A DNA stretch of 64,000 nt from a virus, in IMG/VR virus record IMGVR_UViG_3300027985_001623, positions 1 through 64,000 of that record; one strand, 5' to 3'. Each line of letters begins with the position of its first letter. Position 1 is the first letter of the stretch. The position numbers were made by a program, and so were the translations under genes. The notes under the pieces were generated by a model. The model saw nothing but the letters and a program-made list of their open reading frames with translations. It was not told the DNA's origin and searched no databases. This document shows, one piece after another, positions 1 through 64,000 of this stretch.

Positions 1-1
1 G

Positions 2-172
2 AGTTCGTGGGGTGCTGCCGAGCAGGTGTGCATTCGCTACGCCCGGCGATATGCCGCCGGGACAATCAAACCCGCGAGCGGGCGGGTCGTCGCTGTCGAA
101 AATGGCGAAGAGATCATCGGGTGGCGCTTCAATGCGCAAGGCATTGAAGAAGAGCAGGCCGCACATGGGTAA
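2..172 (+). CDS. 3' end of a hypothetical protein (truncated by window edge)
   Basis: Open frame 2-172 (...ENGEEIIGWRFNAQGIEEEQAAHG*) whose stop overlaps the next ORF start. Confidence 0.45.
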   Translation, partial: SSWGAAEQVCIRYARRYAAGTIKPASGRVVAVENGEEIIGWRFNAQGIEEEQAAHG

Positions 173-443
173 CCAAAAGTTCTTGGCCACCTGCGAATCA
201 GGTGGCGTCCTTCTAACAAGAGAGTTTGAGTGCATTTCGCCCGACGAAGCACGCCAAATCGTTTGGCGCGAAGGTCTGGACTGGTTCGACGCGGGGCGAA
301 AAGACCGCGACTTCGCAGACATCGCGCCGGTCAAGGCGTGTCGCCAACTCGTTCGCGAAGGGCTTTTTGATTTCGACGACACGATTCGCGTGGGCAACTG
401 CGCAACGTGGGAGCTTTGGCAGTACCCCACGTTGGGCGAATAA
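165..443 (+). CDS. hypothetical protein
   Basis: MGNQKF start at 165 overlaps the upstream gene end; converges on the minus-strand gene block. Confidence 0.5.
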   Translation: MGNQKFLATCESGGVLLTREFECISPDEARQIVWREGLDWFDAGRKDRDFADIAPVKACRQLVREGLFDFDDTIRVGNCATWELWQYPTLGE

Positions 444-451
444 GCGCCCGC

Positions 452-1180
452 CTAGACTGGCTTGACCAGTCGCCCAATGCGGGGCGTGGCCTGGCCTCCT
501 GAAATCACCTCGAACCCGCCGACTTGCTTCGCATTGCGCAGTGCATCGGTAACCGCAGCAACTTTCTGCTCGGCTTCGGCGAGCGTCAAACGTTCGCGCT
601 CGCGCTCCGGTGCCGGGCCGGCCTCCCGGTGTAGTCGGTCGATCTGCAAGGATTTCAACGCGGACTCCGTGATTTTCGCGTTGAGATTCGCAATCGACGT
701 GATCATGTTGATCGCCTGATTCGCGGTCAGTTTGGCCGCATCGCCGTCGGCGCGCGCAACATCAATGTCAATTAGGTTTTGTGCCAAGTCGGCGAGCGCT
801 TGCGCTTTGACAGCGAGCGTCATACCGGCGCTAATTGTCGTGAGGGCGTTTTGGCGTGCGATCTCCACGATTCGCGCTTCGTCGTCTGCCGCCCGAACTT
901 TTTTCATCCGCGCGAGCTCGCGGTTTTGCGCTTGGCGTTCCCGCTCATCGGCCGCGGCTTGCAGTTTTTTGAGCCGCTCTTCTTCGAGCTCTGTTTCGAT
1001 CACCGATCGAATCGGGGCCCATTTTCGCGTGGGCCAGCCGACTTTCCAAGCTTTGGCGCACGTTTTTATATCCGATCCGCAAACCCTCGCGGCGGTGCCC
1101 GGACGGTATTTCGGAGCGTCCGATCGGAATGCGTCAACCATCGCGTTGTAGTCGTGAATCGAAAAAGCGCGGCGGGCCAT
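452..1180 (-). CDS. HTH-like + coiled-coil protein (small-terminase-like architecture, unconfirmed)
   Basis: N-terminal helix-turn-helix-like segment (GTAARVCGSDIKTCAKAW), long charged coiled coil, C-terminal FEVISGG; ATG 6 nt after a -10 box. Confidence 0.5.
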   Translation of the reverse strand: MARRAFSIHDYNAMVDAFRSDAPKYRPGTAARVCGSDIKTCAKAWKVGWPTRKWAPIRSVIETELEEERLKKLQAAADERERQAQNRELARMKKVRAADDEARIVEIARQNALTTISAGMTLAVKAQALADLAQNLIDIDVARADGDAAKLTANQAINMITSIANLNAKITESALKSLQIDRLHREAGPAPERERERLTLAEAEQKVAAVTDALRNAKQVGGFEVISGGQATPRIGRLVKPV

Positions 1181-1204
1181 GTGTCTAGTATGGCCCGCCG
1201 CGCT
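1166..1204. repeat. perfect 15-bp inverted repeat over promoter and start codon
   Basis: agcgcggcgggccat-N9-atggcccgccgcgct. Confidence 0.9.
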
Positions 1205-1216
1205 CTTGTTGTGCAA
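1187..1216 (-). promoter_or_regulatory. sigma70-type promoter, probably leaderless
   Basis: TTGCAC-N18-CATACT-N6-ATG. Confidence 0.55.
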
Positions 1217-1230
1217 GTTTTTGGGGGGGT

Positions 1231-1899
1231 CTAATGCGTCCGGCCGTCGCTTGTGGGGGACAACTCTTCCGTGGGCGCTGGCCCCTCCGACTGGTCCATA
1301 GACGAACCAGATTCTTGTGTTTTTGTGAGTACCCGCTGGAGTTCGGCTGCACACTTAACCGACGTAATGAACGCAGCGCCTAAGAAAAAAGCCGCCTGGA
1401 CGTTGTCCAACGTACCATCTGCTCGATAGCACGATCCAAGCGGGGCGGTTTGGGGTGCATGATCGCGTGCCCAAACGAGGATTGTTTCGATCGCAGCGCG
1501 GCTCTCCTCAGAATCGCTAATGCCTGCAAGTACCACGTCCCCAGCGTGCAAAACCGCGAGTGTCGTCGGTGCGAGAGCATCGATCACCGCAAGAATTTGG
1601 GGGGTTGTTTCGCACCGCACACCCTGTGCCCCGGGAGTTGGTGGAAGCGGGTCGACCGGCCCTTCAGGAATCTCCGCAGGGCTCGCGACCAGTTGGCCCC
1701 CGACAACCGCCGGAACATACGGGACGAGATCTTTTTTAGCCGCCTCCGAGCAATCCCAGTTGGTGACGTGGTGCTCGCAAGTATTCTCGACGTGCCGCAC
1801 GAAGTGCACATGTATTGCGCAAGGCTCCTCGCCGGCTGCAATCCAAGCGATGAAATTTTCGAGAGCGGCGATGATTTTTTGTTTACTTGGGTCGGTCAT
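1231..1899 (-). CDS. hypothetical protein (paralogue family A)
   Basis: MTDPSK start; shares AGE..aihV...NW and Q(A)AF.xG motifs with 1911-2546 and 3104-3682. Confidence 0.6.
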   Translation of the reverse strand: MTDPSKQKIIAALENFIAWIAAGEEPCAIHVHFVRHVENTCEHHVTNWDCSEAAKKDLVPYVPAVVGGQLVASPAEIPEGPVDPLPPTPGAQGVRCETTPQILAVIDALAPTTLAVLHAGDVVLAGISDSEESRAAIETILVWARDHAPQTAPLGSCYRADGTLDNVQAAFFLGAAFITSVKCAAELQRVLTKTQESGSSMDQSEGPAPTEELSPTSDGRTH

Positions 1900-1910
1900 G
1901 GTGTCTCTTT

Positions 1911-2546
1911 TCAGTTTTTTGTTTGTTGCTCCGCACGACGTATTTCGACGTATTGTGTAGCGAACCCGTAAGTGCGCCCCACCGCTACGCCGATCAGAAA
2001 TGCTTGTTTCGAGAGTGGCGCGTGGGTGAGGCAAGTTGGCTGCCAATTAGCGAGGTGGAGTTTTTGGGCTGCGTATGAATGCCACGCTGCCAAGATCGGC
2101 AAACTTGTCGCTTGAAACGCGCGACTCGCCTTGTCGATGTACCCGTCCGCAGCGTTCATTTTGGCCGCGAGGTCCAAAACGCGTGCGCAACCCGGATCGT
2201 CGCGCCAAAGCTGTTGCACCTCGCTCTCAAATAGAGCGTTGCTACTCGGCTCCGAGCACTCCGAATCGGGAGCGGATGCCTCTTTGAGAAGCGCGCCAAG
2301 TTGGCGCCATGCTTGATCGCCGGCGTCACCGTCCACGCTCCAGTTGCACACCTTGAACTGCCGCATATCCGGATCGGGGTCGGGGCCGTCATCGGCTATT
2401 GAGATTTGAGCTACGTGCACCGCCAGCACGCGGCCGGCTTTGACTTGCGCAGCCAGGTCCAAGAAAAAACGATGCGCCGTTTCCAAATCTCCGGGCATCT
2501 CCCACGTGCGCTCGCCGTTTTCTGAAACTTCCTTTTCACGGTTCAT
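1911..2546 (-). CDS. hypothetical protein (paralogue family A)
   Basis: ATGA overlap with upstream gene; AGRVLAVHV...CNW and QAFLIGVAVGR. Confidence 0.6.
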   Translation of the reverse strand: MNREKEVSENGERTWEMPGDLETAHRFFLDLAAQVKAGRVLAVHVAQISIADDGPDPDPDMRQFKVCNWSVDGDAGDQAWRQLGALLKEASAPDSECSEPSSNALFESEVQQLWRDDPGCARVLDLAAKMNAADGYIDKASRAFQATSLPILAAWHSYAAQKLHLANWQPTCLTHAPLSKQAFLIGVAVGRTYGFATQYVEIRRAEQQTKN

Positions 2547-2797
2547 AGGGCCTGTTTTGCATCCTCGATGAGTTGCGCCAAAGTGTGGGCCATTGCCACG
2601 CCAGCGGTTGTGATGCGGCAATGCGTAAAACTTGTCGGATGGAATTCGATGAGACCCCGCCGCTCAAGCCGAAGCGCCGCGGCGGCTTGCCCGTGTCGGA
2701 GCGCGAACTCGCATTGTCCCCCCTTCTCGTCGGCCAAGGCGTATTCCACCAAAAGCGCGACGTCACGCAATTGTACTCGGCGCGCATTCACGGGCAT
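2543..2797 (-). CDS. small winged-helix-like protein
   Basis: MPVNARR...AALRLERRGLIE...RITTAG, a wHTH recognition helix and wing pattern. Confidence 0.5.
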   Translation of the reverse strand: MPVNARRVQLRDVALLVEYALADEKGGQCEFALRHGQAAAALRLERRGLIEFHPTSFTHCRITTAGVAMAHTLAQLIEDAKQAL

Positions 2798-3120
2798 TCG
2801 TACCCGCCTAACTCCAAAGCGCGCCGAGCCTGGATTAGCGCCTTGGCAGTCACGGCTGCACGAGCTTCGTCCGAATCGACAGCGCCTAGGGCAACCGCAC
2901 GTTCTATGAGAGCCACCCAAAACCCAAGCATGGGCAACACCACCGTAACAACGTGGGGCATCACTGGGTCGTTCGGATCGGGACCAACCGTGTAGTGTGA
3001 TACGACCATGCCGCTCGCGACGGAGATTTGCCCAGACATCCGCCACGAAGCGGCAAGATACTTAAACGCTATGGACGCCGGAACTCCGGCCATGTCGGGA
3101 AGTTTAGTCGTCGTCATCAT
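2788..3120 (-). CDS. hypothetical protein
   Basis: Tightly packed ORF in the minus-strand operon. Confidence 0.5.
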   Translation of the reverse strand: MMTTTKLPDMAGVPASIAFKYLAASWRMSGQISVASGMVVSHYTVGPDPNDPVMPHVVTVVLPMLGFWVALIERAVALGAVDSDEARAAVTAKALIQARRALELGGYECP

Positions 3121-3682
3121 CTTCGTGAGCCTTGCCGTTTTCTGATGTGGAGAGATTTAGGGCTTGATCACGAAGATGTGCGACCAACCAAGGATGTGCG
3201 CGACCAATACCCATGCCGGCGATAAACGCTTGCTGCACGATGTCGGGCTCGCCGGACCCAGCCGGCTTGAGCAGCTGCACAACCCGGTCAGTTTCCGCGT
3301 ACCATTTCGCTATTTGCCGCAAGACCGTTCGCGCTACCGCGTCCATCGAAAATTGAAGTTTGATTTTTTCGTCAAGGTTGCTCACCGCGACAACGATATC
3401 GTGAACCGTTGGAAAGATGCGCCGCACCGCTTCCACGCGCTCTCGCGTTGAAACACATGGCATGTCTTCGATCGGGACATCCCCACTCGTGAGAGCTCCG
3501 TAGGCTCGCTCGTTACGGTGCCAGCGTAGAACGCTTTGCTTGCTCGTGGGCACCGATTCCGCAATCACTTCGACGCGAAGCGCCAAAAATTCACCGGCGG
3601 CGGCAAGATCAGCGAGTCGCCGAAGTTCAGCACTGAGCCCGTCGTTTTTCAGTTTCGTCTGGTTATCTGGTGTTTGGTTCAT
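3104..3682 (-). CDS. hypothetical protein (paralogue family A)
   Basis: AAAGEFLALRV...LRW and QQAFIAGMGIGR. Confidence 0.6.
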   Translation of the reverse strand: MNQTPDNQTKLKNDGLSAELRRLADLAAAGEFLALRVEVIAESVPTSKQSVLRWHRNERAYGALTSGDVPIEDMPCVSTRERVEAVRRIFPTVHDIVVAVSNLDEKIKLQFSMDAVARTVLRQIAKWYAETDRVVQLLKPAGSGEPDIVQQAFIAGMGIGRAHPWLVAHLRDQALNLSTSENGKAHEDDDDD

Positions 3683-3691
3683 TTTGCCTTT

Positions 3692-3976
3692 TTAGATTTC
3701 GTCCTGTGCGCTCGCTGCCAGGTATGCAGCATATCCAGCAGTCGTGGGGGTGTAGAAGATCCGCGGGCTGTTCCGGCGTGCGGGGTTCTCCTCGGCTTTC
3801 GCCGTGACATACCCGAATCGCTCCATCTCGCGAAGCACTCGATGAATCGAACCGCGCGCAATGGTACCGCGTCCAAGCGCTACGATTTCAAGCCCGAAGC
3901 GAGCTATTGGAGTTTGGAGTAATATCGCCAGGACGCGTTGTTCGACGGGGGTTGCAATGCCTTTGATTCGTCGCAT
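3692..3976 (-). CDS. PadR-family transcriptional regulator
   Basis: FGLEI...GSIHRVLREMERFGYV...PRIFYTPTTAG matches the PadR wHTH pattern. Confidence 0.75.
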   Translation of the reverse strand: MRRIKGIATPVEQRVLAILLQTPIARFGLEIVALGRGTIARGSIHRVLREMERFGYVTAKAEENPARRNSPRIFYTPTTAGYAAYLAASAQDEI

Positions 3977-4314
3977 GATGAGGTGACCATCCGGTCAAGG
4001 TCTCGAATTTTGGAAATCGGGTGTCCGTATTGCGCGGACCAAGTGTCTATGACACGGTGCAGGGTGGCTAATAGCGCCCCAGGGAGGTCCGTGCGTAACT
4101 GTGATCGCTTATAGAGAACGAAATCGACGATCTGCAAGATCACCACGGGGCTGTGTTGGTCTGGGTACATCACCAGTTCGAGCGGGTTATCGGCCGTTCG
4201 CCGAATCTCCCAGCAATAGGGCGCCGGCGTGACAACGCGAAGCGCGAACAGGAACGTCGTAACTTCAGGGTCAGGGAGCGTTACCCAGATCTTATTCGCT
4301 TTCCGGATTGGCAT
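3904..4314 (-). CDS. hypothetical protein
   Basis: ORF in operon context only. Confidence 0.45.
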   Translation of the reverse strand: MPIRKANKIWVTLPDPEVTTFLFALRVVTPAPYCWEIRRTADNPLELVMYPDQHSPVVILQIVDFVLYKRSQLRTDLPGALLATLHRVIDTWSAQYGHPISKIRDLDRMVTSSCDESKALQPPSNNASWRYYSKLQ

Positions 4315-4666
4315 GGGATCCTCGCATTTGATCGCACTCAGCTATGAACTTGGCGATAATGCTCTCGCACGGGGTCACGTGTTCGCGGATCGTGTGGTGA
4401 AGCTCTGCGCAAGTGCTCACGTCAGCCTCGTTTTTTGCGTGCACTAGGATGATGCGCAAATCTTCCGTGATAGTGAGATGTTGTCGATACGTGGTGTTAT
4501 AAGCTGTTTGAACGTGTCCCGAGAAAAACCCCCAAACCCCGAACATCCGCAAAAACGTGGACGTCTCCGTGGAACGCAGCAATGCGGGAAGCATGAAGCT
4601 AGCGACAGTATAGTGGGGGCTCGGCTCGAAAGAGTGCATGAGAGAGGCCAACTTTACTTTTCGCAC
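4292..4666 (-). CDS. hypothetical protein
   Basis: ORF in operon context only. Confidence 0.4.
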   Translation of the reverse strand: MRKVKLASLMHSFEPSPHYTVASFMLPALLRSTETSTFLRMFGVWGFFSGHVQTAYNTTYRQHLTITEDLRIILVHAKNEADVSTCAELHHTIREHVTPCESIIAKFIAECDQMRGSHANPESE

Positions 4667-5150
4667 GATCGCAGAAAATCAAGCGAACTTTTGAGGATGT
4701 GCGCGTTGAACGAAGCCAAGTTAGAAGGTTTAGAATTTGTGCTAACCCGTTAAGGTGGATCAGATTTTATTCGCACGCCAAATTACGGCGTTTCAGAGGC
4801 ACGGGCCCTGTGATTCGTGGACATCTACCCGGTTTAGAAAGTAAACTAATTCCATGGGAGGCGATTTTTAATGGGCAAATCAGGGATAAGTTCTGAAAAA
4901 GTTAGGATATGGACAATAATTTAAGGAACGTCTCTGTTTAATCGCACGAAACAAGTAGATATGCGATAGGCAAACTAGCGCGCATTCCACGTAGTGTGCC
5001 ATTTACGGAGCAAAATCAAGGGTCGGCAAGGTACAATTCCACCGGCGAACCTTGAGTTGATCGCAAGTGATCATGTGGATTTTCGACCGAAAAATGATCA
5101 CCCGGTTGTCGCGCTTCGAAATTGCGTACAAGTTTTGTACAAAATCTAAG

Positions 5151-5522
5151 CTAGCACGAACCAAGGCCGATGATCCGCGCCGCCAACTCGATATCCGCCA
5201 CCGTTGTGTTTGGAGGTGGGGCGCCAAACTTTGCGCGTAAAATTTTTTCGCGAAGTTTTTCCCAGCGCTGCAAAACTTCAAGTTTGGAAATCCTGGTTTC
5301 TAAGTCTTGGTGCGCAGTACCGCGCAGTGGATTTTCAGGATGCGGGCGAAGATCCCCCCGACGCACGCGGCAGCGATTGCTAAGAACCAACCAAACTCGG
5401 CCAACACTGGTCACATGCACGGTTTCATGCCGCACCGGAATCGTCGAGGTGGCTGGATATTCCCACACGAGTGAGTCGTCAACTCGAAGCGCACAAGTTA
5501 TGGCGTGTTTTTTTACTCGCAC
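5151..5522 (-). CDS. small beta-barrel (SH3/KOW-like) protein
   Basis: GTG start overlapping the upstream gene end; TVHVTSVGRVWL motif shared with neighbour. Confidence 0.5.
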   Translation of the reverse strand: MRVKKHAITCALRVDDSLVWEYPATSTIPVRHETVHVTSVGRVWLVLSNRCRVRRGDLRPHPENPLRGTAHQDLETRISKLEVLQRWEKLREKILRAKFGAPPPNTTVADIELAARIIGLGSC

Positions 5523-5881
5523 GAAGTCCTCATGATGCCGCGAAGCTCCGTAAGTAAAAGCAGTGGTAACTTTCGCCACTTCTCTTCGCGAAATAGCTGT
5601 TGAATTTCCCTGATGACTTTCCGGCGTTCGAGTTCTTCGTTTAGCGCCACTTCGGAAAGATAAGCAGACACGAAATTAGGGTCCCCAAACACGCGAAAGT
5701 TTTTTAGGTAGACTTGAACAGTGCTCCAATAGTCCGGAACTTTCACGTAAAAATACACGCGCCCGACTTTGGAAACCGTGCCCGTCGAGAACGGTTTTTG
5801 CTTCTGCCGAATGAGACGATCCGTGTATTCAAGGATTACCGTCTCGCCAACCTTCACGCGTTGTGGCTTTACGTCACCCAT
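5513..5881 (-). CDS. small beta-barrel (SH3/KOW-like) protein
   Basis: KVGETV...GTVSKVGRVYFYV motif common in phage beta-barrel proteins. Confidence 0.55.
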   Translation of the reverse strand: MGDVKPQRVKVGETVILEYTDRLIRQKQKPFSTGTVSKVGRVYFYVKVPDYWSTVQVYLKNFRVFGDPNFVSAYLSEVALNEELERRKVIREIQQLFREEKWRKLPLLLLTELRGIMRTSCE

Positions 5882-7349
5882 TTCGAACTCTCCGCTGAAT
5901 ATCGCAGAAGTTTTCGCGTCGGATAAAATAGCCGTTCTCCCACAACGGTTGAAGTAACGACGCTGACTCCTCGACAGGTGAGGCGTTTTGTACAAGGCGT
6001 AACTCACCGGTCTTTTCGTCCGCGAGAACTGCTAGCCGCCCGGTAGCAGATTTCTTTGTCCCGCCATCCGTGACCGGATCTTTCTTGATTGAAACCGACG
6101 CTCCGTCAACTACGACTTCAGTCGCTTTGATAGCTGACATGAACGTATCTCTTGTTTGATACTGATACGTGTAGCTCCCAACACCGAACACCACGACATC
6201 GGAAGCGTACCCGAGCGTGCGAAGCTTGTGCGTAATGTCCTTAGCGCGATTAAGCGTAATTGAATCACCATAGATGGCGCCAACCCGCGAGTTTAGATGC
6301 TTGTACCCCTTCTCGTTGACCGTATGGCCAAACGTCTGGTCAAGCAACCGGATCACGCCGAGGTGCTCGGGAGAGTTCGGTTTAGCAGCCGGGTTCCCGC
6401 ACAAGATCTTCAACGGATCACCCGAATCGGGACGAATGACAAGCTTGCCCACACGTGCGTTGATCTTGTCGCGTAGCGCGGGCAAAATCTTCGTGCACAC
6501 ATCCCAAAGATTGAACGTGTCAGACACAATGGACAAAATCCCCGTCGGGTAGAGGTCAAGCAAGCGCTCGAACATAGCCCGCTCTCCTGCCATCGCGATG
6601 CCAGCGCACATGACGGAGTGTTCCGTTGCGGCGACTGAACCAAGAATTGCTCCGCCGCCGTAATACTGGTCAACGAATTCAAGGGCGCATAACGTGTCAG
6701 AGCCGTAAAACGACAAAAGATGCGCAGCTCCGGACAGCGCAGCACTCTCCGGGGAACTCATACCTCGACTTGAGAAATCGTGCGCTGCCCAATCCACGGT
6801 TGCGGGATCGGTGCCAGTCAAATCGGCCGCTTCAAGCAAAATTCGACGGTACTCCGCCGCGATGGTGGCAGACGTCGAGCCGAGCCAAGTCGCACACGAG
6901 AGCACTGTCTCAACATAGTTCGTCAGCCAGAAAAATTCTGGCGCCGTGTTCTCGATAGTCCACGATGGAACACCTATCGGGATACGCGTGCCCTCTGGCG
7001 CGCTACAAACCCGTAATGGGAGAAAACCAAGTCGGTGGAGCGCGCGAATGTGGTCGACTGGAATAGGTCGGCCTAGAATCGATGTAACGCGCTCATCGTA
7101 GAGCGCGCAAACACGGTCCTCGTCGGCATTAAAGAACCCTTGCCAAGCCTTATTTAGACACTTTTTCAAGGCAGCTTGAAGCCCAAAGTGTACGATCTTG
7201 TCAACGCCAAAAATGCGTGAGCCTCGATGCGTGTAATTGCTGTAAACACGCGTGATTTTTCCGGACAGTTCGTATTGCCGACGGTGGTCCAACTTATAGG
7301 CGTCGGTATTGAGTAATGGGGCTATGATGGTGTAGCTTTTATTGGACAT
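5874..7349 (-). CDS. nadV: nicotinamide phosphoribosyltransferase homologue (probable NARP1 Namat)
   Basis: TDAYKLDH, HDFSSRG, ATEHSVM, SDT, IRPDSGDP, GDSI, GVGS, KKSATG motifs. Confidence 0.93.
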   Translation of the reverse strand: MSNKSYTIIAPLLNTDAYKLDHRRQYELSGKITRVYSNYTHRGSRIFGVDKIVHFGLQAALKKCLNKAWQGFFNADEDRVCALYDERVTSILGRPIPVDHIRALHRLGFLPLRVCSAPEGTRIPIGVPSWTIENTAPEFFWLTNYVETVLSCATWLGSTSATIAAEYRRILLEAADLTGTDPATVDWAAHDFSSRGMSSPESAALSGAAHLLSFYGSDTLCALEFVDQYYGGGAILGSVAATEHSVMCAGIAMAGERAMFERLLDLYPTGILSIVSDTFNLWDVCTKILPALRDKINARVGKLVIRPDSGDPLKILCGNPAAKPNSPEHLGVIRLLDQTFGHTVNEKGYKHLNSRVGAIYGDSITLNRAKDITHKLRTLGYASDVVVFGVGSYTYQYQTRDTFMSAIKATEVVVDGASVSIKKDPVTDGGTKKSATGRLAVLADEKTGELRLVQNASPVEESASLLQPLWENGYFIRRENFCDIQRRVRNG

Positions 7350-8152
7350 CAGATTGCTCCAGGCATGAAATCGAGCACGGGAAGAGTGAAATCAGCATTT
7401 AGACTTTGCGAACGAACGCTATCCGTCGTCGCTATGATTGAGTAAAAATTTCGTAGCGTGTCCGCAGCCCCGCTAAAGACTCCGTGCGAAACCCAAAGAG
7501 CCAGCCGCGTGCTCGGGACTCCGATAGCATCGGCTAGCCCTCGGAACGTCCCCCCGCCGTCGCAAATGTCGTCGACGACGAGCAACATCCCGTGGTCAGG
7601 CAGCGGTTCGCAGAAAAACCCGGACAGCTTGCCGGTTGAGAAATCTCGATGTTTGCCTGCTCGATACAGGCGAACACCCAAGACGCCAGCCGCAAGCGCA
7701 GCACGTGATACCGCGCCAGCATCGGGTGCAATGACCCCGACAATCCGCCGGCCGGCGAACGCGGCTGCAATGGCGGCAGTCGGCTCGTGAACAGTGCACC
7801 GGCTAATCCAGTGTGGCATGGCGGGGCTGTGCGGATCGAAGCAATGAACCTCGCTCGCCCCCACCAAGTTGATGAGCCGCGCGTAAATGCGGCCACCTGC
7901 CGGGTAGCCTCGGTCGCTTCGCGCAGCAGGCAGGTAGGGGACAACCAAACGGAACCCCGAGTTCGGCGGGAGCGCATCGCGAATCATCGCCGCGCGCATG
8001 TACGCCGCCGGGTCGGTGCTTCGAATGACGCACGTGTAGACGCCCACGTCGAACTTTTGCATGACGTGCATTTCCCCGGCGGGGAAGTGAAAGGGTGGGT
8101 CAAGACAAACTTCCGTTCGATCTTTGTAGAGGGTGAAATCTTCGGTGCTCAT
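7349..8152 (-). CDS. prs: ribose-phosphate pyrophosphokinase homologue (probable NARP1 Adps)
   Basis: FPAGE, PYLPAARSDR, DPHS, PDAGA, VDDICDGGGTF; coupled to the Nampt-like gene. Confidence 0.9.
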   Translation of the reverse strand: MSTEDFTLYKDRTEVCLDPPFHFPAGEMHVMQKFDVGVYTCVIRSTDPAAYMRAAMIRDALPPNSGFRLVVPYLPAARSDRGYPAGGRIYARLINLVGASEVHCFDPHSPAMPHWISRCTVHEPTAAIAAAFAGRRIVGVIAPDAGAVSRAALAAGVLGVRLYRAGKHRDFSTGKLSGFFCEPLPDHGMLLVVDDICDGGGTFRGLADAIGVPSTRLALWVSHGVFSGAADTLRNFYSIIATTDSVRSQSLNADFTLPVLDFMPGAI

Positions 8153-8173
8153 GGCTCGCTTTCCGGTGAATCG

Positions 8174-8203
8174 ACTATGCGCTAAGTGTATTAGTTGGTG
8201 CAA
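8174..8203 (-). promoter_or_regulatory. sigma70-type promoter for the Prs/Nampt operon
   Basis: TTGCAC-N18-CATAGT with AT-rich upstream element. Confidence 0.55.
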
Positions 8204-8267
8204 GTATATTTTTTAGATTTTCTCAACTCCGGACCTGCCAACGTGCGCTAACGCGCCGTAAGGCGCG

Positions 8268-8612
8268 CTAACCGCTATACGTTTGCCGGATCTTCCGGGC
8301 CGCCGCGCGAGCACGGGCCGCTTGCGCCGGGTCGTCACCAATCCGTTGAGCCAACATGAACGAAAGGTTTGCCACATCCGCAGCTTCGAGCAGCCGATCC
8401 GCGCCGGAGTCCGCTGCGAGTAGCTCGTGCAACTCGGCAAACAGGTGAATCACCAAGGCCTCGACGTTGGTAGCCTCCGGATCGAGCCAGTGTGGGTGCC
8501 CCTTCGCGAGCCCCCGATTGAGCTTGTCGGCCATCACGCCAGCCCACCCCGCGGTAATATCCTTGAAGATTTCCGGGGATCGATCCAAATGTGCTGGTGT
8601 CTTGCTCTTCAT
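8268..8612 (-). CDS. MazG-like all-alpha nucleotide pyrophosphohydrolase fold protein
   Basis: ELHEL...EAADVAN acidic motif. Confidence 0.55.
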   Translation of the reverse strand: MKSKTPAHLDRSPEIFKDITAGWAGVMADKLNRGLAKGHPHWLDPEATNVEALVIHLFAELHELLAADSGADRLLEAADVANLSFMLAQRIGDDPAQAARARAAARKIRQTYSG

Positions 8613-9247
8613 CGTTTAGCCCTCAAACGCTTGGTCTTTGTCGCGTACGATTCGTAACTCGTGTTCGTCCATTCAAACACGTTGCCCAGCATGTCATGCA
8701 ATCCAAACGCATTGGGGATCTTCTGGCCAACCGGTTGAGTCCGCCCCTGAGCATTAGAAGCGACCCATGCGATGTCTTCTAAAGATTGTGCATCGGTTGC
8801 ATATATTGAATTCTGCGAACCTGCTCGGGCTGCGTATTCCCATTCTTCTTCACTGGGAAGTTTTGCACGCACAACGTGGTTCGAGTGCCGTTCTAGCAAG
8901 ATAGCCTCTAAATTGCGCATAAACGAGTTGCAGTCCACCCAAGACACTGATTCAACGGGACATTCTGTGTCATGCGTAAAAAACGATGGATCGTGCCCCA
9001 TGACTGCCTTGTACAGTGCACGAGTGACGGGCGTTTCGAGCAGCCAAAACCCCTGTTCGATTGTAACTGAATGTGGCAATGATCCGTTTAGGTGCCCTTT
9101 TCCCCCCATCACAAACTCGCCTGGCGGGATGTAGCGCATCGTCACTTTAATGCCGCGAATTGGTAGTCTGCCAAAATAGCCAAAACGGTCTTGGCCAAAT
9201 TCGTCAGCCCAAAACGGGCGTAGTGGAGCTGCCTGCTCTTCGCTCAT
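8609..9247 (-). CDS. FGE-sulfatase (SUMF1/CLec-fold) domain protein, C-terminally truncated
   Basis: IPPGEFVMG, ETPVT, PVESVSW, LPSEEEWEYAARAG, PNAFGLHDMLGNVFEW; lacks RGGSW/GFR. Confidence 0.85.
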   Translation of the reverse strand: MSEEQAAPLRPFWADEFGQDRFGYFGRLPIRGIKVTMRYIPPGEFVMGGKGHLNGSLPHSVTIEQGFWLLETPVTRALYKAVMGHDPSFFTHDTECPVESVSWVDCNSFMRNLEAILLERHSNHVVRAKLPSEEEWEYAARAGSQNSIYATDAQSLEDIAWVASNAQGRTQPVGQKIPNAFGLHDMLGNVFEWTNTSYESYATKTKRLRAKR

Positions 9248-9765
9248 ACGTGTTCCTCAAAGTTTGGCGCCCGCGCACTCGATGGATCGTATGGGACTGA
9301 AAGCGCATCAAAAACCATCCGGCGCATAAAATGGACATCACGGCCTTGATCGGCAAAAAACAAAAGACATGCAGCACCAGACGGGTGCACGCAAAGCAAC
9401 GAAGTTTCGCCGAAAGCTCGATCGAGCCGGCGCACGTTTTGAACGGCGTCCATGATAGCCGTCGTGGCGGCCTCAACAACCTGAAACCCTTCGTGCGCGG
9501 AAGAACCCCATGTATTGAACGCTCCGAGCGCTTCACGGCAAATCGCGTCGGCCGTTTCGTTGTCCATATGCGGGCGAGCAATCGTCAGCGCAACGCGAGA
9601 CTTCGGCTCGTGCCCATGAACGAGCAGGAAAATCAAATGCGCCATGTCCGAGACGTCGATATGCTTGGCCTGCAAATCACGAATCGTCTCCGCAATGATC
9701 CGAGCTCGATCCCCTGGTCCGTACCTGGACACCTGTCGGCGTGGCTTTGCTCCGCGCTTTCGCAT
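9244..9765 (-). CDS. hypothetical protein
   Basis: Tightly coupled ORF. Confidence 0.5.
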   Translation of the reverse strand: MRKRGAKPRRQVSRYGPGDRARIIAETIRDLQAKHIDVSDMAHLIFLLVHGHEPKSRVALTIARPHMDNETADAICREALGAFNTWGSSAHEGFQVVEAATTAIMDAVQNVRRLDRAFGETSLLCVHPSGAACLLFFADQGRDVHFMRRMVFDALSVPYDPSSARAPNFEEHV

Positions 9766-9767
9766 AG

Positions 9768-10112
9768 CTAGGCCCTCAACGCCTCAAGCACTTCTTCTTT
9801 TGTTGTGTCACTTCGAAAGCTAGGCGTGGGCTTACCAGGAATCCAGAGCAACACCCGCGCAGCATCCCACTCATCAAGCCCAAACGTCCCGACACCAGAA
9901 AGTCGACAAGTCCAGCCAGCCACACAACACGGCGCACCACAATCGAGCGCGGGATTGCCCGTACCATCGTAATCGTAGCCCCACTCCCCCTGATCGTACG
10001 TCTCGGGGTGATTCTCGATCTGGTCCGCAACCATGTGTCGTAACGTTTGCGCGTCAACAGCCTCGGTTGGGCGCAAGTGGTGGTAAATAGGGGTTTGCTG
10101 GTCGTCACTCAT
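9768..10112 (-). CDS. conserved phage protein with Cys cluster
   Basis: HPETYDQGEW...CGAPCCVAGW motif. Confidence 0.6.
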   Translation of the reverse strand: MSDDQQTPIYHHLRPTEAVDAQTLRHMVADQIENHPETYDQGEWGYDYDGTGNPALDCGAPCCVAGWTCRLSGVGTFGLDEWDAARVLLWIPGKPTPSFRSDTTKEEVLEALRA

Positions 10113-10455
10113 CTTGTGTATCCTCGTGCTCTAGCGCCTTTGGCGTGGGTTCTTCGTCTTCTTCGTCGTCGAGTTCTTCATCATCGAGCCATTTAACGTG
10201 CTCAAACGAGTCATTGAGGGCGTGCTGCTTAGCCATCTCGCAAATAAACACGGTGGTCTCGTTCGAAATGCTGCCAACTACTCGGCGAACAGTGTTTCCG
10301 TTTTGAAGTTCCGCCAAGAGGATTGCCCCTTTGAGCTCGCCACGTTTTGCTTGCGCGAGCCATTCACGTATCCCGTAAATCACCACTGGGTCTGGTTCAT
10401 TGTTGAGCGGTGCCAGAGTGAGCACTTTCTTCTTAGCGTCTTCGTCGGTGTTCAT
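10105..10455 (-). CDS. hypothetical protein with acidic tail
   Basis: WLAQAKRGELKGAILLA segment resembles the family A N-terminus. Confidence 0.55.
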   Translation of the reverse strand: MNTDEDAKKKVLTLAPLNNEPDPVVIYGIREWLAQAKRGELKGAILLAELQNGNTVRRVVGSISNETTVFICEMAKQHALNDSFEHVKWLDDEELDDEEDEEPTPKALEHEDTQDE

Positions 10456-10651
10456 AATTTGCCAAGCATTTTCCAACTGCTTCAATGTTGTGAGCCAACT
10501 GCGTCAACAAGCGCTTCGCGTCTTCCGGCGAAATAACCGGCGCTAGCTCACTCGCGCGACAATACGTCTCCATGGCGCGCGTTGCTCGTTGAAAAGCTCG
10601 AATATTACACGCTAAGCCCCGAGATACAAGAAGTTCAGCGTCCTTGTTCAT
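10433..10651 (-). CDS. hypothetical protein
   Basis: Operon context. Confidence 0.4.
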   Translation of the reverse strand: MNKDAELLVSRGLACNIRAFQRATRAMETYCRASELAPVISPEDAKRLLTQLAHNIEAVGKCLANYEHRRRR

Positions 10652-10659
10652 GTGTCCCT

Positions 10660-10890
10660 CTACGCTAAAAACAAAAAGCGAAACCCCAAGCCCGGAGACA
10701 TATGGTGCTCATCTCGGTGTTGCACTTGCTCCCCGCAAACAATAAAACGGCGCGCGTCTTGCAGGACAAACCGAAATCCGAGGGCGCTGCCAGTACTTGT
10801 TGCTATGAACGCTTCGCGTGCCGCAACAGAAACACGAATGTTCTGGGCATTGTAAGCTGCCGAGCGGGCTGCGATGTAGTTCGACCGCAT
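10660..10890 (-). CDS. hypothetical protein
   Basis: ATG with GAGG ribosome-binding site; operon context. Confidence 0.35.
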   Translation of the reverse strand: MRSNYIAARSAAYNAQNIRVSVAAREAFIATSTGSALGFRFVLQDARRFIVCGEQVQHRDEHHMSPGLGFRFLFLA

Positions 10891-10904
10891 ATCAACCTCT
10901 TAGG

Positions 10905-12644
10905 TCAGGAAACAAGGCGCCCGCTTTCAACTTTGCGCCATTGTGCTTGGTTGGCGACCAACAAAGTCGCCAACTCTTCGCGGTGCGTTATGACCACGAC
11001 GCACCGTTGTTTTCCAAGCTCGGCGATGACGCCGACAACGGCGGCGCAGAGCGTCAGATCCAGCGTGTCAAAAACCTCGTCAATAAAAAGCGTCCCCGGC
11101 TCCTTACCTGCTGCGGCGGCAGCAACATCTGAAAGCGCGAGCAAGAGCATCACGTCAACGCTCCGCCGTTCTCCGCCGGACGTGGCTTTGTACCCGTACC
11201 CGCCCCCCGCCCCTTGCACCGTGATGGAAATTTCGGAGTTGGTGTTGCCGTCTTTTAGTTTTGTGTACGGAAGCACCTCGACCGTGATTGGCGAGTTCAT
11301 TTGCGCCAAAAAAGCGTTTGTGAGTTGCGTTGCCGCATCGAGAGCATGACTCAAAACCGAGACGCGAACACCTTGCAAGCCGAGCACTTTCTCGCAAGTG
11401 GCCAACTCAGCTAGCACAATGCTTTGCGCGGCGAGAGCTTCTTCGTGGTCCAAGATTTCCATTTTGAATTCGAAAATCTGGTTCTTCACGATTTCGCGCT
11501 TCGCGGTCCACGCGGCCAAAAGAGTTTGGTATTGAGCCTCAGCCGCGGCCTGAGATTGCGCGTGCTGTTCGAGGGAGATCTCGTAAGCGCGCAACCTCGC
11601 CTCGTCACCTTGCAGAGTTCGAGCTTGATACTCCAAGTCCCTCAGTGACGCGGTGACCTTGGCGACGGTACTGCGCGTAAGCGCGTTTGCGAGTTCGGCC
11701 GCTCGCGAGAGCTGATTCACCTTGTCGTCGGCTTCCTGCAAAGCCGTCTCCGCTGCACCAAGCGCAGCTCGTGCATCAACTTCACTTACCGGATACGGCT
11801 GCTCGCAAGTTGGGCACTTGCCGGCAAGCACCCGTTGGAGTTCTTTTCTCGCCGCGTCAAACTCAGCGCGCCGTGTGCTGGCTTCGGAGATGTGTTCCCG
11901 TGGCACCTCGACCAGCGCTTGAGTCGAGAGCTCCGACAACTCGTGCTTGTGCTTCTCGATTTGCTGGTTCAGGTACGCAGTTTTCGCGTCCAACTGTGGA
12001 TCGACGTCGGGCTTGGTCGGTGCTGCGAGCACGGGGGGCTTGGGCTCCATGCTTTCTGCCAACGAACGCTCTTCGCTGGCCAACTTGTGGCGAGCCAGCG
12101 TCAGCGCTTGCGCGAGGCGAGCGTGCTCCACTTTTTCTGCCGCAATTCGCTTGCGGCAGTGGCTGAGCGCGATATCAAAACGATCGATTCCCAAGATTTT
12201 TTGGATGAGCGCTTTTCGCTGGCTGTCCGTCGCCGACGTAAAGTGGGCTGCGTCGGCAGAGGAAAAAACATGAGTTCGCCGCCAAACGTCGTGGCTGCCA
12301 AAGATCTCGGTTATTTTTTGTGCAGATTTTGTAGGGGTGTCCCCTTTGATCGCGCTCGACTCCCCGGCCGGTAGCCAGGCGATCTTTTTTGTACCCTTGG
12401 CGGACTGGCTTCGCGTAATTTGGCCAAGGTCGGTGTCGACTTTGAGGCACCCGGCTTCGTTCAAACGCCAGGGCGGCGTCTCGCGAAGCGTGCTGCCCGA
12501 CATTGCGTAGCTTGCTGCTTCGACGAACGTGGATTTTCCGGATCCCGTGAGTCCCGTGAGCACGACAACGCCAGTTTCGGGGAGGTCGAGCGTCGAGTTG
12601 TCATGGAGCATGAACGACTCAAGGGCAATTTTACGAATCTTCAT
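10905..12644 (-). CDS. sbcC: SbcC/Rad50 (gp46-like) ABC ATPase
   Basis: Walker A GLTGSGKST, coiled coil with CPTC zinc hook, SGGE signature, FIDEVFD Walker B, ITH. Confidence 0.92.
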   Translation of the reverse strand: MKIRKIALESFMLHDNSTLDLPETGVVVLTGLTGSGKSTFVEAASYAMSGSTLRETPPWRLNEAGCLKVDTDLGQITRSQSAKGTKKIAWLPAGESSAIKGDTPTKSAQKITEIFGSHDVWRRTHVFSSADAAHFTSATDSQRKALIQKILGIDRFDIALSHCRKRIAAEKVEHARLAQALTLARHKLASEERSLAESMEPKPPVLAAPTKPDVDPQLDAKTAYLNQQIEKHKHELSELSTQALVEVPREHISEASTRRAEFDAARKELQRVLAGKCPTCEQPYPVSEVDARAALGAAETALQEADDKVNQLSRAAELANALTRSTVAKVTASLRDLEYQARTLQGDEARLRAYEISLEQHAQSQAAAEAQYQTLLAAWTAKREIVKNQIFEFKMEILDHEEALAAQSIVLAELATCEKVLGLQGVRVSVLSHALDAATQLTNAFLAQMNSPITVEVLPYTKLKDGNTNSEISITVQGAGGGYGYKATSGGERRSVDVMLLLALSDVAAAAAGKEPGTLFIDEVFDTLDLTLCAAVVGVIAELGKQRCVVVITHREELATLLVANQAQWRKVESGRLVS

Positions 12645-13815
12645 CGATTACCTCGCTACTCAAAGCCAAAAAGTCGGATGTCAGCGCGTGCACGCGCGTC
12701 TGAGTGACGTTTGCGGGCAGTGTGAGCTGCTGAATATAGCTGTCGAGCGCTTCGTGAAGCGTTCGAGCGCTCGTCGCTACTCGGGCCCCAGCTTGCGCCG
12801 AAGCTCGGATCTCCTTGAAATCTTCGTCGACGCGCCACTGGCAAATCTCCCCAGATTTCTGCGCCTCGGTCAGCAAGCGCGTCGCTTCGGCCCCGTCCCC
12901 CGCCGCGCATTTCCAGCGAACGTGCAATCGCTGCTCCTCGTGGTTGAAGAGCAACGCATCGAGTTCGGCCCGGCTTTTGACGTCCACGAATCGCGGGCCG
13001 GGGATCTCCTGAATCGAGACCGCGCCATCGTTATAGATGGCCAAACCGCCGTATCCAACGAGCCCGGGGTTATCCCAGCCCGTGGGCGCGAGCGTGCCAA
13101 CTTGGACAATCGCCACTTCGGATCCGCGGGGGATCAGCGCTGTCGAAGGGGTGGCCGATGTTCGCGGAGAAAAGGCCCAGCTTTGCTGGTGGTGCCAATT
13201 ACCCGCGAACACGTGGGTGATTCCGTGTTCGACGCAAAGTTGGCCGAGCAGCTCGACGTCAATAGCGTCTTCCGCTGCGGCGGCCCACGGATTCAGGCGA
13301 GCGACGTCGTCGCGAATCCCCATGTGCACAAACAAAACAGTTCGTGCGGCCCGCTTGTCTATTGCCAACCCAGCAAGCACCTCTGGAAGCCACTCGGAAC
13401 TTGGCCCGTCTTGGAATGGTACGATGACAAATTGGTCGCTTGCCGAGACGAAGAGTGCTTCAGGTTTCTCAAAAACACGTGCGTGCGCCAAGTAGCGCAC
13501 CCAACCGACCGCGTTATCCCCTGGAACGCCGGATACCCGGTCGTGGTTGCCTAGCAACACGAAAACGCGAAACTCTGGGCCAGCGTTAAACGCTTCGGCC
13601 ACCGCGGCAATCATTTGGGGGGTCGGTTTCTCGTCGTCAAACAGGTCGCCGCAAATGACCAGGACGGTGCACCCCTGAGCCCGCGCCGTTTGAGCTGCGC
13701 GGCTAATTGTATCGACGACTGCGCGACAACGCGCGTTCATGCCAATAACATAGGCGCCACCATTGGAGCCTTGGTGGTTACCTGCATGGGGGTCTGTAAT
13801 TACGCCAAAAATCAT
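12631..13815 (-). CDS. sbcD: SbcD/Mre11 (gp47-like) metallophosphoesterase nuclease
   Basis: DPH, GDLFD, GNHD, GNWH; adjacent to SbcC. Confidence 0.9.
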   Translation of the reverse strand: MIFGVITDPHAGNHQGSNGGAYVIGMNARCRAVVDTISRAAQTARAQGCTVLVICGDLFDDEKPTPQMIAAVAEAFNAGPEFRVFVLLGNHDRVSGVPGDNAVGWVRYLAHARVFEKPEALFVSASDQFVIVPFQDGPSSEWLPEVLAGLAIDKRAARTVLFVHMGIRDDVARLNPWAAAAEDAIDVELLGQLCVEHGITHVFAGNWHHQQSWAFSPRTSATPSTALIPRGSEVAIVQVGTLAPTGWDNPGLVGYGGLAIYNDGAVSIQEIPGPRFVDVKSRAELDALLFNHEEQRLHVRWKCAAGDGAEATRLLTEAQKSGEICQWRVDEDFKEIRASAQAGARVATSARTLHEALDSYIQQLTLPANVTQTRVHALTSDFLALSSEVIDEDS

Positions 13816-13818
13816 GGT

Positions 13819-14001
13819 TCAACTCGGTTTTCGCCACTCGAAAATTTTATGATGGCAGCTCAAGCACGTGATCGATTGGTAGTAGCACCCCGCGCTGTTC
13901 GAGGACTGGTCGACCTGCACTTGTTTGGGCGTAAGTGGTCCACACTTTGAGCACACCAACTCCACCTCCTGAAGCAACCGTTGCAACCCCATCGGGCTCA
14001 C
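13819..14001 (-). CDS. small zinc-ribbon protein
   Basis: CSKC...CLSC; GTGA overlap with upstream stop. Confidence 0.5.
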   Translation of the reverse strand: MSPMGLQRLLQEVELVCSKCGPLTPKQVQVDQSSNSAGCYYQSITCLSCHHKIFEWRKPS

Positions 14002-14204
14002 CGGCTCTCCCAAAGTACAGCGTCCGAACGAAGACAAACGAATGTCTCGCCTCGAATCGGCACTCCGCCGCCGGCCCGGCACTCTGATTCGCGGTAGTTC
14101 GAAGCCGCTCGCACGGCGCAATCCTGCGAGGACAGAACGACCAGAACGGACAACGTGACCCCCGCAGCCACCCGCCTAAATTTTTGAGTTGATGACATCC
14201 TCAC
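13998..14204 (-). CDS. small membrane/secreted protein
   Basis: Basic N-terminus, hydrophobic helix, Cys residues (ECRAGGG...FVCL). Confidence 0.45.
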   Translation of the reverse strand: MRMSSTQKFRRVAAGVTLSVLVVLSSQDCAVRAASNYRESECRAGGGVPIRGETFVCLRSDAVLWESR

Positions 14205-16125
14205 CCATAGCTTTAGCCACTTCGGCGGAAATCAAGCGAAAAATGTCGGGGTTGTCATCGAGGAACTTGTAAGAACTCGCGTACCCCTGCGCGAGTCTCG
14301 TTCCGTTGAACAAGTACGAGCTTCCCGACTGCGCAATAACCCCGAGCGTCACCGCCGCGTTGATGAGGTCGCCGGACGAGTTGATGCCCCGCCCCCAAAG
14401 AATTTCGATGTGCGCGGTTTTGAACGGTGGTGCACACTTGTTTTTTACCACCTTGATTTCGACATCGTTCCCGTAGGCTTCCCCGTCTTTGCCCATGATC
14501 TGTTTTCGACGCCGGATATCGATGCGAAGCGACGCGTAATATTTGAGCGCGTTACCGCCGGTCGTAACCTCCGGGGAGCCAAAGAGAACACCAATTTTGC
14601 TGCGAAGTTGGTTGATAAAAATTATGGTGCTCGCATTTCGTTCCGCAACTGCCGTTAGCACGCGACATGCTTGGCTCATCAAACGCGCGTGTTTGCCCAT
14701 CGTGGCGTCGCCGATTTCGCCCTCCAATTCTGACTTCGGAACCAGCGCAGCGACTGAGTCAACGATAATGAGTGGCGTCCCAGCACTCGCCAGTTCCTTC
14801 ACGACTTCAAACGCCTGCTCACCGTAGTCCGGTTGGCTCACCAATAGTTTGTCGTCAGCTGTCTGCACGCCAAGTGCAGTGGCGTATCGCATATCGAGCG
14901 CATGTTCAGCGTCAATCATCGCGCAAAAATGCCCAAGCTTTTGCGCTTCTGCAATTGCGTGAAGCGTCAACGTTGTCTTCCCTGAGTTGTGCGTTACAAA
15001 GTCCTGCACAACGTAGTTATGATACGGGGACGCCATTTTTAGGTCGTAAACCGCAGTCGGACCAGCCGGCTCAATGGACAAGATCGCAGTCGGTGTGGCC
15101 ATGAACCGCAAATTATTGTGTCTTTCAAAGGCGTGTTGCCGCCCGTGCTCGCTGGCCGAAAGCACGACAAGGTTTTCGATACTGTCGTTGAGCACGTTTT
15201 CATCGATGTGGTGCACGTGCTCGTCAGAGCGCAAAAATCGTAGCCCCTCCAAGTTTGGCACGTTGAGTCGCGCCACGTAATCATCAAACGACAACCCGTT
15301 CAAACTCGCTTCCACGACAGCACGAGCTCTCGCTAAGCGATAATATGCGTAGTCCCGCGTTTCTCCAGTCGTACGATTCGCGATAGCGCGCACAACCTTA
15401 ACGCCGGCGACTCCATGGCCACGCACATAGATGAACTGCCTGTCCGTTTTACGAGAGTACTCGCACGTGAATGGCGTTTTTGTGTGCACGTAGACCGTGT
15501 CGCCAATACGCAGCCCAGAAACAGGAACGTACGAGCCTCCAGTGAAAAGTTTGTGCTCAGCAGTGGCGACGAGCTCGCGTCCGCAAATAGTCGTGATACG
15601 GAAAGTTTCACGCGTGCCAACATGAAACACGTCTTCTATACGGTTGTGCAAAATACGCCCCTCCTCGTTGATGGAAGGCGCGGTGAACGTTATATTATCC
15701 GGTTGCCGCCTAGACTTCCCTCGTGCGTCACCATCAGGGGCAACGTTGTGAAACCGCTCCCACAAGCGTTTAATCGTTCCACCTTTATGGTTGATTCGTT
15801 TTCCATCTTCGGTCCACACGGTGAAGTTCACAACCGAGCCCCCCACCACGCAAGATTCAGGACCGTAAATTTCAATAATTCGCCCACGGGGGTACCCGCC
15901 AACGCCAATTGCATGGTCAAGCGACACGGACCCAGTTGGGATCACCCCGTGCTTCGCGGCTCCGTGAACAGCCCCGCCGGTGAACGACATCAATACACTG
16001 CCGCCGTACGTTTTCCGTAGCTTAGCAACCGCAGCCTTTTGCTCTTCGAGCCGGCTGGTCACGATGTCAATCAACGTTGGCGGTTTCTTGTCGCTTTTTT
16101 TCTTGTCTTTTTTTGCTTTTGCCAT
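14176..16125 (-). CDS. recA: RecA recombinase with intein
   Basis: IPTGSVSLD, GGYPRGRIIEIYGPES|SGKTT, IDAEHALD, VDSVAAL, FINQLR, GGNALKYYAS, KVVKNK. Confidence 0.96.
   Translation of the reverse strand: MAKAKKDKKKSDKKPPTLIDIVTSRLEEQKAAVAKLRKTYGGSVLMSFTGGAVHGAAKHGVIPTGSVSLDHAIGVGGYPRGRIIEIYGPESCVVGGSVVNFTVWTEDGKRINHKGGTIKRLWERFHNVAPDGDARGKSRRQPDNITFTAPSINEEGRILHNRIEDVFHVGTRETFRITTICGRELVATAEHKLFTGGSYVPVSGLRIGDTVYVHTKTPFTCEYSRKTDRQFIYVRGHGVAGVKVVRAIANRTTGETRDYAYYRLARARAVVEASLNGLSFDDYVARLNVPNLEGLRFLRSDEHVHHIDENVLNDSIENLVVLSASEHGRQHAFERHNNLRFMATPTAILSIEPAGPTAVYDLKMASPYHNYVVQDFVTHNSGKTTLTLHAIAEAQKLGHFCAMIDAEHALDMRYATALGVQTADDKLLVSQPDYGEQAFEVVKELASAGTPLIIVDSVAALVPKSELEGEIGDATMGKHARLMSQACRVLTAVAERNASTIIFINQLRSKIGVLFGSPEVTTGGNALKYYASLRIDIRRRKQIMGKDGEAYGNDVEIKVVKNKCAPPFKTAHIEILWGRGINSSGDLINAAVTLGVIAQSGSSYLFNGTRLAQGYASSYKFLDDNPDIFRLISAEVAKAMGEDVINSKI
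14986..15852 (-). mobile_element. intein (289 aa) with HNH homing endonuclease, inserted in the RecA Walker A loop
   Basis: Starts C (CVVGG), block B TAEHKLF, ends VTHN with +1 Ser; HNH motif HVHHIDENVLNDSIENL...EHGRQH. Confidence 0.93.
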
Positions 16126-16140
16126 AAAGTCTCCAACACG

Positions 16141-16183
16141 AAAAAGCGCACCTCCTTTCAATGACGAAAGGGGGGGGTGCGCT
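16141..16183 (-). terminator. intrinsic terminator between SSB and recA
   Basis: agcgcacc...gaaaggaggtgcgct hairpin followed by a T tract on the minus strand. Confidence 0.6.
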
Positions 16184-16210
16184 CTGCTCATTACGTGACG
16201 CCCAAGTTGA

Positions 16211-17059
16211 CTAGAGGTCTTCGTCGGAGAACGTGGTCACGGCCGCGGCGTTGATAATTTGCGTCTCGACAACAGCCGCTTGCGATCCAGGTCGTGCGAA
16301 CCGCCCCCCAACCGCTGGACTGCCGAACGTCTGCCCACCGATAGCTTGCGCCCGTTGGATCCCCGCGAGTGGGTTAGCTTCGCGGCTAGCAAACGCGTGC
16401 ATAATCGCATCAGGAATAGTCGTGTCGACTTGCGCTTCGAGGTCGTGCTTGCCCGCAAGAATCGCTTGGATTTCGTCCTCGGTCGCCGCCAATGGGCGCG
16501 CTTCCACATCCACCGTGGTCGAGTAGTCCGTATCGGTCGGCCCCGTACCCGTACGAATCACAATCAAATCTCGGCCTTCTGGGCCAGTCCGGGTAAAATC
16601 CCCGCCCAACCGGTTGTTTTTCAAGATCCCCTTGATCGGCGCCCAGATTTTCGGACCGAAGGCGATGATGACATTCCTGGATTCAAGGTAGGACCACGCG
16701 TTCGCGAACACGCGCGTCTTGACCGCAATGTCTTTGGCACGATTCTTATCCGCGGGTCTGCCGGTTCGGATGAGCTCGTTGATTTTTGCGCACACGGGGC
16801 AGGGCGAACCGTGCGTGCGGCGGTCCACTCGGGGACAGGCAAACACGATGGTTTTGTCCGGCGCTGACGGCAAGTTTTTGATGTAGTGCAATCCAGTCAC
16901 CCGGAAAGGTGACACTTCGTCCCCAGTTGCTGGGAGGACGCGAACAACGTTTTCGCCCACCTCCCATTTCATGATGACATCGCCGGACATGGCGGCGACT
17001 TCTGCTGCTTGGCGATCGATTTCGTCGAGTTGGATCGGGTTGACTTTGATGATTGACAT
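16211..17059 (-). CDS. gp32-like single-stranded DNA-binding protein
   Basis: GENVVRVLP, HY...CP...CPVC, GRDLIVIRTGTG..TDY, acidic C-terminus DEDL; between UvsY and RecA. Confidence 0.8.
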   Translation of the reverse strand: MSIIKVNPIQLDEIDRQAAEVAAMSGDVIMKWEVGENVVRVLPATGDEVSPFRVTGLHYIKNLPSAPDKTIVFACPRVDRRTHGSPCPVCAKINELIRTGRPADKNRAKDIAVKTRVFANAWSYLESRNVIIAFGPKIWAPIKGILKNNRLGGDFTRTGPEGRDLIVIRTGTGPTDTDYSTTVDVEARPLAATEDEIQAILAGKHDLEAQVDTTIPDAIMHAFASREANPLAGIQRAQAIGGQTFGSPAVGGRFARPGSQAAVVETQIINAAAVTTFSDEDL

Positions 17060-17126
17060 ATTGTCCTTTTGCGGTGCTCAAAACCCTGCTTGCGCAGGCA
17101 AACGAGTGTGTTGCGGACTTCGTGAG

Positions 17127-17561
17127 CTAGGTCTGTGAATCGGAACTGGTCCGGATGAATGGATCGGCTTGCATCTCAGCGCGCATTTGGGCGCCGTACG
17201 AAACAAGCATGTCCTTTTTCGCCCGAATTGCATCGATGATACCAGCCAACCGGATTTTTTCATACTCCAGATTGATCTCGTCGATCAACGATTGTTGGTA
17301 ATCCGGATCGGACTGGACCGCCGAATCGACCTCAGGAATAGTGACTTTGCGCCCCGCGTCTTCCAGTTGAGCCCGGAAGGCGATCTTCAAGTGGCCCTCC
17401 AAATTTTTGGACGCCAGCTTTCCAAGGTTGGCTTCGCGCACTGCCTCAGCGTGTGCGGCGTGGTAGTACGCCAGATCAGCAGAGAGGCGAATAAACTCGC
17501 CATTGATGTTTTCGCCGTCAATGCTGACGGCCTCATTGTAGTTTGGTTCTGGTAAGTTCAT
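17127..17561 (-). CDS. UvsY-like recombination mediator
   Basis: Helical protein, KVT..EVDSAVQSDPDY...KKDML...R.EM pattern; synteny. Confidence 0.7.
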   Translation of the reverse strand: MNLPEPNYNEAVSIDGENINGEFIRLSADLAYYHAAHAEAVREANLGKLASKNLEGHLKIAFRAQLEDAGRKVTIPEVDSAVQSDPDYQQSLIDEINLEYEKIRLAGIIDAIRAKKDMLVSYGAQMRAEMQADPFIRTSSDSQT

Positions 17562-20095
17562 GCGACGTTCCTCAATTCTCCCCACGATGGGCCTTTCTTG
17601 AAATCCATCTTCATATGGACTCCCTTACTCGCCCATCCCTCAGCGACTTCACGCTGGATCTCGATATATTCATCCGCGAACGACTCCGCAACTTCCGAAA
17701 GCAAGGAGTCGTAAACCGTCAAAACCGTGTTCGCGGGGAGCCTATCGGCTTCGATGATTTCCTGCATCCGACCAACAGTTGCATTCATAAACTCCGCACC
17801 CGTGCCCTGAACTTTGGTGTTCCAGGTGCTGCGTTCCGCCGTGGCCTTGGCGGCGTCATCGTGCCCGGCGATCTCAGGCAAATACCGACGCCGGAACTCT
17901 TCACCGTCCCACCACGTCGACGTGTAGCCGTAGCGCCGCCCATTCGCGAGACACCCGCGAGACCACGCATGAAGCTTTGACAGCTTCCCAAGAATGGCCG
18001 CGAGTAGTTGTTCCGCGAGACGGACAGCGATACCCAGTTTCGCCGCAATCCCGGCCGGCGTGTCGCCGTACAGAAACGCGAAGTTTACGACTTTCGCTTG
18101 GCGCCGCAGAGGGTGACTCGCGTCAACCGTTTCGGGGTCAATCCCGAAAATCGGAGCAATAGCCTTCGCCGTCTCCAAGTGATAGTCCACCCCGCGAGCG
18201 AAAATATCGAGCATCAGAGGATCCTCCGACAGCATCGCCGCGACGCGAAGTTCGAGCTGGTTATAGTCGCCTTCGACAAAAACGTAGCCCGGTTTCGCCA
18301 CGAATATAGAGCGGCATTTGCCCCCAAGAGGGGAATCTTTGCTCGGAATGTTTAGTAAATTTGGCTCCTGACAACTCGGCCGCCCGGTCTCAGTCCCGGA
18401 AATATTGAAGTGTGGATGAATACGTCCGTCATCTCGAATGAACGCAGCCATGCCTTCGGCGTACTGCGTTTTGAACTTCATGGACTGGCGCAACTCCAAA
18501 ATCAGGTTTGCCGCCGGGTGATTAAGGTTTTTAAGGACTTCGGCCGTAACGCTCAGTTTGCCCTTAGCTGTTTTTCTCGTACCTCGAAGCTTGAGTTTTT
18601 TGAACAGTAGCTCGCCAATCTGGTCCGGGCTATTGACATTTACATCGCCATATTGTGACTTAAACTCCGCCGAAGCCCGCGTAATAATCACGTCCATCTC
18701 GTCACGGAGCTCGTCGATGCGCCCCCGGTCAGCCAGAATACCGTTGTATTCCATGCACGTCATTGCATACGCGAAACTTTTTTGAACCTTCTTCCAGACT
18801 TTTTCTGCGTGCGGTTCGGCATGTCGGAGCTGGTCCTGTCGAAGGCGATCGGTCGAAATGGTGTCACGCCCGTTGTACGGGCTCATAACAGGAGCTGGAA
18901 TCGCCGCATAGGCGTAAGTCTTCGGGTTGTCCCCACTTTTCACGCCAGCTACGGCACGTGTCAGCGTGTCTTTCGGAATATCCGCAAATAACGTGGGGGT
19001 GGTGTCGACCCACTTCCCAGATGCACGCTTTTTCAGCTCCACGCACCCTTCCTTGATCCACGCTTCCGGCTCCTCTTTACCTCCAAACATGCCGACAGTC
19101 GACTGGAGCGTTTCCAGGTCGGCGACGTCCCCCGCATACGTTAGCTTCCGAAAAAGAAACGCGTCGTGGTCCATGTTCTTAGGCATCGCCCCGAATGCGG
19201 CAGCGAGGTGTACGGCGTCAAACTTCCCGTTAGTTGCCGTTTTTTGAATGTCTTCACGCTTTAGTAGGCTCAGAATACGAGCATTCAATTGTGGGTCAGC
19301 AAGTTGCTCACGTTCCCAAATGTAAGCCGTGTCCTGATCGTACGGCGTGCAGGACAAACTCAAGATTGTGTGGCCTGCGTTAAATGGAAGCCCGCAAGTC
19401 TCCACGTCGAAAGTCACACCCCCAGCAAACTCAATCTCGTCACATGCCTCGTTCGCGTCATCCTCAGAATCAACAAGTCGGCAAACCGCATCAGTTGGCG
19501 GTCGGACTGGGTCAGCTTTTAGTGCCCACTCTAAATTACGCTCAAAACCAGCACGAATGAATTGATTCCGCAAACATGCGATAGGGTGCGCAAGAACGAA
19601 GACCGGAACGCCCGTCGATGTATACGCGTAAATCCGCGGAAGTGTCTGCGTCGGAAGTGCTTGACCGAGAACAACTTTGCACGCTTCAGCTCCTAACGCG
19701 ATAATCCGTGCCGGGTTGCATTCGTCGATGACTGACGCAAGATACCCGCGGCACTCCGTGAATGATTTTGGCTTGACCTTTCGTGAACCTGGCGCACATC
19801 GAAGCGAGTTCGCAAAAACAATAGGCCCATTCCAGAGTCCGGCCAACTGTTTTGCCACATAAACGCCACTCGGACCGCACGTAACTCGATGCGCACGATC
19901 CTCCCCCACACCGGGCGGGGGCATGACGACCAACAAGACAGGGCCTTCGTCTGGACCTTGTTGCTCAGCCTCCATACATGGCGAGCTAACGCCAACGCTT
20001 AATTCGCAACGCGTACATGAAGGATCCGTCAATAAAATGTCTGATTTTTCAACCAGACACTTTTGCGGTTCGCTGTAAATTGGGAGCGTGCGCAC
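17558..20095 (-). CDS. polA: family A DNA polymerase with N-terminal uracil-DNA-glycosylase-like domain and 3'-5' exonuclease
   Basis: CTRCEL...PG.GED...NSLRC...IIALG...HP (UDG family 4-like); FDVET exo I; TETGRPS; DYNQLELR; RRQAKVVNFAFLYG; VYDS. Confidence 0.93.
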   Translation of the reverse strand: MRTLPIYSEPQKCLVEKSDILLTDPSCTRCELSVGVSSPCMEAEQQGPDEGPVLLVVMPPPGVGEDRAHRVTCGPSGVYVAKQLAGLWNGPIVFANSLRCAPGSRKVKPKSFTECRGYLASVIDECNPARIIALGAEACKVVLGQALPTQTLPRIYAYTSTGVPVFVLAHPIACLRNQFIRAGFERNLEWALKADPVRPPTDAVCRLVDSEDDANEACDEIEFAGGVTFDVETCGLPFNAGHTILSLSCTPYDQDTAYIWEREQLADPQLNARILSLLKREDIQKTATNGKFDAVHLAAAFGAMPKNMDHDAFLFRKLTYAGDVADLETLQSTVGMFGGKEEPEAWIKEGCVELKKRASGKWVDTTPTLFADIPKDTLTRAVAGVKSGDNPKTYAYAAIPAPVMSPYNGRDTISTDRLRQDQLRHAEPHAEKVWKKVQKSFAYAMTCMEYNGILADRGRIDELRDEMDVIITRASAEFKSQYGDVNVNSPDQIGELLFKKLKLRGTRKTAKGKLSVTAEVLKNLNHPAANLILELRQSMKFKTQYAEGMAAFIRDDGRIHPHFNISGTETGRPSCQEPNLLNIPSKDSPLGGKCRSIFVAKPGYVFVEGDYNQLELRVAAMLSEDPLMLDIFARGVDYHLETAKAIAPIFGIDPETVDASHPLRRQAKVVNFAFLYGDTPAGIAAKLGIAVRLAEQLLAAILGKLSKLHAWSRGCLANGRRYGYTSTWWDGEEFRRRYLPEIAGHDDAAKATAERSTWNTKVQGTGAEFMNATVGRMQEIIEADRLPANTVLTVYDSLLSEVAESFADEYIEIQREVAEGWASKGVHMKMDFKKGPSWGELRNVA

Positions 20096-20839
20096 TTATG
20101 CGCCCCCGGCTGCTGCCTCACCCGCGAACACCGATATAGCTCGTGCACAACGCTGCTGAAGCGAGGCGTCATCAGTGACGCGCGAAACTGCCTGGAACTG
20201 TGCCTGGTGCTGCCGCAAGAACTTCGCCATATCCACCGCTGTAGTATACCCAATCCCATACGCCCAGCGTGCCGTGCCCCCAAAATTAGCAGTTGGGAGC
20301 AACAACTGCGGCGGTATGTCGAACTCATCACCTTCCGGAATCGAGAGGGGGGTTGCCTCCCGAGGTGCAGAAGCTGGCGCAGGTGCAGGAGCTGGCGCAG
20401 GTGCAGGTGCAGGAGCTGGCGCAGGTGCAGGAGCTGGCGCAGGAGCTGGAGCTGGCGCAGGTGCAGGTGCAGGTGCTGCTTGAACTACCGGCTGTGTCGT
20501 GGCTGGTCGGCGACGGGGTGCTTGAGCTGTGGGAGCTGGAGCCGCGGCGACAGCCGGCGCTGGTTTCGAAACGACCGGCGCGGAAGCTACAGGTTGCACG
20601 ACAGGAGTCGTTATCGGCTGCGGTTTTTCGGAAACGGCAGGTGTGGGTTTTGAGGTTGCCGCGCCGGCGGAGAAACTGTGCACCAACGCAAAGATGGCGT
20701 TGATGGCCGCTTGTTCGTTCGCCCCCTTCGAGAGCCGCAGAGCCACGGAGAGATCGACGTAGTCGGGGGTGGCTACACCCTCAGGCGCACAAAAGTGTGG
20801 GTTGGAAGTCTCTAGGTGGAGATCGATGATTTTCAGCAT
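20096..20839 (-). CDS. Pro/Ala-repeat protein
   Basis: Two small domains joined by a (PA)n linker. Confidence 0.7.
   Translation of the reverse strand: MLKIIDLHLETSNPHFCAPEGVATPDYVDLSVALRLSKGANEQAAINAIFALVHSFSAGAATSKPTPAVSEKPQPITTPVVQPVASAPVVSKPAPAVAAAPAPTAQAPRRRPATTQPVVQAAPAPAPAPAPAPAPAPAPAPAPAPAPAPAPAPAPASAPREATPLSIPEGDEFDIPPQLLLPTANFGGTARWAYGIGYTTAVDMAKFLRQHQAQFQAVSRVTDDASLQQRCARAISVFAGEAAAGGA
20373..20476. repeat. 6-bp-period coding repeat encoding (PA)n
   Basis: gcaggt/gctggc/gcagga units. Confidence 0.9.
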
Positions 20840-20994
20840 GGTGTCACTCGTTACCGGGATGCGGTGAAAGTCCGCATGAAAGAAGCACGAGTACTTTTAG
20901 TGCACACCGGCCCAACTCAAGCAAAAAATCGTTCCCTGTCGAAGGCGCGCGCCACAAATGGGTGGTGATCGCGCATAAAAACCGGAACAGATTT

Positions 20995-21246
20995 TTAACT
21001 CGCGCTTTTTTTCGTAGAAGCACGGCGCTTTTTTGGCTCCGGCTTCACGTCAGCTGCGAGACGCACACGATATTTTTTCAACGCGACAAGGCGTGACATG
21101 CCGGCGAGCAACGCCGCGTTGAACACCTTTGTGACCGGCATGTCGAGCTCAAGTGCGATTTTTTTCAACCGCTCAAGCTCGCCTTCGGCGACTTCGAACA
21201 ACACGTGATTTTTTGCAAGTGCTTCGACGACGGAACTTTCGCTCAT
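20995..21246 (-). CDS. ribbon-helix-helix-like DNA-binding protein
   Basis: VLFEV...LERLKKIALELDMPVTKVFNAAL; ATG 7 nt after TTGCGT-N17-CATGTT. Confidence 0.55.
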   Translation of the reverse strand: MSESSVVEALAKNHVLFEVAEGELERLKKIALELDMPVTKVFNAALLAGMSRLVALKKYRVRLAADVKPEPKKRRASTKKSAS

Positions 21247-21283
21247 GATCAAAAACATGCGCGAAAAATCGTAAAAACGCAAA

Positions 21284-21580
21284 TCAAAGCCGCGCTTCGG
21301 GGAACGAGTCAGTGTCTGGGTCCCAAGAAAGGATCATCTCTAGCATAGCGCTATCGGTAACACCAGTTTCGCTCAAAAACTCAGCGACGTTCTGAAAACC
21401 CGGTGACCGCAGCATCCGAGGAAACTTTTCGACCAGTCCGAGACTGTCCCGGACCTGCGCAGGTAAAGTGCAAATAGCGTCAGCCGTTTTCACCGCCCAC
21501 TTAGGTGGCCGCTCATCACCAAAAGCAGCACGCGCGTCAGGCATTCGCAACAACGGATTGTCGTCACTTGACATCGTCAT
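21284..21580 (-). CDS. hypothetical protein
   Basis: ATGA overlap with the vWA gene. Confidence 0.5.
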   Translation of the reverse strand: MTMSSDDNPLLRMPDARAAFGDERPPKWAVKTADAICTLPAQVRDSLGLVEKFPRMLRSPGFQNVAEFLSETGVTDSAMLEMILSWDPDTDSFPEARL

Positions 21581-23070
21581 CCCTCGGAAACGTCAATAAC
21601 CGTCCCCCAATCAACCCCAATCTTTCCCCCAGCGACTTGCAGCCAAATCACTTTTGTTCTTTTGGGCGGACTGTCTGGATAATTTCCGTATCCGTCCGTC
21701 GCGAACACAATGACGTTCGGCCGCTTTGTGAGAGGCATCGCTGCAATTGCCTCAAATGCCGGTCGAAAGTTGGTCCCGCCGCCACCGACAAATTTGGTAT
21801 CGAGCGCTTTTGCGTTTGAAACGCGTTCATTGACGTGGACCTTAGCGTCACAAGAAATGAACTGCACGCCTGAACCACGAACTTCCTTCAAAATTTTTGC
21901 GACCTCGGCTTTCATCGCTGCGAATGTAGCATTGCCCATCGACGCAGACGTGTCCGCGACAAACGCAATACGAGCAACAGGCTTTTGATAGCCGGGGAGA
22001 ATGGCAACCTTTTCGGCGAATAGCTCGAACCCGCTCTGGTTGCGATTTCTTCGCGAATAAGTCTCATGCCCGAAACCCTCCACAAAAGCACACGCCCGCT
22101 CCGTGTGCACACGCAGCAGCGTCTGCCATGGAGTTTTGGGCTCCACTAGCAACTCTTCGGCATAGCGCTTGAGCGCCTGCGGTAGCTTGCCGGCGTGCTT
22201 GGAAATCTCGTGTGCATCTTGTTGTCGCTGCTCGGCCTGATCTGCCTCCGTCCGCGCATCCGGGTCATCCCCTGACGGCTCGTTAGGCAAGGGGTTGCCC
22301 GCCCCGGAACCGCACTGCCCCCAGCCTGGAGGTTGAGGCTGGTTTTGATTTTGGGGTTGAGGCTGGTTTTGAGGCTGGTTTTGAGGCTGGTTTTGAGGCT
22401 GGTTTTGATTTTGGGGTTGAGGCTGGTTTTGAGGCTGGTTTTGAGGCTGGTTTTGATTTTGGGGTTGAGGCTGGTTTTGAGGCCGGTTTTGAGGCCGGTT
22501 TTGATTTTGGGGTTGAGGCTGGTTTTGATTTTGGGGTTGATTTTGAGGTTTATTCTTCTCCGCACGCTCGCGAAGAATCATAAAGTACTGCTCGCATGTT
22601 AAATGTGGCGGCAGATCTAGCGTTCGATATGTGATCGGCGGTGAACCACCAAGATTTGGTAACGGTAACCCAGCATCCTCAATGTTGTCGTTTATCTGGG
22701 CATCCGCAGCTTCGTTAAATATCCGCTGCTCTTCGGGTGTCGAGATGAACCCCTGCGCCACTAGCAGATCGTACAATTTTGCGTGCTCAAAAAAGATATG
22801 CAAGTATTCGTGCACGATCACCGCCGCAGCCTCCCGAGCAGTGAACGAGGCCAGTACTGCTGGATCGTACAGTAAAATCGAATGGCGTGTCACACCAAAT
22901 GTGCCAAGTCCGGGAGTCTCCCGCGGTACAAGACTCTGAATGCCCATCTCGAAATACGGCAGTGCTTCATATGCGACTAAGCGCGCCACGGAAAGCTGCA
23001 TGGTGGGCTCTACTGCGGCCAACAATTGTTTTGCTGGACGCTTATCCATTCGTGTACTTTCGAAGGTCAA
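21577..23070 (-). CDS. metallopeptidase-like + vWA domain protein (DUF2201-type)
   Basis: HEYLH...H and D.QIN; MIDAS DTSASM, GGGTNF, TDG; Q/N/P linker. Confidence 0.88.
   Translation of the reverse strand: MTFESTRMDKRPAKQLLAAVEPTMQLSVARLVAYEALPYFEMGIQSLVPRETPGLGTFGVTRHSILLYDPAVLASFTAREAAAVIVHEYLHIFFEHAKLYDLLVAQGFISTPEEQRIFNEAADAQINDNIEDAGLPLPNLGGSPPITYRTLDLPPHLTCEQYFMILRERAEKNKPQNQPQNQNQPQPQNQNRPQNRPQNQPQPQNQNQPQNQPQNQPQPQNQNQPQNQPQNQPQNQPQPQNQNQPQPPGWGQCGSGAGNPLPNEPSGDDPDARTEADQAEQRQQDAHEISKHAGKLPQALKRYAEELLVEPKTPWQTLLRVHTERACAFVEGFGHETYSRRNRNQSGFELFAEKVAILPGYQKPVARIAFVADTSASMGNATFAAMKAEVAKILKEVRGSGVQFISCDAKVHVNERVSNAKALDTKFVGGGGTNFRPAFEAIAAMPLTKRPNVIVFATDGYGNYPDSPPKRTKVIWLQVAGGKIGVDWGTVIDVSEG
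22330..22550. repeat. 12/24-bp coding tandem repeat encoding (PQNQ)n
   Basis: Repeated gaggctggtttt / gattttggggtt units. Confidence 0.92.
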
Positions 23071-24304
23071 TGCCTGCGTTCAAAGCAACTGGAGCTATGC
23101 GTCCCACGACAGTGTATGCTGTAGTGTTGCCCACGAACAGCTCAGCCGAACAAAGTTGAGCTATCGTTGTGACACACAAGTCCAGTGCTCCCGCAGCGTT
23201 CTGCGTCAAGTTGTCCAGCACACGCCAAAAATCATTAGCTAGTGCTTTTTTGTCCGCTTCTGGTGCAGACATGACCATTGATGTACAAGAACCCAAAACC
23301 GCGACCGTCCGATCGAGCCTTGCTGGCCGGTGATGGAACACGACTCGACCAGACAGCACGTCGTCGGGACTCGGCAGATCCGCCGTGCGCAGCCACGAGG
23401 TGAACTCGTTCCATGGAGCCTTGCCGATAAACGCCGCGCAAGCCTGGTCGCGCTCCGCTGGAGAGAACCCAAACAAGATCGAGCCGGTCAGCGCGTGAAT
23501 GGCCGTGTCCCAAGATCGCCCAGAGGGCCACGCGCCTTGGTGGCCTTCCCGAGGCTCCTGCATCAGAGCACTCGGCTTGCTTGTGATAAACCCGGCGATC
23601 TGGCCCGCAGCAGTCGCCCAAGCCCGCCCCCAGTGCGCGTCCACTTCCGCTTCGAAGGCCATGGTATCGATCGGCTCAATCAGCGACAGCGGGTCCGCGC
23701 CGCCCTTCGACAGCACATAGGCGCAAAACTGTTTTGCGCTAACGCCTTCCCAATCGAGAAACCCGATGCGATTCGTCATCGCGGCAGCCAACTCGTAACT
23801 CGACGCCGTGTGTTTTGAAGCGTTCATGGCAAGAGTCATTCGCGTCCGGGGACCCAAGTCGAGCTCTCCCATGACCCGTTCAAGAACAACACGAAGAAGT
23901 GCGGACTGCGTGTCAGGCATCCCGGTATTCGCCTCATCGATGAGAACAAGGCTCCCATTGGGGGCCATCGCAGCGCGCAACCCGAAGCCGAACGGGGCGT
24001 AGTGAGCGTAAGTGGTCTCCCCTACAAAATCGGGGTCTACGTGCCGCGGCGCGCCGACAGTTGACATTGTGCTAGGGACAGGAACTCCCAAAAAATCCTG
24101 AGGCGCCCGCGAAGAGACCACAACCGGTTCGAAACGCAGCCCTGCACGCCGAGCGACACGGGCACAAAAGCTGGTTTTTTGTGTCCCTGGAGGGCCAACC
24201 AGGATGTAGGGGATGCCTCGCCGGCCATTGAGACCCTGAACGAATAGAGACATCCATATGATGCGCTCTTGCGCAGTTTCACCATAACAATACAGGGCGT
24301 TCAT
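23042..24304 (-). CDS. MoxR-family AAA+ ATPase
   Basis: GPPGTQKT, LIDEAN, QSALL, AMN, AMTNR, PSGRSW; coupled to the vWA gene. Confidence 0.88.
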   Translation of the reverse strand: MNALYCYGETAQERIIWMSLFVQGLNGRRGIPYILVGPPGTQKTSFCARVARRAGLRFEPVVVSSRAPQDFLGVPVPSTMSTVGAPRHVDPDFVGETTYAHYAPFGFGLRAAMAPNGSLVLIDEANTGMPDTQSALLRVVLERVMGELDLGPRTRMTLAMNASKHTASSYELAAAMTNRIGFLDWEGVSAKQFCAYVLSKGGADPLSLIEPIDTMAFEAEVDAHWGRAWATAAGQIAGFITSKPSALMQEPREGHQGAWPSGRSWDTAIHALTGSILFGFSPAERDQACAAFIGKAPWNEFTSWLRTADLPSPDDVLSGRVVFHHRPARLDRTVAVLGSCTSMVMSAPEADKKALANDFWRVLDNLTQNAAGALDLCVTTIAQLCSAELFVGNTTAYTVVGRIAPVALNAGIDLRKYTNG

Positions 24305-24576
24305 TTTGTTCCTTCTTCTGCATCTGTCGTTGTATCAGTGGAGCAAATCCACTCGTGCAATTCGGCGGAGCTTAGCCGGCCGGCTAGGTACTCGCGAATG
24401 GCTTGGTAAGATTGGGCCGCGCCGGGCAAGTAAGAACGCTTCAAGACAGATCCCGTGGCCTTGAGCTGGGAAATAGAGAACTGTTCGAATACCGACGCGA
24501 AGGGGCGGGCGGGATGTTTAACAGCGTGTTCCGTGATTGTGGAGAGGGGTCGCGGAGGGAGGGGTGTGTTCGGCAC
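24301..24576 (-). CDS. hypothetical protein
   Basis: GTG 7 nt after TTGCGC-N18-TACAAA; ATGA overlap with MoxR. Confidence 0.5.
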   Translation of the reverse strand: MPNTPLPPRPLSTITEHAVKHPARPFASVFEQFSISQLKATGSVLKRSYLPGAAQSYQAIREYLAGRLSSAELHEWICSTDTTTDAEEGTK

Positions 24577-24583
24577 GTGTTAT

Positions 24584-24684
24584 TTTGTAGCGCAACTAGC
24601 TTAGGTCGCGCAAGTGTCTTAATGAACTAAACTGCGCAGCGATCGCGCGTTGATCGTGCGAGTAGCGCAAAATCGGTGTACAAT
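24584..24684. promoter_or_regulatory. divergent sigma70-type promoters
   Basis: Minus: TTGCGC(24613-24608)-N18-TACAAA; plus: GTGCGA-N17-TACAAT(24679-24684). Confidence 0.45.
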
Positions 24685-24691
24685 CGCCCAC

Positions 24692-25147
24692 ATGGTGCCC
24701 GAACTGAACCAAAAAATCGTGTCTGCTGCCGAAAAGTACATCGGACTCCGAGAAATCCATGGAGTCCGACACGAAGAACAAATTTTGCGCTGGTTCGAAG
24801 CCGCAGGCGCCACGTGGATAAAAAACGACGAAGCTGCATGGTGCTCGGCGTTCGCGTGCGGCATAGCTAAAGAAGCGGGTGCATTTAACCCGCAGACAGT
24901 CCGCGCGAAAGAGTGGTTATCCATTGACCCGAGCAAAGCAACACGTATCAGCATCTCTGACCTCATCCCGGGTGATGTCGTTGTCGTGCGCAGAGGTAAA
25001 AACCTCTACCACGTCTCAATCTTCTATGGAGTTCGAAGTAACGGAGACTTACGGCTACTGGGCGGAAACCAAAACAACCAAGTTAGTCGCGCGTATTACA
25101 GCCGAGCCCGATTCGTCGGAGCGGTTCGGCTTTCTACAGCTAGTTGA
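24692..25147 (+). CDS. TIGR02594-like CHAP/NlpC-P60 peptidoglycan hydrolase (candidate endolysin)
   Basis: IGLREI.G, DEAAWCSAF, PGDVVV, HV..F, LGGNQ. Confidence 0.85.
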   Translation: MVPELNQKIVSAAEKYIGLREIHGVRHEEQILRWFEAAGATWIKNDEAAWCSAFACGIAKEAGAFNPQTVRAKEWLSIDPSKATRISISDLIPGDVVVVRRGKNLYHVSIFYGVRSNGDLRLLGGNQNNQVSRAYYSRARFVGAVRLSTAS

Positions 25148-25469
25148 CAAGGTTATCCGGTTTTTTATCTGGCTCAGTTGTAGGCTCCTGCGAATCTACA
25201 AAGTTATCCGGGCGCACCAAATGCTCACCAGTCATCCGAAAAAACAACGCGTGAACAAGTGCACCAACGTTCGACCAATCGGTGGTGTGGGCCATGTCCG
25301 CAACCGTCTGCATGAATAATCGCATAATAGGCGACAACGCAGCTCGACCAATAAATTCCAGTTTCGGAATCGTCCCCATACGATGAGGTAGAGTTATACA
25401 GTACGTCACCGTATGCGGTTGCGGACCAGGTGCGCAAGACATGTACAGTTTGTCATGTTCAGAGTTCAT
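25140..25469 (-). CDS. hypothetical protein
   Basis: Follows primase; converges with the CHAP gene. Confidence 0.4.
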   Translation of the reverse strand: MNSEHDKLYMSCAPGPQPHTVTYCITLPHRMGTIPKLEFIGRAALSPIMRLFMQTVADMAHTTDWSNVGALVHALFFRMTGEHLVRPDNFVDSQEPTTEPDKKPDNLVN

Positions 25470-25472
25470 CTT

Positions 25473-26471
25473 TTAAGCTTTCTTGAGCAAGTCATGAGCT
25501 GTTTCGAAAAGCCAATCACGGGGAACCTCGTCCGGATCCGTGCGTGCTGGTAACCGGAGGTTGACCGCGCGTGCACCCTGAAGAGCCAAACTCCAGGCCA
25601 AGGCTTGTCCTTCCATCCAAGCATCCCCGTCCAGGCACACAACAATCGGGCGCCGGGTTTGGAGGAACAAACTGTGGTGCGCGGGGATCGGTTTGCCCAA
25701 GCAGGCCACACCATGCGGCCAGACAGCTTGCGCGTCGAGGCAACCTTCCATGATGAAAACGGGCTCATCTGTTTCAACGAACAGTGCGGCTCCGTTCCAA
25801 ATTGTCGTGTACCGACTCAACCCACGCGAGTACAAATGGGGGATCTGGTTCAAGCCCGTTGCATCGCGAGCAAACCACGCCAACCATGGGCCGGTAGGGT
25901 CCTCCCAGTTCAAAATCGGGATGACCAGACGTCCGGCCAATTTGAAGGTGCCACTACCGATGCCCATTTGGCGCGCGCGTTCAAACGGAATATCGCGACA
26001 CGGTTTCCCGCCCTCGTTCAAGTCAGTTTTTGGAGCCAAAATGTAGTGGCGCACCGCGTCGAATCGTGGATCAGCCAACCCAGGACCTTCGAAAATTGGT
26101 GTGAACCCATATGCGTGTTCGACCGCCGCCGTTATAGCAGAGGGCGCGTTCGGCATAAGCCCGACCTCGAACGAATCCTCTAAATCCGGATCAAGAATGT
26201 CACTAAGTTGCGCACGATACGAAGCCGGCAAGCGGCCATGGGTTTGGCATTTGTAGCAATTGAACCCCCCGGTTTTCGTGTTCAGTCCAAGGGATTCTTT
26301 CCGGTCCTTACTGCCGTCAGCTTCGCAGATCGGGCAACGCGCGCGAATCCAGCCGGATTGGGTGGTCATCCTTCCTGAGCGCGCTCCCCCTGAGTACGCC
26401 TCAAGAACAGCATCCCAAACCCCTTTCTCTTGAAACGGATCATCAATGTGGTCCCACCAGTTCATCAACAA
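25473..26471 (-). CDS. DNA primase (Zn finger + TOPRIM)
   Basis: CPIC...CYKC; EGCLDA; DGDA; DPD. Confidence 0.88.
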   Translation of the reverse strand: MLMNWWDHIDDPFQEKGVWDAVLEAYSGGARSGRMTTQSGWIRARCPICEADGSKDRKESLGLNTKTGGFNCYKCQTHGRLPASYRAQLSDILDPDLEDSFEVGLMPNAPSAITAAVEHAYGFTPIFEGPGLADPRFDAVRHYILAPKTDLNEGGKPCRDIPFERARQMGIGSGTFKLAGRLVIPILNWEDPTGPWLAWFARDATGLNQIPHLYSRGLSRYTTIWNGAALFVETDEPVFIMEGCLDAQAVWPHGVACLGKPIPAHHSLFLQTRRPIVVCLDGDAWMEGQALAWSLALQGARAVNLRLPARTDPDEVPRDWLFETAHDLLKKA

Positions 26472-26998
26472 ATCTCCGGCTCGTGAAAAAGGCCCAAAGT
26501 GCCAAAAACGGCATACGGCGCAGCCTCAAACGAGGTTTTCATAATAAACGTAATCGCGTCATGGTTAATCGCCAATACCGCTGAAACGATAGGCATAATT
26601 TCTAGCTCCCATTTCGCGACGTTTTCCGCGTGCGCACTGAATATTCTGTTCGGATTCTCTATTAGCCATTTGTCAACAGTTCCCGCTTTAGACACAATCA
26701 CGCGGAACACGGAAACCTCCCAGATCAAAGCCGAGCAAATCGAGCAAACGTTTGCATGAACGGTGTAAGTATCCGCGAACATACAAACGTACCCGCACAT
26801 ATCGCACTGAACCGGCCATTCATAAAACTCCTTAGCGTTCCGAGGCGCGTACGCTTCAAAGATCCCTCGAAACCCGGAACCCCACGACGACAGCATGTTT
26901 TCTCGTGCGAAAGATTTGATTCGTGGCGCATCAACACTGTCCGCTTTAATAGCGGCACGGAACGCAGCCGTGGTCCGCACAAAATGGTAGCTCATCAC
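26465..26998 (-). CDS. hypothetical Zn-finger protein
   Basis: CDMC...CSIC; coupled between helicase and primase. Confidence 0.5.
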   Translation of the reverse strand: MMSYHFVRTTAAFRAAIKADSVDAPRIKSFARENMLSSWGSGFRGIFEAYAPRNAKEFYEWPVQCDMCGYVCMFADTYTVHANVCSICSALIWEVSVFRVIVSKAGTVDKWLIENPNRIFSAHAENVAKWELEIMPIVSAVLAINHDAITFIMKTSFEAAPYAVFGTLGLFHEPEIC

Positions 26999-28314
26999 CA
27001 GGGGCCTAACTCTTTTGTTAAATACGTGATCCGACCTCGTCCGAAATCCGTCGGTAGCGGTCCGACGGAGAACCGGGATCTCCCGAGACGGTTTTTTGCG
27101 ACAAAATAAGTGAGCTCATTTGTGTCCTCATCGAAGGTCATTGTGACAACGAGATCTGCGATACGCACTTTGTGCATCGAATCAGCAACATTGTGCATAT
27201 CAATGCGCTTCTTCGTTTCCTTCGTAGCGCGGTTCGCTTGCGAGGCAGTCCAAACCCACATGTCACGCTTCACCGCGATATCCCGGCGCAACGCCTCGTA
27301 AACGTAGCGCATCGCTAGATATTCGTTATCTGCGCGAATACCCGGGTGGTAAAGCTTGTCAGCGTAATCGACGTAAAGAGTGTGCATCTTTAAGCCGATG
27401 CGCTGCTCGACCATGTCAATCCACTCAATAATCTCCGCTACCGTCGTGACATGCGGCGCAAATTCAGCGATCTCACAAAAACCGAGCTGATGCTGGATCA
27501 GCGCCAATCGTCGATCGGCCTCAGCCCGCAACGTTGGGTTCTCTAGAATTGCACTAATCTCAATCCCGGTCAGACACGCGACGAGCCGCGCAAACTGCCA
27601 GTGTTGCGGCAGCTCTAAAGTGACGAATCCCGTGACCATCCCGCATTTAATGCTCTCTGCGGCGCCGTGGATGAGCGTCATTGACTTACCACCACCTGGC
27701 GCGCCCACACCCACCCCCAGGCCGCCGCAGGTCATCCCGCCATCGAGGCCAACGTCCAGTTCGAAAATCCCCGTGGGGAGCCGAGCGACCTTGAGCGCAT
27801 TTTCAATCTCTTTGAAGCCCGCTCTGCCAAGTTGCAGCCCGCCTATCTGGCCTTGCGAACCCAAGTGCGCAGCGACGTCAAGCAGCGCACGAGAAACCGC
27901 CATGTCCCCACCGCGTGCGAAATCGCTATGCGCTGCGAGAATGGCTTGTTCGCGAATTCGAGTTTTTACAACAGGGAAAAGCTCAGTAAGCACCCCGTCA
28001 AGATCGGGTGGCGGCCAATGTGTGACATCATCGATCAAATCGTAAACTGCGTCAAACGTGTCTTGATGTAGCTTACCCTCAACAACTTTAGATTGGAGTC
28101 GCTGGATCACCAGCATCGTATCGTTAGGAGGGAGTCCCCCTTTCGACATGGCCCGAACGCACTCGATAATCGGACGTGCAAGCGGGTTCGAAAACCGGTC
28201 CGATTCGAGGTGGTGGCCGATTTGCTGCCAAAACTTTCGGCTGCTCGCGCAATACCATAGGACAATCTGCTCAAAGTCGGGGTGGAGTCCGTACGTGTCG
28301 CTCATAGGGTCCAA
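26995..28314 (-). CDS. DnaB/gp41-like replicative helicase
   Basis: GAPGGGKS, VTLE, VDYAD, TASQANR, AKNR. Confidence 0.9.
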   Translation of the reverse strand: MDPMSDTYGLHPDFEQIVLWYCASSRKFWQQIGHHLESDRFSNPLARPIIECVRAMSKGGLPPNDTMLVIQRLQSKVVEGKLHQDTFDAVYDLIDDVTHWPPPDLDGVLTELFPVVKTRIREQAILAAHSDFARGGDMAVSRALLDVAAHLGSQGQIGGLQLGRAGFKEIENALKVARLPTGIFELDVGLDGGMTCGGLGVGVGAPGGGKSMTLIHGAAESIKCGMVTGFVTLELPQHWQFARLVACLTGIEISAILENPTLRAEADRRLALIQHQLGFCEIAEFAPHVTTVAEIIEWIDMVEQRIGLKMHTLYVDYADKLYHPGIRADNEYLAMRYVYEALRRDIAVKRDMWVWTASQANRATKETKKRIDMHNVADSMHKVRIADLVVTMTFDEDTNELTYFVAKNRLGRSRFSVGPLPTDFGRGRITYLTKELGPW

Positions 28315-28997
28315 AGAACGTGGCCGGACGCGGCCCTAAACTCAAGATCCCGAGTTAGGGCGCGGGCTGCTGCTTTAACGGCATCTTCGCGCCGCTCGAA
28401 CGAGTCGCGAGGAAAGTGTCTGTTGACGACTTCCCTTACCTTTAGTGCAGTAGCTGGGTTTTCAAGCAACAAATCCGACCACATCGCCGACCAGTCCTCG
28501 AACAGCGCGCGAAAAACTTTGGGCGGCTTAATAGGAATCGGCTTGAAGTTGTCGACCGTCGAGTAAAACCACGGCCGCTGCGTTTCGAGGCGCGTGTAAG
28601 AGAAGACCCAACGCCCCGCCGGCGGCTTTTCTTTGGTGACCGTTTCGGCGAAAGCCGTGAACGAGAAGGCGATCCACAACGCCGGGCAGATGTTCAACGC
28701 GGCGATCGCCGCGGCGAAGCCATCTAGTAGCGCGAAGTTGGCGGATTTTCCGCGATCACGCAAAAAGAATCCACTTTCCTGGTGACAAAGCAGCTTCATC
28801 GCCGACCGAAAGCCCGTGGCCAGAAATTCACGCTGCGCCGCAGTAGGCAACGTGTCCGGCATCAGGGGCGGAGTGGGCATAAGTGGGTAGGTGAATTTCG
28901 GTTGCAGCGGAATGAACCCACCCCCTAAAGCGGTGATTCGAGCCCGATCCGCCGGCCCGCGCCCCGATCCGGCAATAACGCACGTGTTGGTTGTCAT
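28302..28997 (-). CDS. hypothetical protein (possible replication accessory)
   Basis: Position between the two helicases. Confidence 0.55.
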   Translation of the reverse strand: MTTNTCVIAGSGRGPADRARITALGGGFIPLQPKFTYPLMPTPPLMPDTLPTAAQREFLATGFRSAMKLLCHQESGFFLRDRGKSANFALLDGFAAAIAALNICPALWIAFSFTAFAETVTKEKPPAGRWVFSYTRLETQRPWFYSTVDNFKPIPIKPPKVFRALFEDWSAMWSDLLLENPATALKVREVVNRHFPRDSFERREDAVKAAARALTRDLEFRAASGHVLWTL

Positions 28998-29008
28998 CTT
29001 TTTCGTCC

Positions 29009-30445
29009 CTACGACCAGTTGTCTAAAACGACGTGGCCCTCACGCTCGTACGCGTCTCGCCGAGCGAGAGCCTGCTTCTCAATCCAAAACTGCCCTTGAT
29101 CCTGAACATCCCAAATCTCAAAAACTTCTTTACCCGGAGCACGCCGGATAATGCGTCCAAGTCGTTGCAGTGTCGCAACGACTGACGCCTGCCCGGTCGC
29201 GATGACACCGCTGGCCAGTTGCGGCACGTCGACGCCTTCTTGAAAAATGACCGTGCAAATCACCACATCCAATTCGCCGGCGACGAGTCGGTCCAGCACC
29301 GCGCGGCGAGCAGACGTGTCGCCTTCCTCACCATGGACGAACTGTACGCGAAGCCCACTCGCTTCGACATGTCGAAGCAGCGTTTGCCCGTGCGCAATAT
29401 TTATTACGAACGCAAGGCAAGGCTTTCTCGCGACTTCAATCATCGTCACAATCAACCCATTGCGGAGATCTGAGTTTACCACACACGCGTCGTAAACCTC
29501 AGGCCACGTGGCGTCGCACTGCATCCACTGATAGCAAGGGATCATCCGAATAATGGAATGCGCCAGCACACCGCGCTCGACAAGTTCGGGCGTGGTGATT
29601 TCCGTTAAAATAGGCCCAAGCGCCCCAATTGTCTGAAGCGTATCTTTATCTTTGCGATCAAGCGGCGTACCACTCGCACCAATTCGATAGTAAGCCCCTT
29701 CGAAGCTTTGACAGATATCGTAGTTCAATGCGCCGCTCAGCGACTGCACCTCATCAACGAAAATCGCCTCAACTTCCCGGAGCAAATGCGTGACGTCGCG
29801 AGCACCTTTACGACCTGACGCTTTGCCTCGGCGCTGCTGCCGAAGAGCAGACGCAACTGACTGAAACGACGTGATGGTAACGTTACACGTCCCTTTTCGC
29901 CACACGCCCTTTTCAAAGGTACCTGCGCGCTCTCCTGTGCGAGCTAAATAGCGCTCGATTGTCTGCGTTGCGACGTCAATGCGGTGAACTAAGAACAGCC
30001 ACTCACAATCAACGACGCGAGTCAGTGCAATAAAAATTTCAGTTTTACCAGCGCCAGTGGCTGCCTTTATCAAACCTCGCCCGCCTCGAAAAATGAGAGC
30101 ACGCACCGCAGCAGCCTGGTAATCGCGAAGCCAATGGACGTTTTCTGGACTTAAATCAGGGGCCGCAACCCGATTGCGAACATCAACAACTGTGACCACA
30201 ATACCCACGGTCTTGGCTACCTTTGGGAGCATGACCGCTAACCCAGCCGGGAACGACTTATTCCAAGGATTAAACGCACAAAACGATTGAGTGTCCTCGA
30301 CCGTCACATCCAAGATACTGGCTGTCTTCTTACGACCGCCCTGATAGGTCTCGTGCTCCACCGTTAAATACGCAATGAGCCATGCTAACTCGTCTTCCGT
30401 AGCAGAAACCACGAACGCGGTGACATTAGTCAACTCCAGCTCCAT
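29009..30445 (-). CDS. superfamily 2 helicase (UvsW-like)
   Basis: LRDYQ, ATGAGKT, DEVQ, SGTP, EGVDVP, QRLGRIIR. Confidence 0.92.
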   Translation of the reverse strand: MELELTNVTAFVVSATEDELAWLIAYLTVEHETYQGGRKKTASILDVTVEDTQSFCAFNPWNKSFPAGLAVMLPKVAKTVGIVVTVVDVRNRVAAPDLSPENVHWLRDYQAAAVRALIFRGGRGLIKAATGAGKTEIFIALTRVVDCEWLFLVHRIDVATQTIERYLARTGERAGTFEKGVWRKGTCNVTITSFQSVASALRQQRRGKASGRKGARDVTHLLREVEAIFVDEVQSLSGALNYDICQSFEGAYYRIGASGTPLDRKDKDTLQTIGALGPILTEITTPELVERGVLAHSIIRMIPCYQWMQCDATWPEVYDACVVNSDLRNGLIVTMIEVARKPCLAFVINIAHGQTLLRHVEASGLRVQFVHGEEGDTSARRAVLDRLVAGELDVVICTVIFQEGVDVPQLASGVIATGQASVVATLQRLGRIIRRAPGKEVFEIWDVQDQGQFWIEKQALARRDAYEREGHVVLDNWS

Positions 30446-30448
30446 GAA

Positions 30449-30790
30449 CTATTCTCGGAGTTTCTTAATGTTCGTGAGCAGCTCCGCGACATCACTCCAG
30501 TCATCGAGATTGTACATCTCAACAGCCTGCGTCCCAACGTATGCTTTGACCGAGTCGATCGAGATGTACGCGATGTTGCAAACAAAGACGTAATCAACCA
30601 GGTCATTTTTGACAAGACGCGCCCACGTTGACCGGTGCACACTAGTTTTTGCCGCGCACATCCGGATACTCGCTCGGCCTTCTTGAAGCATTTGCACTTC
30701 TGCCGGGCGAAGTTTTACGGGGAGTCCTGGCTTGCGTCCGCGTAGCGCGGGCGGTGATTCTACTGCGGAAGTTTTTGCTTTTGTTACCAT
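30449..30790 (-). CDS. HTH DNA-binding protein
   Basis: SIRMCAAKTSVHRSTWARLV excisionase-like HTH. Confidence 0.55.
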   Translation of the reverse strand: MVTKAKTSAVESPPALRGRKPGLPVKLRPAEVQMLQEGRASIRMCAAKTSVHRSTWARLVKNDLVDYVFVCNIAYISIDSVKAYVGTQAVEMYNLDDWSDVAELLTNIKKLRE

Positions 30791-31398
30791 TGTGCTCCTT
30801 GTGCCAAACCGCGAATTTGCTCCAAAATGCGCACGGCTTGTTTATCACCACGAATTTTAATCCTGGCGTAACGAATCGGTGCCTGTAAGTCCTTTGCCGT
30901 TAGCCCGTGTTGTCGCGCGACGTGGGCGAGTTTGCCCCCACCCACTAAAGCGGAAATCACCGCGCTAGTTCGCTCGGGGGCCCGACGACGTTGTCTTTCA
31001 AGAAGCTCGCCAATACGACGAGCTAAGGCGTGTCGCAATTGGCTAAACACCGCACGCCTTTCCACGTCAATCAACACCTGCTCCAAATCCTCAGTCGCCA
31101 CGTTCTCCGGTAGAGGCACACGCTGCGGCACGCAAGCCTGCTTTTCAAGACGACTCGAAGCAGAGAACGCAGAAGACTGCCCCCAGCACCAGCGACTGAG
31201 CGACCGAGATAGGACTCGATACAAATACGCGCCGCACGTTGCCTCATCGACGTCATCGAGTTTCAACGTAAGTGCGCATAACCACGCTTGCTGAGTAGCG
31301 TCGTTCGTGTCGAGCCACCAACATCGGCGTGCATAGAACGCGACAACTTGTGGAATCAACTCCTCTGCGAGCTGCAAGTAAGCTGGTGACATCTTCAT
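30784..31398 (-). CDS. sigma-70-like factor (regions 2 and 4)
   Basis: DATQQAWL region-2-like motif; C-terminal HTH LAHVARQHGLT. Confidence 0.6.
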   Translation of the reverse strand: MKMSPAYLQLAEELIPQVVAFYARRCWWLDTNDATQQAWLCALTLKLDDVDEATCGAYLYRVLSRSLSRWCWGQSSAFSASSRLEKQACVPQRVPLPENVATEDLEQVLIDVERRAVFSQLRHALARRIGELLERQRRRAPERTSAVISALVGGGKLAHVARQHGLTAKDLQAPIRYARIKIRGDKQAVRILEQIRGLAQGAQW

Positions 31399-32255
31399 CG
31401 CTTCACGAGTTGCATCGCCGTTACGGCGCCTAAAAGGGTTTGCGATCGAGATGTGAGCTCAGGCAAAGCGACGCCGAGGAGTTCTGCGTACCGGGCGATT
31501 TTCTTTTGTAGCGCTTCCATGTGGCGGACGTTCGCGTTGACTCCCTTTGTCGAGAACTCGTCTCGCTCCATGAGCCAACTCTCCAAAGCGTCCATCTCCA
31601 TTGAAGCTTCACGAGTAATGGCCGCCAAGATAGCCTCAACAGCGTCATCGCTGCGCATCGCAGGAATTGAGCTGCACCGATGTGCGCTCACCATGTGCAA
31701 TGCACTAACGATAGTGCGCCACATTTGAAGCGGCTCCCCTGCTGGAATAAAGTAGAACCCTCCACGCTCGCGCAAAGCAACGGCATCGACATGTTTGCTC
31801 ACCATGTCGAGCAACCAAGTTGACACATCTACAGATATTAGTGACTGACGATAGTGCTCGACAGCCTCACCAATTTGTTGAGCTAACGGCATGTCGGCCG
31901 TGGTGAGAGGAGTCACTGTAATTTGCTTATTGTCCCCCTCACCGACCACACGAACCCGCACGTTGGAAGTCCATGAAAGCTTGTTGTCGTCACCGAGCGT
32001 TTCGGTGACAAACTCGTAGTCGCCGCGCCCTGTCGCGGACCGAACCATGTGCCGCTTGCTTGTGATCGGATCTTTTGCCGCCCGGTGAGCGACGGTCTCA
32101 AGGCGCGGGAGGCTCGGCGCCCACTTCTCCGGCAAGCCATGATTGACCACGGAGTCCACCAGTTTCGCGTGATCGACCTGGCCAGTCAGTGACCACCACA
32201 CTATGGCGCCGGCTTCGGCGGAATCTTCTTCGATTGCAATGATTGGCACGTTCAT
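31395..32255 (-). CDS. DUF3150/DUF6744-like protein
   Basis: GAIVWWSL...GLP...P...AHRA...GGFYFIP pattern. Confidence 0.6.
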   Translation of the reverse strand: MNVPIIAIEEDSAEAGAIVWWSLTGQVDHAKLVDSVVNHGLPEKWAPSLPRLETVAHRAAKDPITSKRHMVRSATGRGDYEFVTETLGDDNKLSWTSNVRVRVVGEGDNKQITVTPLTTADMPLAQQIGEAVEHYRQSLISVDVSTWLLDMVSKHVDAVALRERGGFYFIPAGEPLQMWRTIVSALHMVSAHRCSSIPAMRSDDAVEAILAAITREASMEMDALESWLMERDEFSTKGVNANVRHMEALQKKIARYAELLGVALPELTSRSQTLLGAVTAMQLVKR

Positions 32256-32280
32256 CTTGAACCCTTCCGGGGGCGCTTAG

Positions 32281-32309
32281 AATATACCAAATCAGCTTTA
32301 TTGGTGCAA
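32281..32309 (-). promoter_or_regulatory. strong sigma70-type promoter
   Basis: TTGCAC-N17-TATATT with TG extension; 9-bp tandem repeat gcttagtgc upstream. Confidence 0.65.
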
Positions 32310-32350
32310 CTTATTTTACACGCGCAATACGCTTAGTGCGCTTAGTGCGC

Positions 32351-32974
32351 TCAGTCGCCTTCAACGAGGCTCTTTTTCGAACCTTTTTTCTTGCCTCGTG
32401 GCTTCTTCGTAAGGACCAAATCGGGGTCATTTGTGACGCGCTCGCATTTCGCCATAACAGCCGCGACAGTCTTTGCGCCTCGGTTACTCTCAACTTCCCA
32501 GGCCAGCCGAGCAAGCCCATAGGCGTCGCAAACATCGTTATTCGGAGCCTCAAATCCCCACCGCTTAAATGTGTGGAGCAACATGTTCTCTTTTTTAGCC
32601 GAGCCGGAACCGGTCACAAAACTTTTTAGGGTCGTCGGCGGGACGATAAGTGGATCCAGTCCCTCTTTGTAAAGAAGCCATTTCAAGTGGCCGCCAAGCT
32701 CCCCCATCTTTTCACGATTGTTCATCGATGAGAACGCGTACCCCTCCATCGCAATCGAGGTGGGCTGTTCTCGGCGAATAAATTCAAGCGCATCATTGCC
32801 AAGACAATCAAGGCGCTCGTAAAGTGACACCCCTTCGTTCGGTGCAGACGTGCTCCGCGTTGTCCGAGTTTCTTCTTCGAACGTCTCGCCGTTGATCCAA
32901 TACGTGACCAACGCGAGACCAGTCCAACTTGCATCGATTCCGAGTGCTTTTTTCAACACACCAAATCGTAACAC
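32351..32974 (-). CDS. ruvC: RuvC-like Holliday junction resolvase
   Basis: LGIDAS, AMEG, PTTLKSFVTG.G.A.K, DVCDA. Confidence 0.9.
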   Translation of the reverse strand: MLRFGVLKKALGIDASWTGLALVTYWINGETFEEETRTTRSTSAPNEGVSLYERLDCLGNDALEFIRREQPTSIAMEGYAFSSMNNREKMGELGGHLKWLLYKEGLDPLIVPPTTLKSFVTGSGSAKKENMLLHTFKRWGFEAPNNDVCDAYGLARLAWEVESNRGAKTVAAVMAKCERVTNDPDLVLTKKPRGKKKGSKKSLVEGD

Positions 32975-32975
32975 G

Positions 32976-33374
32976 TTAGGGAGCGATCGTCACGTTAGGC
33001 GTAAGGCGAACAGTGCCTGGCGCCACGATCTGATACTTGCGAGACCCGACAGTCAGCCAAACGTCAAAAACCAAGCGTCCCGCACAAAATCTCTGCGTAT
33101 CGCTGGAGTCGATTACAAACGTCGCTTTCCCACTCGAAAAAGTACCAATCTTGCGCAACATCGCCATGGGTGTCGGGCCGGGTGCGGCAATGGTCAACGT
33201 TGGTGCGGACCCTGTCGTTACCGCTTGTGCCGTTGGGTAGACCACGCAAACTTCGATCGTGGTGTCGCTAAGTCGTGGGAACTGAATCTCACGTGCAGTG
33301 TGCGGGTCGACCAGCGGTGAAAACTTGGCCCCATTCGCGACGACACCTTGCAGCCGGATGAACTGGGACGACAT
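32976..33374 (-). CDS. hypothetical beta-sandwich (possibly virion) protein
   Basis: GKATFVI...DT...FDVWL...GTVRL pattern resembling BppU-type adaptors. Confidence 0.45.
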   Translation of the reverse strand: MSSQFIRLQGVVANGAKFSPLVDPHTAREIQFPRLSDTTIEVCVVYPTAQAVTTGSAPTLTIAAPGPTPMAMLRKIGTFSSGKATFVIDSSDTQRFCAGRLVFDVWLTVGSRKYQIVAPGTVRLTPNVTIAP

Positions 33375-33378
33375 AGAG

Positions 33379-34161
33379 TCAGCCTAGCACGACTCCACGC
33401 AGCTTCGTGCGACTGAGCGGATGGGACTTTGAAACGACCTGCGCGGCCGTGAACTCAGGTGGAATGGTGCGTGCGTTTTCGAGCCAAACTCGGTACCCCC
33501 CGGCTGGCCGAACCTCGCGAAGCGTGTTGTACCCGTGCGGGCCGATCGACCCAGGGGTGGTGAGCTCTCCGGCCCAATCATAGCGCCCGCCGTTTCGCCA
33601 GTAGATAGCCTGCAACTCTGGATCGGCACCCAAATCTTCGCGAAAATACGAGGGGCGCACGAAGTTGGCCATCCTCCAAGTTGTCGTTCCGACCTCAACT
33701 GCATAGTGCGTCTGGACTGGGTCAGCGATCTCAACCGCAATTTCGACCCCCGCACGACTCAAAAGCGGATGGGGTTTCCAGTAATCCAAAAGCGGATCCA
33801 CAATGGCCTCCACGAGTTCGTGGGATGCTAGCTCTGCTACGGAACTCGTCCCTGAATTGAACCCCGTGGCCTTTCCAACGAACACGCGTGCGGCGGGTTT
33901 GCCTTTAAGTGGGTCGAAATAGTGGTACGCCGAGCCGGAATCCTTGATGCCGTGTCCGTCCACGAAAAAGATTGGCATCGCTCCCGGCGGAACCTTCGAC
34001 GTGCGCGCGACAACGTCAACCGCGGGTGCAGGCAGCCCCCAAGATAGCGCGCAGTGCTGTCCGCTGATCTCCAGCGCTTTCGCGAGGAGATAAAGATCAG
34101 AATCCCGCACAAGCGACGTGCGCGAGACCAACACCACTTGGAGAGGATCACCGCTCAACAC
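33379..34161 (-). CDS. putative zincin-like metallopeptidase
   Basis: AYH...SHELVEAIVDP...EIADPV...NFVRP; GTG start with GAGG RBS. Confidence 0.6.
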   Translation of the reverse strand: MLSGDPLQVVLVSRTSLVRDSDLYLLAKALEISGQHCALSWGLPAPAVDVVARTSKVPPGAMPIFFVDGHGIKDSGSAYHYFDPLKGKPAARVFVGKATGFNSGTSSVAELASHELVEAIVDPLLDYWKPHPLLSRAGVEIAVEIADPVQTHYAVEVGTTTWRMANFVRPSYFREDLGADPELQAIYWRNGGRYDWAGELTTPGSIGPHGYNTLREVRPAGGYRVWLENARTIPPEFTAAQVVSKSHPLSRTKLRGVVLG

Positions 34162-34711
34162 GTGTGCCAACCTCGTCCAAAAAGGCTGTCGCTCGCTGCA
34201 CTCCCTCAACGCGCTCGGGGGAAGCTGCGGCTCCTGGGGCCATCCAATCGGAACGTAGGCGCTCCACGGCGCACACCACCGTGGTAGTGCCGTGGACCCG
34301 TGCGAGGTTCTCCAACTCGGTACGAACCGCCCCCTTGTTCAGCAACACCTCGCTGACGGATCCGATAATGTCCTCGATGCCTGGACCACATCTGGCCAGC
34401 TCCGGCCAGTTGACCTTCGTCATGCCCGTGTGGCACGCCGAAAAAGTAGCGGCCAACAACAAAACAATACCGTTGAGCGTGGAATTTGACCCGCTGGTCG
34501 GCTTTGCCGGGGAAGTCTTCACCGAAATCGTGGATTGCCCGTTTGGGGCAATCCGCCCAGTTGTGTTGCGGATATCACCAGCCAGCCGAGCGAATGCGGC
34601 GGTCACCCGCCAGTGCTGAGGCAAAGTCGCTGACAACAACGTGAAAAGCACGTAGGCAGCGCCAAGTGCTTGCAGAATCTCAGTCCCGCTCGGGAATGTG
34701 GAGAAGTCCAT
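34148..34711 (-). CDS. membrane protein with N-terminal TM helix and internal lipobox (holin/spanin candidate)
   Basis: ILQALGAAYVLFTLLSATL; IVLLLAATFSAC. Confidence 0.55.
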   Translation of the reverse strand: MDFSTFPSGTEILQALGAAYVLFTLLSATLPQHWRVTAAFARLAGDIRNTTGRIAPNGQSTISVKTSPAKPTSGSNSTLNGIVLLLAATFSACHTGMTKVNWPELARCGPGIEDIIGSVSEVLLNKGAVRTELENLARVHGTTTVVCAVERLRSDWMAPGAAASPERVEGVQRATAFLDEVGTRVER

Positions 34712-34825
34712 ACCCAGAACATTACAACGAATTACAGCGTTTCAAGGGTAAAATAACGCGATGTAGCGAAAATAAAACGGAGACATTACAGTGTCCCTGT
34801 AATGTTTTCCCTGTAGCGAAAATTA

Positions 34826-35077
34826 CTAGCGTGCGCACGATTGCGTCGACTCTTTGTGGATCGTACGCGAGGTCGCGGCCCGGCGCTCGCAACGCCGAAC
34901 TAGGTTGTGGAGCTCCGCCACATGGGACTCTTGGGCCGACGCCTCAGAACGAAGGAGGTTTAAGTTTCGCGAAACTTTGGCGTCTAGCGCCTGCATTCGC
35001 TGCCGACGTTGGCGACAGATCCCAAGAAAAACAAGAACACGGTGGAAGAAAGCGTTAATCGTCATGTTTTTCACCAT
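34826..35077 (-). CDS. small membrane-anchored coiled-coil protein
   Basis: Hydrophobic N-terminus then basic coiled coil; lysis-module position. Confidence 0.4.
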   Translation of the reverse strand: MVKNMTINAFFHRVLVFLGICRQRRQRMQALDAKVSRNLNLLRSEASAQESHVAELHNLVRRCERRAATSRTIHKESTQSCAR

Positions 35078-35309
35078 CTTTGAGCGCGCCGGAGCGTGCT
35101 AAGGCCTGTTCGAGACTTGAAACCGCAACGCTATGGTTGCGCACGACCTCGATTACGCGTGCTGACGCTTCGGTCAGATACGCTTCAAATTTACGTTGCG
35201 TGGTTCGTCGTTCACGTCGTTCGATAAAATAGAGAGCTATGAACACGCTTGACATGGCGTGAGCGCCATAGATTTGTAAAAAGGACGCGAGGCTCTCTAG
35301 GTTTTCCAT
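35055..35309 (-). CDS. holin-like protein
   Basis: One TM helix (IYGAHAMSSVFIALYFI), ERRERR, coiled coil; follows tail fibre genes. Confidence 0.55.
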   Translation of the reverse strand: MENLESLASFLQIYGAHAMSSVFIALYFIERRERRTTQRKFEAYLTEASARVIEVVRNHSVAVSSLEQALARSGALKDGEKHDD

Positions 35310-35408
35310 GTTTACGTCACATTAAAAAGGATCCGTGGATACGTGAGCTCCGCCAAGATCTCAATCGGAACGGGTTCTTGTCGTCGAAGTGTCATCAATC
35401 GCTGCGTT

Positions 35409-36257
35409 TCACGGGAACACCGTGAGTGTCATGATTGAACCGGCCATCAGTGTCGCATCCTGCCCCGACGACGCCGCGGCCCAGATGACCTCCATATTTC
35501 CACCAGATGCGTGGGCTGTGAACATGGCCTCGTAGACAGTGATTCTATCGCTGTTGGATGTCGGGATATTCCCAGAGGTCGCGCATACTGTATTGTTTCT
35601 GTCCTCGTTCGCTAAACTAGTCGTACCTGAGGCGCGACTAGTCACATGAAACGTAGCATCGGCCCAAAGATCGGCCGGAGTGTTCGCGCAGTTTATTCCG
35701 ATGCGGCCGGCCGCATGGCCCCCTGTCAAAACCCGATGAACCGCCCTGATCCTGACTCGATGGCGCTTCCCGGCAGTGAGGGGAATCGCGTCCCAACCAG
35801 TGACCGCAGCTGCCGTTGTGCTCGACCGGTTGAAGTTCGATGCGAGTCGATACGATGTTTCGACCGCACCGGATGCGGCGGCAGGTGTGGTCCAACCGTA
35901 CCCTCCGGCTGGTAGTCGCGTCCAGACTTGGCTGGCCGTCCCACCAACCGCAGGCGAATCCGCAGGAGGGTCAAGCCCATCATGCGCAGCGACAATTGCA
36001 TCGAGAGCCGAGGTCTCTGGCGCCGTCAGCGGCCCACTTCCTTCGAATTCAAACGCCCATGTGCGACCGGTTGGATCGTCAACATCAGGGATGCTCCCTG
36101 TCCCTTTATTGGCGACTCGCACCATCTCGATATTCGTCGTTATCGCCGCGTCCGCCGCGACAGTATCGATGAGCTTACGTGGCTTTATCGTGTTTCCGCC
36201 TTTTCCAACGAATGCTGTCTCTGGGTAGATAACTTGGAACGTCATATTATCCTGCAA
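35409..36257 (-). CDS. tail fibre-associated protein
   Basis: LDAIVAAHDG, GGTASQVW...GYGWTTP linker, C-terminal jelly-roll-like domain. Confidence 0.6.
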   Translation of the reverse strand: MQDNMTFQVIYPETAFVGKGGNTIKPRKLIDTVAADAAITTNIEMVRVANKGTGSIPDVDDPTGRTWAFEFEGSGPLTAPETSALDAIVAAHDGLDPPADSPAVGGTASQVWTRLPAGGYGWTTPAAASGAVETSYRLASNFNRSSTTAAAVTGWDAIPLTAGKRHRVRIRAVHRVLTGGHAAGRIGINCANTPADLWADATFHVTSRASGTTSLANEDRNNTVCATSGNIPTSNSDRITVYEAMFTAHASGGNMEVIWAAASSGQDATLMAGSIMTLTVFP

Positions 36258-39200
36258 CGTGGTGAATTGACAAAGTGGTCATGTTTGCGATTGTGTTTGG
36301 GGAACCGCCAAAATTCGTCACGTACATCCGAAGTTGATCGTTTACGGCGAACGTGTAAAACCCCTCAGCGGACATTGTCGTGTAGTTATCGGTTGCCTGC
36401 TCGGCGGAGCTGCGTTGCCCCTGAATAACTGTCGTAAAAGAACCGCCGACTCCTCGCATGAGTTCCATCAGGATGGAACCAACTCCGGATGTTGACGCGA
36501 AGAAGCTCAAGTTCCCGAGCATTCTTACAGTGCAGGCGCGCGTGAAAAGCCACGTTCCTGCACCATCGAATGTTAAGTAATCTGAGTTCGCTGCGACAGT
36601 CGCAAGGTCGAATCCAATGTAGTTCGACCCCGTGATGAGAGCCCCCGTCGTCCTCTTTGCAGCCGCCAGAGTGTTGATCCCAATCTCGATCCACGGAGAA
36701 TTCGCGGATGATGCCGACCGCAACTGATAAACTCTCGAAGACGTCCCGTTATCCCGGTAGTAAAGCGCGCCGGGGAGGGCTGTTATAAGCCCATTGGGGT
36801 TTCGCGTCCCCGAGTACTGCTGCGTCAGCGCCCCATTCGACCCAGTTGCCTCCAGTGACGCTACGAGCCCCGTGTCTCCGACCGTCGATGAAATGAGTGT
36901 TGAGCCGGAGTCTTCGACGACAAGGCTGGAGCCCTGAAGAGTTAGGCCGCCCGTACCGTCCGATCGTGGGACGCGATTGTCAACCGTTCCGACTGAACCG
37001 CCGATCGTGCCAGATCCCCCACCACCACCACCGCCAACCGTGAACTGTGATCCGAACTTGCCAGCACTGCGAAATACAGCATTTACTGAATTGAGCTGCG
37101 TAGTTCCCTGTTTTACGATCAGGTATGTACAAAGCGCGAATCCGGCTAGGAACGGGTCAGTGGCGAATATGGCATCCGCTATACCGGATATCGCCTCGGC
37201 CGAGCTATTGTAGACGTTTTGCCCGTAGTGCACCCGGATCGTCTGTGAGCTGGACTCATGATAGATCCGCTGCACCGTCCATTTGTTGACCGGCACCGCA
37301 GCTAATGTCCCGGTCCCATCGTCGTAATTATCTGGGTCGATGCTTGTCACTGGAACAGTAATAGCGAACCCACTTGGCTCCCCAGGATCCCTGCGAAGAT
37401 ACCCCCAGGTCACTGGGCTAATCAACGGATCGATTCCGAGTGAGCGTTGCGTTCGATCAATGTCATAATTGACGCCGTAAGCCCACGTTTCGCCAGCGGA
37501 CTTTGACATCTCTAGCGTTGTACCGGCCCCAACCCATGAGAACGCGTTCCCTGAGACATTTATCGCCCCAAAGATCCCAGCGAACTGAGCAAACTCGCCC
37601 CCAAAATCGTAGGAAGCGTAAGTAAAAACCACGAAATCTGAAATCGATGTACCGTTCGGATGCGCAACGCGTCCGAGCACAATGAGCGAACGCTTCTGTG
37701 CCTCAGTAAACGCAACATCGCTTTGAACAACGGATCCGGCAGAATCAATCGCAATCCAAGTTGTCGATCGAGTCGCCAAGTAGGTCAAGGTGATCGCCGT
37801 TAGTCCGGACCATTCAACTCTCGTTACTGTCGGAAGCGGGGCAGTCGCCGATACAATCCACCCGAACCCGTCACTGAGATCAAACTTCGCGGGGTCAGCA
37901 TTGATACTGAAAACGCCGCCCTGGTACACACCAGTCGACTGGAAATATTGGAAATCATTGACATACGCGAGGATGTTCGCGCCCTGCCGAACACGGACAT
38001 CGGTCGGGGGTATCCAAAGCGCTTGCGCTGGAACTACAGCAGAGTTAGTTGCTGTCAATGCGAGTTGAAGCGAGGACAAAAGCGCTCGACCCTGGTTGTC
38101 CCAGTAATAAGTGCCCCCTGTAGCAACCCGAACCCCGTCTAAAGTTGACCCGTCGACAATAACGTCAGCATTATTTCGAGTAGCGCGAATCCAGTAATAC
38201 CCACCAGCGCCCGGCACCCATGATGTGAGTTCATCCGGTGCCCACATAACGACAGTCTGATCGATGTCAGTAATATAGGATAGCGCCGTGAAAGTCGCCC
38301 ACGTACCGACACCGGTAGAGTAGTGAAAACTAAGCTCCAACCCCTGCCCAGGTGGAACCACCCCGAAATCAAAATGGACACTTGAGAACTGCGTGGAATG
38401 TCCAACGTAAACAGGGTCTGCTGTCGTTGGCCACGTTGCCACACTACCCCCACCCCCGCTAGACAAAGCAACCGTCTGGTCAACCGCGCCCGGATCAACT
38501 AAGACTTGAGTTGCGTTCGTACGACTGCCATGCGTTACGCGAGCAACCCCCACATTCCCACTTGCCGCAATAGCTGAAGCCTTAACAGTGGTCCCTGTAT
38601 TGCCGAGTGCCATTGCGGCCACCGACGCCGCGCCAGCTGCGGCTGCGGTCTGGAGCTCCATAACTAGAGCACCGTAGACACCGCCCCGTAAAATGTCAAA
38701 CGTGTCGACAACAAGCTTTAGAAACTTGCCCCGCGTGTAACCATTCAAGCCGTGAGTTGCGCCTACAGAAATTAGGCCATCGGTTACCGTGTCCGAGTAG
38801 ATGCCAAGGCGCGCCAAATTGTTGAGAAAACCGAGATCGGATAAAGTTACAGCACTACCTTGCGCATTGTTGCCAAGTGTTCCGTTAGTCCGAACCAGCG
38901 CATTGTCAGTACTCCCCAGAGTACCAATGATGCCTTGAGGAACGGTTTCAAGGCGGTAACGTTGCGCTGTCTGGTCGTAAAATAAGATCACCGCCGAAAG
39001 CGGGGCTACAACATAATCAGCTAAATTAGGGCAGATTACTCGGCTAACAGGAGTGGACGCCAAAGATTGATGAGCAATCGTGATGTTCCCACCTGTATCG
39101 GTGTTAAAGAACACTTTAGTGAGCGTGATTGGCACACCAAAACCAGTGATAATCTGGTTCCCGATAGTCCCCTGCAAAATGTGCGTCGCAACATCAAAAT

Positions 39201-39768
39201 CCGTGGGGGTGTAGTCGTCTTCTTGGCTTGCAAGCGTCGTTGGCGTAATAACAACGGGAGACCCTCCACTTCCCGGAGTCAATGCGTCAAGCTTTTCAAG
39301 CGCCTGATAAAGGAGCTTCCTTGACGCATTATTGTCGCCATCCCAGCCGAAGGGTTGGCCACCCAAGTTCATCTCGTCTGGCTTCCCTCCCGCTCCAGTT
39401 AGAGGGAGCGGGTCCGGATTTCGCTGGTACGGAGGGGCGATAAGACCCAAGGGAAATGGGACCGCGAAACACCGGATATCCGTTTCCGTGTCCGTCACCA
39501 CCGTACCCGCAACCGTCAGACGAAGTCTATACGTCCCCGCCACATCGGGAGTAAACGCAAACGTCGTTGTTGGTCCGGGGCCCTGCACCGTGAGCGGTAC
39601 TGCGCTTCCTGGCGGCACATAGAGCATTTCGTACTTCCAAGAAATAACGCCCGTGTCATCACCGTTAGAAACAGTGCACGCGCCGTCAGTAAGCGTGCCG
39701 ACCACTCCCTCGCCAGCCAAGCCAGAGTTGGGCCCCTGAATGAATCGAATTAGTGCTTGTACGGCCAT
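36247..39768 (-). CDS. long tail fibre / receptor-binding protein
   Basis: 1173 aa, G/S/T rich, Ig-like N-terminus (FTPDVAGTY), two DN..RxdGt.G...QgS motifs. Confidence 0.8.
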   Translation of the reverse strand: MAVQALIRFIQGPNSGLAGEGVVGTLTDGACTVSNGDDTGVISWKYEMLYVPPGSAVPLTVQGPGPTTTFAFTPDVAGTYRLRLTVAGTVVTDTETDIRCFAVPFPLGLIAPPYQRNPDPLPLTGAGGKPDEMNLGGQPFGWDGDNNASRKLLYQALEKLDALTPGSGGSPVVITPTTLASQEDDYTPTDFDVATHILQGTIGNQIITGFGVPITLTKVFFNTDTGGNITIAHQSLASTPVSRVICPNLADYVVAPLSAVILFYDQTAQRYRLETVPQGIIGTLGSTDNALVRTNGTLGNNAQGSAVTLSDLGFLNNLARLGIYSDTVTDGLISVGATHGLNGYTRGKFLKLVVDTFDILRGGVYGALVMELQTAAAAGAASVAAMALGNTGTTVKASAIAASGNVGVARVTHGSRTNATQVLVDPGAVDQTVALSSGGGGSVATWPTTADPVYVGHSTQFSSVHFDFGVVPPGQGLELSFHYSTGVGTWATFTALSYITDIDQTVVMWAPDELTSWVPGAGGYYWIRATRNNADVIVDGSTLDGVRVATGGTYYWDNQGRALLSSLQLALTATNSAVVPAQALWIPPTDVRVRQGANILAYVNDFQYFQSTGVYQGGVFSINADPAKFDLSDGFGWIVSATAPLPTVTRVEWSGLTAITLTYLATRSTTWIAIDSAGSVVQSDVAFTEAQKRSLIVLGRVAHPNGTSISDFVVFTYASYDFGGEFAQFAGIFGAINVSGNAFSWVGAGTTLEMSKSAGETWAYGVNYDIDRTQRSLGIDPLISPVTWGYLRRDPGEPSGFAITVPVTSIDPDNYDDGTGTLAAVPVNKWTVQRIYHESSSQTIRVHYGQNVYNSSAEAISGIADAIFATDPFLAGFALCTYLIVKQGTTQLNSVNAVFRSAGKFGSQFTVGGGGGGGSGTIGGSVGTVDNRVPRSDGTGGLTLQGSSLVVEDSGSTLISSTVGDTGLVASLEATGSNGALTQQYSGTRNPNGLITALPGALYYRDNGTSSRVYQLRSASSANSPWIEIGINTLAAAKRTTGALITGSNYIGFDLATVAANSDYLTFDGAGTWLFTRACTVRMLGNLSFFASTSGVGSILMELMRGVGGSFTTVIQGQRSSAEQATDNYTTMSAEGFYTFAVNDQLRMYVTNFGGSPNTIANMTTLSIHHVAG

Positions 39769-39771
39769 GTT

Positions 39772-41454
39772 TTAGTGCCCGATCCAGAAACCTTGAATTT
39801 TGTAAGACCCGCTAGTGAGTGTCAAGGGAATCGACCCGACACCATTAGCAGCAACAGTAATCACCATTTTATAGGCAGAAGACGAGGCAACGCCAATGAT
39901 GTCAGTGGACGGTAAAACGAAATCAAACGTTGCACGAAGCTCGCTTGTGTTGCCCGATGGAATGCCGACAAACGAAAACTCTTTCGAGTTGTTTACTGCA
40001 TTTCCTAGACCGTCCTGAAACTCAACCGTGACGACGAAGTTCTCCGTGATAGCTCCCGGAGTTACTAGCAACCCAAGCTCTACAGTGATGCCAGAACAGT
40101 AACCCGGGATAGCTCCGGCTTGTGTGGCTACTGTGCCGAACGACACCTCTTTCGTCACAAACCCGGTGCCGGCGGCCGAAGAAATCGTGTCGAAAATAAA
40201 CGGGCCATTAGCCCCCGCAACAAAACCGTCGCGACGAACAACTGTCGACACGTTGCCGAACGTCTCTTGACGAAAAATTGCAACGACGGACGCCGGATGC
40301 GTGCCTATGATTCCGTAATCGGCGGGGAGCAGTACGGGTGCGGATAGCTTCCCGCTACTAAGCACATCGCACGAAAGGCTGTCCGCTATAATGTATAGCC
40401 CCCAGTTGTCGGAAGGTTCTCGTTCACCGGTTATCGCTGAGTTGCCCGTGGTGTATCGACTCCAGCGGGGCAAACCGTAGGGCTCTACTGCGAGAACGTA
40501 CATCCATCGCGCCGAGTTTGGCGTAGCCATCGACACGGCGTAATCGCTAGTCGTAAACGCCCAATTCGTCGTTTCAACATCGGGTCCGCCAGGCCGAGTT
40601 GGTGCGATACGTCCGCGCATTCGATAATAACCATGGACAGTGAACGAGCCACTAAACGAGTTTGTCGTATTCGCTTGCAGATCAAACGTCCCCCCGATCT
40701 GCGTGCCAGAATTGTTCATCCCGTAATAGTGCCCGTTCTTAGCAATGAACCTATTGCCGAGAACCATTCTCGTATCGCCGCTAATGCGGCTGGCCAGCAA
40801 AGGCCGAACGTCGTAGAGGTCAACATCGGCGAAAGTCGACGTAGCCCCGTTATGAATGAGCACGCAAAGCGGCAACGACCCCGTGGTGACCCCAGGATAC
40901 CCGGCCCCAGAAGATCCTTGGCGAATAGTAAATTGCAGTGACACCTGCAACGTATTCGTTAGCAAAGTGGCCGTAAACACACCCGTCGTCGGATTATAGA
41001 TATCCTGGCTCGTCGTGGTTATGGTCTCAACAAGTGCCGCTTCAACAATGTCAATTCGAATGCCTGACCCGTTCGCAACAAACGGCAACTCCGTAGCACT
41101 CGTCACGCCATCCGAGCTCACCAGCATGTAGTCCGAATCAACCGCGGAATTGTAACTGGTCGTTGTCCCGTGAACACCGAGAATGCCGGGCGACACGAGA
41201 AGGTAGTTTGAAAACGGGCGTACCTTCAGACCAGTGGTGACATCCGCCGAAACTCCCGTGCCGTTTACCGGAGAAACAAATTCGTTCCATGAGCTGTTAT
41301 CAGAATTGCCCAACACAAACGAGTCGTTGTACATCCGGCGAAAAGCGTTAGTAAACGATGCTGCCGTGAAGTGCTGCAAAGCGTTTATGTCCGTGGACAA
41401 CGCTCGGGATAAGTTTTGGATAACTTGTGTTTTTACGCCGCTGTTGTTGCTCAT
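39772..41454 (-). CDS. baseplate/tail fibre attachment protein
   Basis: RIDIVEA...DVRP motif; position after wedge genes. Confidence 0.6.
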   Translation of the reverse strand: MSNNSGVKTQVIQNLSRALSTDINALQHFTAASFTNAFRRMYNDSFVLGNSDNSSWNEFVSPVNGTGVSADVTTGLKVRPFSNYLLVSPGILGVHGTTTSYNSAVDSDYMLVSSDGVTSATELPFVANGSGIRIDIVEAALVETITTTSQDIYNPTTGVFTATLLTNTLQVSLQFTIRQGSSGAGYPGVTTGSLPLCVLIHNGATSTFADVDLYDVRPLLASRISGDTRMVLGNRFIAKNGHYYGMNNSGTQIGGTFDLQANTTNSFSGSFTVHGYYRMRGRIAPTRPGGPDVETTNWAFTTSDYAVSMATPNSARWMYVLAVEPYGLPRWSRYTTGNSAITGEREPSDNWGLYIIADSLSCDVLSSGKLSAPVLLPADYGIIGTHPASVVAIFRQETFGNVSTVVRRDGFVAGANGPFIFDTISSAAGTGFVTKEVSFGTVATQAGAIPGYCSGITVELGLLVTPGAITENFVVTVEFQDGLGNAVNNSKEFSFVGIPSGNTSELRATFDFVLPSTDIIGVASSSAYKMVITVAANGVGSIPLTLTSGSYKIQGFWIGH

Positions 41455-41465
41455 GGTGGTTCCGC

Positions 41466-42677
41466 TTACAAAGGTTCTTGAATAAGGTTATAGCCAACGC
41501 CTGCGGCGTGCTTGGAAAGAAGGAGGTCCCAAATAGCTCGATAGAAAGCCCCGCTATACGTCGAGTAGCCATCGTAAGCGGAATCTTTCGCGGTTAGGCC
41601 AGGGGCATCATACGCATTCGCCAACGGATACGCAGCAGCAGGCGAAACGTCATAACAAAGCCCAAAATCGCGAGAGTCGTTGACACGCGGAACTTCAACA
41701 AGAAAGAATCCGCGTGAATCGATTGAGTTTACGAGCAACTTAAACCGGTCACTCGGGCGAAACGCGGGGATCATATCCCACGCGAAATTACGATCCGGAT
41801 TTTGCGGGGCGTCAGAACTACTACCAGCATCATAGTAGATCCCCGTGAAATTCGGGTACCCAATTTCTCGCAGCGTGCACGACCACGCCGGGTTACGTGC
41901 TCGAAGCAGTCGGTTGACACCACGAGTAATCGCCGCCGGAGAGACCGTGTCGGGAGACTCCGTCACGCGGAGACGAAACTCGTCGTCACTTTCAAACTCG
42001 TTCCTGAGAATGCCGAAATCTCGGGCTCGCGCATCTAAGTCCGCCGACCTGCCGCCACTGGTGGGGTTAATTTGTCGAATCGTCACTGACGGGTCAAAAG
42101 TCACCGGATCCGTCACAAGATACCGGATCTCCGCAACCTCCCCGGCGATTATCTCACCGTTGCGTGCGACAAGCTCGCCTGTCGTGTTGTACTCGAAACC
42201 AACATCGACAGCCTCAATTGGCACCAAAAACGGACCTAAGTTCAAAGCGTCAAACGCCTGATCGACTGTCGTGACAAAATCTCGCCCGTCAACCGTGCCC
42301 ACCCGTGTTCCGCGTTTCAGCGTGTACGCCGAAGTATCTGTCTTCCAAATCTCAATGAACCCAGTTGATTTGAGCCCGCCATCCGCGGTTATCACGTACG
42401 AACCACACTCAAAGTTATTGATGCTCGTAGAAATGCGCGCAGCAATCTTAGCATTCGCTTGAAGCAACTCGTAACCGCTGTTTTTAGAGGCTTTTAGTCC
42501 AGCAATGTAGTCGCTTGGATAGGCTCGATCGAGAACACCAAGAAAATACACTTGCCCCTGCACTACTGCCGTACACGTGACTTTCGCCCCAGTTACCGGA
42601 GGGGCAATCTCGGGCGCTAGTGTCCACGAGGTGATTCCCGCGGGCTCCGTCGTCGTATACTGCACCGAATACGCCAT
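41466..42677 (-). CDS. baseplate wedge protein
   Basis: LD.RARDFGILR..FESDDEFRLR and KHAAGV motifs; TAATG overlap. Confidence 0.7.
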   Translation of the reverse strand: MAYSVQYTTTEPAGITSWTLAPEIAPPVTGAKVTCTAVVQGQVYFLGVLDRAYPSDYIAGLKASKNSGYELLQANAKIAARISTSINNFECGSYVITADGGLKSTGFIEIWKTDTSAYTLKRGTRVGTVDGRDFVTTVDQAFDALNLGPFLVPIEAVDVGFEYNTTGELVARNGEIIAGEVAEIRYLVTDPVTFDPSVTIRQINPTSGGRSADLDARARDFGILRNEFESDDEFRLRVTESPDTVSPAAITRGVNRLLRARNPAWSCTLREIGYPNFTGIYYDAGSSSDAPQNPDRNFAWDMIPAFRPSDRFKLLVNSIDSRGFFLVEVPRVNDSRDFGLCYDVSPAAAYPLANAYDAPGLTAKDSAYDGYSTYSGAFYRAIWDLLLSKHAAGVGYNLIQEPL

Positions 42678-43021
42678 TAAAGGAGCTCCCCCGCCGAGTT
42701 GAACGCGTAAATAACCAGACGCGGGTTGTCCGGCCAAATAGGGCGGCCTTGCGGCGCATTTCTGCTGATAGAGAGCTGAAATCGTTGGTACCCCGCATCA
42801 ACGACAGGCGTAATCAACGACCCAGAGAACAACGGCATAAACCCTATGCCAGAAGACGGGTCGCCAGCGTAAGCGAACTCTTGCATCGTAGCGCCAGCAT
42901 AGAAAATGCCCACAATGACGTGTGTCAAAGTATTCGGATTATCCGTGCGCACATCAAACCCCAACGCCTGTGTGGGATCGATGGGGCCCGCCACCGGAAA
43001 CACATTAACGACTTCGATCAT
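42677..43021 (-). CDS. hypothetical baseplate-region protein
   Basis: Coupled ORF. Confidence 0.55.
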   Translation of the reverse strand: MIEVVNVFPVAGPIDPTQALGFDVRTDNPNTLTHVIVGIFYAGATMQEFAYAGDPSSGIGFMPLFSGSLITPVVDAGYQRFQLSISRNAPQGRPIWPDNPRLVIYAFNSAGELL

Positions 43022-44184
43022 GCAGACACCTGTAAGTAGGAAGCTACAGTGATGAGACTCTCACTCGTTCGAAACGCCGTGGTTGCACCCGCCACCAAAT
43101 CAGACGTGGGCGAAACAACGGACCCGCCGAGCGGTTCAACACCAGGAACTCTGGCGATCGCGTTATCCAAATCCGCAATAACCAAGTTTTCGCCTGAAGT
43201 GAGGCCGTTGACGTAATCTTGAGCAAACGCCTTTGCTTGGCTCAAAACAGAGGCCTCTTCGAACCCCAAACGAACGCGCAAAGCTAGCGTAATAGCAACA
43301 AGCGAAACAACACCAACCGAAGTCACCACATAGATGCCAGCAGCTCGAAACTCTTCAAGCGCGGCATTCACGGAAGTAGCCAAACTTTGAGCCTGTGCAT
43401 CGTAAACTGGTGTCGTCTCGGATGCTTGAACAAACTGTTCAGCAAACTGGTCGGTCACGACCACTTGCACCCAACGAGCAGGATCCCCGAATTCGTTAGT
43501 CGCATCATAAGCTGCGGCAGTTCGAACCCCCGGAACGGTCAACGCCCCACGAACCAACGCCGGATGTGTGCCTCGATACGCCGTTGAATAGAAAAGTTGT
43601 GCGCGTGACCGTAGTTCTGAATCAAGTTCGGCATTCCCGGCGCCAACAGTCGCCAGCGCATTTGAAACCGTGAGGTCACTCGGCGCTCCAACAACAGCTG
43701 CTGGAATCGACGTAATGGTTCCGGGGCGCGCGTGCTGGTCCAAGCCGGCCAATGTCGATACAACGGCCACGGTGACTGGCCCAGTTGACGCTGTTGGAAA
43801 CGACGCAGCGGCAGTCGTCAAAAACTCCGTGCCCGACGCGGTGGTGACCTTCGTGCCCACTGGTATCGTGAACCCCAAAGCAACGGGCGTTGTCGTCCGA
43901 AACTGCACCTCCCCAAGGGCGGGAGTGGCTCCGTTCCGAGTAAGCCGATACCGGTCGAAAACAAGACGGTCCAATTTTTCTTTGGCCGCCGAAGTCAAAA
44001 ACGAATCCGCCGTAACCCGCGCCAATTGGCCGACCAGCTCATCCCCAACAACCGCCCCCGCGGCGACAATCGCATTCGCGTCGGTTCCGGGACGATCGAC
44101 CACTTCGCGAGTCAACGAAGGTGAACGCGAAAGTACCTCGTCACGGGCGATCTTGAAAAGTTGGGGGAACGTTGGCGTATCCAT
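43018..44184 (-). CDS. baseplate J-like protein
   Basis: LDRL...R..AT.A.G.V.F, IPVGT, ELDSELRSR, RGT...VPGV. Confidence 0.88.
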   Translation of the reverse strand: MDTPTFPQLFKIARDEVLSRSPSLTREVVDRPGTDANAIVAAGAVVGDELVGQLARVTADSFLTSAAKEKLDRLVFDRYRLTRNGATPALGEVQFRTTTPVALGFTIPVGTKVTTASGTEFLTTAAASFPTASTGPVTVAVVSTLAGLDQHARPGTITSIPAAVVGAPSDLTVSNALATVGAGNAELDSELRSRAQLFYSTAYRGTHPALVRGALTVPGVRTAAAYDATNEFGDPARWVQVVVTDQFAEQFVQASETTPVYDAQAQSLATSVNAALEEFRAAGIYVVTSVGVVSLVAITLALRVRLGFEEASVLSQAKAFAQDYVNGLTSGENLVIADLDNAIARVPGVEPLGGSVVSPTSDLVAGATTAFRTSESLITVASYLQVSA

Positions 44185-44215
44185 TGTGCGAACTCAAACT
44201 TTCAGTGATCAAGCG

Positions 44216-45028
44216 TCATTGTACCACTGTCGATGGTAGAGGAATGGAGAGCTCGACGCGTTGCCCAGTTCGGCGCAAATGCGCAGAAACCCCGACGATC
44301 ATAACATGATCCGCCGAGAGGCTCACTCGAACCGCCACATTTTCTAGCTCTGGTTCCCGCGAAACCCCGTCAGATAGCTTTTTCTGAAAACCGATCAGGT
44401 CAGTCGTTGTCGGTGTGTTTTTTGCGGTAATCCCCTGCCCGTAACGGACATCTGCAAGGTGAAAGAACTCTGCCTGCGCTGTCACAATTCGCCGCACAAT
44501 AAGTTTTCGCATGAGCTGCGCGCCAGATTCCTTGCGGTAATCCCCGTCGGTACCAATAACGAGTCCTCCGTTGAGCTGATCACCTTCTACCTGAGGATTG
44601 AACAAATCAAGAAGTGGTCGCCGAGCCACGATTGGCGTCTGCACCGACGGCATTCCCAGAAAGTTGCCGTATTTTGGTTCGACAAACGGCTCCCCTAAGT
44701 ACCCGACAAGGTTTGCCGCAATCACCTGGTAGCCCGTGAAACTCGACGTAAACGGCTGCGTCATGACGAACTCTACGGCCAAAACCGTGGAAGGCACTGC
44801 GCGGCTCGCCAGGAGTGCAACAACCTCCGCCGTGTCCAAATTGGTGAGTACAAAATTTGACAAATTTGAAGCGTCAGTCGGTCCAATCGGTGAATTGAAG
44901 GTTGGGCGCGCGGAAAAAACAACAATGAACGACTGTGATGATGACGCGTAAGCGCGCTCAACCCAGAATCCGGACCCTGAAGTCGAGCCCCCGCCCCAGC
45001 CCGTTCCGAACGAAGTTCCCCAAGCCAT
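44216..45028 (-). CDS. gp25-like baseplate wedge protein with N-terminal Ig-like domain
   Basis: DGDY...G...RR..T...F.H...YG C-terminal domain; synteny. Confidence 0.65.
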   Translation of the reverse strand: MAWGTSFGTGWGGGSTSGSGFWVERAYASSSQSFIVVFSARPTFNSPIGPTDASNLSNFVLTNLDTAEVVALLASRAVPSTVLAVEFVMTQPFTSSFTGYQVIAANLVGYLGEPFVEPKYGNFLGMPSVQTPIVARRPLLDLFNPQVEGDQLNGGLVIGTDGDYRKESGAQLMRKLIVRRIVTAQAEFFHLADVRYGQGITAKNTPTTTDLIGFQKKLSDGVSREPELENVAVRVSLSADHVMIVGVSAHLRRTGQRVELSIPLPSTVVQ

Positions 45029-45029
45029 A

Positions 45030-45878
45030 CTAGCTACAAAATCCTTTCAGGCTTCCCAACGATATTCGGCCCCACTGTGCCGCGGCAGCCGAGGCCGCAC
45101 TAGCCAGCGCTGTAGCAGCCGCGGCCGAAGGGGCAACCGCCGGGAACGTGCCGGCCAGCGCCCCCCAAGACGTGGCGTCGGCAGTCGCACTTGCTGCAAG
45201 ACTCGATAACATGGCCGCCGCTCCGGAGCCCGCAACTGTCGGATCGTTCACGCGAGCAATCCCCAAAGTCGCCGACTCGCCAATCTTCATCAATGGGGCG
45301 TCCAACGTAACGTTCGCTGAGCTGGCGATATTGACCTTCGCTGAACCCGTGATTTCCACGGTCGTATCAGCGGAAATCACGACCCGCGAACCGCCTGTCG
45401 CGACGACCTCAAAAGTGGAGCCTCCAGAAAGCTCAATCTTGACCGCACCGCTTTGGCGCGCAATGACACGCACCGTATTACCGTCTTCAAGGCGAAACGT
45501 GGGCATTGACGTGGGCTCATCCGTGGTCGGACTATCGTTCTCAGCGAGCTCTATCGGCGGCTTCGCCCCAGCGTGCCAGAGCCGTGAAATTATGATCGGG
45601 CCCTCCCCTGGGTCACCTTGTGGCGTGACCACGGCAATGAGATCCCCCGTTTTGAGCGGAACGTACCCGCCGAATCCATCACCAACGTACCCAGAACCAA
45701 TTAGCGCCGTGTCCGTCTCACCATCCGGCAGATAGGTGATGTCCGCAAAAAGGCCCTTTTCTGGGTCGAATCCGAGTTCGGTGACCTTGGCGCGAGAAAC
45801 CCAAGTCCGGGGGTCTATCCCCGGGCGAGACACCAGTGCCGAAAGTCGCCCCGCATCAACTGAAGAAGGTTGACGCAT
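45030..45878 (-). CDS. baseplate central spike (gpV/gp45-like)
   Basis: OB-fold N-terminus (P..GD.I.V..P.GD...PII), beta-helix-like repeats, IAR.ND. Confidence 0.75.
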   Translation of the reverse strand: MRQPSSVDAGRLSALVSRPGIDPRTWVSRAKVTELGFDPEKGLFADITYLPDGETDTALIGSGYVGDGFGGYVPLKTGDLIAVVTPQGDPGEGPIIISRLWHAGAKPPIELAENDSPTTDEPTSMPTFRLEDGNTVRVIARQSGAVKIELSGGSTFEVVATGGSRVVISADTTVEITGSAKVNIASSANVTLDAPLMKIGESATLGIARVNDPTVAGSGAAAMLSSLAASATADATSWGALAGTFPAVAPSAAAATALASAASAAAAQWGRISLGSLKGFCS

Positions 45879-45879
45879 A

Positions 45880-47802
45880 TTATCGACTCCTCAGTGGTGA
45901 ACGTGGTGGTGGTGTAGCGGTCACAACGTGGTCACCCTCGACGACTGTGTGGCTGGCTTTGATAACATGATCGCCTTCGACCATAATCGACGTTGGTCTT
46001 ACCTGCCCGCGGTCTCGGCGTTTTTTGGATTTTCCAGCCAGTCCCGCCGTAATATTGTGGTCTTCAGTAAATACTATATTATCGTCAGCTGCGAACTCGG
46101 TAACATCGCTCCAACGCGCTACCACGTAATTGACAAAATCAAGACCGATCTTCATTCCAGCATTATCGGTCCACGTGTACTTTACGTTGGTCACCAAAAA
46201 GTAGTTTTGTAGCTCGTTGATCTGCGAACGAGACGTCGCGACAAGAACCCTGGCAAGCGTGTTGTTACCCAAAGTCTGCGTCAGGACGTCAACCTGTTCC
46301 TCAAACGACGTTCGGTGGTGGTCAGTGAGAGTAGAAACGAGCGGCGCGCCAGACCGAACCGCGCGTGTGTCGACGAGCAACTCAACGCCATCTCCGGGAG
46401 CTAGCGTCAGCAAATCCGGATCAGTCATGTCTCCGCCGAAACTGGCCAGATTCGAGGTTTCGATCGTACCCCCCATTTCCGCGCGACCGACTTGATTGAA
46501 GATCGATTTAGCGATTTCCACCAGACGCTCAGGGTTCGTAATCCCAGGCACGCGGACATTAACGATCTCCTCCATTGGTGGGGCTTTGCCAGGCGCGTAC
46601 TTGGTCGACTTTGGCGGATCCACGCGTGGGGGCCACAAACCGTAAACCATCGTCCCCCCGACCTCCCCAGAATCTGGGTCATGGCAGAATGTTCGGATCA
46701 CCTTCGGCTTTGCCCAACCCCCGAACTTTCGATGATACGCCATCGAAAGAACATCACGACCGTAAACGAGCCGTCGAAATCGAAGAGCTGGGCTAATCAG
46801 CGTATTCGATACGGAATCAATTAAACGCTCTCGACCATCTGCAAAAGGCGTCGGGTTAGTAATCGGATCCACGGGGCCACGAAGCTTATCGTAAACCGTA
46901 GAGCCGGACCGAATAATCAAGTGCCCTACGCCATTAAAATAAGGAACGCCCCCAACGAGATAGCAGAACCGGACAATTAGGTCCCAAAAGCTCATGCTGC
47001 TCCCTAGCACGTTAGATGGCGGAGAAGGTCGCCCGCCTCTACGTTTTCCCTTTGCGCCTCTGCGATGTCGAGGAACGTCTTGTAAGCCTGCGGGGGCCGG
47101 AATAACGCCACCTGGCCAATCGTTACGATTTGAGTAGACCGTGAACGCCTCGAAGAAAGGGTTAAACGCCAATATGTCCGCGACAACTTGATCGATGGGC
47201 TTCGACAAATCTAAGCTGTCCAGGAGCGTGCGATCCGCCCCAGGCAAAACGTTGATCGGTGTGTCCAGAAGTACGCCACGCATATCACGGCCCGTGAGCT
47301 CGACAGTGGACCCTGAATCGCCGTGAAGAACCTCCCAGTCATCCACCACCCCGAGCATTCGCATAGTGTTGGTGTTTGGGCTCCCTGAATCAGTCAGCGT
47401 CCTTAGGATTGACAGCCGCGCACCATTCACCTCAACGCCGCGCATCCCTCGTGCGAAATCTCCAGGGGCAACAACTCCCGTGTGCAATTCAACAGACGCT
47501 GCGGCTACCGTACGCGGGTCAATTGGCAACTCCCGAAAGTCAAACGTGGCCTTCCACTTCCCAGCTTGGCGGTATCCAGGAAATTCAATCTGTGCCGATT
47601 TTGGAACGCGCTGGAGAACCGAAGAAAGCTGGGCGTCGCCCGTGCGCAAAATCAAGGGCTGAGAAACCTTGACGGCGCCTGTCTTGGAAGGGTTTTCCAG
47701 CCCGTCCTCCGTGCTTACCGGCTTACCGTCAGTCGTTATCGTCAAGTTCTCGTCAAACTTGATCCGAAAATTAACGACCACTGACGGAATAAACGTGCTC
47801 AT
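45880..47802 (-). CDS. baseplate hub (gp27/gp44-like)
   Basis: GVVDDW...VELTGRD...LLD; synteny. Confidence 0.75.
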   Translation of the reverse strand: MSTFIPSVVVNFRIKFDENLTITTDGKPVSTEDGLENPSKTGAVKVSQPLILRTGDAQLSSVLQRVPKSAQIEFPGYRQAGKWKATFDFRELPIDPRTVAAASVELHTGVVAPGDFARGMRGVEVNGARLSILRTLTDSGSPNTNTMRMLGVVDDWEVLHGDSGSTVELTGRDMRGVLLDTPINVLPGADRTLLDSLDLSKPIDQVVADILAFNPFFEAFTVYSNRNDWPGGVIPAPAGLQDVPRHRRGAKGKRRGGRPSPPSNVLGSSMSFWDLIVRFCYLVGGVPYFNGVGHLIIRSGSTVYDKLRGPVDPITNPTPFADGRERLIDSVSNTLISPALRFRRLVYGRDVLSMAYHRKFGGWAKPKVIRTFCHDPDSGEVGGTMVYGLWPPRVDPPKSTKYAPGKAPPMEEIVNVRVPGITNPERLVEIAKSIFNQVGRAEMGGTIETSNLASFGGDMTDPDLLTLAPGDGVELLVDTRAVRSGAPLVSTLTDHHRTSFEEQVDVLTQTLGNNTLARVLVATSRSQINELQNYFLVTNVKYTWTDNAGMKIGLDFVNYVVARWSDVTEFAADDNIVFTEDHNITAGLAGKSKKRRDRGQVRPTSIMVEGDHVIKASHTVVEGDHVVTATPPPRSPLRSR

Positions 47803-48911
47803 TCAAAGCCAACCTTTCCAATACCTTGCCCAGGATTAGGCTTCGGAATAAGGACAATCTGCCCCGCAGTAAGCTCCGCGGAAGACAGATTGTTGAAAAG
47901 CATAATTCGTTGCCACTCGTAAGGCGTATTGTAGTACTTTTTCGAAACGTCGCGTAAATCTTCGCCGGCGCGCGCGGCATAGGTAGCAAGAATATCACCG
48001 TCCACTTGAGTCGAAAGCTGCTGCGCGTTCTCGTTAGCTTGACTCTTCATGAACTTGGCCCACGCTTTCATTTCCTGCCGATACCGCTCGGCTTCAAGCT
48101 TTTCTTCAGGCGACTGCGACCCAACCGGGTTGGTCCCGTTCATAGTGCTTGAGACCGTGCTGTCTAAATACGCAGCCATCAAGTCGGCTTCCGCGCTAAT
48201 GCTCCCGAGTATAGAGATCAACCCTTTAACCGCGCGAACGGGAGCAAGAATGCTACGCACTGCCGACGCAATCTGATCCTCTAAATTGTAAATTAAATTT
48301 TGAATGCCGTTCACAAAACCAACGAGCTGGTTCGTGAACGACGTCAATAGGCCAAAGTTTATTGGTAGTCGAATACTATCGAGCAAATCAAAAGCGGAAA
48401 ACATCGATCCACCGACATCGCCCATCGACGTAAACGTATTAAACGTTGCAGCACCAATAGGCTCATCGCGGGCCACCCATGTGAAATCCATGGACCAGCC
48501 AACGTCATTATAGTTATCCCAACTCTTCTCAAAATCTTCGAGAAACCCGATACGCACCGTTGTCAGCCAAGATACCCGGAGCAAGGATCCAACCCGGCAA
48601 ATGTCATCGAAAATTTCGACAGCCTCAGAAGCTAAAAGAATCGGCCTATTATCAACCTGAAACGGGGGCGTATCCCCACTAAACGCCGTATTCAAGTACT
48701 TGGTCTTCCACATGCCCCGCAGCACGGTCGGGACTTCTTTTGAACCAAGCAACGTAGCAGTCCCTTGGGGAGAGCCCGGCAGCCAGGTGACCTCCATCCG
48801 CTGCTTGGTGCGCAACGTAAATGGTCGGTACGGCAAGGCGCGCCCGACAAGCGTTATTTCCCGTTTGTTGCCGGTCAATTCTTTGATGATGAACGGGCCT
48901 GCGGTTGGCAT
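47799..48911 (-). CDS. tail tube initiator with C-terminal LysM-like domain
   Basis: GEDLRDVSKKYY...W.RI...NNL...L..GQ...IP. Confidence 0.78.
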   Translation of the reverse strand: MPTAGPFIIKELTGNKREITLVGRALPYRPFTLRTKQRMEVTWLPGSPQGTATLLGSKEVPTVLRGMWKTKYLNTAFSGDTPPFQVDNRPILLASEAVEIFDDICRVGSLLRVSWLTTVRIGFLEDFEKSWDNYNDVGWSMDFTWVARDEPIGAATFNTFTSMGDVGGSMFSAFDLLDSIRLPINFGLLTSFTNQLVGFVNGIQNLIYNLEDQIASAVRSILAPVRAVKGLISILGSISAEADLMAAYLDSTVSSTMNGTNPVGSQSPEEKLEAERYRQEMKAWAKFMKSQANENAQQLSTQVDGDILATYAARAGEDLRDVSKKYYNTPYEWQRIMLFNNLSSAELTAGQIVLIPKPNPGQGIGKVGFE

Positions 48912-48914
48912 AGC

Positions 48915-51053
48915 TTAGCGCACTCCAAAAATAGGGCTAAACCCAGATTCAAGTCGCTGCTCGCCGAGCTTGCCTAGGTCATTAGCAAACGCGACAGCGA
49001 TTTGATCAGGGTTCATCCCCTCCTCGAATTTCTGTGTGATATCAAATCGGCTATACCGAAAATCCATCACCGCCCGGCCGCCCCCGCCGCGAGCTTTGGG
49101 AACGGTCAAACTTCCTGCGTCCGTGGCAGGAACGTTTATGGCGGGTGCGTCAATCCGAGCCATCAATTTTTCGAGCCACGAAGGCCCGTCTGACGAACTC
49201 GTTTGGAGTCCAGAAAAGGCGGACTGCATCGAAATGCCCCCGCTCTTCTCAGTCTTGTCGGCAACGACCTTGAGAATGCTTCCGAGCCAAGCAATAAAAT
49301 CAGAAATGACGTTAATAAGCGCCGTGAAAATATTGCTCGCCACATTAAAGACAGGCAAGAGCATTTTCAAAAAGACTTCGTAGAGCTTATATGCTGTTAC
49401 GGCCAAGATTCGAATAACCGGATTCAAAAACTCGCCGATAGCTCGAAACAAGTTGCCCGCAGCTTTCCAAATCTGGTTCAGCGCCGGCCGCAACATAACG
49501 AGGAACACGCGAGAAACTTCGATAACGTGCCCGATGAAAATACCCACTGGCTCAGCAACGGCAAAAATCATCGACATGAACCCGCCCAGTGCATTGCCGA
49601 GCACATCCCCGATGAGCGTAGCGACAGTAAATACAGCATTGCCAATCTGAGCCAGCGGTTCAAGCATCGCCCCGCCGTAAGCCGCCATCTGACTCAAGAT
49701 GTCTGAAAAAAGCTGACCATTCGAGACGAGTTCGCCAATGACTACAGCAACGAGTGCGACCGGACCCGTCGCAGCACCAAGTGCTGCTAGCCCTCCCGCA
49801 GCGACGCCTCCGGCTCCGCTTTTATCTGCCATGCTCGCGATACCACTGACAGCCTGGCTTGCTACAGACCCGACAGTGCCAAGAATCTTTTGAACTCCTG
49901 GCATAGCAGCAACCTCTTGAAGTTTAGTGCCAAAGACACCAATAATGTTGATACCCGAACTAACTCCGGAAACAAGCGCTTCCGAAATCATTCGACCAAC
50001 ATTCACAACGCGCGTACCAATCGATTGCAAATGGCCATCCGAATCAAGGAGGCTATCATTAATCGCCCCTAAACTCGTTTTCATCGCGTCAAAAACAGGC
50101 GCAGTCCCGAGCCGCGTCAAGTACTCGATATTGGAGATCAACGCACCTTTCATTGCGTCGTAGCTGGTCTCCGCCCGATCCAGCATCGGTTGGAGCCGAT
50201 CCATTGCCTTGGCCAGCAAATCAGCGCGCTCGGGTGCGGTCATCTCGTTGAACGACCGCGCCGTGATGCCTGCCTGCCCCTCAAGCTTCCGTATGATCGG
50301 CAAAATAGCTTGAAACGACCGCACATTACCGCCGGCTCGGCCCTGATCGGCCTGAAGCATCAAGTTCAAATCGCGACCGGCCTGCGGAGCGTCAACACCG
50401 AGAGTTTTTGTGATCGCGGTGTAGCGGTTGGAAAACGCCGTCATCTTATCGAGCGTTCCACCAACCGCCCCTTGCAGCGCACCAAGCCCTGCACGAAAGA
50501 CCTGAATGTACTCGTCCGCACTACCTGGCAACTTCGCCGCCGCAATGCGAATCTTCTCGATGACCGCCTCAGCATGGACCATCGACTTGTCAAACTCGTT
50601 AACGATGCCCAAGCCAACTAAAAACCCGGCGATCTGAATGTGCGTCTTCTCGAATGAGTTTCCAAGTTCGGAAACCTTCAATGCCGCAAAACCAAGACCA
50701 AGTCCTGCAAGGGCAACACCGACCATGCTCAACGGGGACAAAAGTGTGGACAGTCCCGCCCCGATCGCTGAAATAGCCTCGCCACCCATCGAGGCCAAGC
50801 GCATGAAGGAGGCCCCCACACCATGATTCGCGGCGACGAGGTTCTTCGCAGCCCCAATCGGCTGTCGATACGTTCGCTCAACGACGGACATCGTCACCCG
50901 CTGAGAAGCAGCAAAACGAGCCGACGCTGCGGAAGCAGCCGAAGCGGCCCCACCAGCCGCGTTCATCGTTCTCGTCAAGTGCGCCGCGGCAGCCGACGCT
51001 TTGTCGACAACCGTGAACGTAGTTCGTACTTCGCGCTCGACGTTGGATGCCAT
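48915..51053 (-). CDS. tape measure protein
   Basis: TFTVVDKAS N-terminus, A/G-rich amphipathic helices; after chaperones. Confidence 0.85.
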   Translation of the reverse strand: MASNVEREVRTTFTVVDKASAAAAHLTRTMNAAGGAASAASAASARFAASQRVTMSVVERTYRQPIGAAKNLVAANHGVGASFMRLASMGGEAISAIGAGLSTLLSPLSMVGVALAGLGLGFAALKVSELGNSFEKTHIQIAGFLVGLGIVNEFDKSMVHAEAVIEKIRIAAAKLPGSADEYIQVFRAGLGALQGAVGGTLDKMTAFSNRYTAITKTLGVDAPQAGRDLNLMLQADQGRAGGNVRSFQAILPIIRKLEGQAGITARSFNEMTAPERADLLAKAMDRLQPMLDRAETSYDAMKGALISNIEYLTRLGTAPVFDAMKTSLGAINDSLLDSDGHLQSIGTRVVNVGRMISEALVSGVSSGINIIGVFGTKLQEVAAMPGVQKILGTVGSVASQAVSGIASMADKSGAGGVAAGGLAALGAATGPVALVAVVIGELVSNGQLFSDILSQMAAYGGAMLEPLAQIGNAVFTVATLIGDVLGNALGGFMSMIFAVAEPVGIFIGHVIEVSRVFLVMLRPALNQIWKAAGNLFRAIGEFLNPVIRILAVTAYKLYEVFLKMLLPVFNVASNIFTALINVISDFIAWLGSILKVVADKTEKSGGISMQSAFSGLQTSSSDGPSWLEKLMARIDAPAINVPATDAGSLTVPKARGGGGRAVMDFRYSRFDITQKFEEGMNPDQIAVAFANDLGKLGEQRLESGFSPIFGVR

Positions 51054-51058
51054 GGGAG

Positions 51059-51310
51059 CTAGTCGATGTCCTGTGGGCTAAACTGACGTTTTTCGTCAGC
51101 CATGATCTGTGCGATTTCCTCGGATAAAATCGCGAGTTCCGACATAGTCCGCTCAAGCAGAGACGGAATTTGCTGGTGCGCGTATCTGCCTAGGAAGGCG
51201 AACACCTGAAAGAGGCGTCGCTGGTGAGAAAACTCAGACCGCACCAAAGCCTGAGCAAGCTGGGCCAAGCTAATCGCTACCCGACCTCCGTTCGCTGACT
51301 GGACAAAAAA
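51059..51310 (-). CDS. -1 frame extension of tail assembly chaperone
   Basis: -1 frame open from slippery site to TAG at 51059. Confidence 0.7.
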   Translation of the reverse strand, partial: FFVQSANGGRVAISLAQLAQALVRSEFSHQRRLFQVFAFLGRYAHQQIPSLLERTMSELAILSEEIAQIMADEKRQFSPQDID

Positions 51311-51660
51311 GACTTCGTGTCTCCGTCCTCAACGTTGTGAATTGCCCCGTACGCGGTAATCACCAACTGCCGCACCTTCGCCATACCCGGAGCCATGGAG
51401 GCCCAGAATTTATCGGTAGTGTTGTCCGCAGTTGTCATCCGCTCGTCGTTGATGTAGCGAAGACACGCCTTGGCCAGCTCGTAGCCAAGAGCGATCGGAT
51501 CCCTCCCCGCTCGGGAAGTAGCCATGAGCTCCTCCTTTGAAAGAAGTTCGATGATCCCGATTTTTCGCACCCCACTCAGTTGAGCGAGAGCTTCGGGGAC
51601 CTCGAACCAGTAGATGGGTCGCGTAATTTCGGGAGTTGTGAAGTTGATGTCCGGAGTCAT
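51277..51660 (-). CDS. tail assembly chaperone
   Basis: Between tube and tape measure, with slippery site. Confidence 0.78.
   Translation of the reverse strand: MTPDINFTTPEITRPIYWFEVPEALAQLSGVRKIGIIELLSKEELMATSRAGRDPIALGYELAKACLRYINDERMTTADNTTDKFWASMAPGMAKVRQLVITAYGAIHNVEDGDTKSFLSSQRTEVG
51304..51310 (-). other. programmed -1 frameshift heptamer T TTT TTG
   Basis: XXXYYYZ site near the end of the chaperone gene. Confidence 0.75.
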
Positions 51661-51669
51661 GTGATCACC

Positions 51670-52104
51670 TTAAAGCGGAAGCACCTGAGCGTTGCTTGAC
51701 GCCAAAGAGATCTTGAACGATCCAAAGTCAGAACGCGAGTTAAAGTTGAACGGTAGCGGGCCGAACTCCGCGTTGAGAATGACAATTCGCGCGCGCGCTC
51801 CCGAAGGAAACGACATCGTGCATTTGATGTTGATCTGCGTCCCCGGCTCGCGACGTCGCGCCTTATTGACGATGTCGAGCACCAACTTCAGAACGGCCGG
51901 ACTGTCGAAATGGAACTCGGCCTCACCCTCGATGCCATCAAAAATGGCGTCATACTCCTGCGAAGTCTGACCAAGGTAGCCTTCTTCAAGAATTTTGTTC
52001 TTGAAGGTAAAGCTAAACGACTTCACGTGGTTTAGCGCGTCCTGAGGCTGCCCGTTAACGACACTTAGAATTTCGACCTCTTGTCCCTTAATACGCTGTC
52101 CCAT
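51670..52104 (-). CDS. tail tube protein
   Basis: 144 aa beta-rich protein downstream of sheath. Confidence 0.78.
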   Translation of the reverse strand: MGQRIKGQEVEILSVVNGQPQDALNHVKSFSFTFKNKILEEGYLGQTSQEYDAIFDGIEGEAEFHFDSPAVLKLVLDIVNKARRREPGTQINIKCTMSFPSGARARIVILNAEFGPLPFNFNSRSDFGSFKISLASSNAQVLPL

Positions 52105-52127
52105 GGTGATTCTCGACTTCCTGGTGG

Positions 52128-52295
52128 TCGCGCTCCGGGGGCGATGTCAGCTTTCAAGCGTTTCTGGCAAAGGCAATGGCAGCGCGTACCAGAAAGCGAA
52201 GGTGTAAAAAATAGGGCCCCATTCAGGTTTCAGCTGAATGGGGCCCTATCCTCCGGAAGGAGTGCGACACCGTGACACGCCCCCGAGGCGAGTCC
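52128..52295 (-). ncRNA. structured RNA / attenuator-like leader upstream of tail tube
   Basis: 19-bp outer stem, nested hairpins, internal terminator; promoter immediately upstream. Confidence 0.6.
52206..52249 (-). terminator. intrinsic terminator-like hairpin
   Basis: Perfect 16-bp stem atagggccccattcag/ctgaatggggccctat followed by a T run. Confidence 0.75.
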
Positions 52296-52301
52296 ATCTA
52301 A

Positions 52302-52330
52302 AGACTACCGGCTTGACTCGGGAGCAGCAA
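52302..52330 (-). promoter_or_regulatory. sigma70-type promoter
   Basis: TTGCTG-N17-TAGTCT. Confidence 0.55.
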
Positions 52331-52337
52331 GTAAAAC

Positions 52338-52565
52338 CTATGAATCGCCGAGAACTCTTTTGATTTCAGCCCAAAGTGTCATCCGAATAATGTCGGCGAT
52401 CGCCAACGGAGTTCGACCGGGAGATCCCGCGTTTAAGTGGGCTTGAAGCTGCCGTAGCTTCGTATTGAGCGATTCATCGACACGCACCATGAGCTGGATA
52501 TTCAAACCGCCGGGGGCTTTGCGCGGGGCGCCGCCTTTCGTTCGAGCGTTCTCCGGATTTTGCAT
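52338..52565 (-). CDS. ribbon-helix-helix (Arc/CopG-like) protein
   Basis: QLMVRVDESLNTKL...IADIIRMTL; ATG 6 nt after TATTGT. Confidence 0.7.
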   Translation of the reverse strand: MQNPENARTKGGAPRKAPGGLNIQLMVRVDESLNTKLRQLQAHLNAGSPGRTPLAIADIIRMTLWAEIKRVLGDS

Positions 52566-52619
52566 AGCGCAACAATACAACTATACGAGCCGGGGGTTTG
52601 AAGTTTTTGTCAGAGTGCG

Positions 52620-52760
52620 CGATCCGCGACGCGAAGCGGACAGAGACCCGACGAAAAGCGCGAAGCGCTTTGAGAAGGGTCTCTGTAACTATCGCCTGAA
52701 ATGTACGCTATAAGAGACAAACTTTTGGTTAAAGCTCGATGCAGCCCTGCCGGCCCGCAT
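52620..52760 (-). ncRNA. candidate structured ncRNA
   Basis: Four hairpins including a 10-bp stem 52640-52649/52677-52686; TTGACA-N17-TATCTC upstream. Confidence 0.4.
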
Positions 52761-53038
52761 CTCGCTGAGATATCGTGAAAGTGATCTTTTGTCAACGTAA
52801 AAAATCAGACCTCGATTTAACCCGGCTGGGTATGCGTCTAGGCTGTTTTTTATGAGCGATCAACGCGCTACACAATGATCGCCCCGTACGCAAGCAAACT
52901 GAAAAACCGCTCCGGGATCTAACCTCATTGTCCGGCTAAAAATCTATTTCAGCGTACGTCTTAAAATTTCGAGCTTCTTCAAAAATGGAAGCGTTGCGAA
53001 CGGCGTTTTAGCTCTGTGTATCTCTTCGAATTCTGGAT

Positions 53039-53067
53039 AAAAAGAACCCCCGATAGGCTCGGGGGTC
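53039..53067 (-). terminator. intrinsic terminator
   Basis: gacccccga-gccta-tcgggggtt followed by ctttttat. Confidence 0.7.
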
Positions 53068-53195
53068 AGAGGCCTGCCGGTCGAGGCGAGGGCCGGCACC
53101 AGGTTCGTCGTTATAGCGGTAGAACCCCGCCCCACCCAGAGCGGCATCCGCTGGGATGCGTCGCGTACCGTTACGGCCAGGTGGATTGTCGTTGC
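53039..53195 (-). ncRNA. candidate structured ncRNA or sheath 3' UTR
   Basis: Chain of GC-rich hairpins ending in a terminator. Confidence 0.4.
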
Positions 53196-53271
53196 AAGCA
53201 ACGCATATTGGAAAAGTAGCATAGTGCTTCGGGCAAATCTACTTTTTGTGTATTTACCCGAAATCGAGCGT

Positions 53272-55752
53272 TTAGGCGGCTTCGAATGTTACGTTCTCGC
53301 CGATGTTGGTTTGAAGCGCGATGAAGTCCATAGACGCCATCGTTCGCACACTGAGGATAACGACGAATATCCCTTTGGCTTCGAGCGCGAGAGTGTTTCC
53401 CGACGTGTCATCGATTTGGTAGTCGATGATGCGTTGAGCCGGCGGATTGTTCTCGCTTTTGAGCTCCTGCATAAACGCTTCGATTTCGCCAATTGCGGAG
53501 TCTTTGTTACGTTCCACGAGCGGCAACTTGCAAAATTGCACGAGCCTTCGAGCGATTGAATCCTGTATGAAGTCCGCCATTCGCCGACGCGAGATGTTTT
53601 TTTCGCCGGAAATAAGGCTGGTCGTAATGCCCGATTGGACGATTGGACCCACGACACGGTCGATCCGCAGCGCGCACACCCCCCGATTTCTGAGCGTGAT
53701 GTAATCGTCCTTCTCTAAGTTCTGCACTCCAGTTTGGAGCCCCAAAACACTCGCCAGAAGTTCTGGAACGGGGGCCGCAGCCTGGCCGATATTCCGCTCT
53801 GGAGCGATGTTCGACATCAACGATGCAGTCCACGTGCTGAACGCGATATCGAGGACGCCATCAACCGTGGTCAGCCCGTTCGCGAGCTTGATCCGCGTGC
53901 CAACAGCTTCGGGAATGTAAGTTCGGGCCCCGGGCCACGAGTAGACCACCCGCTCGGCTCGATATGCTCCGACGCCAGGCGACGTCGCGCCGACCACCGT
54001 GTCTAGTGAGGTCGTGGTCAACTCAGGGCTCAAAATCGCGATACGGCCGAGCCCATCGCTACTCGCTGAAAGTGCATTTGACCGTAACGCCGATCGAATG
54101 TTGGCACTCGTTCGTGCGGAGACGATTAGGTTGATTTCCGACACGGGTGTGGCATCGGAAATCATTGCGGCCAGGGCTGTCGTGTAGGCGGCATCGATTA
54201 GCGCCGCATTTGGGGCATTTAGCCCCTGAAGCGCGGCCACAAATGCCATGGCCGTGATTGGATGCAGGCGCCCCGCGAGACCGGACAGCGGATCGGCCGT
54301 GTCCCCGGTGAGGGCGGGAGGTTGGCTGATCGGCGCCACGAGCTCCCCTAGCGGGTAAACGCCGTCAACGACGCCGCCAGTAGCGTTTGTCACGGGTCGG
54401 ACAGGGGTGGAGAACCCTCCGGGGTCATTCTGGTCGTAGCCGCCAGCTCCCGTGGCGCCAAGCACAACAACCGGCGCCGAGTCGGCATCGGAGCTGACGT
54501 GCACGCGCCATGGAACGTTCGCCGCAGCCGTCCAGGCGAAGTTGGCTCCATCGAGACGTTCGACAGTTAGGTTCGTCCCCGAAACCGCGTCCGTTGCAAC
54601 TCGGTAAGTTCCGCCGCCAGTTGGCGCAATTGCTCCGAGGTTGTCGTAGCCGATGACAATGACGTCACCCTTCTTGAGGCCCACATCGCCGTCATCTCGT
54701 GTGATGGCTGCCCAATCGATCCCGTCGACAAACCCTTGGTCGTATACGGGGGCTGTAGTGTAGATCGTGGTGAGTCGCGCGCGAATGTAGAAAGCTGGAA
54801 CTGCATTGATTGTGTTCTCGGCCCAATCGCTTGGCGCCGAGAACTCGATCGTTTGCCCTGCACTAACGGCGGCTGTGAACCCAACCGTTCCATCGGTGAC
54901 AGTTAGCGCGGCCCAAGCCGAGCCGTTCCAATATTCCCAAGTGACCACGCCTCCAACGCCTTGCGTTCCGCCTGTGTTGTTCAGCGTGATTTTGGTGAAT
55001 TGCTCTGCCATGCCGAACGCGACAAAGTCGGCGACGGTGCCCAACGCGTCCCAAGGAGTGAAATTAGCTACGGTCTCGTCGTTAAATTCGGTGGTTTGGT
55101 CGACAAACACCGTCCCCCCTGTGTTCGCTTGCCAAACTTGCAGGGCAGCCGACGCGGAGACAAACACTTGCGTTGCCGCCGATGCTCCGCCGAGTAGCTG
55201 CCCCGCGAGACCGGTGGCGAGGGTATCGAACGCAGTGAAGTTGATGCGCTTTGCGATCAGCACACGACCACCGGTGCTGTTCCGGAACTCCCGCCCGGGG
55301 GTGATCGTGGCCCCTTGGACCGGAACGACTGGGAGGGCATCTTCTTGTGAAGAGCACAACGGTAGCTCTCGGAAAAAACGGGCTCCGACATTCGATGTAA
55401 GGTTGACCGGCGCGATAATTAGACGGCTGAATCGCTTGTTTCGAATCGCTGCGAAACCGTTTCCACCTGCGCGTCCGAAGTCCCCGAGAGTCGGGTCAAA
55501 GGAGCCAACCTTGTTGAGCAGGTCTTGGCTGGTAGTGACCGCGACCGGCCGCACAAACGTCGTGACGTTGCCGCTTCCGTCCACGTCCGTGGCGTAAGAC
55601 ATGTCGGGGAATTCACCAACCAACCCGACGACGCCCGTACTGACTCCTTCGATGGAGCCGGTAGGGGCGAGATCGATGATGTTGACGCCCTCGATTTGTG
55701 AAAGAACTTCAGTTCCCGGAAAGTATGAAAATCGTCGGATGAATCCTGGCAT
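53272..55752 (-). CDS. contractile tail sheath protein with inserted domains
   Basis: IEGVSTGVVGLVGEF N-terminus; C-terminal GITT...ISRRRMADFI...MDFIAL. Confidence 0.9.
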   Translation of the reverse strand: MPGFIRRFSYFPGTEVLSQIEGVNIIDLAPTGSIEGVSTGVVGLVGEFPDMSYATDVDGSGNVTTFVRPVAVTTSQDLLNKVGSFDPTLGDFGRAGGNGFAAIRNKRFSRLIIAPVNLTSNVGARFFRELPLCSSQEDALPVVPVQGATITPGREFRNSTGGRVLIAKRINFTAFDTLATGLAGQLLGGASAATQVFVSASAALQVWQANTGGTVFVDQTTEFNDETVANFTPWDALGTVADFVAFGMAEQFTKITLNNTGGTQGVGGVVTWEYWNGSAWAALTVTDGTVGFTAAVSAGQTIEFSAPSDWAENTINAVPAFYIRARLTTIYTTAPVYDQGFVDGIDWAAITRDDGDVGLKKGDVIVIGYDNLGAIAPTGGGTYRVATDAVSGTNLTVERLDGANFAWTAAANVPWRVHVSSDADSAPVVVLGATGAGGYDQNDPGGFSTPVRPVTNATGGVVDGVYPLGELVAPISQPPALTGDTADPLSGLAGRLHPITAMAFVAALQGLNAPNAALIDAAYTTALAAMISDATPVSEINLIVSARTSANIRSALRSNALSASSDGLGRIAILSPELTTTSLDTVVGATSPGVGAYRAERVVYSWPGARTYIPEAVGTRIKLANGLTTVDGVLDIAFSTWTASLMSNIAPERNIGQAAAPVPELLASVLGLQTGVQNLEKDDYITLRNRGVCALRIDRVVGPIVQSGITTSLISGEKNISRRRMADFIQDSIARRLVQFCKLPLVERNKDSAIGEIEAFMQELKSENNPPAQRIIDYQIDDTSGNTLALEAKGIFVVILSVRTMASMDFIALQTNIGENVTFEAA

Positions 55753-55791
55753 GTCGTTTTCTTTCTTTTGAAAGTCGTTGGTTCGCCGGCT

Positions 55792-56454
55792 TTAGAGGTC
55801 ACCTTCTTCGGTCAGGATGACGCGCGTTTGCGGAATCATGGTCGGCTTATTCCCAGCGGGGACGTATTGGGGGACATTAGCAGTCACTGCAATGACGGCC
55901 TTTCGCCAATTTCGGTTAGCGTTAGACACACTGTCATCGTAGAGGACAAGCTTTTTTTCGTATGTCGCGTGCGCGCCAAAGTAGAATGGCAACATCAAAC
56001 GGACGCCGCTCATCCAATTAACCGGTTCGAGCGCATCTTCAAGCGCGGCTACAAGACCCATGCGTTCGGTAATATCTGCCGCCCAAACGATAACCGCGAA
56101 GTCCTGCTGTATTTCACTAGGACTTCGTAAATAGCGTTTTGTGCCGTCGCTGATTTCTGTCAAAATTGGGCTAAAAGTTGATGTGTCGTAAAGTGCATCA
56201 ACGGCGCCAACGATAGCGAGCGCTGGGTATTCGCCAACAGAAGTCGGTTCGGACCAAACTTGATGAACTTTCTTGAAACCTAGCTTTCGGCCGAGCCAGT
56301 CCATTTCAACGGGGGCCAGATATTGCGCGAGTCCGCGTGCCAGAGCAGTTCGACCGTCCGTGTGGCGAGTGTAAGTGAGCTGTTGTTCTTGGGTCGGGTG
56401 GGCCACGAGCTGCGCGAGCAAGGCCACATCGTCAACAGGTTTAGGAGCAACCAT
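55792..56454 (-). CDS. tail terminator/completion protein
   Basis: YPALAI motif; immediately upstream of sheath. Confidence 0.6.
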   Translation of the reverse strand: MVAPKPVDDVALLAQLVAHPTQEQQLTYTRHTDGRTALARGLAQYLAPVEMDWLGRKLGFKKVHQVWSEPTSVGEYPALAIVGAVDALYDTSTFSPILTEISDGTKRYLRSPSEIQQDFAVIVWAADITERMGLVAALEDALEPVNWMSGVRLMLPFYFGAHATYEKKLVLYDDSVSNANRNWRKAVIAVTANVPQYVPAGNKPTMIPQTRVILTEEGDL

Positions 56455-56954
56455 TAGCGGGCTCCTTTCGCGAGAATGCGGTCAATCATCTGTGTGAGGC
56501 CATTTTCGATCCCCCGCGATATCTCAGCGTGGTTTCGCGGATCGGTGAGAACCCTCCGAGCCTCGATGCCATCGCGACCGATTTTGCGGGCAACTGCGAA
56601 TGCTGTCGCTCGACCACCGCCGAGTTTATCGCGCACCCAATCAAGGATGCCGTCAACTGGTGGTGGTCGAGCTCCCGCGCGGCGCCCATCTTCGACGAAG
56701 ACAGCGTGCGGTTCAACATTCCAAATTGTGAGGTACATTTTTTGGGTACCGCCGTACGTGCGAAATCGCCAGCCAGTTTGAAATCGTCGACGCCAACGGA
56801 TATTGGCGGATAACGTGGTCAATAGCCGAACGCTGTTTTGACCAACGGTGTTGAGCACTTGCTGCTGTTCTTTTCGCAGTGAAATGCCAAATTTGCGCTC
56901 GTACTCCCCAATACGGGGATCCTTTCGAACGTCAACGACAAATTTAACGGTCAT
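56454..56954 (-). CDS. neck protein (HK97 gp10-like)
   Basis: N..PHA.FVEDGRR.G..PP...I..WV...AFAVARKI...G. Confidence 0.7.
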   Translation of the reverse strand: MTVKFVVDVRKDPRIGEYERKFGISLRKEQQQVLNTVGQNSVRLLTTLSANIRWRRRFQTGWRFRTYGGTQKMYLTIWNVEPHAVFVEDGRRAGARPPPVDGILDWVRDKLGGGRATAFAVARKIGRDGIEARRVLTDPRNHAEISRGIENGLTQMIDRILAKGAR

Positions 56955-57526
56955 TGAAGCTCTCCGTATCGTGTGCGATCATCAATCGCTTTGTTGAGGA
57001 ATATCGACCATTCGAAATTGAGCTGGTCTGCATTTGGAGCGGATCCAACAGTGAACCGGCGTCGAATGCCAGTTCCATCTTCCTGCATGTAAAAGACCTC
57101 CCAAAAGAAATCGACGTCATCAGGGATAGACTCCCCGTTCGGAACAACACCGCCGCGACCAATCAGCAAGTCCTCGGAATAGCGGAGTGAGATCTCCGAC
57201 ACGCGAACTCGCCCGTCTTCGATAACTCCAGCGCTTTCTGTTTCGCGACGAATGTAGGAGGCGTCAGACACCAAGGGGGTCGGAAGAAGCCGTATCGTGC
57301 ACGCCACTTGTTCAGTGCCTATACCGCGCTCGCCACCAGACCAACGCGTCCAAACGAGAAAAACCTGATCCGGTCGCGCGCCAAGTTTGGTGTAGAGATC
57401 GCGAATTTTATCGGCAGTGCAGACCAACGAGCTGAGCAATGTGCGCCCAAGTCCTGGACCATCGAGGACGGTGAAATCGCTCGGGTCACAAGTGCAGGAC
57501 GTCGTTTTGCAACTTTGGCAAGCCAT
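56951..57526 (-). CDS. head closure/adaptor protein
   Basis: Synteny in neck module. Confidence 0.55.
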   Translation of the reverse strand: MACQSCKTTSCTCDPSDFTVLDGPGLGRTLLSSLVCTADKIRDLYTKLGARPDQVFLVWTRWSGGERGIGTEQVACTIRLLPTPLVSDASYIRRETESAGVIEDGRVRVSEISLRYSEDLLIGRGGVVPNGESIPDDVDFFWEVFYMQEDGTGIRRRFTVGSAPNADQLNFEWSIFLNKAIDDRTRYGELQ

Positions 57527-57529
57527 AGG

Positions 57530-57973
57530 TTACCGCACGGGAACAGAGCTGCCCGGCCCAGACCTTCGAGCTCGCGACGAGAACCAGTATTTCGGAGCAC
57601 CAAGCACGTCGGCAAGCCGGCTCGCCCAACGCATGTACTCACGTTCAAGTGAATCAGTGGCTAGTTGGCCGCGATATCTGAGTGGGTGAAGCGTCATTTT
57701 ACCCAGACTCTCAACCCCAAGTTGGCAAAGTTGCTCGACCATAGCCGCTTCGATTTTGTCGAGTACGCACAAGATTTTGCGCACGCGCGCTACGGAGAGA
57801 TTGTTGACAATGTTGTTCAACGATTGTTCGAGCAAAAATACGGTCTGTAGCGGTTGCGGAATACCCAACTGAATGGACGGCGCAAACTCAGTCAGGAGAT
57901 ACCCCATGTGATAGCGGCAACGCTCCTTATCCGACTCAGTCAAAGAGTCTACTGTGATTGCTGGTCCAGCCAT
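57530..57973 (-). CDS. head-tail connector protein
   Basis: LTESDKERCRYHMGY helical adaptor pattern; synteny. Confidence 0.6.
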   Translation of the reverse strand: MAGPAITVDSLTESDKERCRYHMGYLLTEFAPSIQLGIPQPLQTVFLLEQSLNNIVNNLSVARVRKILCVLDKIEAAMVEQLCQLGVESLGKMTLHPLRYRGQLATDSLEREYMRWASRLADVLGAPKYWFSSRARRSGPGSSVPVR

Positions 57974-57976
57974 TGG

Positions 57977-58354
57977 TTAGCCTCCCTTTTTCTCGCTGAG
58001 GAGGACACCCATCCGTTTGAACTCTTCGACAGCGCCGTCTCCAAATTTCGCGTCGGACACAACAGAGTCGATTTTCAGGGGCAGCAGCTGGCCTTTCCAC
58101 GCAACAGTCACCTTGCGCTTTACGTAGAACACGGGTCCTCGCGAGCGGCTGATCGGCTCCTGCACTTTCACCGCGCCACGCTCTTCTTTCACTTGAGCGC
58201 GATTCAGCACGGGCTCGACGAAATCATCTGGCGTCGCTGCTGCGATAGGCTTTTCTGGAGTGACCGTTTGCGTGTCGAGACCCGATGTGTTCGTCTCCGG
58301 AGCCGTGACGCGAACGTGAGCGATGGTGTCTTTGGAACTTGATGCTTTGGACAT
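57977..58354 (-). CDS. hypothetical head-associated protein
   Basis: MSKASS start after the capsid terminator. Confidence 0.5.
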   Translation of the reverse strand: MSKASSSKDTIAHVRVTAPETNTSGLDTQTVTPEKPIAAATPDDFVEPVLNRAQVKEERGAVKVQEPISRSRGPVFYVKRKVTVAWKGQLLPLKIDSVVSDAKFGDGAVEEFKRMGVLLSEKKGG

Positions 58355-58418
58355 GGTGTGCCTATGAAAGTCTACCGCGATAGCTAAGGAAAGTGCCAGA
58401 AACGAATTTGAAACCAAG

Positions 58419-58450
58419 AAAAAAGCCAGCGATTCGGTGCTGGCTTTTTT
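58419..58450. terminator. bidirectional intrinsic terminator after major capsid gene
   Basis: aaaaaagccagc-N8-gctggctttttt. Confidence 0.8.
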
Positions 58451-58472
58451 GATCACTTTTAGTGAGAAGCGA

Positions 58473-59867
58473 TCAGGCATGTTCGAGACATGCAAATCGC
58501 TTGTATCGCGCCGACGATCCGGTGGCTGCGTCCGTTCGCGCGGGCCAGTCGGCGATGATTTTCCACGTCGTGGAAATGGTGTCTTGCGTTCGGTTGAGCG
58601 GCGCCCGAATGACCATCTGAATCCGTTCCGCGAAAACTTCGATGCCGTTGTTGGTAACCGAAATTGGGGAGACTTTGCCGGTTACGCCAACTTCAGTGAT
58701 GAGTTGTGCGAGATCAGCAAAGTACTCAATGATGCCCCCTTGTGCCGTGAACAACATGCGGTGAACTTCAAGGCCACCCACCGAACCATTGGCGGTGAGT
58801 TCGCCGGGGAACGGATCGCGATCCGTGAACACGTTCGTCGATCCGTTGACTACCGTGTCGATTCTCGGGCATTCAGAGTTTCGGTAGAACGCCGTACCGA
58901 GCAACTGACCGAGCGCAAACTCCTTGTACATGTAGTAATCCGGCAGGCTCGTGAGGAGTCGCTGGAATTCATCGTCCGCGAAAAGCTCGGTCAAGCTCAT
59001 CGGATCCAGGTGCGCATGGAATCGCCCGTCTGAGTGCTCAGGCACGTTTTGCGACCAGAAGTTCTGAACCACACTTCGGACCCCAGCTAGCGTAGCGATG
59101 TCACCGCCTGAAAGGTCACGAACGGAGTTTCCGCCGCCAGCACGGACAATGTGGGATTTATCCACGCTGTAGACAGCATCGCCGTCTGCTGCGGTGGCGG
59201 CCGCGTCCAAGAGCAAAATGCCTGGACCGTAGATGTCACCAGCAACATCTGGCGTGAAGCCAATGACGTTCCGGGTAATCGCCGGGCCTGCTTCAATCGT
59301 GATTGAAAGCGGATTCGAGGCCGAGACGGGACCGAAAGCGACCGCACTGGCTCCGGGCAACGACGGATTCCGTGCTGTAGTGAATCCATTGAGTCGTTTG
59401 ACGCGCATTGACGTGGAAGCTACGGTCGCACCATCCGCGACGGTCCATCCACTCAACGCCGCCGCATACATGCGATTTCGAGTGACGCGGTTGATGGTCT
59501 GGGCCCCTTGAAGCCCGACTTTCTTTCCGTTCTGCATGAAGAGACTGGCAATAGCCAGCATTGAAGACGGCATCGCCGTGTCAATCGTCCCGGAGTACTG
59601 CTGGAGTTGCGCGGTCCACTGTTCGATAGAATACGAGGCTGGAATGGGGTCCGTTCCCGGAACAAGGGGTCTCGCGTCAACAGCCATCAACCCATCGCCG
59701 GAGAAGATTTGGCTATCGCCAGCCACCCCGTTCCAAACTTTGGGCATGGCTTCAGAACGGAACAAGAGGTTTGGAAAAAGAGCGTCCTGAAAGGCTCTTT
59801 CCAAGTAACCTTCTTGCGTGATTGCGCGAACTTCTGGACTTTGGGTGATGACTGAAAAATCGGGCAT
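58473..59867 (-). CDS. major capsid protein
   Basis: 464 aa after scaffold, followed by a terminator; HK97-like layout. Confidence 0.8.
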   Translation of the reverse strand: MPDFSVITQSPEVRAITQEGYLERAFQDALFPNLLFRSEAMPKVWNGVAGDSQIFSGDGLMAVDARPLVPGTDPIPASYSIEQWTAQLQQYSGTIDTAMPSSMLAIASLFMQNGKKVGLQGAQTINRVTRNRMYAAALSGWTVADGATVASTSMRVKRLNGFTTARNPSLPGASAVAFGPVSASNPLSITIEAGPAITRNVIGFTPDVAGDIYGPGILLLDAAATAADGDAVYSVDKSHIVRAGGGNSVRDLSGGDIATLAGVRSVVQNFWSQNVPEHSDGRFHAHLDPMSLTELFADDEFQRLLTSLPDYYMYKEFALGQLLGTAFYRNSECPRIDTVVNGSTNVFTDRDPFPGELTANGSVGGLEVHRMLFTAQGGIIEYFADLAQLITEVGVTGKVSPISVTNNGIEVFAERIQMVIRAPLNRTQDTISTTWKIIADWPARTDAATGSSARYKRFACLEHA

Positions 59868-59888
59868 GGCTTGATCTCTGTGAGTTGG

Positions 59889-60683
59889 TTAGTGAACGCC
59901 GGAGCTTGGGTCGTGCAACCCGAGTTTAGCTAAACCTGCACGGTACTCTTCCACGGTCATGTCCTTCGCCCGTTTTACAGGGGGCGCCTTTTTCGAGGCT
60001 TCATCCGCCGCGGATGCTTTGGCGGCGTCGTCACCCTTAGATTCAGTGCCCGTTGTGGCTGGAATGACTGTGGCTTCGTACAGTGTCGGGTGTGTGGATT
60101 TGAGCGTGGCCCTAAAGAACTTCTTGGCGTCAAATGCCGCTAAGTCCTTCGGGGTTTGGCCAGAAAGGGACTTGCGCACCAAGTGGAGTGCGTAATCAAC
60201 GTCTTGGACTCCATGCCGGACAGCCTCGACACGGAGCTCGGACTCGGCTTGTAGCGCTTCAAGTTGTGCGGTTGCTTGTTTTCGGGCGCGTACTTCGTTC
60301 GCGTGCAATTGCTGTACGCGTTGGTAATCAGCCTGAAGCCGCCGCACGTCAACGGTTGGCGCGGATTCGGCTGCTTCGGGTGCTGCTTTTTTAGAAGTCG
60401 TGGCGGTCTTCTTAACGGGTTTCTTGGGCATTTCAGGTGTCGCTTTTTTCTTGGTCGCTTCGGCTGCCATCTCAGCCCAACTTGAGAAGCCTGCTTTTTG
60501 TGCTTCGAGATTGAGCTCGTCCAGGGCGGCTTTACGCCCCTTTTCGCGTTCCGCTTCTTTGATCGAAGCCATAGATGACGTCGGGATGGTCAAAGTTTTG
60601 GGTTCTCCAACTGGCGGCGCTTCCGGTTCCGCGGGCGGAGTTTCTTGAGGCGAGGCTGGTTCGGGTGGTTTTGTTTCTGGCAT
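59889..60683 (-). CDS. capsid scaffolding protein
   Basis: P/E-rich N-terminus, coiled coil, GVQDVDYAL, HPTLY, KDMTVEEYR C-terminus. Confidence 0.75.
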   Translation of the reverse strand: MPETKPPEPASPQETPPAEPEAPPVGEPKTLTIPTSSMASIKEAEREKGRKAALDELNLEAQKAGFSSWAEMAAEATKKKATPEMPKKPVKKTATTSKKAAPEAAESAPTVDVRRLQADYQRVQQLHANEVRARKQATAQLEALQAESELRVEAVRHGVQDVDYALHLVRKSLSGQTPKDLAAFDAKKFFRATLKSTHPTLYEATVIPATTGTESKGDDAAKASAADEASKKAPPVKRAKDMTVEEYRAGLAKLGLHDPSSGVH

Positions 60684-60829
60684 GGTCTGACCTTTTTTTC
60701 GGGATCCTCGTCTTCATCAACAATTCACCGCTGTTGCACGTCGAGATTAACTGCTCTCGTGGGCATAGCGACGAAGGTGTCAAATACTCGGGACAGAACG
60801 TGGGAGGAAATGTAACCCTAAAATTCGGG

Positions 60830-61282
60830 TTACGGACTTGCGGTTTTGAACGTTGACGTGAGCCCCTGCATTCGGGGGAAGTAGGAGAGTACGAATGCTG
60901 TGACACCAGCTTCGAACGTGATGGTGGTCCCGTCATCGCTGACTGTCGCGACGGTCGCCGACGCAGTCCCGCCAACATCAGTCATTTGCCGAGGGCCAGC
61001 CGCGGCAGCACCGGCCGTTACACGAACCGATGAAATGTGGCCGATTGCGGGCAAGTTTGTGCCGGCTGGCAACGCTGGATCAATCCCCACAATTGTTGCG
61101 GCCGCTTTAACGGCAGCCGTGGTGATGTCAAACGACGTTGCAGACGCGAGACCAACAAGGGTAACCTTAACCGGACTAAGTGCGTAGCCAATTTGACCAG
61201 ACCGCATCGCGTCGGGAAGAGTTGGCGGGAGCGCGTTGTTAAGCGCATACTGGAGCGTTTGGTTGACGTTGATGGTGGTCAT
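60830..61282 (-). CDS. putative head decoration protein
   Basis: A/T/G-rich beta protein in the head module. Confidence 0.5.
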   Translation of the reverse strand: MTTINVNQTLQYALNNALPPTLPDAMRSGQIGYALSPVKVTLVGLASATSFDITTAAVKAAATIVGIDPALPAGTNLPAIGHISSVRVTAGAAAAGPRQMTDVGGTASATVATVSDDGTTITFEAGVTAFVLSYFPRMQGLTSTFKTASP

Positions 61283-61285
61283 GGT

Positions 61286-61438
61286 TCACTTTCCTTTGCC
61301 GGAATTTGCCCTGCCAACAGTAGGCCGCTTACTTGGTGCCGGAGGCTCTGGCGGGCGGAAATTCTTTGGGTCATTTTTTGCTTCCGCGTTGGTTCGTGCG
61401 GTTCGAGGCTGTCCTGCCGGTTTTACGCCTTTGAACAT
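61286..61438 (-). CDS. small basic Pro-rich protein (50 aa, not in ORF track)
   Basis: MFKGVKPAGQPRTARTNAEAKNDPKNFRPPEPPAPSKRPTVGRANSGKGK with GGAAGG RBS. Confidence 0.45.
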   Translation of the reverse strand: MFKGVKPAGQPRTARTNAEAKNDPKNFRPPEPPAPSKRPTVGRANSGKGK

Positions 61439-61609
61439 TGGTAAGGCCCTTCCCAAACTCCGAACATCGTTGGAGCTCCGTTAAAAATCCTAGCGCTTTC
61501 AGTACAGAATCGCTAGCCGTCATTATTCGTTGTTCGAAAATTTCTTTTCGCTCGTGTTTTTACTGATCGTTCTCGTCCTCACCAGCATCGTCTTCGCTCT
61601 CGTCCTCGC

Positions 61610-61740
61610 CTTCTTCTTCTTCTTCTTCTTCTTCTTCTTCTTCTTCTTCGCTCTCGCCTTCTTCTTCTTCTTCGCTCTCGCCTTCTTCTTCTTCTTCTTC
61701 TTCTTCTTCTTCTTCTTCTTCTTCTTCTTCTTCTTCTTCG
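61610..61740. repeat. (TTC)n microsatellite; poly-Glu on minus strand
   Basis: Three TTC runs separated by gctctcgcc. Confidence 0.95.
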
Positions 61741-62214
61741 CTATCGTCCGTCCTCAGGTGGGGACTCCGGAGCCAAAGTGGTGTCAGATTCCGTGGAGCT
61801 ATCCGGTCGAATGATATCCGAGGTCAGCGGAGCTGCACGGAATAGCCACATCCCGAAATCTTCGAGTTCCGTAATCAACCCAATACTTTGAAGGTGTTGC
61901 GCCAACGAGGTGGCCTCGTCGAACGTCAAGTCCTGAACGCCGCTAAGCGCATCGACCAGCTCGGCTGGCGCATCCTCAAGCACGTTTTTGATGAGAACGG
62001 TGTCCAAATGAGACGGCTCAAATTTTTGATCGCCCATTACTTCCGCGGACAAGTCCTCCCACGCGAAATCGAGTTCGGAGCCATGCTTTTCAAGTGCGAC
62101 TCGAAGGTTTTCGAGTCGCGTCTCGGGGACCTCAGAATTCGAAGCCGTTTCGTTTGACGGTTCTCCATAGCGGACAAAAGATTGCAGTGTTTTTGCGTTT
62201 AACATGTTGATCAC
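61741..62214 (-). CDS. acidic hypothetical protein, probably frameshifted from its poly-Glu tail (to 61560)
   Basis: Ends PPEDGR*; +1 frame continues DDSEEEE...EDENDQ*. Confidence 0.6.
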   Translation of the reverse strand: MINMLNAKTLQSFVRYGEPSNETASNSEVPETRLENLRVALEKHGSELDFAWEDLSAEVMGDQKFEPSHLDTVLIKNVLEDAPAELVDALSGVQDLTFDEATSLAQHLQSIGLITELEDFGMWLFRAAPLTSDIIRPDSSTESDTTLAPESPPEDGR

Positions 62215-63140
62215 TTTACTGGGGAACGGAATCCCCGTTCCATTGTGTAGGTTGGGACATTCCAACCTGGCATCCAAGGCAGAATAATAGCGCGATCGTT
62301 AGGACGATTTGGTGGGTGGCTCCAAGAGCCTCCGATGAGCGAAGATTTGACCGGCGCATCGGGAGGCATGACAAACAACCTTCCGGGCCGAGCGACCTGC
62401 CCATGAAGCGCCATCGAATCAAGCCCAACTCGATTATCGAGCGGAAGCCCGGTTGAATCGCTCACAAGTTCCGTCCAACGAGATCGGACTCCTGCGAATT
62501 CCGGTTCGTTGGCTAGGTCTTCGAGAAGTACTGTTTGCGCGTTGTTGAAAAGCGAATTTGCGGTTGTTCGAACCACGCGTTCGACTTTCCACCAGGACTC
62601 GTCAAGACCGATTGCTGCCGCCGAAACGACGTCAGACCCTTTGAGGTCCGTGATGGGAATATCGCTAAATCGCGACAGCACGGAAATTGCCAATTCTTGT
62701 GAGATGGCTCGGGATACTTGGGCTTGCGTAATCGCCCGAGCTGCGCGCTGCGCCTGCATCAAGCGTTGGCGACGTTCCGCGTCCGTAAGGGTTACCGACA
62801 AGCGAGAGACTCGACGAAATAGCCGTTCCAGCAAAAGTGCTGCCTCCACACCCGAGTCGTTCCCAACATCCTCCAGCACGGATTCAGCCTTTTCGCCAAT
62901 TGGCACCACGGCTTCTTCGATGAATCTTCGCACGAGAATTTCGCGGTCCCGCTTCACGAACGCGCGCGTATTCCCTTTGAGAATTTTGTTGAGACCGGTC
63001 ACGATTTGCCCGATCGCCCGCTCTCGTATGCGGTTCGCCGGGGCCAATGCCGTGCGGTCCAGGAATCTTCGCATCAAGAGATGCGCGGCAGTAATGGCGG
63101 CGAGCAAATCATGGTGCTGACGTTTTTGTTCGTCTGTCAC
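62211..63140 (-). CDS. MuF/SPP1 gp7-like head morphogenesis protein
   Basis: ERVVRT...N, RW...DNRV..DS.ALHGQ, PPNRPNDR. Confidence 0.8.
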   Translation of the reverse strand: MTDEQKRQHHDLLAAITAAHLLMRRFLDRTALAPANRIRERAIGQIVTGLNKILKGNTRAFVKRDREILVRRFIEEAVVPIGEKAESVLEDVGNDSGVEAALLLERLFRRVSRLSVTLTDAERRQRLMQAQRAARAITQAQVSRAISQELAISVLSRFSDIPITDLKGSDVVSAAAIGLDESWWKVERVVRTTANSLFNNAQTVLLEDLANEPEFAGVRSRWTELVSDSTGLPLDNRVGLDSMALHGQVARPGRLFVMPPDAPVKSSLIGGSWSHPPNRPNDRAIILPWMPGWNVPTYTMERGFRSPVK

Positions 63141-63471
63141 GCGAAATCTCTCCGTCGTCCAGCAAGCAGTTTGTCGCCCAGTTCCACAACTGGTGCTTTA
63201 GGCCGCACCAGGAATGCCGGATCCACCAGAACAGGAGCCACTTCGCGATTGCGATAGCGGCTTTTCTGGTGATCACAATATTTGTCATGGTGTCCCGCCC
63301 GTAATAGAGGTCAAACGCGTCACCCCGAGGGACCAGTGCAATTTCCCCGTACTCGCCCTGTTTCCAGACACGAGGCAGCATCGCTGCGCCTGGTAAAACG
63401 TCGCGACCACGGAAATCTTCATCGAGAAGCCAACGACTGAGGCGAAATGCAGCTTCTTGGCGAAGGTTCAT
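63109..63471 (-). CDS. hypothetical protein
   Basis: ATGA overlap with upstream gene. Confidence 0.5.
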   Translation of the reverse strand: MNLRQEAAFRLSRWLLDEDFRGRDVLPGAAMLPRVWKQGEYGEIALVPRGDAFDLYYGRDTMTNIVITRKAAIAIAKWLLFWWIRHSWCGLKHQLWNWATNCLLDDGEISRDRRTKTSAP

Positions 63472-63992
63472 GATCCAGCTACGATCAAATTAAGGTACGC
63501 CGATCCTTTTAGCCAGAAGCTGTCCGAAGAAATCGAATCTAACTCCGCAAAAAAGTTGCCCGTGATCACCACGGCGTTTCCAGTACCAGTGGCGCCCAGA
63601 TTTGTACTCGCGAACCCAATCGTCGCGTTCGCCGTTGAATTGGCGACGCGTGCGAACTGCCCTGGCTCAACACTTTCAATGAGAAGTTGTCCACTCGAAG
63701 CTACCGTGGCGAGTGGCGCGTAGCCTTCTAAAGCGAGCTGGCTATTGATGGCTCGCGCCACGTCGCTGGCCGACTGTGCGGCCGCAGTGAAAGTGACCAA
63801 AATCGTTGCATCCGTGTCGAAGCCACCGGTTAGGGCGTTGTACGTCTGCAAGTCGAATTCGAAGGTTTCACCCCCGACAAACCCGGTCGGGAAGATGCCG
63901 GCACTTCCGAGCCAGCTCGCTTTTTGGCCGATCAGAAGCATGACCGTACTGCCCTGAACGGCGGATAGCGCTAAAAAGTCGACTGTCTCCAT
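63468..63992 (-). CDS. hypothetical virion-type protein
   Basis: VTFTAAAQSASDVARAIN...LLIES...ATIGF resembles sheath-type insertion domains. Confidence 0.5.
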   Translation of the reverse strand: METVDFLALSAVQGSTVMLLIGQKASWLGSAGIFPTGFVGGETFEFDLQTYNALTGGFDTDATILVTFTAAAQSASDVARAINSQLALEGYAPLATVASSGQLLIESVEPGQFARVANSTANATIGFASTNLGATGTGNAVVITGNFFAELDSISSDSFWLKGSAYLNLIVAGS

Positions 63993-64000
63993 TTCGTCGA

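Follow-up and report, generated by a model that had tools for sequence, protein, structure and literature searches.

The 1167-nt gap between the tail sheath gene and the putative tail tube gene of this phage is made up of two distinct parts, as follows. Directly ahead of the tube gene is a promoter-RNA-terminator unit (52203–52330, minus strand) that is shared by the phage family. The distribution of this RNA unit among related loci marks it as ancestral in the family and as separate from any insertion. Upstream of it is the cargo, about 0.93 kb of DNA (52331–53271) that is found, among the relatives examined, in the window phage only, and that carries a gene for a 75-residue protein with a predicted ribbon-helix-helix (RHH) fold. 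Here, the window is the whole 64,000-nt stretch that was analysed. We think it probable, though well short of certain, that a moron-like regulator has entered the locus at a hotspot for insertions and that, downstream of it, all transcription of the tube operon crosses a conserved leader or small RNA.

The sheath–tube gap and its flanking genes

In the list of open reading frames, the genes are all on the minus strand, and the sheath-to-tube gap spans 52105–53271, the 1.17 kb that an earlier note on this DNA had reported. The upstream flank of the slot is the tail sheath gene (53272–55752, minus strand). Its 826-residue product matches phrog_23, tail sheath, with an E value of 1.7e-8, and the highest identity among its 208 homologues is 69%. 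Used as a single query, the sheath protein found no match in IMG/VR or the JGI metagenomes, nor did a tblastn search find one among cultured phages. The window phage is an uncultured vent phage of an uncultured myophage family.

The downstream flank is a gene for a 144-residue protein (51670–52104, minus strand), whose place next to the sheath gene is conserved in 44 loci. Weak matches to phrog_365, “tail protein”, were obtained for 4 of 27 orthologues. The protein has no Pfam match, and an alignment of the tube proteins found none among PDB sequences. Its position and the weak phrog_365 matches suggest that this ORF is the tail tube gene, and we treat the assignment as putative. A search for tRNA and tmRNA genes found none.

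The spacer in related phages

Relatives were retrieved with a sheath alignment, and the sheath–tube spacers of 44 of them were compared, a set that does not include the closest sheath relatives, P0002–P0010 (62–69% identity). The earlier note took as its premise that sheath and tube genes are normally adjacent. This does not hold in the phage family, where the spacer varies from 56 to 4587 nt, with a median of about 220 nt, and often contains endonuclease or structural genes. HNH endonucleases occupy it in nine loci. The spacer ORFs of L045, L012, and L018 contain the Pfam HNH domain, and those of L003, L030, L035, and L042 match phrog_374 with E values of 1e-65 to 1e-70; for L021 and L023, the HNH call comes from a shared N-terminal motif only. 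Tail-fibre-like genes are likewise found in the spacers of some relatives. The hexamer ATAGGG of the RNA unit is present in 43 of the 44 spacers, with inserts falling on either side of it, and inserts of 600–800 nt that separate the unit from the tube gene are tolerated in nine relatives. The DNA flanking the RNA unit on both sides is an insertion hotspot.

Conserved phage genes can have hotspots for free-standing homing endonucleases between them, as with the seg and mob genes of the T4-like phages. The likeness to these hotspots is that the HNH genes of the relatives adjoin an invariant RNA unit between two conserved genes. Unlike them, the spacer of the window has no endonuclease or recognisable remnant of one; searches with Pfam, PHROGs, and tblastn found no HNH, GIY-YIG, or LAGLIDADG ORF in it.

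A conserved RNA ahead of the tube gene

The RNA unit begins with a sigma70-like promoter, TTGCTG-N17-TAGTCT (52302–52330, minus strand), with a predicted start near 52295, and continues with a conserved RNA of about 92 nt (52203–52295, minus strand), defined by covariation and by an RNA model. The order of parts in the family is the sigma70-like promoter, GCCGCAC, a hairpin with C-rich and G-rich arms (P1), GAUA, a GC-rich hairpin (P2), and a U-run. In the window, the parts of the RNA are GUCGCAC at 52268–52262, the CUCC/GGAG stem of P1 at 52262–52251, GAUA at 52250–52247, the P2 terminator hairpin at 52249–52211, and the U-run at 52210–52206. P2 here has perfect 16-nt arms and a 7-nt loop, followed by TTTTT; the family consensus is GGGC...GCC followed by TTTT. 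That is, P2 has the form of an intrinsic terminator, a GC-rich hairpin with a U-run directly after it. The terminator scan did not list this hairpin; the family RNA model matches it.

P1 and P2 are supported by covariation. In the MAFFT alignment A4, the proportion of paired cells is 88%, against at most 57% in slid-alignment controls, and there are 97 double-sided changes, against 32.7 ± 4.8 in shuffles (0 of 500). RNAalifold independently gives the same two hairpins. Between them, AUAGGG is invariant. The RNA model matches 44 of the 48 related loci, and at E ≤ 1e-6 it has exactly one match per genome in 13 of 13 genomes. Its match to the window has an E value of 6.6e-7, and the window copy, at 32 bits, is near the bottom of the family. 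The segment 52105–52337 folds better than its shuffles, with a z of −5.8. A long-range helix enclosing the terminator, pairing 52125–52143 with 52278–52296, was found in the window fold only and was rejected, as RNAalifold gives no consensus for it in the relatives.

The earlier note had recognised no family in the region, and this agrees with the searches. No Rfam family matches the spacer of the window, in which the best score is that of anti-hemB in segment A of the cargo (21.5 bits, with a cut-off of 49.5), and there is no gathering-level match in the loci of 12 relatives. A literature search found nothing on an RNA between sheath and tube genes. Scanning IMG/VR with the pattern CCGCAC-N8-26-GATAGGGC gave at least 119 stretches, the pattern being too unspecific, and the RNA model matched 0 of the 80 stretches listed. 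We suggest that the unit is a new candidate RNA family, outside Rfam, which covaries well across more than 40 phage genomes. It should be kept in mind that the AUA may merely pair with the U-run, in which case an ordinary terminator, standing behind a promoter by chance, could account for the unit.

The promoter is also a family trait. In 36 of 42 distinct relatives, a box, TTGACG-N17-TAGnnT, occupies the equivalent position with respect to the RNA, its −10 hexamer ending 32–64 nt ahead of ATAGGG; the number expected by chance is 2.1 ± 1.3 from shuffles, and 0 were found on the reverse strand. Where the unit is shortest, the predicted start precedes GCCGCAC by just a few nt. The promoter-like boxes named in the earlier note (TTGACA, TTGCTG-N17-TAGTCT, and TATTGT) are all present in the gap, but none of them passes a consensus promoter scan, which found 0 sites against 1.0 expected.

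A leader extends from the P2 terminator to the tube start (52105–52202, minus strand) and contains an extra hairpin and a ribosome-binding site, AGGAAG (52122–52117). The distance from ATAGGG to the tube gene is 144 nt in the window, against 52–90 nt in unexpanded relatives, and most relatives have a shorter leader.

The cargo

Neither at the DNA nor at the protein level does the cargo resemble the spacers of the relatives, and blastn found no match for the region in GenBank phages or for the cargo in plasmids. Its first part is segment A (53068–53271, minus strand), an ORF-poor stretch of about 200 nt past the sheath stop that behaves as a 3′ UTR. Next is the intrinsic terminator T1 (53037–53067, minus strand), found by the terminator scan, with a 9-bp stem (6 GC pairs), a 5-nt loop, and the tail CTTTTTAT. 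A 92-residue ORF that runs across T1 is unconvincing, with a codon log-odds score of 0.12, an Atlas pLDDT of 0.43, and no matches. Segment B (52586–53036, minus strand) is a non-coding stretch of about 450 nt that includes the TTGACA box (52795–52790) and a hairpin with 22-nt arms (52640–52686); its ORFs score as non-coding by codon log-odds. In all, about 650 nt of the cargo are without an ORF.

Both segments fold modestly better than shuffled sequences, partly owing to T1. The z is −3.05 for 53030–53271, which is segment A including T1, and −2.25 for 52566–53036, where 4 of 100 shuffles fold equally well. The two intrinsic terminators named in the earlier note are thus T1, recovered by the scan, and 52206–52249, which is P2 of the conserved RNA unit; they are co-oriented and separate the sheath gene from the tube gene. 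Of the three structured RNAs that it described, one is borne out as a conserved RNA with a promoter and a terminator, and its P1 and P2 covary in the relatives. For the other two, segments A and B, no search found a homologue, and comparative support is lacking.

The ribbon-helix-helix gene

The last part of the cargo is the RHH gene (52338–52565, minus strand; 75 residues), for which the earlier note is upheld by the coding score, the homologues, and the fold predicted with AF2. The gene has a codon log-odds score of 0.24, compared with 0.28 ± 0.10 for true genes and −0.10 ± 0.15 for spurious ORFs, and its codon usage resembles that of the phage’s own genes. HMMER homologues define a family of at least 165 proteins, and the N-terminal arm of the 75-residue protein has a family-specific motif, KGGAPRKAPGGLN. 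Neither this protein nor six homologues match Pfam at E ≤ 1. A distant family member, P0242, carries PF01402, and RHH_1 is present in 12% and 67% of the members of the Atlas neighbour clusters.

With an alignment of 53 sequences, AF2 predicts the structure with a pLDDT of 85; the single-sequence model is poor, at 66. The predicted layout is an extended segment, residues 20–30, followed by helices at residues 31–46 and 56–72. The top 48 of the 50 structural matches listed are nearly all RHH proteins, with middling Z scores of 3.5–6.2, and they include TraM-N, PutA52, NikR, AmrZ, Arc, omega, and ParG; 43–54 residues superpose on many RHH structures at 1.1–2.8 Å. A Foldseek search of the model against the PDB gave nothing significant. 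By its coding score and homologues, the 75-residue ORF is a real gene, and the modelling predicts that it encodes an RHH protein of an uncharacterised family.

Neither the 21 related phage records nor any of the 48 sheath loci contain the gene, and tblastn of the protein found no match in cultured phages. Elsewhere, the family was found at one IMG/VR locus, at four short metagenome loci, and in 0 GTDB representative genomes. The contexts of these five homologues are heterogeneous, with no common partner gene. As for a toxin partner in the window, there is no ORF between the RHH gene and the conserved promoter, and the neighbours in the spacer have no Pfam or PHROG match.

Upstream of the gene is a putative promoter and operator (52566–52585, minus strand) with tandem 8-mers, TATAGTTG and TATTGTTG. 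The −10-like hexamer TATTGT (52577–52572) ends 6 nt ahead of the ATG, and no Shine-Dalgarno sequence is present. Given the missing Shine-Dalgarno sequence and the closeness of the −10-like box to the ATG, the mRNA is probably leaderless. Three homologue loci have the same layout, with a −10-like hexamer 6 nt 5′ of the ATG and no Shine-Dalgarno sequence, and palindromes are present upstream of the homologues in L056 and L058. The RHH protein is probably a repressor of its own promoter that acts at the tandem TATAGTTG/TATTGTTG repeats, a reading of promoter and operator that draws on five loci. It resembles the known RHH repressors (Arc, Mnt, CopG, omega, ParG, and the N-domains of NikR and TraM; RHH_1, PF01402) in its strand-helix-helix topology, small size, basic N-terminal arm, and tandem repeats at its own promoter. 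Unlike them, it is outside the Pfam models, its KGGAPRKAPGGLN motif belongs to its own family, and no toxin, partition, or transfer gene adjoins it; its dimerization and DNA binding are predictions.

A proposal for the function of the locus

We propose that the sigma70-like promoter starts a short RNA that would end at the P2 intrinsic terminator. In unexpanded relatives, the distance from P2 to the tube start is about 10–40 nt, too little for another promoter. It follows that the transcripts for the tube, tape-measure, and baseplate genes must all read through P2. The RNA unit would then be a promoter-proximal attenuator or leader whose default product is an RNA of about 80–110 nt, and read-through at P2, either leaky or aided by a factor, would set tail-gene expression. 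The cargo, in which about 450 nt of non-coding DNA lie between T1 and the RHH gene, would be a lineage-specific insertion. The RHH gene would be an autonomous accessory regulator, with T1 shielding it from late transcription and P2 ending its transcript. We infer promoter activity, termination, and read-through from the sequence, and the same is true of the targets of the RHH protein. A look-up of RNA runs found none that contains this DNA.

There are precedents for the parts of this proposal. Late transcription in phage λ is controlled through the PR′ promoter, the 6S RNA, the tR′ terminator, and antitermination by Q; PR′ is a constitutive-type promoter with a strong intrinsic terminator within about 100 nt, so that a short RNA is made by default. 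The RNA unit similarly has a promoter with a terminator no more than about 100 nt on, which all downstream structural transcription would pass. Unlike the λ arrangement, it stands among the structural genes, after the sheath and before the tube, rather than ahead of all late genes; it also has conserved sequence and covarying hairpins that λ Q does not need, and read-through is here a deduction. Searches for a Q-type antiterminator with PF03589 and PF06530 found nothing in the 98.5-kb phage genome, which leaves regulated read-through without a candidate factor. PF06323 likewise found nothing in that genome, but its control gave no signal either, and that search is uninformative. The put sites of HK022, EAR, and the phage RNA motifs of Rfam are also short multi-hairpin RNAs just 3′ of promoters and before long operons. 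Unlike put and EAR, the last hairpin of the RNA unit is itself a terminator.

Morons, described in lambdoid and other phages by Hendrix and colleagues, are autonomous insertions of a promoter, a gene, and a terminator between conserved late genes. The RHH gene is like them in being extra with respect to the relatives, between conserved structural genes, with terminators on both sides and a putative promoter of its own. It differs from them in that its promoter is proposed from a −10-like box that fails the consensus scan, its predicted product is a DNA-binding regulator and not a typical host-fitness factor, and about 650 nt of non-coding DNA accompany it without explanation.

Alternative explanations

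The RNA unit could instead be a free-standing gene for a small RNA that acts in trans on host or phage mRNAs, with a single-stranded 5′ GCCGCAC seed and with P1, AUA, and the U-tailed terminator as a chaperone-binding module, read-through into the tube gene being incidental. We regard this as a doubtful account, though several points favour it: the promoter and terminator stay linked whatever inserts on either side, the shortest forms have their predicted start close to GCCGCAC, each genome has a single copy of the unit, and the 600–800 nt inserts in nine relatives mean that adjacency to the tube ribosome-binding site is not required. Yet the complement of the seed, GTGCGGC, is no more frequent in five complete phage genomes than chance would give, and the unit is always in the path of tail-gene transcription, a position needless for an RNA acting purely in trans. 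It is possible, and about equally doubtful, that the RNA unit is a dedicated riboregulator, either a cis switch overridden by a factor or a trans-acting small RNA, that times tube, tape-measure, and baseplate expression and that the adjoining RHH protein has been recruited to control. In the cis-switch form, a phage factor would recognise the invariant single-stranded nucleotides. An intercistronic processing or stability element, by contrast, would be cleaved in the GAUA between P1 and P2, leaving a protective hairpin at the 3′ end of the sheath mRNA and another at the 5′ end of the tube mRNA, with the promoter box incidental or weak. This would fit the invariant AUAGGG between two covarying hairpins, the location between two very highly expressed genes, and the tube ribosome-binding site directly after P2 in unexpanded relatives. 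We hold it to be quite improbable: it leaves the positionally conserved TTGACG-N17-TAGnnT box (36 of 42) unexplained, the AUA can simply pair with the U-run, and P2 with its U-run is a canonical terminator.

Two further explanations concern the cargo. It is improbable, though the setting invites it, that the cargo is a decayed mobile element, such as a homing-endonuclease cassette, in which the RHH gene is the sole surviving ORF and segments A and B are dead coding DNA. HNH genes lie in the same slot in nine relatives, some 650 nt of the cargo are ORF-free, and the codon score of the 92-residue ORF, 0.12, is intermediate; however, tblastn of the relatives’ cargo ORFs against the window spacer gave only noise (best E value 0.001 on a 1.2-kb target), the spacer ORFs have no match in Pfam or PHROGs, and the HNH cassettes of the relatives have no RHH gene. 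The earlier note had read the entire 1.17 kb as one self-contained inserted module of three trans-acting RNAs and an RHH regulator, which would silence host genes, supply anti-defence decoys, or mimic antitoxins. All three ORF-poor segments do fold better than shuffles (z −3.05, −2.25, and −5.8), the RHH gene is present, and the spacer has no Rfam match. We nevertheless consider a single module very improbable, as the best-folding segment is ancestral, its RNA unit being present in 44 of 48 loci, and only the 0.93 kb upstream would have been inserted; segments A and B have no homologues and modest z values that come partly from T1. The proposed activities find no footing either, there being no toxin-like partner ORF, no repeats of the ToxI or CRISPR type, and no tRNA or tmRNA.

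Significance

A long “intergenic” gap in a phage tail operon, which may seem to be an exotic cassette, is here read as a slot for repeated insertions that borders a conserved cis element, and this pattern should be useful in reading the genomes of other uncultured phages. The RHH family, with at least 165 members and an apparently leaderless layout, would be one more small family among the regulators that mobile elements carry. The RNA unit has a fixed position ahead of essential tail genes, and if it gates read-through, it would offer a handle on the control of tail-gene expression.

The Sheath–Tube Spacer and Its Setting

The phage is known from an IMG/VR virus record of 98.5 kb that has direct terminal repeats and comes from a hydrothermal-vent metagenome assembly; the window is its first 64 kb, and the minus strand carries all long ORFs. 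The tail sheath gene (53272–55752) encodes 826 aa and is recognized by a match to phrog_23 (E 1.7e-8) and a weak Pfam match to the sheath C-terminal domain. No sheath relative is detectable in cultured phages. The sheath homologues form two size classes, of ~820–835 and ~680–700 aa, and a single-piece alignment of the shorter class covers only 58% of the window's sheath, which suggests an extra domain in the latter. On the other side of the spacer is a 144-aa ORF (51670–52104); beyond it come two small ORFs and then a tape-measure-like ORF of 712 aa. From its position, the 144-aa ORF is the putative tube gene. Sequence support for this identity is weak, with 4 of 27 orthologues matching phrog_365, “tail protein”, and a PDB search returned no match.

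The 1167-nt spacer (52105–53271) and the features that an earlier note listed within it are all present in the sequence. A terminator scan called T1 (53067–53037); a second hairpin (52249–52211), whose 16-nt arms pair perfectly ahead of a TTTTT run, is unambiguous though absent from the scan output. No promoter-like site in the spacer passed a consensus scan, a tRNA/tmRNA search found none, and a comparison with Rfam gave two sub-threshold matches only. Three ORF-poor segments all fold better than their dinucleotide shuffles (z = −3.05, −2.25, and −5.8).

A Conserved RNA Unit in the Spacers of Relatives

An alignment of 22 sheath homologues, used as the query, retrieved 48 related IMG/VR loci. 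Both genes are included in 44 of these, and their spacers measure 56–4587 nt (median ~220). Therefore, adjacency of sheath and tube, a premise of the earlier note, is not the rule in this family. Read side by side, the short spacers have a common motif, as follows: GCCGCAC, a small hairpin (P1), (G)ATAGGGC, and a strong hairpin (P2) with a T-run. ATAGGG is found in 43 of 44 spacers.

Covariation was assessed for 13 pairs in an unfitted MAFFT alignment of 42 distinct copies. Paired cells amount to 88%, versus 71% in shuffles, and the covariation score is 0.49 versus 0.20. Double-sided changes number 97 versus 32.7 ± 4.8, a value that none of 500 shuffles reaches, and slid controls are at most 57% paired. 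RNAalifold, applied to short spacers in full, recovers helices P1 and P2 and no others, and pairs both A's of AUA with the U-run; the nested long-range helix of the window shows no conservation in relatives. P1 is strongly polarized, its 5′ side C-rich and its 3′ side G-rich (C-G 38, 24, and 27 versus G-C 0, 0, and 5).

A covariance model of the unit has a single match in the window (52203–52277, E 6.6e-7). Each of 13 phage genomes likewise has one match at E ≤ 1e-6, always in the sheath–tube spacer, and 44 of the 48 related loci are matched. Three of the four negative loci end before a complete spacer. In the fourth, L039, the spacer measures 56 nt (L039:6972–7027) and holds a plain GC-rich hairpin; L039 is the sole relative without the ATAGGG unit, and its sheath is only 41% identical. 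L039 may represent the state before the RNA unit was gained, or that after its loss. In L014 (6575–6730) and L016, which have the same sequence, one spacer holds two tandem copies of a GAGAGGATAGGGC-hairpin-TTT module, a local duplication of the unit's terminator part.

The test across relatives' spacers that the earlier note had called for supports two helices, and these lie in one RNA element. Of the three structured RNAs it proposed, this one is well supported family-wide; the other two are unsupported and without homologues. Nor is the whole spacer one insertion, since the supported RNA is outside any insertion.

The Putative Promoter and a Possible Leader Function

In 36 of the 42 distinct copies, ATAGGG is preceded by a box, TTGnnn-N16–18-[TC]AnnnT, typically TTGACG-N17-TAGnnT, that ends 32–64 nt before it (2.1 ± 1.3 expected by shuffling; 0 on the opposite strand). 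In the shortest spacers, its −35 falls within the last sheath codons. The window's copy is TTGCTG-N17-TAGTCT (52330–52302), a string that the note had listed. From this copy, transcription is predicted to start near 52295 and to end at the U-run, 52210–52206, giving an RNA of ~92 nt. The box adjoins the RNA wherever cargo is inserted, which argues that promoter, RNA, and terminator are one ancestral unit.

In unexpanded relatives, the tube RBS is ~10–40 nt after P2. This leaves too little room for another promoter; therefore, tube-operon transcripts must read through P2. Given this required read-through, we suggest that the RNA unit would be a leader or attenuator. No Q-type antiterminator was detected in the phage genome, and five genomes showed no enrichment of the GCCGCAC complement.

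Variable Cargo on Either Side of the RNA

The distance from ATAGGG to the tube start is usually 52–90 nt. In nine loci, cargo on the tube side of the motif widens it to 580–845 nt; in other loci, the window included, the cargo is on the sheath side. The long spacers of nine loci contain HNH endonucleases. Those of L045, L012, and L018 are same-strand genes identified by Pfam. Four match phrog_374 (E 1e-65 to 1e-70; L003:7580–8296(−), L030:7241–7933(−), L035:8026–8580(−), and L042:8836–9480(−)), and two, in L021 and L023, are assigned by a shared N-terminal motif only. In these last six relatives, the HNH gene, of ~220 aa, is antisense and separates the tube gene from the RNA unit. The endonucleases may home to the invariant RNA unit.

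In about ten relatives, the insert on the sheath side of the RNA unit is a tail-fibre-like gene encoding 187–1065 aa with the N-terminus MARTxIxN...LPxPY (L049:6991–7554, L032:7046–7768, L035:7011–7895, L023:7052–8089, L045:6941–8056, L019:4412–6349, L050:7032–9266, and L025:7713–10910). One member matches phrog_892 (tail fibre) and one has a BNR_2 domain; the family is possibly an accessory fibre or tail decoration protein. The relatives' cargo does not resemble the window's spacer at the DNA or protein level.

The Window's Cargo and Its RHH Gene

The window's cargo, 52331–53271, is found in this genome only. No homologues and no credible ORF were found for segment A with T1 (53037–53271) or for segment B (52586–53036), which contains the promoter-like TTGACA at 52795. 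The remainder holds a 75-aa ORF (52338–52565), whose stop codon is 8 nt before the promoter–RNA–terminator unit. Its codon log-odds, 0.24, compares with 0.28 ± 0.10 for true genes and −0.10 ± 0.15 for spurious ORFs, and an exhaustive HMMER search found six small homologues (E 3e-5 to 8e-4). By these signatures the gene is real, as the earlier note had it.

A profile search extends the family to at least 165 proteins of 56–132 aa, with a common KGGAPRKAPGGLN, a strand motif LxVRxD, and two helices. Pfam and PHROGs gave no match for the protein itself; PF01402 is found on one distant family member, and RHH_1 clusters are among the Atlas neighbours. An AF2 model made with the family alignment has pLDDT 85. 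In a Foldseek-independent structure search, the best 48 of 50 listed matches are nearly all RHH proteins (Z 3.5–6.2), the best of these at rmsd 1.1–2.8 Å over 43–54 residues. The modelled fold is thus RHH. Three stretches of P0122 (3622 aa; E 8.5e-36) and six of P0123 (487 aa; E 1.2e-7) also match the 75-aa query; tandem RHH repeats or read-through gene calls could account for them.

The gene is without a Shine-Dalgarno sequence, and a −10-like TATTGT ends 6 nt before its ATG, a layout repeated at the homologue loci L053, L055, and L058. At the promoter-like position of RHH-family genes in L056 and L058, perfect or near-perfect palindromes overlap the putative promoter (CATACCGCTAGCGGTATG at L056:2300–2360; CGCTAGCG and GTATGCAAGCATAC at L058:260–316) and are likely operators. 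The window has a tandem TATAGTTG/TATTGTTG at the corresponding position. Together, the shared layout and the palindromes suggest leaderless, autoregulated expression. A 13-nt inverted repeat (52501–52513 with 52590–52602; 92% complementary, 76-nt loop) could form a stem enclosing the RHH start codon. The repeat may serve translational control or be a chance occurrence. No toxin-like or other constant partner was seen beside RHH-family genes, and the family is found in 0 of 21 related phage records. The protein looks like a stand-alone regulator.

The observation of the earlier note stands, and its interpretation only in part. The family-wide RNA element is well supported and belongs to no insertion. 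The RHH gene represents a new family, but its appearance is that of ordinary moron-type cargo at an insertion hotspot.

Follow-up and report, generated by a model that had tools for sequence, protein, structure and literature searches.

A conserved promoter and two-hairpin RNA with a predicted terminator upstream of the tail tube gene in a family of uncultured myoviruses

The sheath-tube gap and its genomic setting

Between the tail sheath and tail tube genes of an uncultured virus lies a strongly folding non-coding stretch with a promoter at one end and a ribosome-binding site at the other, raising the question of whether it controls the tail genes that follow. The DNA analysed (hereafter the window, 64,000 nt) represents the initial 64 kb of an IMG/VR virus record that is complete at 98.5 kb and carries direct terminal repeats. 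On its minus strand, to which all window coordinates below refer, the genes follow the order head, sheath, ribbon-helix-helix-like (RHH), tube, tape measure and baseplate. The major head protein is encoded at 59867-58473, a tail sheath of 826 aa at 55752-53272 and a tail tube protein of 144 aa at 52104-51670, with its ATG at 52104 and a Shine-Dalgarno sequence, AGGAAG, at 52122-52117; the tape measure gene (51053-48915) and the baseplate genes come next. The gap between sheath and tube spans 1.17 kb and holds the RHH-like gene.

The 144-aa protein had no match in Pfam or PHROG. Its AlphaFold2 model (pLDDT 83.5) matched in Foldseek the tube proteins of PVC, diffocin, AFP, phage 812 and R-pyocin, and this predicted structure identifies the gene as that of the tail tube, the label it had been given in an earlier note made on this DNA from the sequence alone. 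No DNA or protein match to the region, the tube or the sheath was found in the GenBank phage collection, and among prokaryote genomes a related tube gene was present on two MAG contigs only, labelled Armatimonadetes and Deltaproteobacteria.

The RHH-like gene (52565-52338, 75 aa by translation) is part of an insert of about 1.1 kb that reaches from the sheath gene to the element described below, and its stop codon abuts the promoter of that element. The protein had no Pfam or PHROG match and no relative was found in one search of IMG/VR; the gene was also absent from this position in the few relatives' inserts that were read. Upstream of it, past the sheath stop, the stretch 53272-52566 is rich in hairpins, one of them terminator-like (53067-53045), and has the appearance of a moron-type insertion separating the sheath gene from the conserved unit. 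It contains TTGACA (52795-52790)-N17-TATCTC upstream of the RHH-like gene and a weak Rfam match to anti-hemB (53104-53037, E 0.1), below threshold.

Fold, conservation and covariation of the RNA

The minimum-energy fold of the minus-strand RNA 52295-52105 had a free energy of -88.7 kcal/mol (z = -5.5 against 200 dinucleotide shuffles) and contained every helix that had been listed for this region before. The segment at its 5' end (52295-52273) occupies a position where relatives have either a local hairpin, P0, or nothing; here too it forms a local hairpin (-11.4 kcal/mol) when the RNA stops at the U tract, whereas in the read-through RNA it becomes the 5' arm of a long-range outer stem. A GGUGU/ACACC helix (52271-52267 with 52205-52201) follows, and then the box GUCGCAC (52268-52262; family consensus GCYKCAC), conserved and single-stranded as judged by column conservation in a model-guided alignment. 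Hairpin P1, CUCC-UUCC-GGAG, lies at 52262-52251 (pair probability about 0.96), and the sequence GAUAGGGC at 52250-52243, with its invariant AUAGGG, makes up both the P1/P2 junction and the base of P2, a 17-bp hairpin (52250-52210, pair probability 1.0) with a U6 tract at 52211-52206. A third, lineage-specific hairpin, UUUCUGG.../...CCAGAAA, occupies 52197-52158 with pair probabilities of 0.6-0.9. The P1/P2 junction is about 100 nt from the Shine-Dalgarno sequence in this phage, and the latter was sequestered in no predicted fold.

The outer stem, which in the earlier note enclosed all of these elements, pairs 52295-52273 with 52149-52126 over 19-22 bp, and its 3' arm ends 3 nt before the Shine-Dalgarno sequence. 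Its core of 13 bp has a pair probability of about 0.9 in the read-through RNA, and elsewhere in this genome not one of 5312 segment pairs with equal spacing reached its duplex energy of -35.5 kcal/mol. Nevertheless, when the 92-nt spacer was shuffled with its composition kept, a stem just as strong arose in 10 of 300 cases, because the leader is G-rich, and the stem is thus only marginally above chance. The 3' arm and hairpin 3 sit in a stretch of about 85 nt that is missing from most relatives, which makes the nested architecture a feature of this one phage. Pairing between leader and spacer was no better than in shuffles in 12 of the 13 relatives with spacers, the exception being an 11-nt leader in locus L037, and was rejected as a family feature; the closest relative (L090) also folded with a long-range stem, which was rejected likewise because 54 of 300 shuffles matched it. 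The nested stem therefore stands as a thermodynamically stable helix of the predicted fold, marginal against shuffles and unconserved.

What is conserved lies inside. The tube protein had 182 metagenomic homologues, many of them on contigs of 85-98 kb, and 80 loci from IMG/VR and 80 from metagenomes were fetched, the closest relatives being among the latter. Upstream of their tube genes the same order recurs: GCYKCAC, the short hairpin P1, G/A-AUAGGGC, the long hairpin P2, a tail CYUUUYNNUUU and the ribosome-binding site. A covariance model (R1) built from 15 of the relatives' sequences matched the whole conserved core of this phage at 52268-52203 (38.4 bits, E = 4e-9), its single match both in the window and in the 98.5-kb genome. 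Among the relatives, R1 matched 83 of 99 and 50 of 61 loci (133 of 160, some of them duplicates), once per locus and without exception on the tube-sense strand, and it was single-copy in six complete genomes of about 90-98 kb (this phage and five relatives). AUAGGG was present in 68-69 of 69 distinct sequences and, with its hairpin context, occurs once in the 98.5-kb genome.

As a control for specificity, the pattern CCGCAC-N8-36-GATAGGGC was searched for in IMG/VR, and none of 80 loci among the matches listed fitted R1; the model had no match in 698 kb of unrelated viral DNA carrying both sequence boxes by chance. Two other readings of the boxes were rejected, namely GATAGGGC as a general late promoter or terminator motif, because it is single-copy, and a promoter made of GCYKCAC and GATAGGGC, because their spacing varies. 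Rfam 15 gave nothing over the element at E <= 10 (window 50000-55000), no family reached its gathering score anywhere in the window, 12 relatives had no match at E <= 1, and no description of the element was found in the literature. The element thus matches no catalogued RNA family.

In most loci only 5-47 nt separate the element from the tube start, too short a distance to accommodate a further promoter. Genes have been inserted between the sheath gene and the promoter in about 25 loci, as in this phage, and between the element and the tube gene in about 10, in which the junction is 290-865 nt from the Shine-Dalgarno sequence. The sheath-tube gap is a hot spot for the insertion of accessory genes, to either side of the unit. 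Gaps of 540-865 nt between element and tube were seen in L014, L017, L020, L023, L026, L034, L035 and L097, and the insert of L017 and L020 resembles an HNH endonuclease. L047/L048 (2354-2470) carries a partial tandem duplication, in which, behind a complete copy, GAGAGGAUAGGGC-hairpin-U tract recurs without GCYKCAC, yielding two consecutive terminators. In the most distant relatives the sheath gene is joined directly to the tube gene and the element is absent.

Both hairpins were supported by covariation. In an alignment of 71 distinct sequences that was fitted to the model, and hence biased towards the structure, 88.9% of the cells were paired compared to 67% in shuffles, 317 cells carried double changes compared to 104, and the covariation score was 0.568 compared to 0.19 in shuffles and 0.06-0.16 with slid partners. 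A blind mutual-information scan over all column pairs also placed the pairs of P1 and P2 at the top. Each of the six model pairs of P1 had changed on both sides among relatives, with 91.7% of cells paired, and 9 of the 13 model pairs of P2 covaried, so that both helices, conserved and covarying, are far beyond chance. The P1 loop varies from 3 to more than 15 nt and has no conserved sequence. As the helix of P1 covaries freely in sequence, the 'anti-SD' CUCCUUCC noticed earlier is just one of its versions, and that idea fails. The conserved G.U pairs in the lowest part of P2 would turn into A.C on the opposite strand, and the fold thus belongs to the sense transcript.

The junction between the two hairpins appears to be structured as well. 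The A of CAC and the G before AUAGGG were found as A.G in 55 sequences, G.A in 8, A.A in 4 and A.U in 2, never as G.G, and the C and A neighbouring this pair are invariant. Such A.G/G.A covariation indicates that a non-canonical purine pair closes and extends P1, and hence that the junction would have a defined three-dimensional shape.

Promoter and predicted terminator

A promoter of the sigma70 type was read from the sequence at 52330-52302, with a -35 box TTGCTG (52330-52325), a 17-nt spacer and a -10 box TAGTCT (52307-52302). These boxes place the first nucleotide near 52295, in agreement with the start predicted in the earlier note, and TTGCTG-N17-TAGTCT occupies the position homologous to that of the relatives' promoters. 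In most relatives the element is preceded by TTGACN-N17-TAGNNT, and with a spacer of 16-18 nt (TTGACN-N16-18-TAGNNT) the motif stands upstream of it at nearly every locus. The strict form TTGACN-N16-18-TANNNT was present in 33 of 94 distinct loci compared to 3 of 8651 control windows, an enrichment of about 1000-fold. The consensus over about 90 loci, TTGACN-N17-TAG(R)(R)T, appears to resemble the primary-sigma promoter consensus of high-GC Gram-positive bacteria. Across loci, the -10 hexamer ends 7-50 nt before GCYKCAC; at short spacings this box falls at about +2 to +6 of the predicted transcript, and at long spacings a local P0 hairpin is intercalated. In several loci (L008, L010, L016, L083, L092 and others) the TGA stop of the sheath gene lies inside the -35 box TTGACG, so that transcripts of the sheath gene also run into P2.

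At the other end of the unit, P2 and its tail have the make-up of an intrinsic terminator, a G+C-rich hairpin directly followed by a U-rich tract (here a 17-bp stem and U6). The approximate d'Aubenton-Carafa score was above 0 in 84 of 96 distinct family members and 15.6 in this phage, and genomes with 55-75% GC retain the U-rich tail. P2 is thus predicted to act as an intrinsic terminator, and the 3' ends of the RNA would fall around 52208-52205. Neither the folds nor the mutual-information scan revealed an antiterminator fold mutually exclusive with it.

This bears on the previous proposal of two products, a short terminated RNA and a read-through leader, from an attenuator or riboswitch-like switch. 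The layout of promoter, RNA of about 90 nt and terminator is conserved in the family and the tube gene would need read-through, which makes the two-product, attenuator part of that proposal reasonable. As to the riboswitch-like part, the conserved structured junction is present, but no competing helix appeared in folds or mutual information, and this part gained no support.

Possible roles of the unit

The sequence comparisons show a conserved promoter and a covarying two-hairpin RNA with an invariant junction and a terminator-like P2, positioned such that only read-through would give access to the tube gene. The reading that we propose, and to which we give about an even chance of being right, is that the region is a promoter-proximal leader with an intrinsic terminator, that is, a transcription attenuator, before the tube, chaperone, tape-measure and baseplate genes. 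The host-type promoter with its -10 box at 52307-52302 would start an RNA near 52295, which would fold into the P0 hairpin, the GUCGCAC box, the A.G-closed P1 and the invariant GAUAGGGC opening P2. Most polymerases, both those initiating at this promoter and those arriving from the sheath or RHH-like genes upstream, would terminate at the U tract (52211-52206), releasing an RNA of about 90 nt, and the tube message would be made on read-through transcripts only. That the P1/P2 junction is structured and invariant in sequence points to a specific partner, which could be a ligand or a protein of phage or host and may set the extent of read-through. In this phage alone, the spacer past the terminator would pair with the 5' leader in the read-through RNA to give a domain of 170 nt that stops 3 nt short of the ribosome-binding site and might stabilise or process the tube mRNA. 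Termination, the setting of its efficiency by a factor through the junction and a role of the outer stem in the read-through RNA are all inferred here from sequence, and the unit would probably serve to throttle or time the expression of the tail genes.

Some observations sit uneasily with an attenuator. It is odd to find a terminator between sheath and tube, whose proteins are needed in equal numbers, and distant relatives do without the element. Furthermore, the presence of a gene between element and tube in about 10 loci means that the link to the tube gene is not obligatory, and a role as the master late switch is excluded, since no such unit precedes the upstream genes for head and sheath.

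Several of the same features could be accommodated in other ways. Promoter and terminator are inseparable whichever side the insertions fall, the strong near-consensus -35 box is conserved, and GCYKCAC is found at about +2 to +6 in the loci with short spacing, all of which would suit a stand-alone gene for a trans-acting sRNA of 65-110 nt, with GCYKCAC and GAUAG as its seeds and tube expression as leaky read-through. However, the box nucleotides behave as a structured junction, with A.G/G.A covariation and an invariant C and A, rather than as a free seed, and the phage hosts are diverse in GC content, making a shared host target unlikely; we consider an sRNA gene of this kind unlikely. A similarly low probability is given to a passive operon boundary, in which no regulated switch exists, P2 is the terminator and 3' stabiliser of the head-sheath transcript, and the hairpins and U-rich tract act as a 5' stabiliser and translational enhancer for a tube message from the adjacent promoter. 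The overlap of the sheath stop with the promoter, which makes P2 the first terminator after the sheath gene, the U tract directly preceding the Shine-Dalgarno sequence in many loci and the tandem second P2 in L047, as expected for a reinforced stop, all fit this explanation. Ordinary terminators, however, keep their structure and not their sequence, whereas AUAGGG, C6, A53 and the A.G pair are invariant or covarying across tube proteins that are only 32-63% identical, and a strong terminator in the 5' UTR of the promoter's own transcript would defeat that promoter.

Control could instead be exerted on translation. Autogenous control by phage proteins is established for T4 gp32 and the P22 scaffold, and a structural or assembly protein, for example free tube protein, might bind the P1/P2 junction and repress tube translation autogenously, with P2 placing the junction beside both the U tract and the Shine-Dalgarno sequence. 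This would agree with a structured, invariant junction within 5-47 nt of the start codon in most loci. On the other hand, the junction is some 100 nt away from the Shine-Dalgarno sequence here and 290-865 nt away in about 10 loci, that sequence is unsequestered in any predicted fold, and the conserved U tract and promoter are left unexplained, so that such an operator seems improbable. Least credible, and in our opinion very improbable, is a retron-like msr-msd, a ribozyme or a known riboswitch, to which only the appearance of an outer stem with a long hairpin points. There is no Rfam match, the outer stem is not conserved and no reverse transcriptase (Pfam PF00078) was detected in the whole 98.5-kb genome; the likeness to a retron drawn earlier fails because the genome lacks this enzyme.

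A more specific form of regulation may also be considered, in which the GCYKCAC-P1-GAUAGGGC tag, fused to a terminator, is the RNA target of a putative phage or host antitermination factor that licenses transcription from tube to baseplate. The unit would then be a new RNA-guided late-gene switch of a large uncultured family of about 90-kb myoviruses, unrelated to N, Q, put and LoaP, a possibility that we regard as tentative and rather doubtful. In the 98.5-kb genome, Pfam searches detected no Q antiterminator (PF06530/PF03589, E <= 1) and no NusG-like gene. No sigma70 region 2 or 4 domain was detected either, in disagreement with the sigma-like protein mentioned in the earlier note, and a single-subunit RNA polymerase gave no Pfam match in a search whose control was uninformative. 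A 92-aa N-like protein is encoded outside the window at genome positions 83257-83535, plus strand (L171:1258-1536); it starts with MNKTRRNRARRRRAERRADANW, an arginine-rich N-terminus with Trp that resembles the RNA-binding motif of lambda N. Five complete relatives yielded no counterpart, and the protein, not being conserved, was rejected as a candidate for the factor.

Among known systems, the late region of lambdoid phages has a promoter, PR', a 194-nt 6S leader RNA and a terminator, tR', which is read through with Q. The unit described here is similarly built from a host-type promoter, a short non-coding RNA and an intrinsic terminator, is single-copy and would give access to virion genes by read-through. 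It differs in that this phage has no Q homologue, that the conserved features are RNA helices and that it lies in the middle of the virion module, past the head and sheath genes, instead of at the head of the module. In addition, the boxes lie 7-50 nt from the -10 hexamer and the length of P1 varies, without DNA elements at fixed distances from the promoter such as the Q-binding element and the -10-like pause inducer of the lambdoid switch, and this variable spacing does not fit a DNA-bound Q at a sigma-dependent promoter-proximal pause. LoaP, a NusG paralogue, acts on the leaders of the dfn and mln operons, where the factor recognises a small RNA hairpin before intrinsic terminators. The leader described here likewise has a small conserved hairpin, flanked by invariant nucleotides and shortly before a predicted intrinsic terminator, but the phage has no NusG-like gene and the tag is fused directly to the terminator stem.

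In the N/nut system of lambda (boxA and boxB), the boxB hairpin has a conserved GNRA-like loop that is bound by an arginine-rich peptide, and in the put RNAs of HK022 two adjacent hairpins act on the transcribing polymerase. The element shares with nut a conserved single-stranded box followed by a hairpin close to the promoter, and with put the two adjacent hairpins. In contrast to boxB, the loop of P1 varies in length and sequence; the second hairpin is itself the predicted terminator, and the arginine-rich protein of this phage was missing from the five relatives searched. Rfam also lists 'downstream element' motifs, Mu-gpT-DE among them, that adjoin phage structural genes and have no known function. 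They resemble the element in being conserved structured RNAs at the boundary of a highly expressed virion gene, although the latter matches no Rfam model and has its own promoter and terminator.

To our knowledge, almost nothing is known about the control of transcription in uncultured phages. The data presented here describe a compact unit of about 70 nt, with good covariation support, in the same place in more than 130 related loci. If read-through depends on a factor, the unit would represent a new antitermination system, and its RNA tag would offer a handle for fishing out that factor. If the attenuator is constitutive, it would show how such phages separate the expression of head and sheath from that of tube and baseplate.
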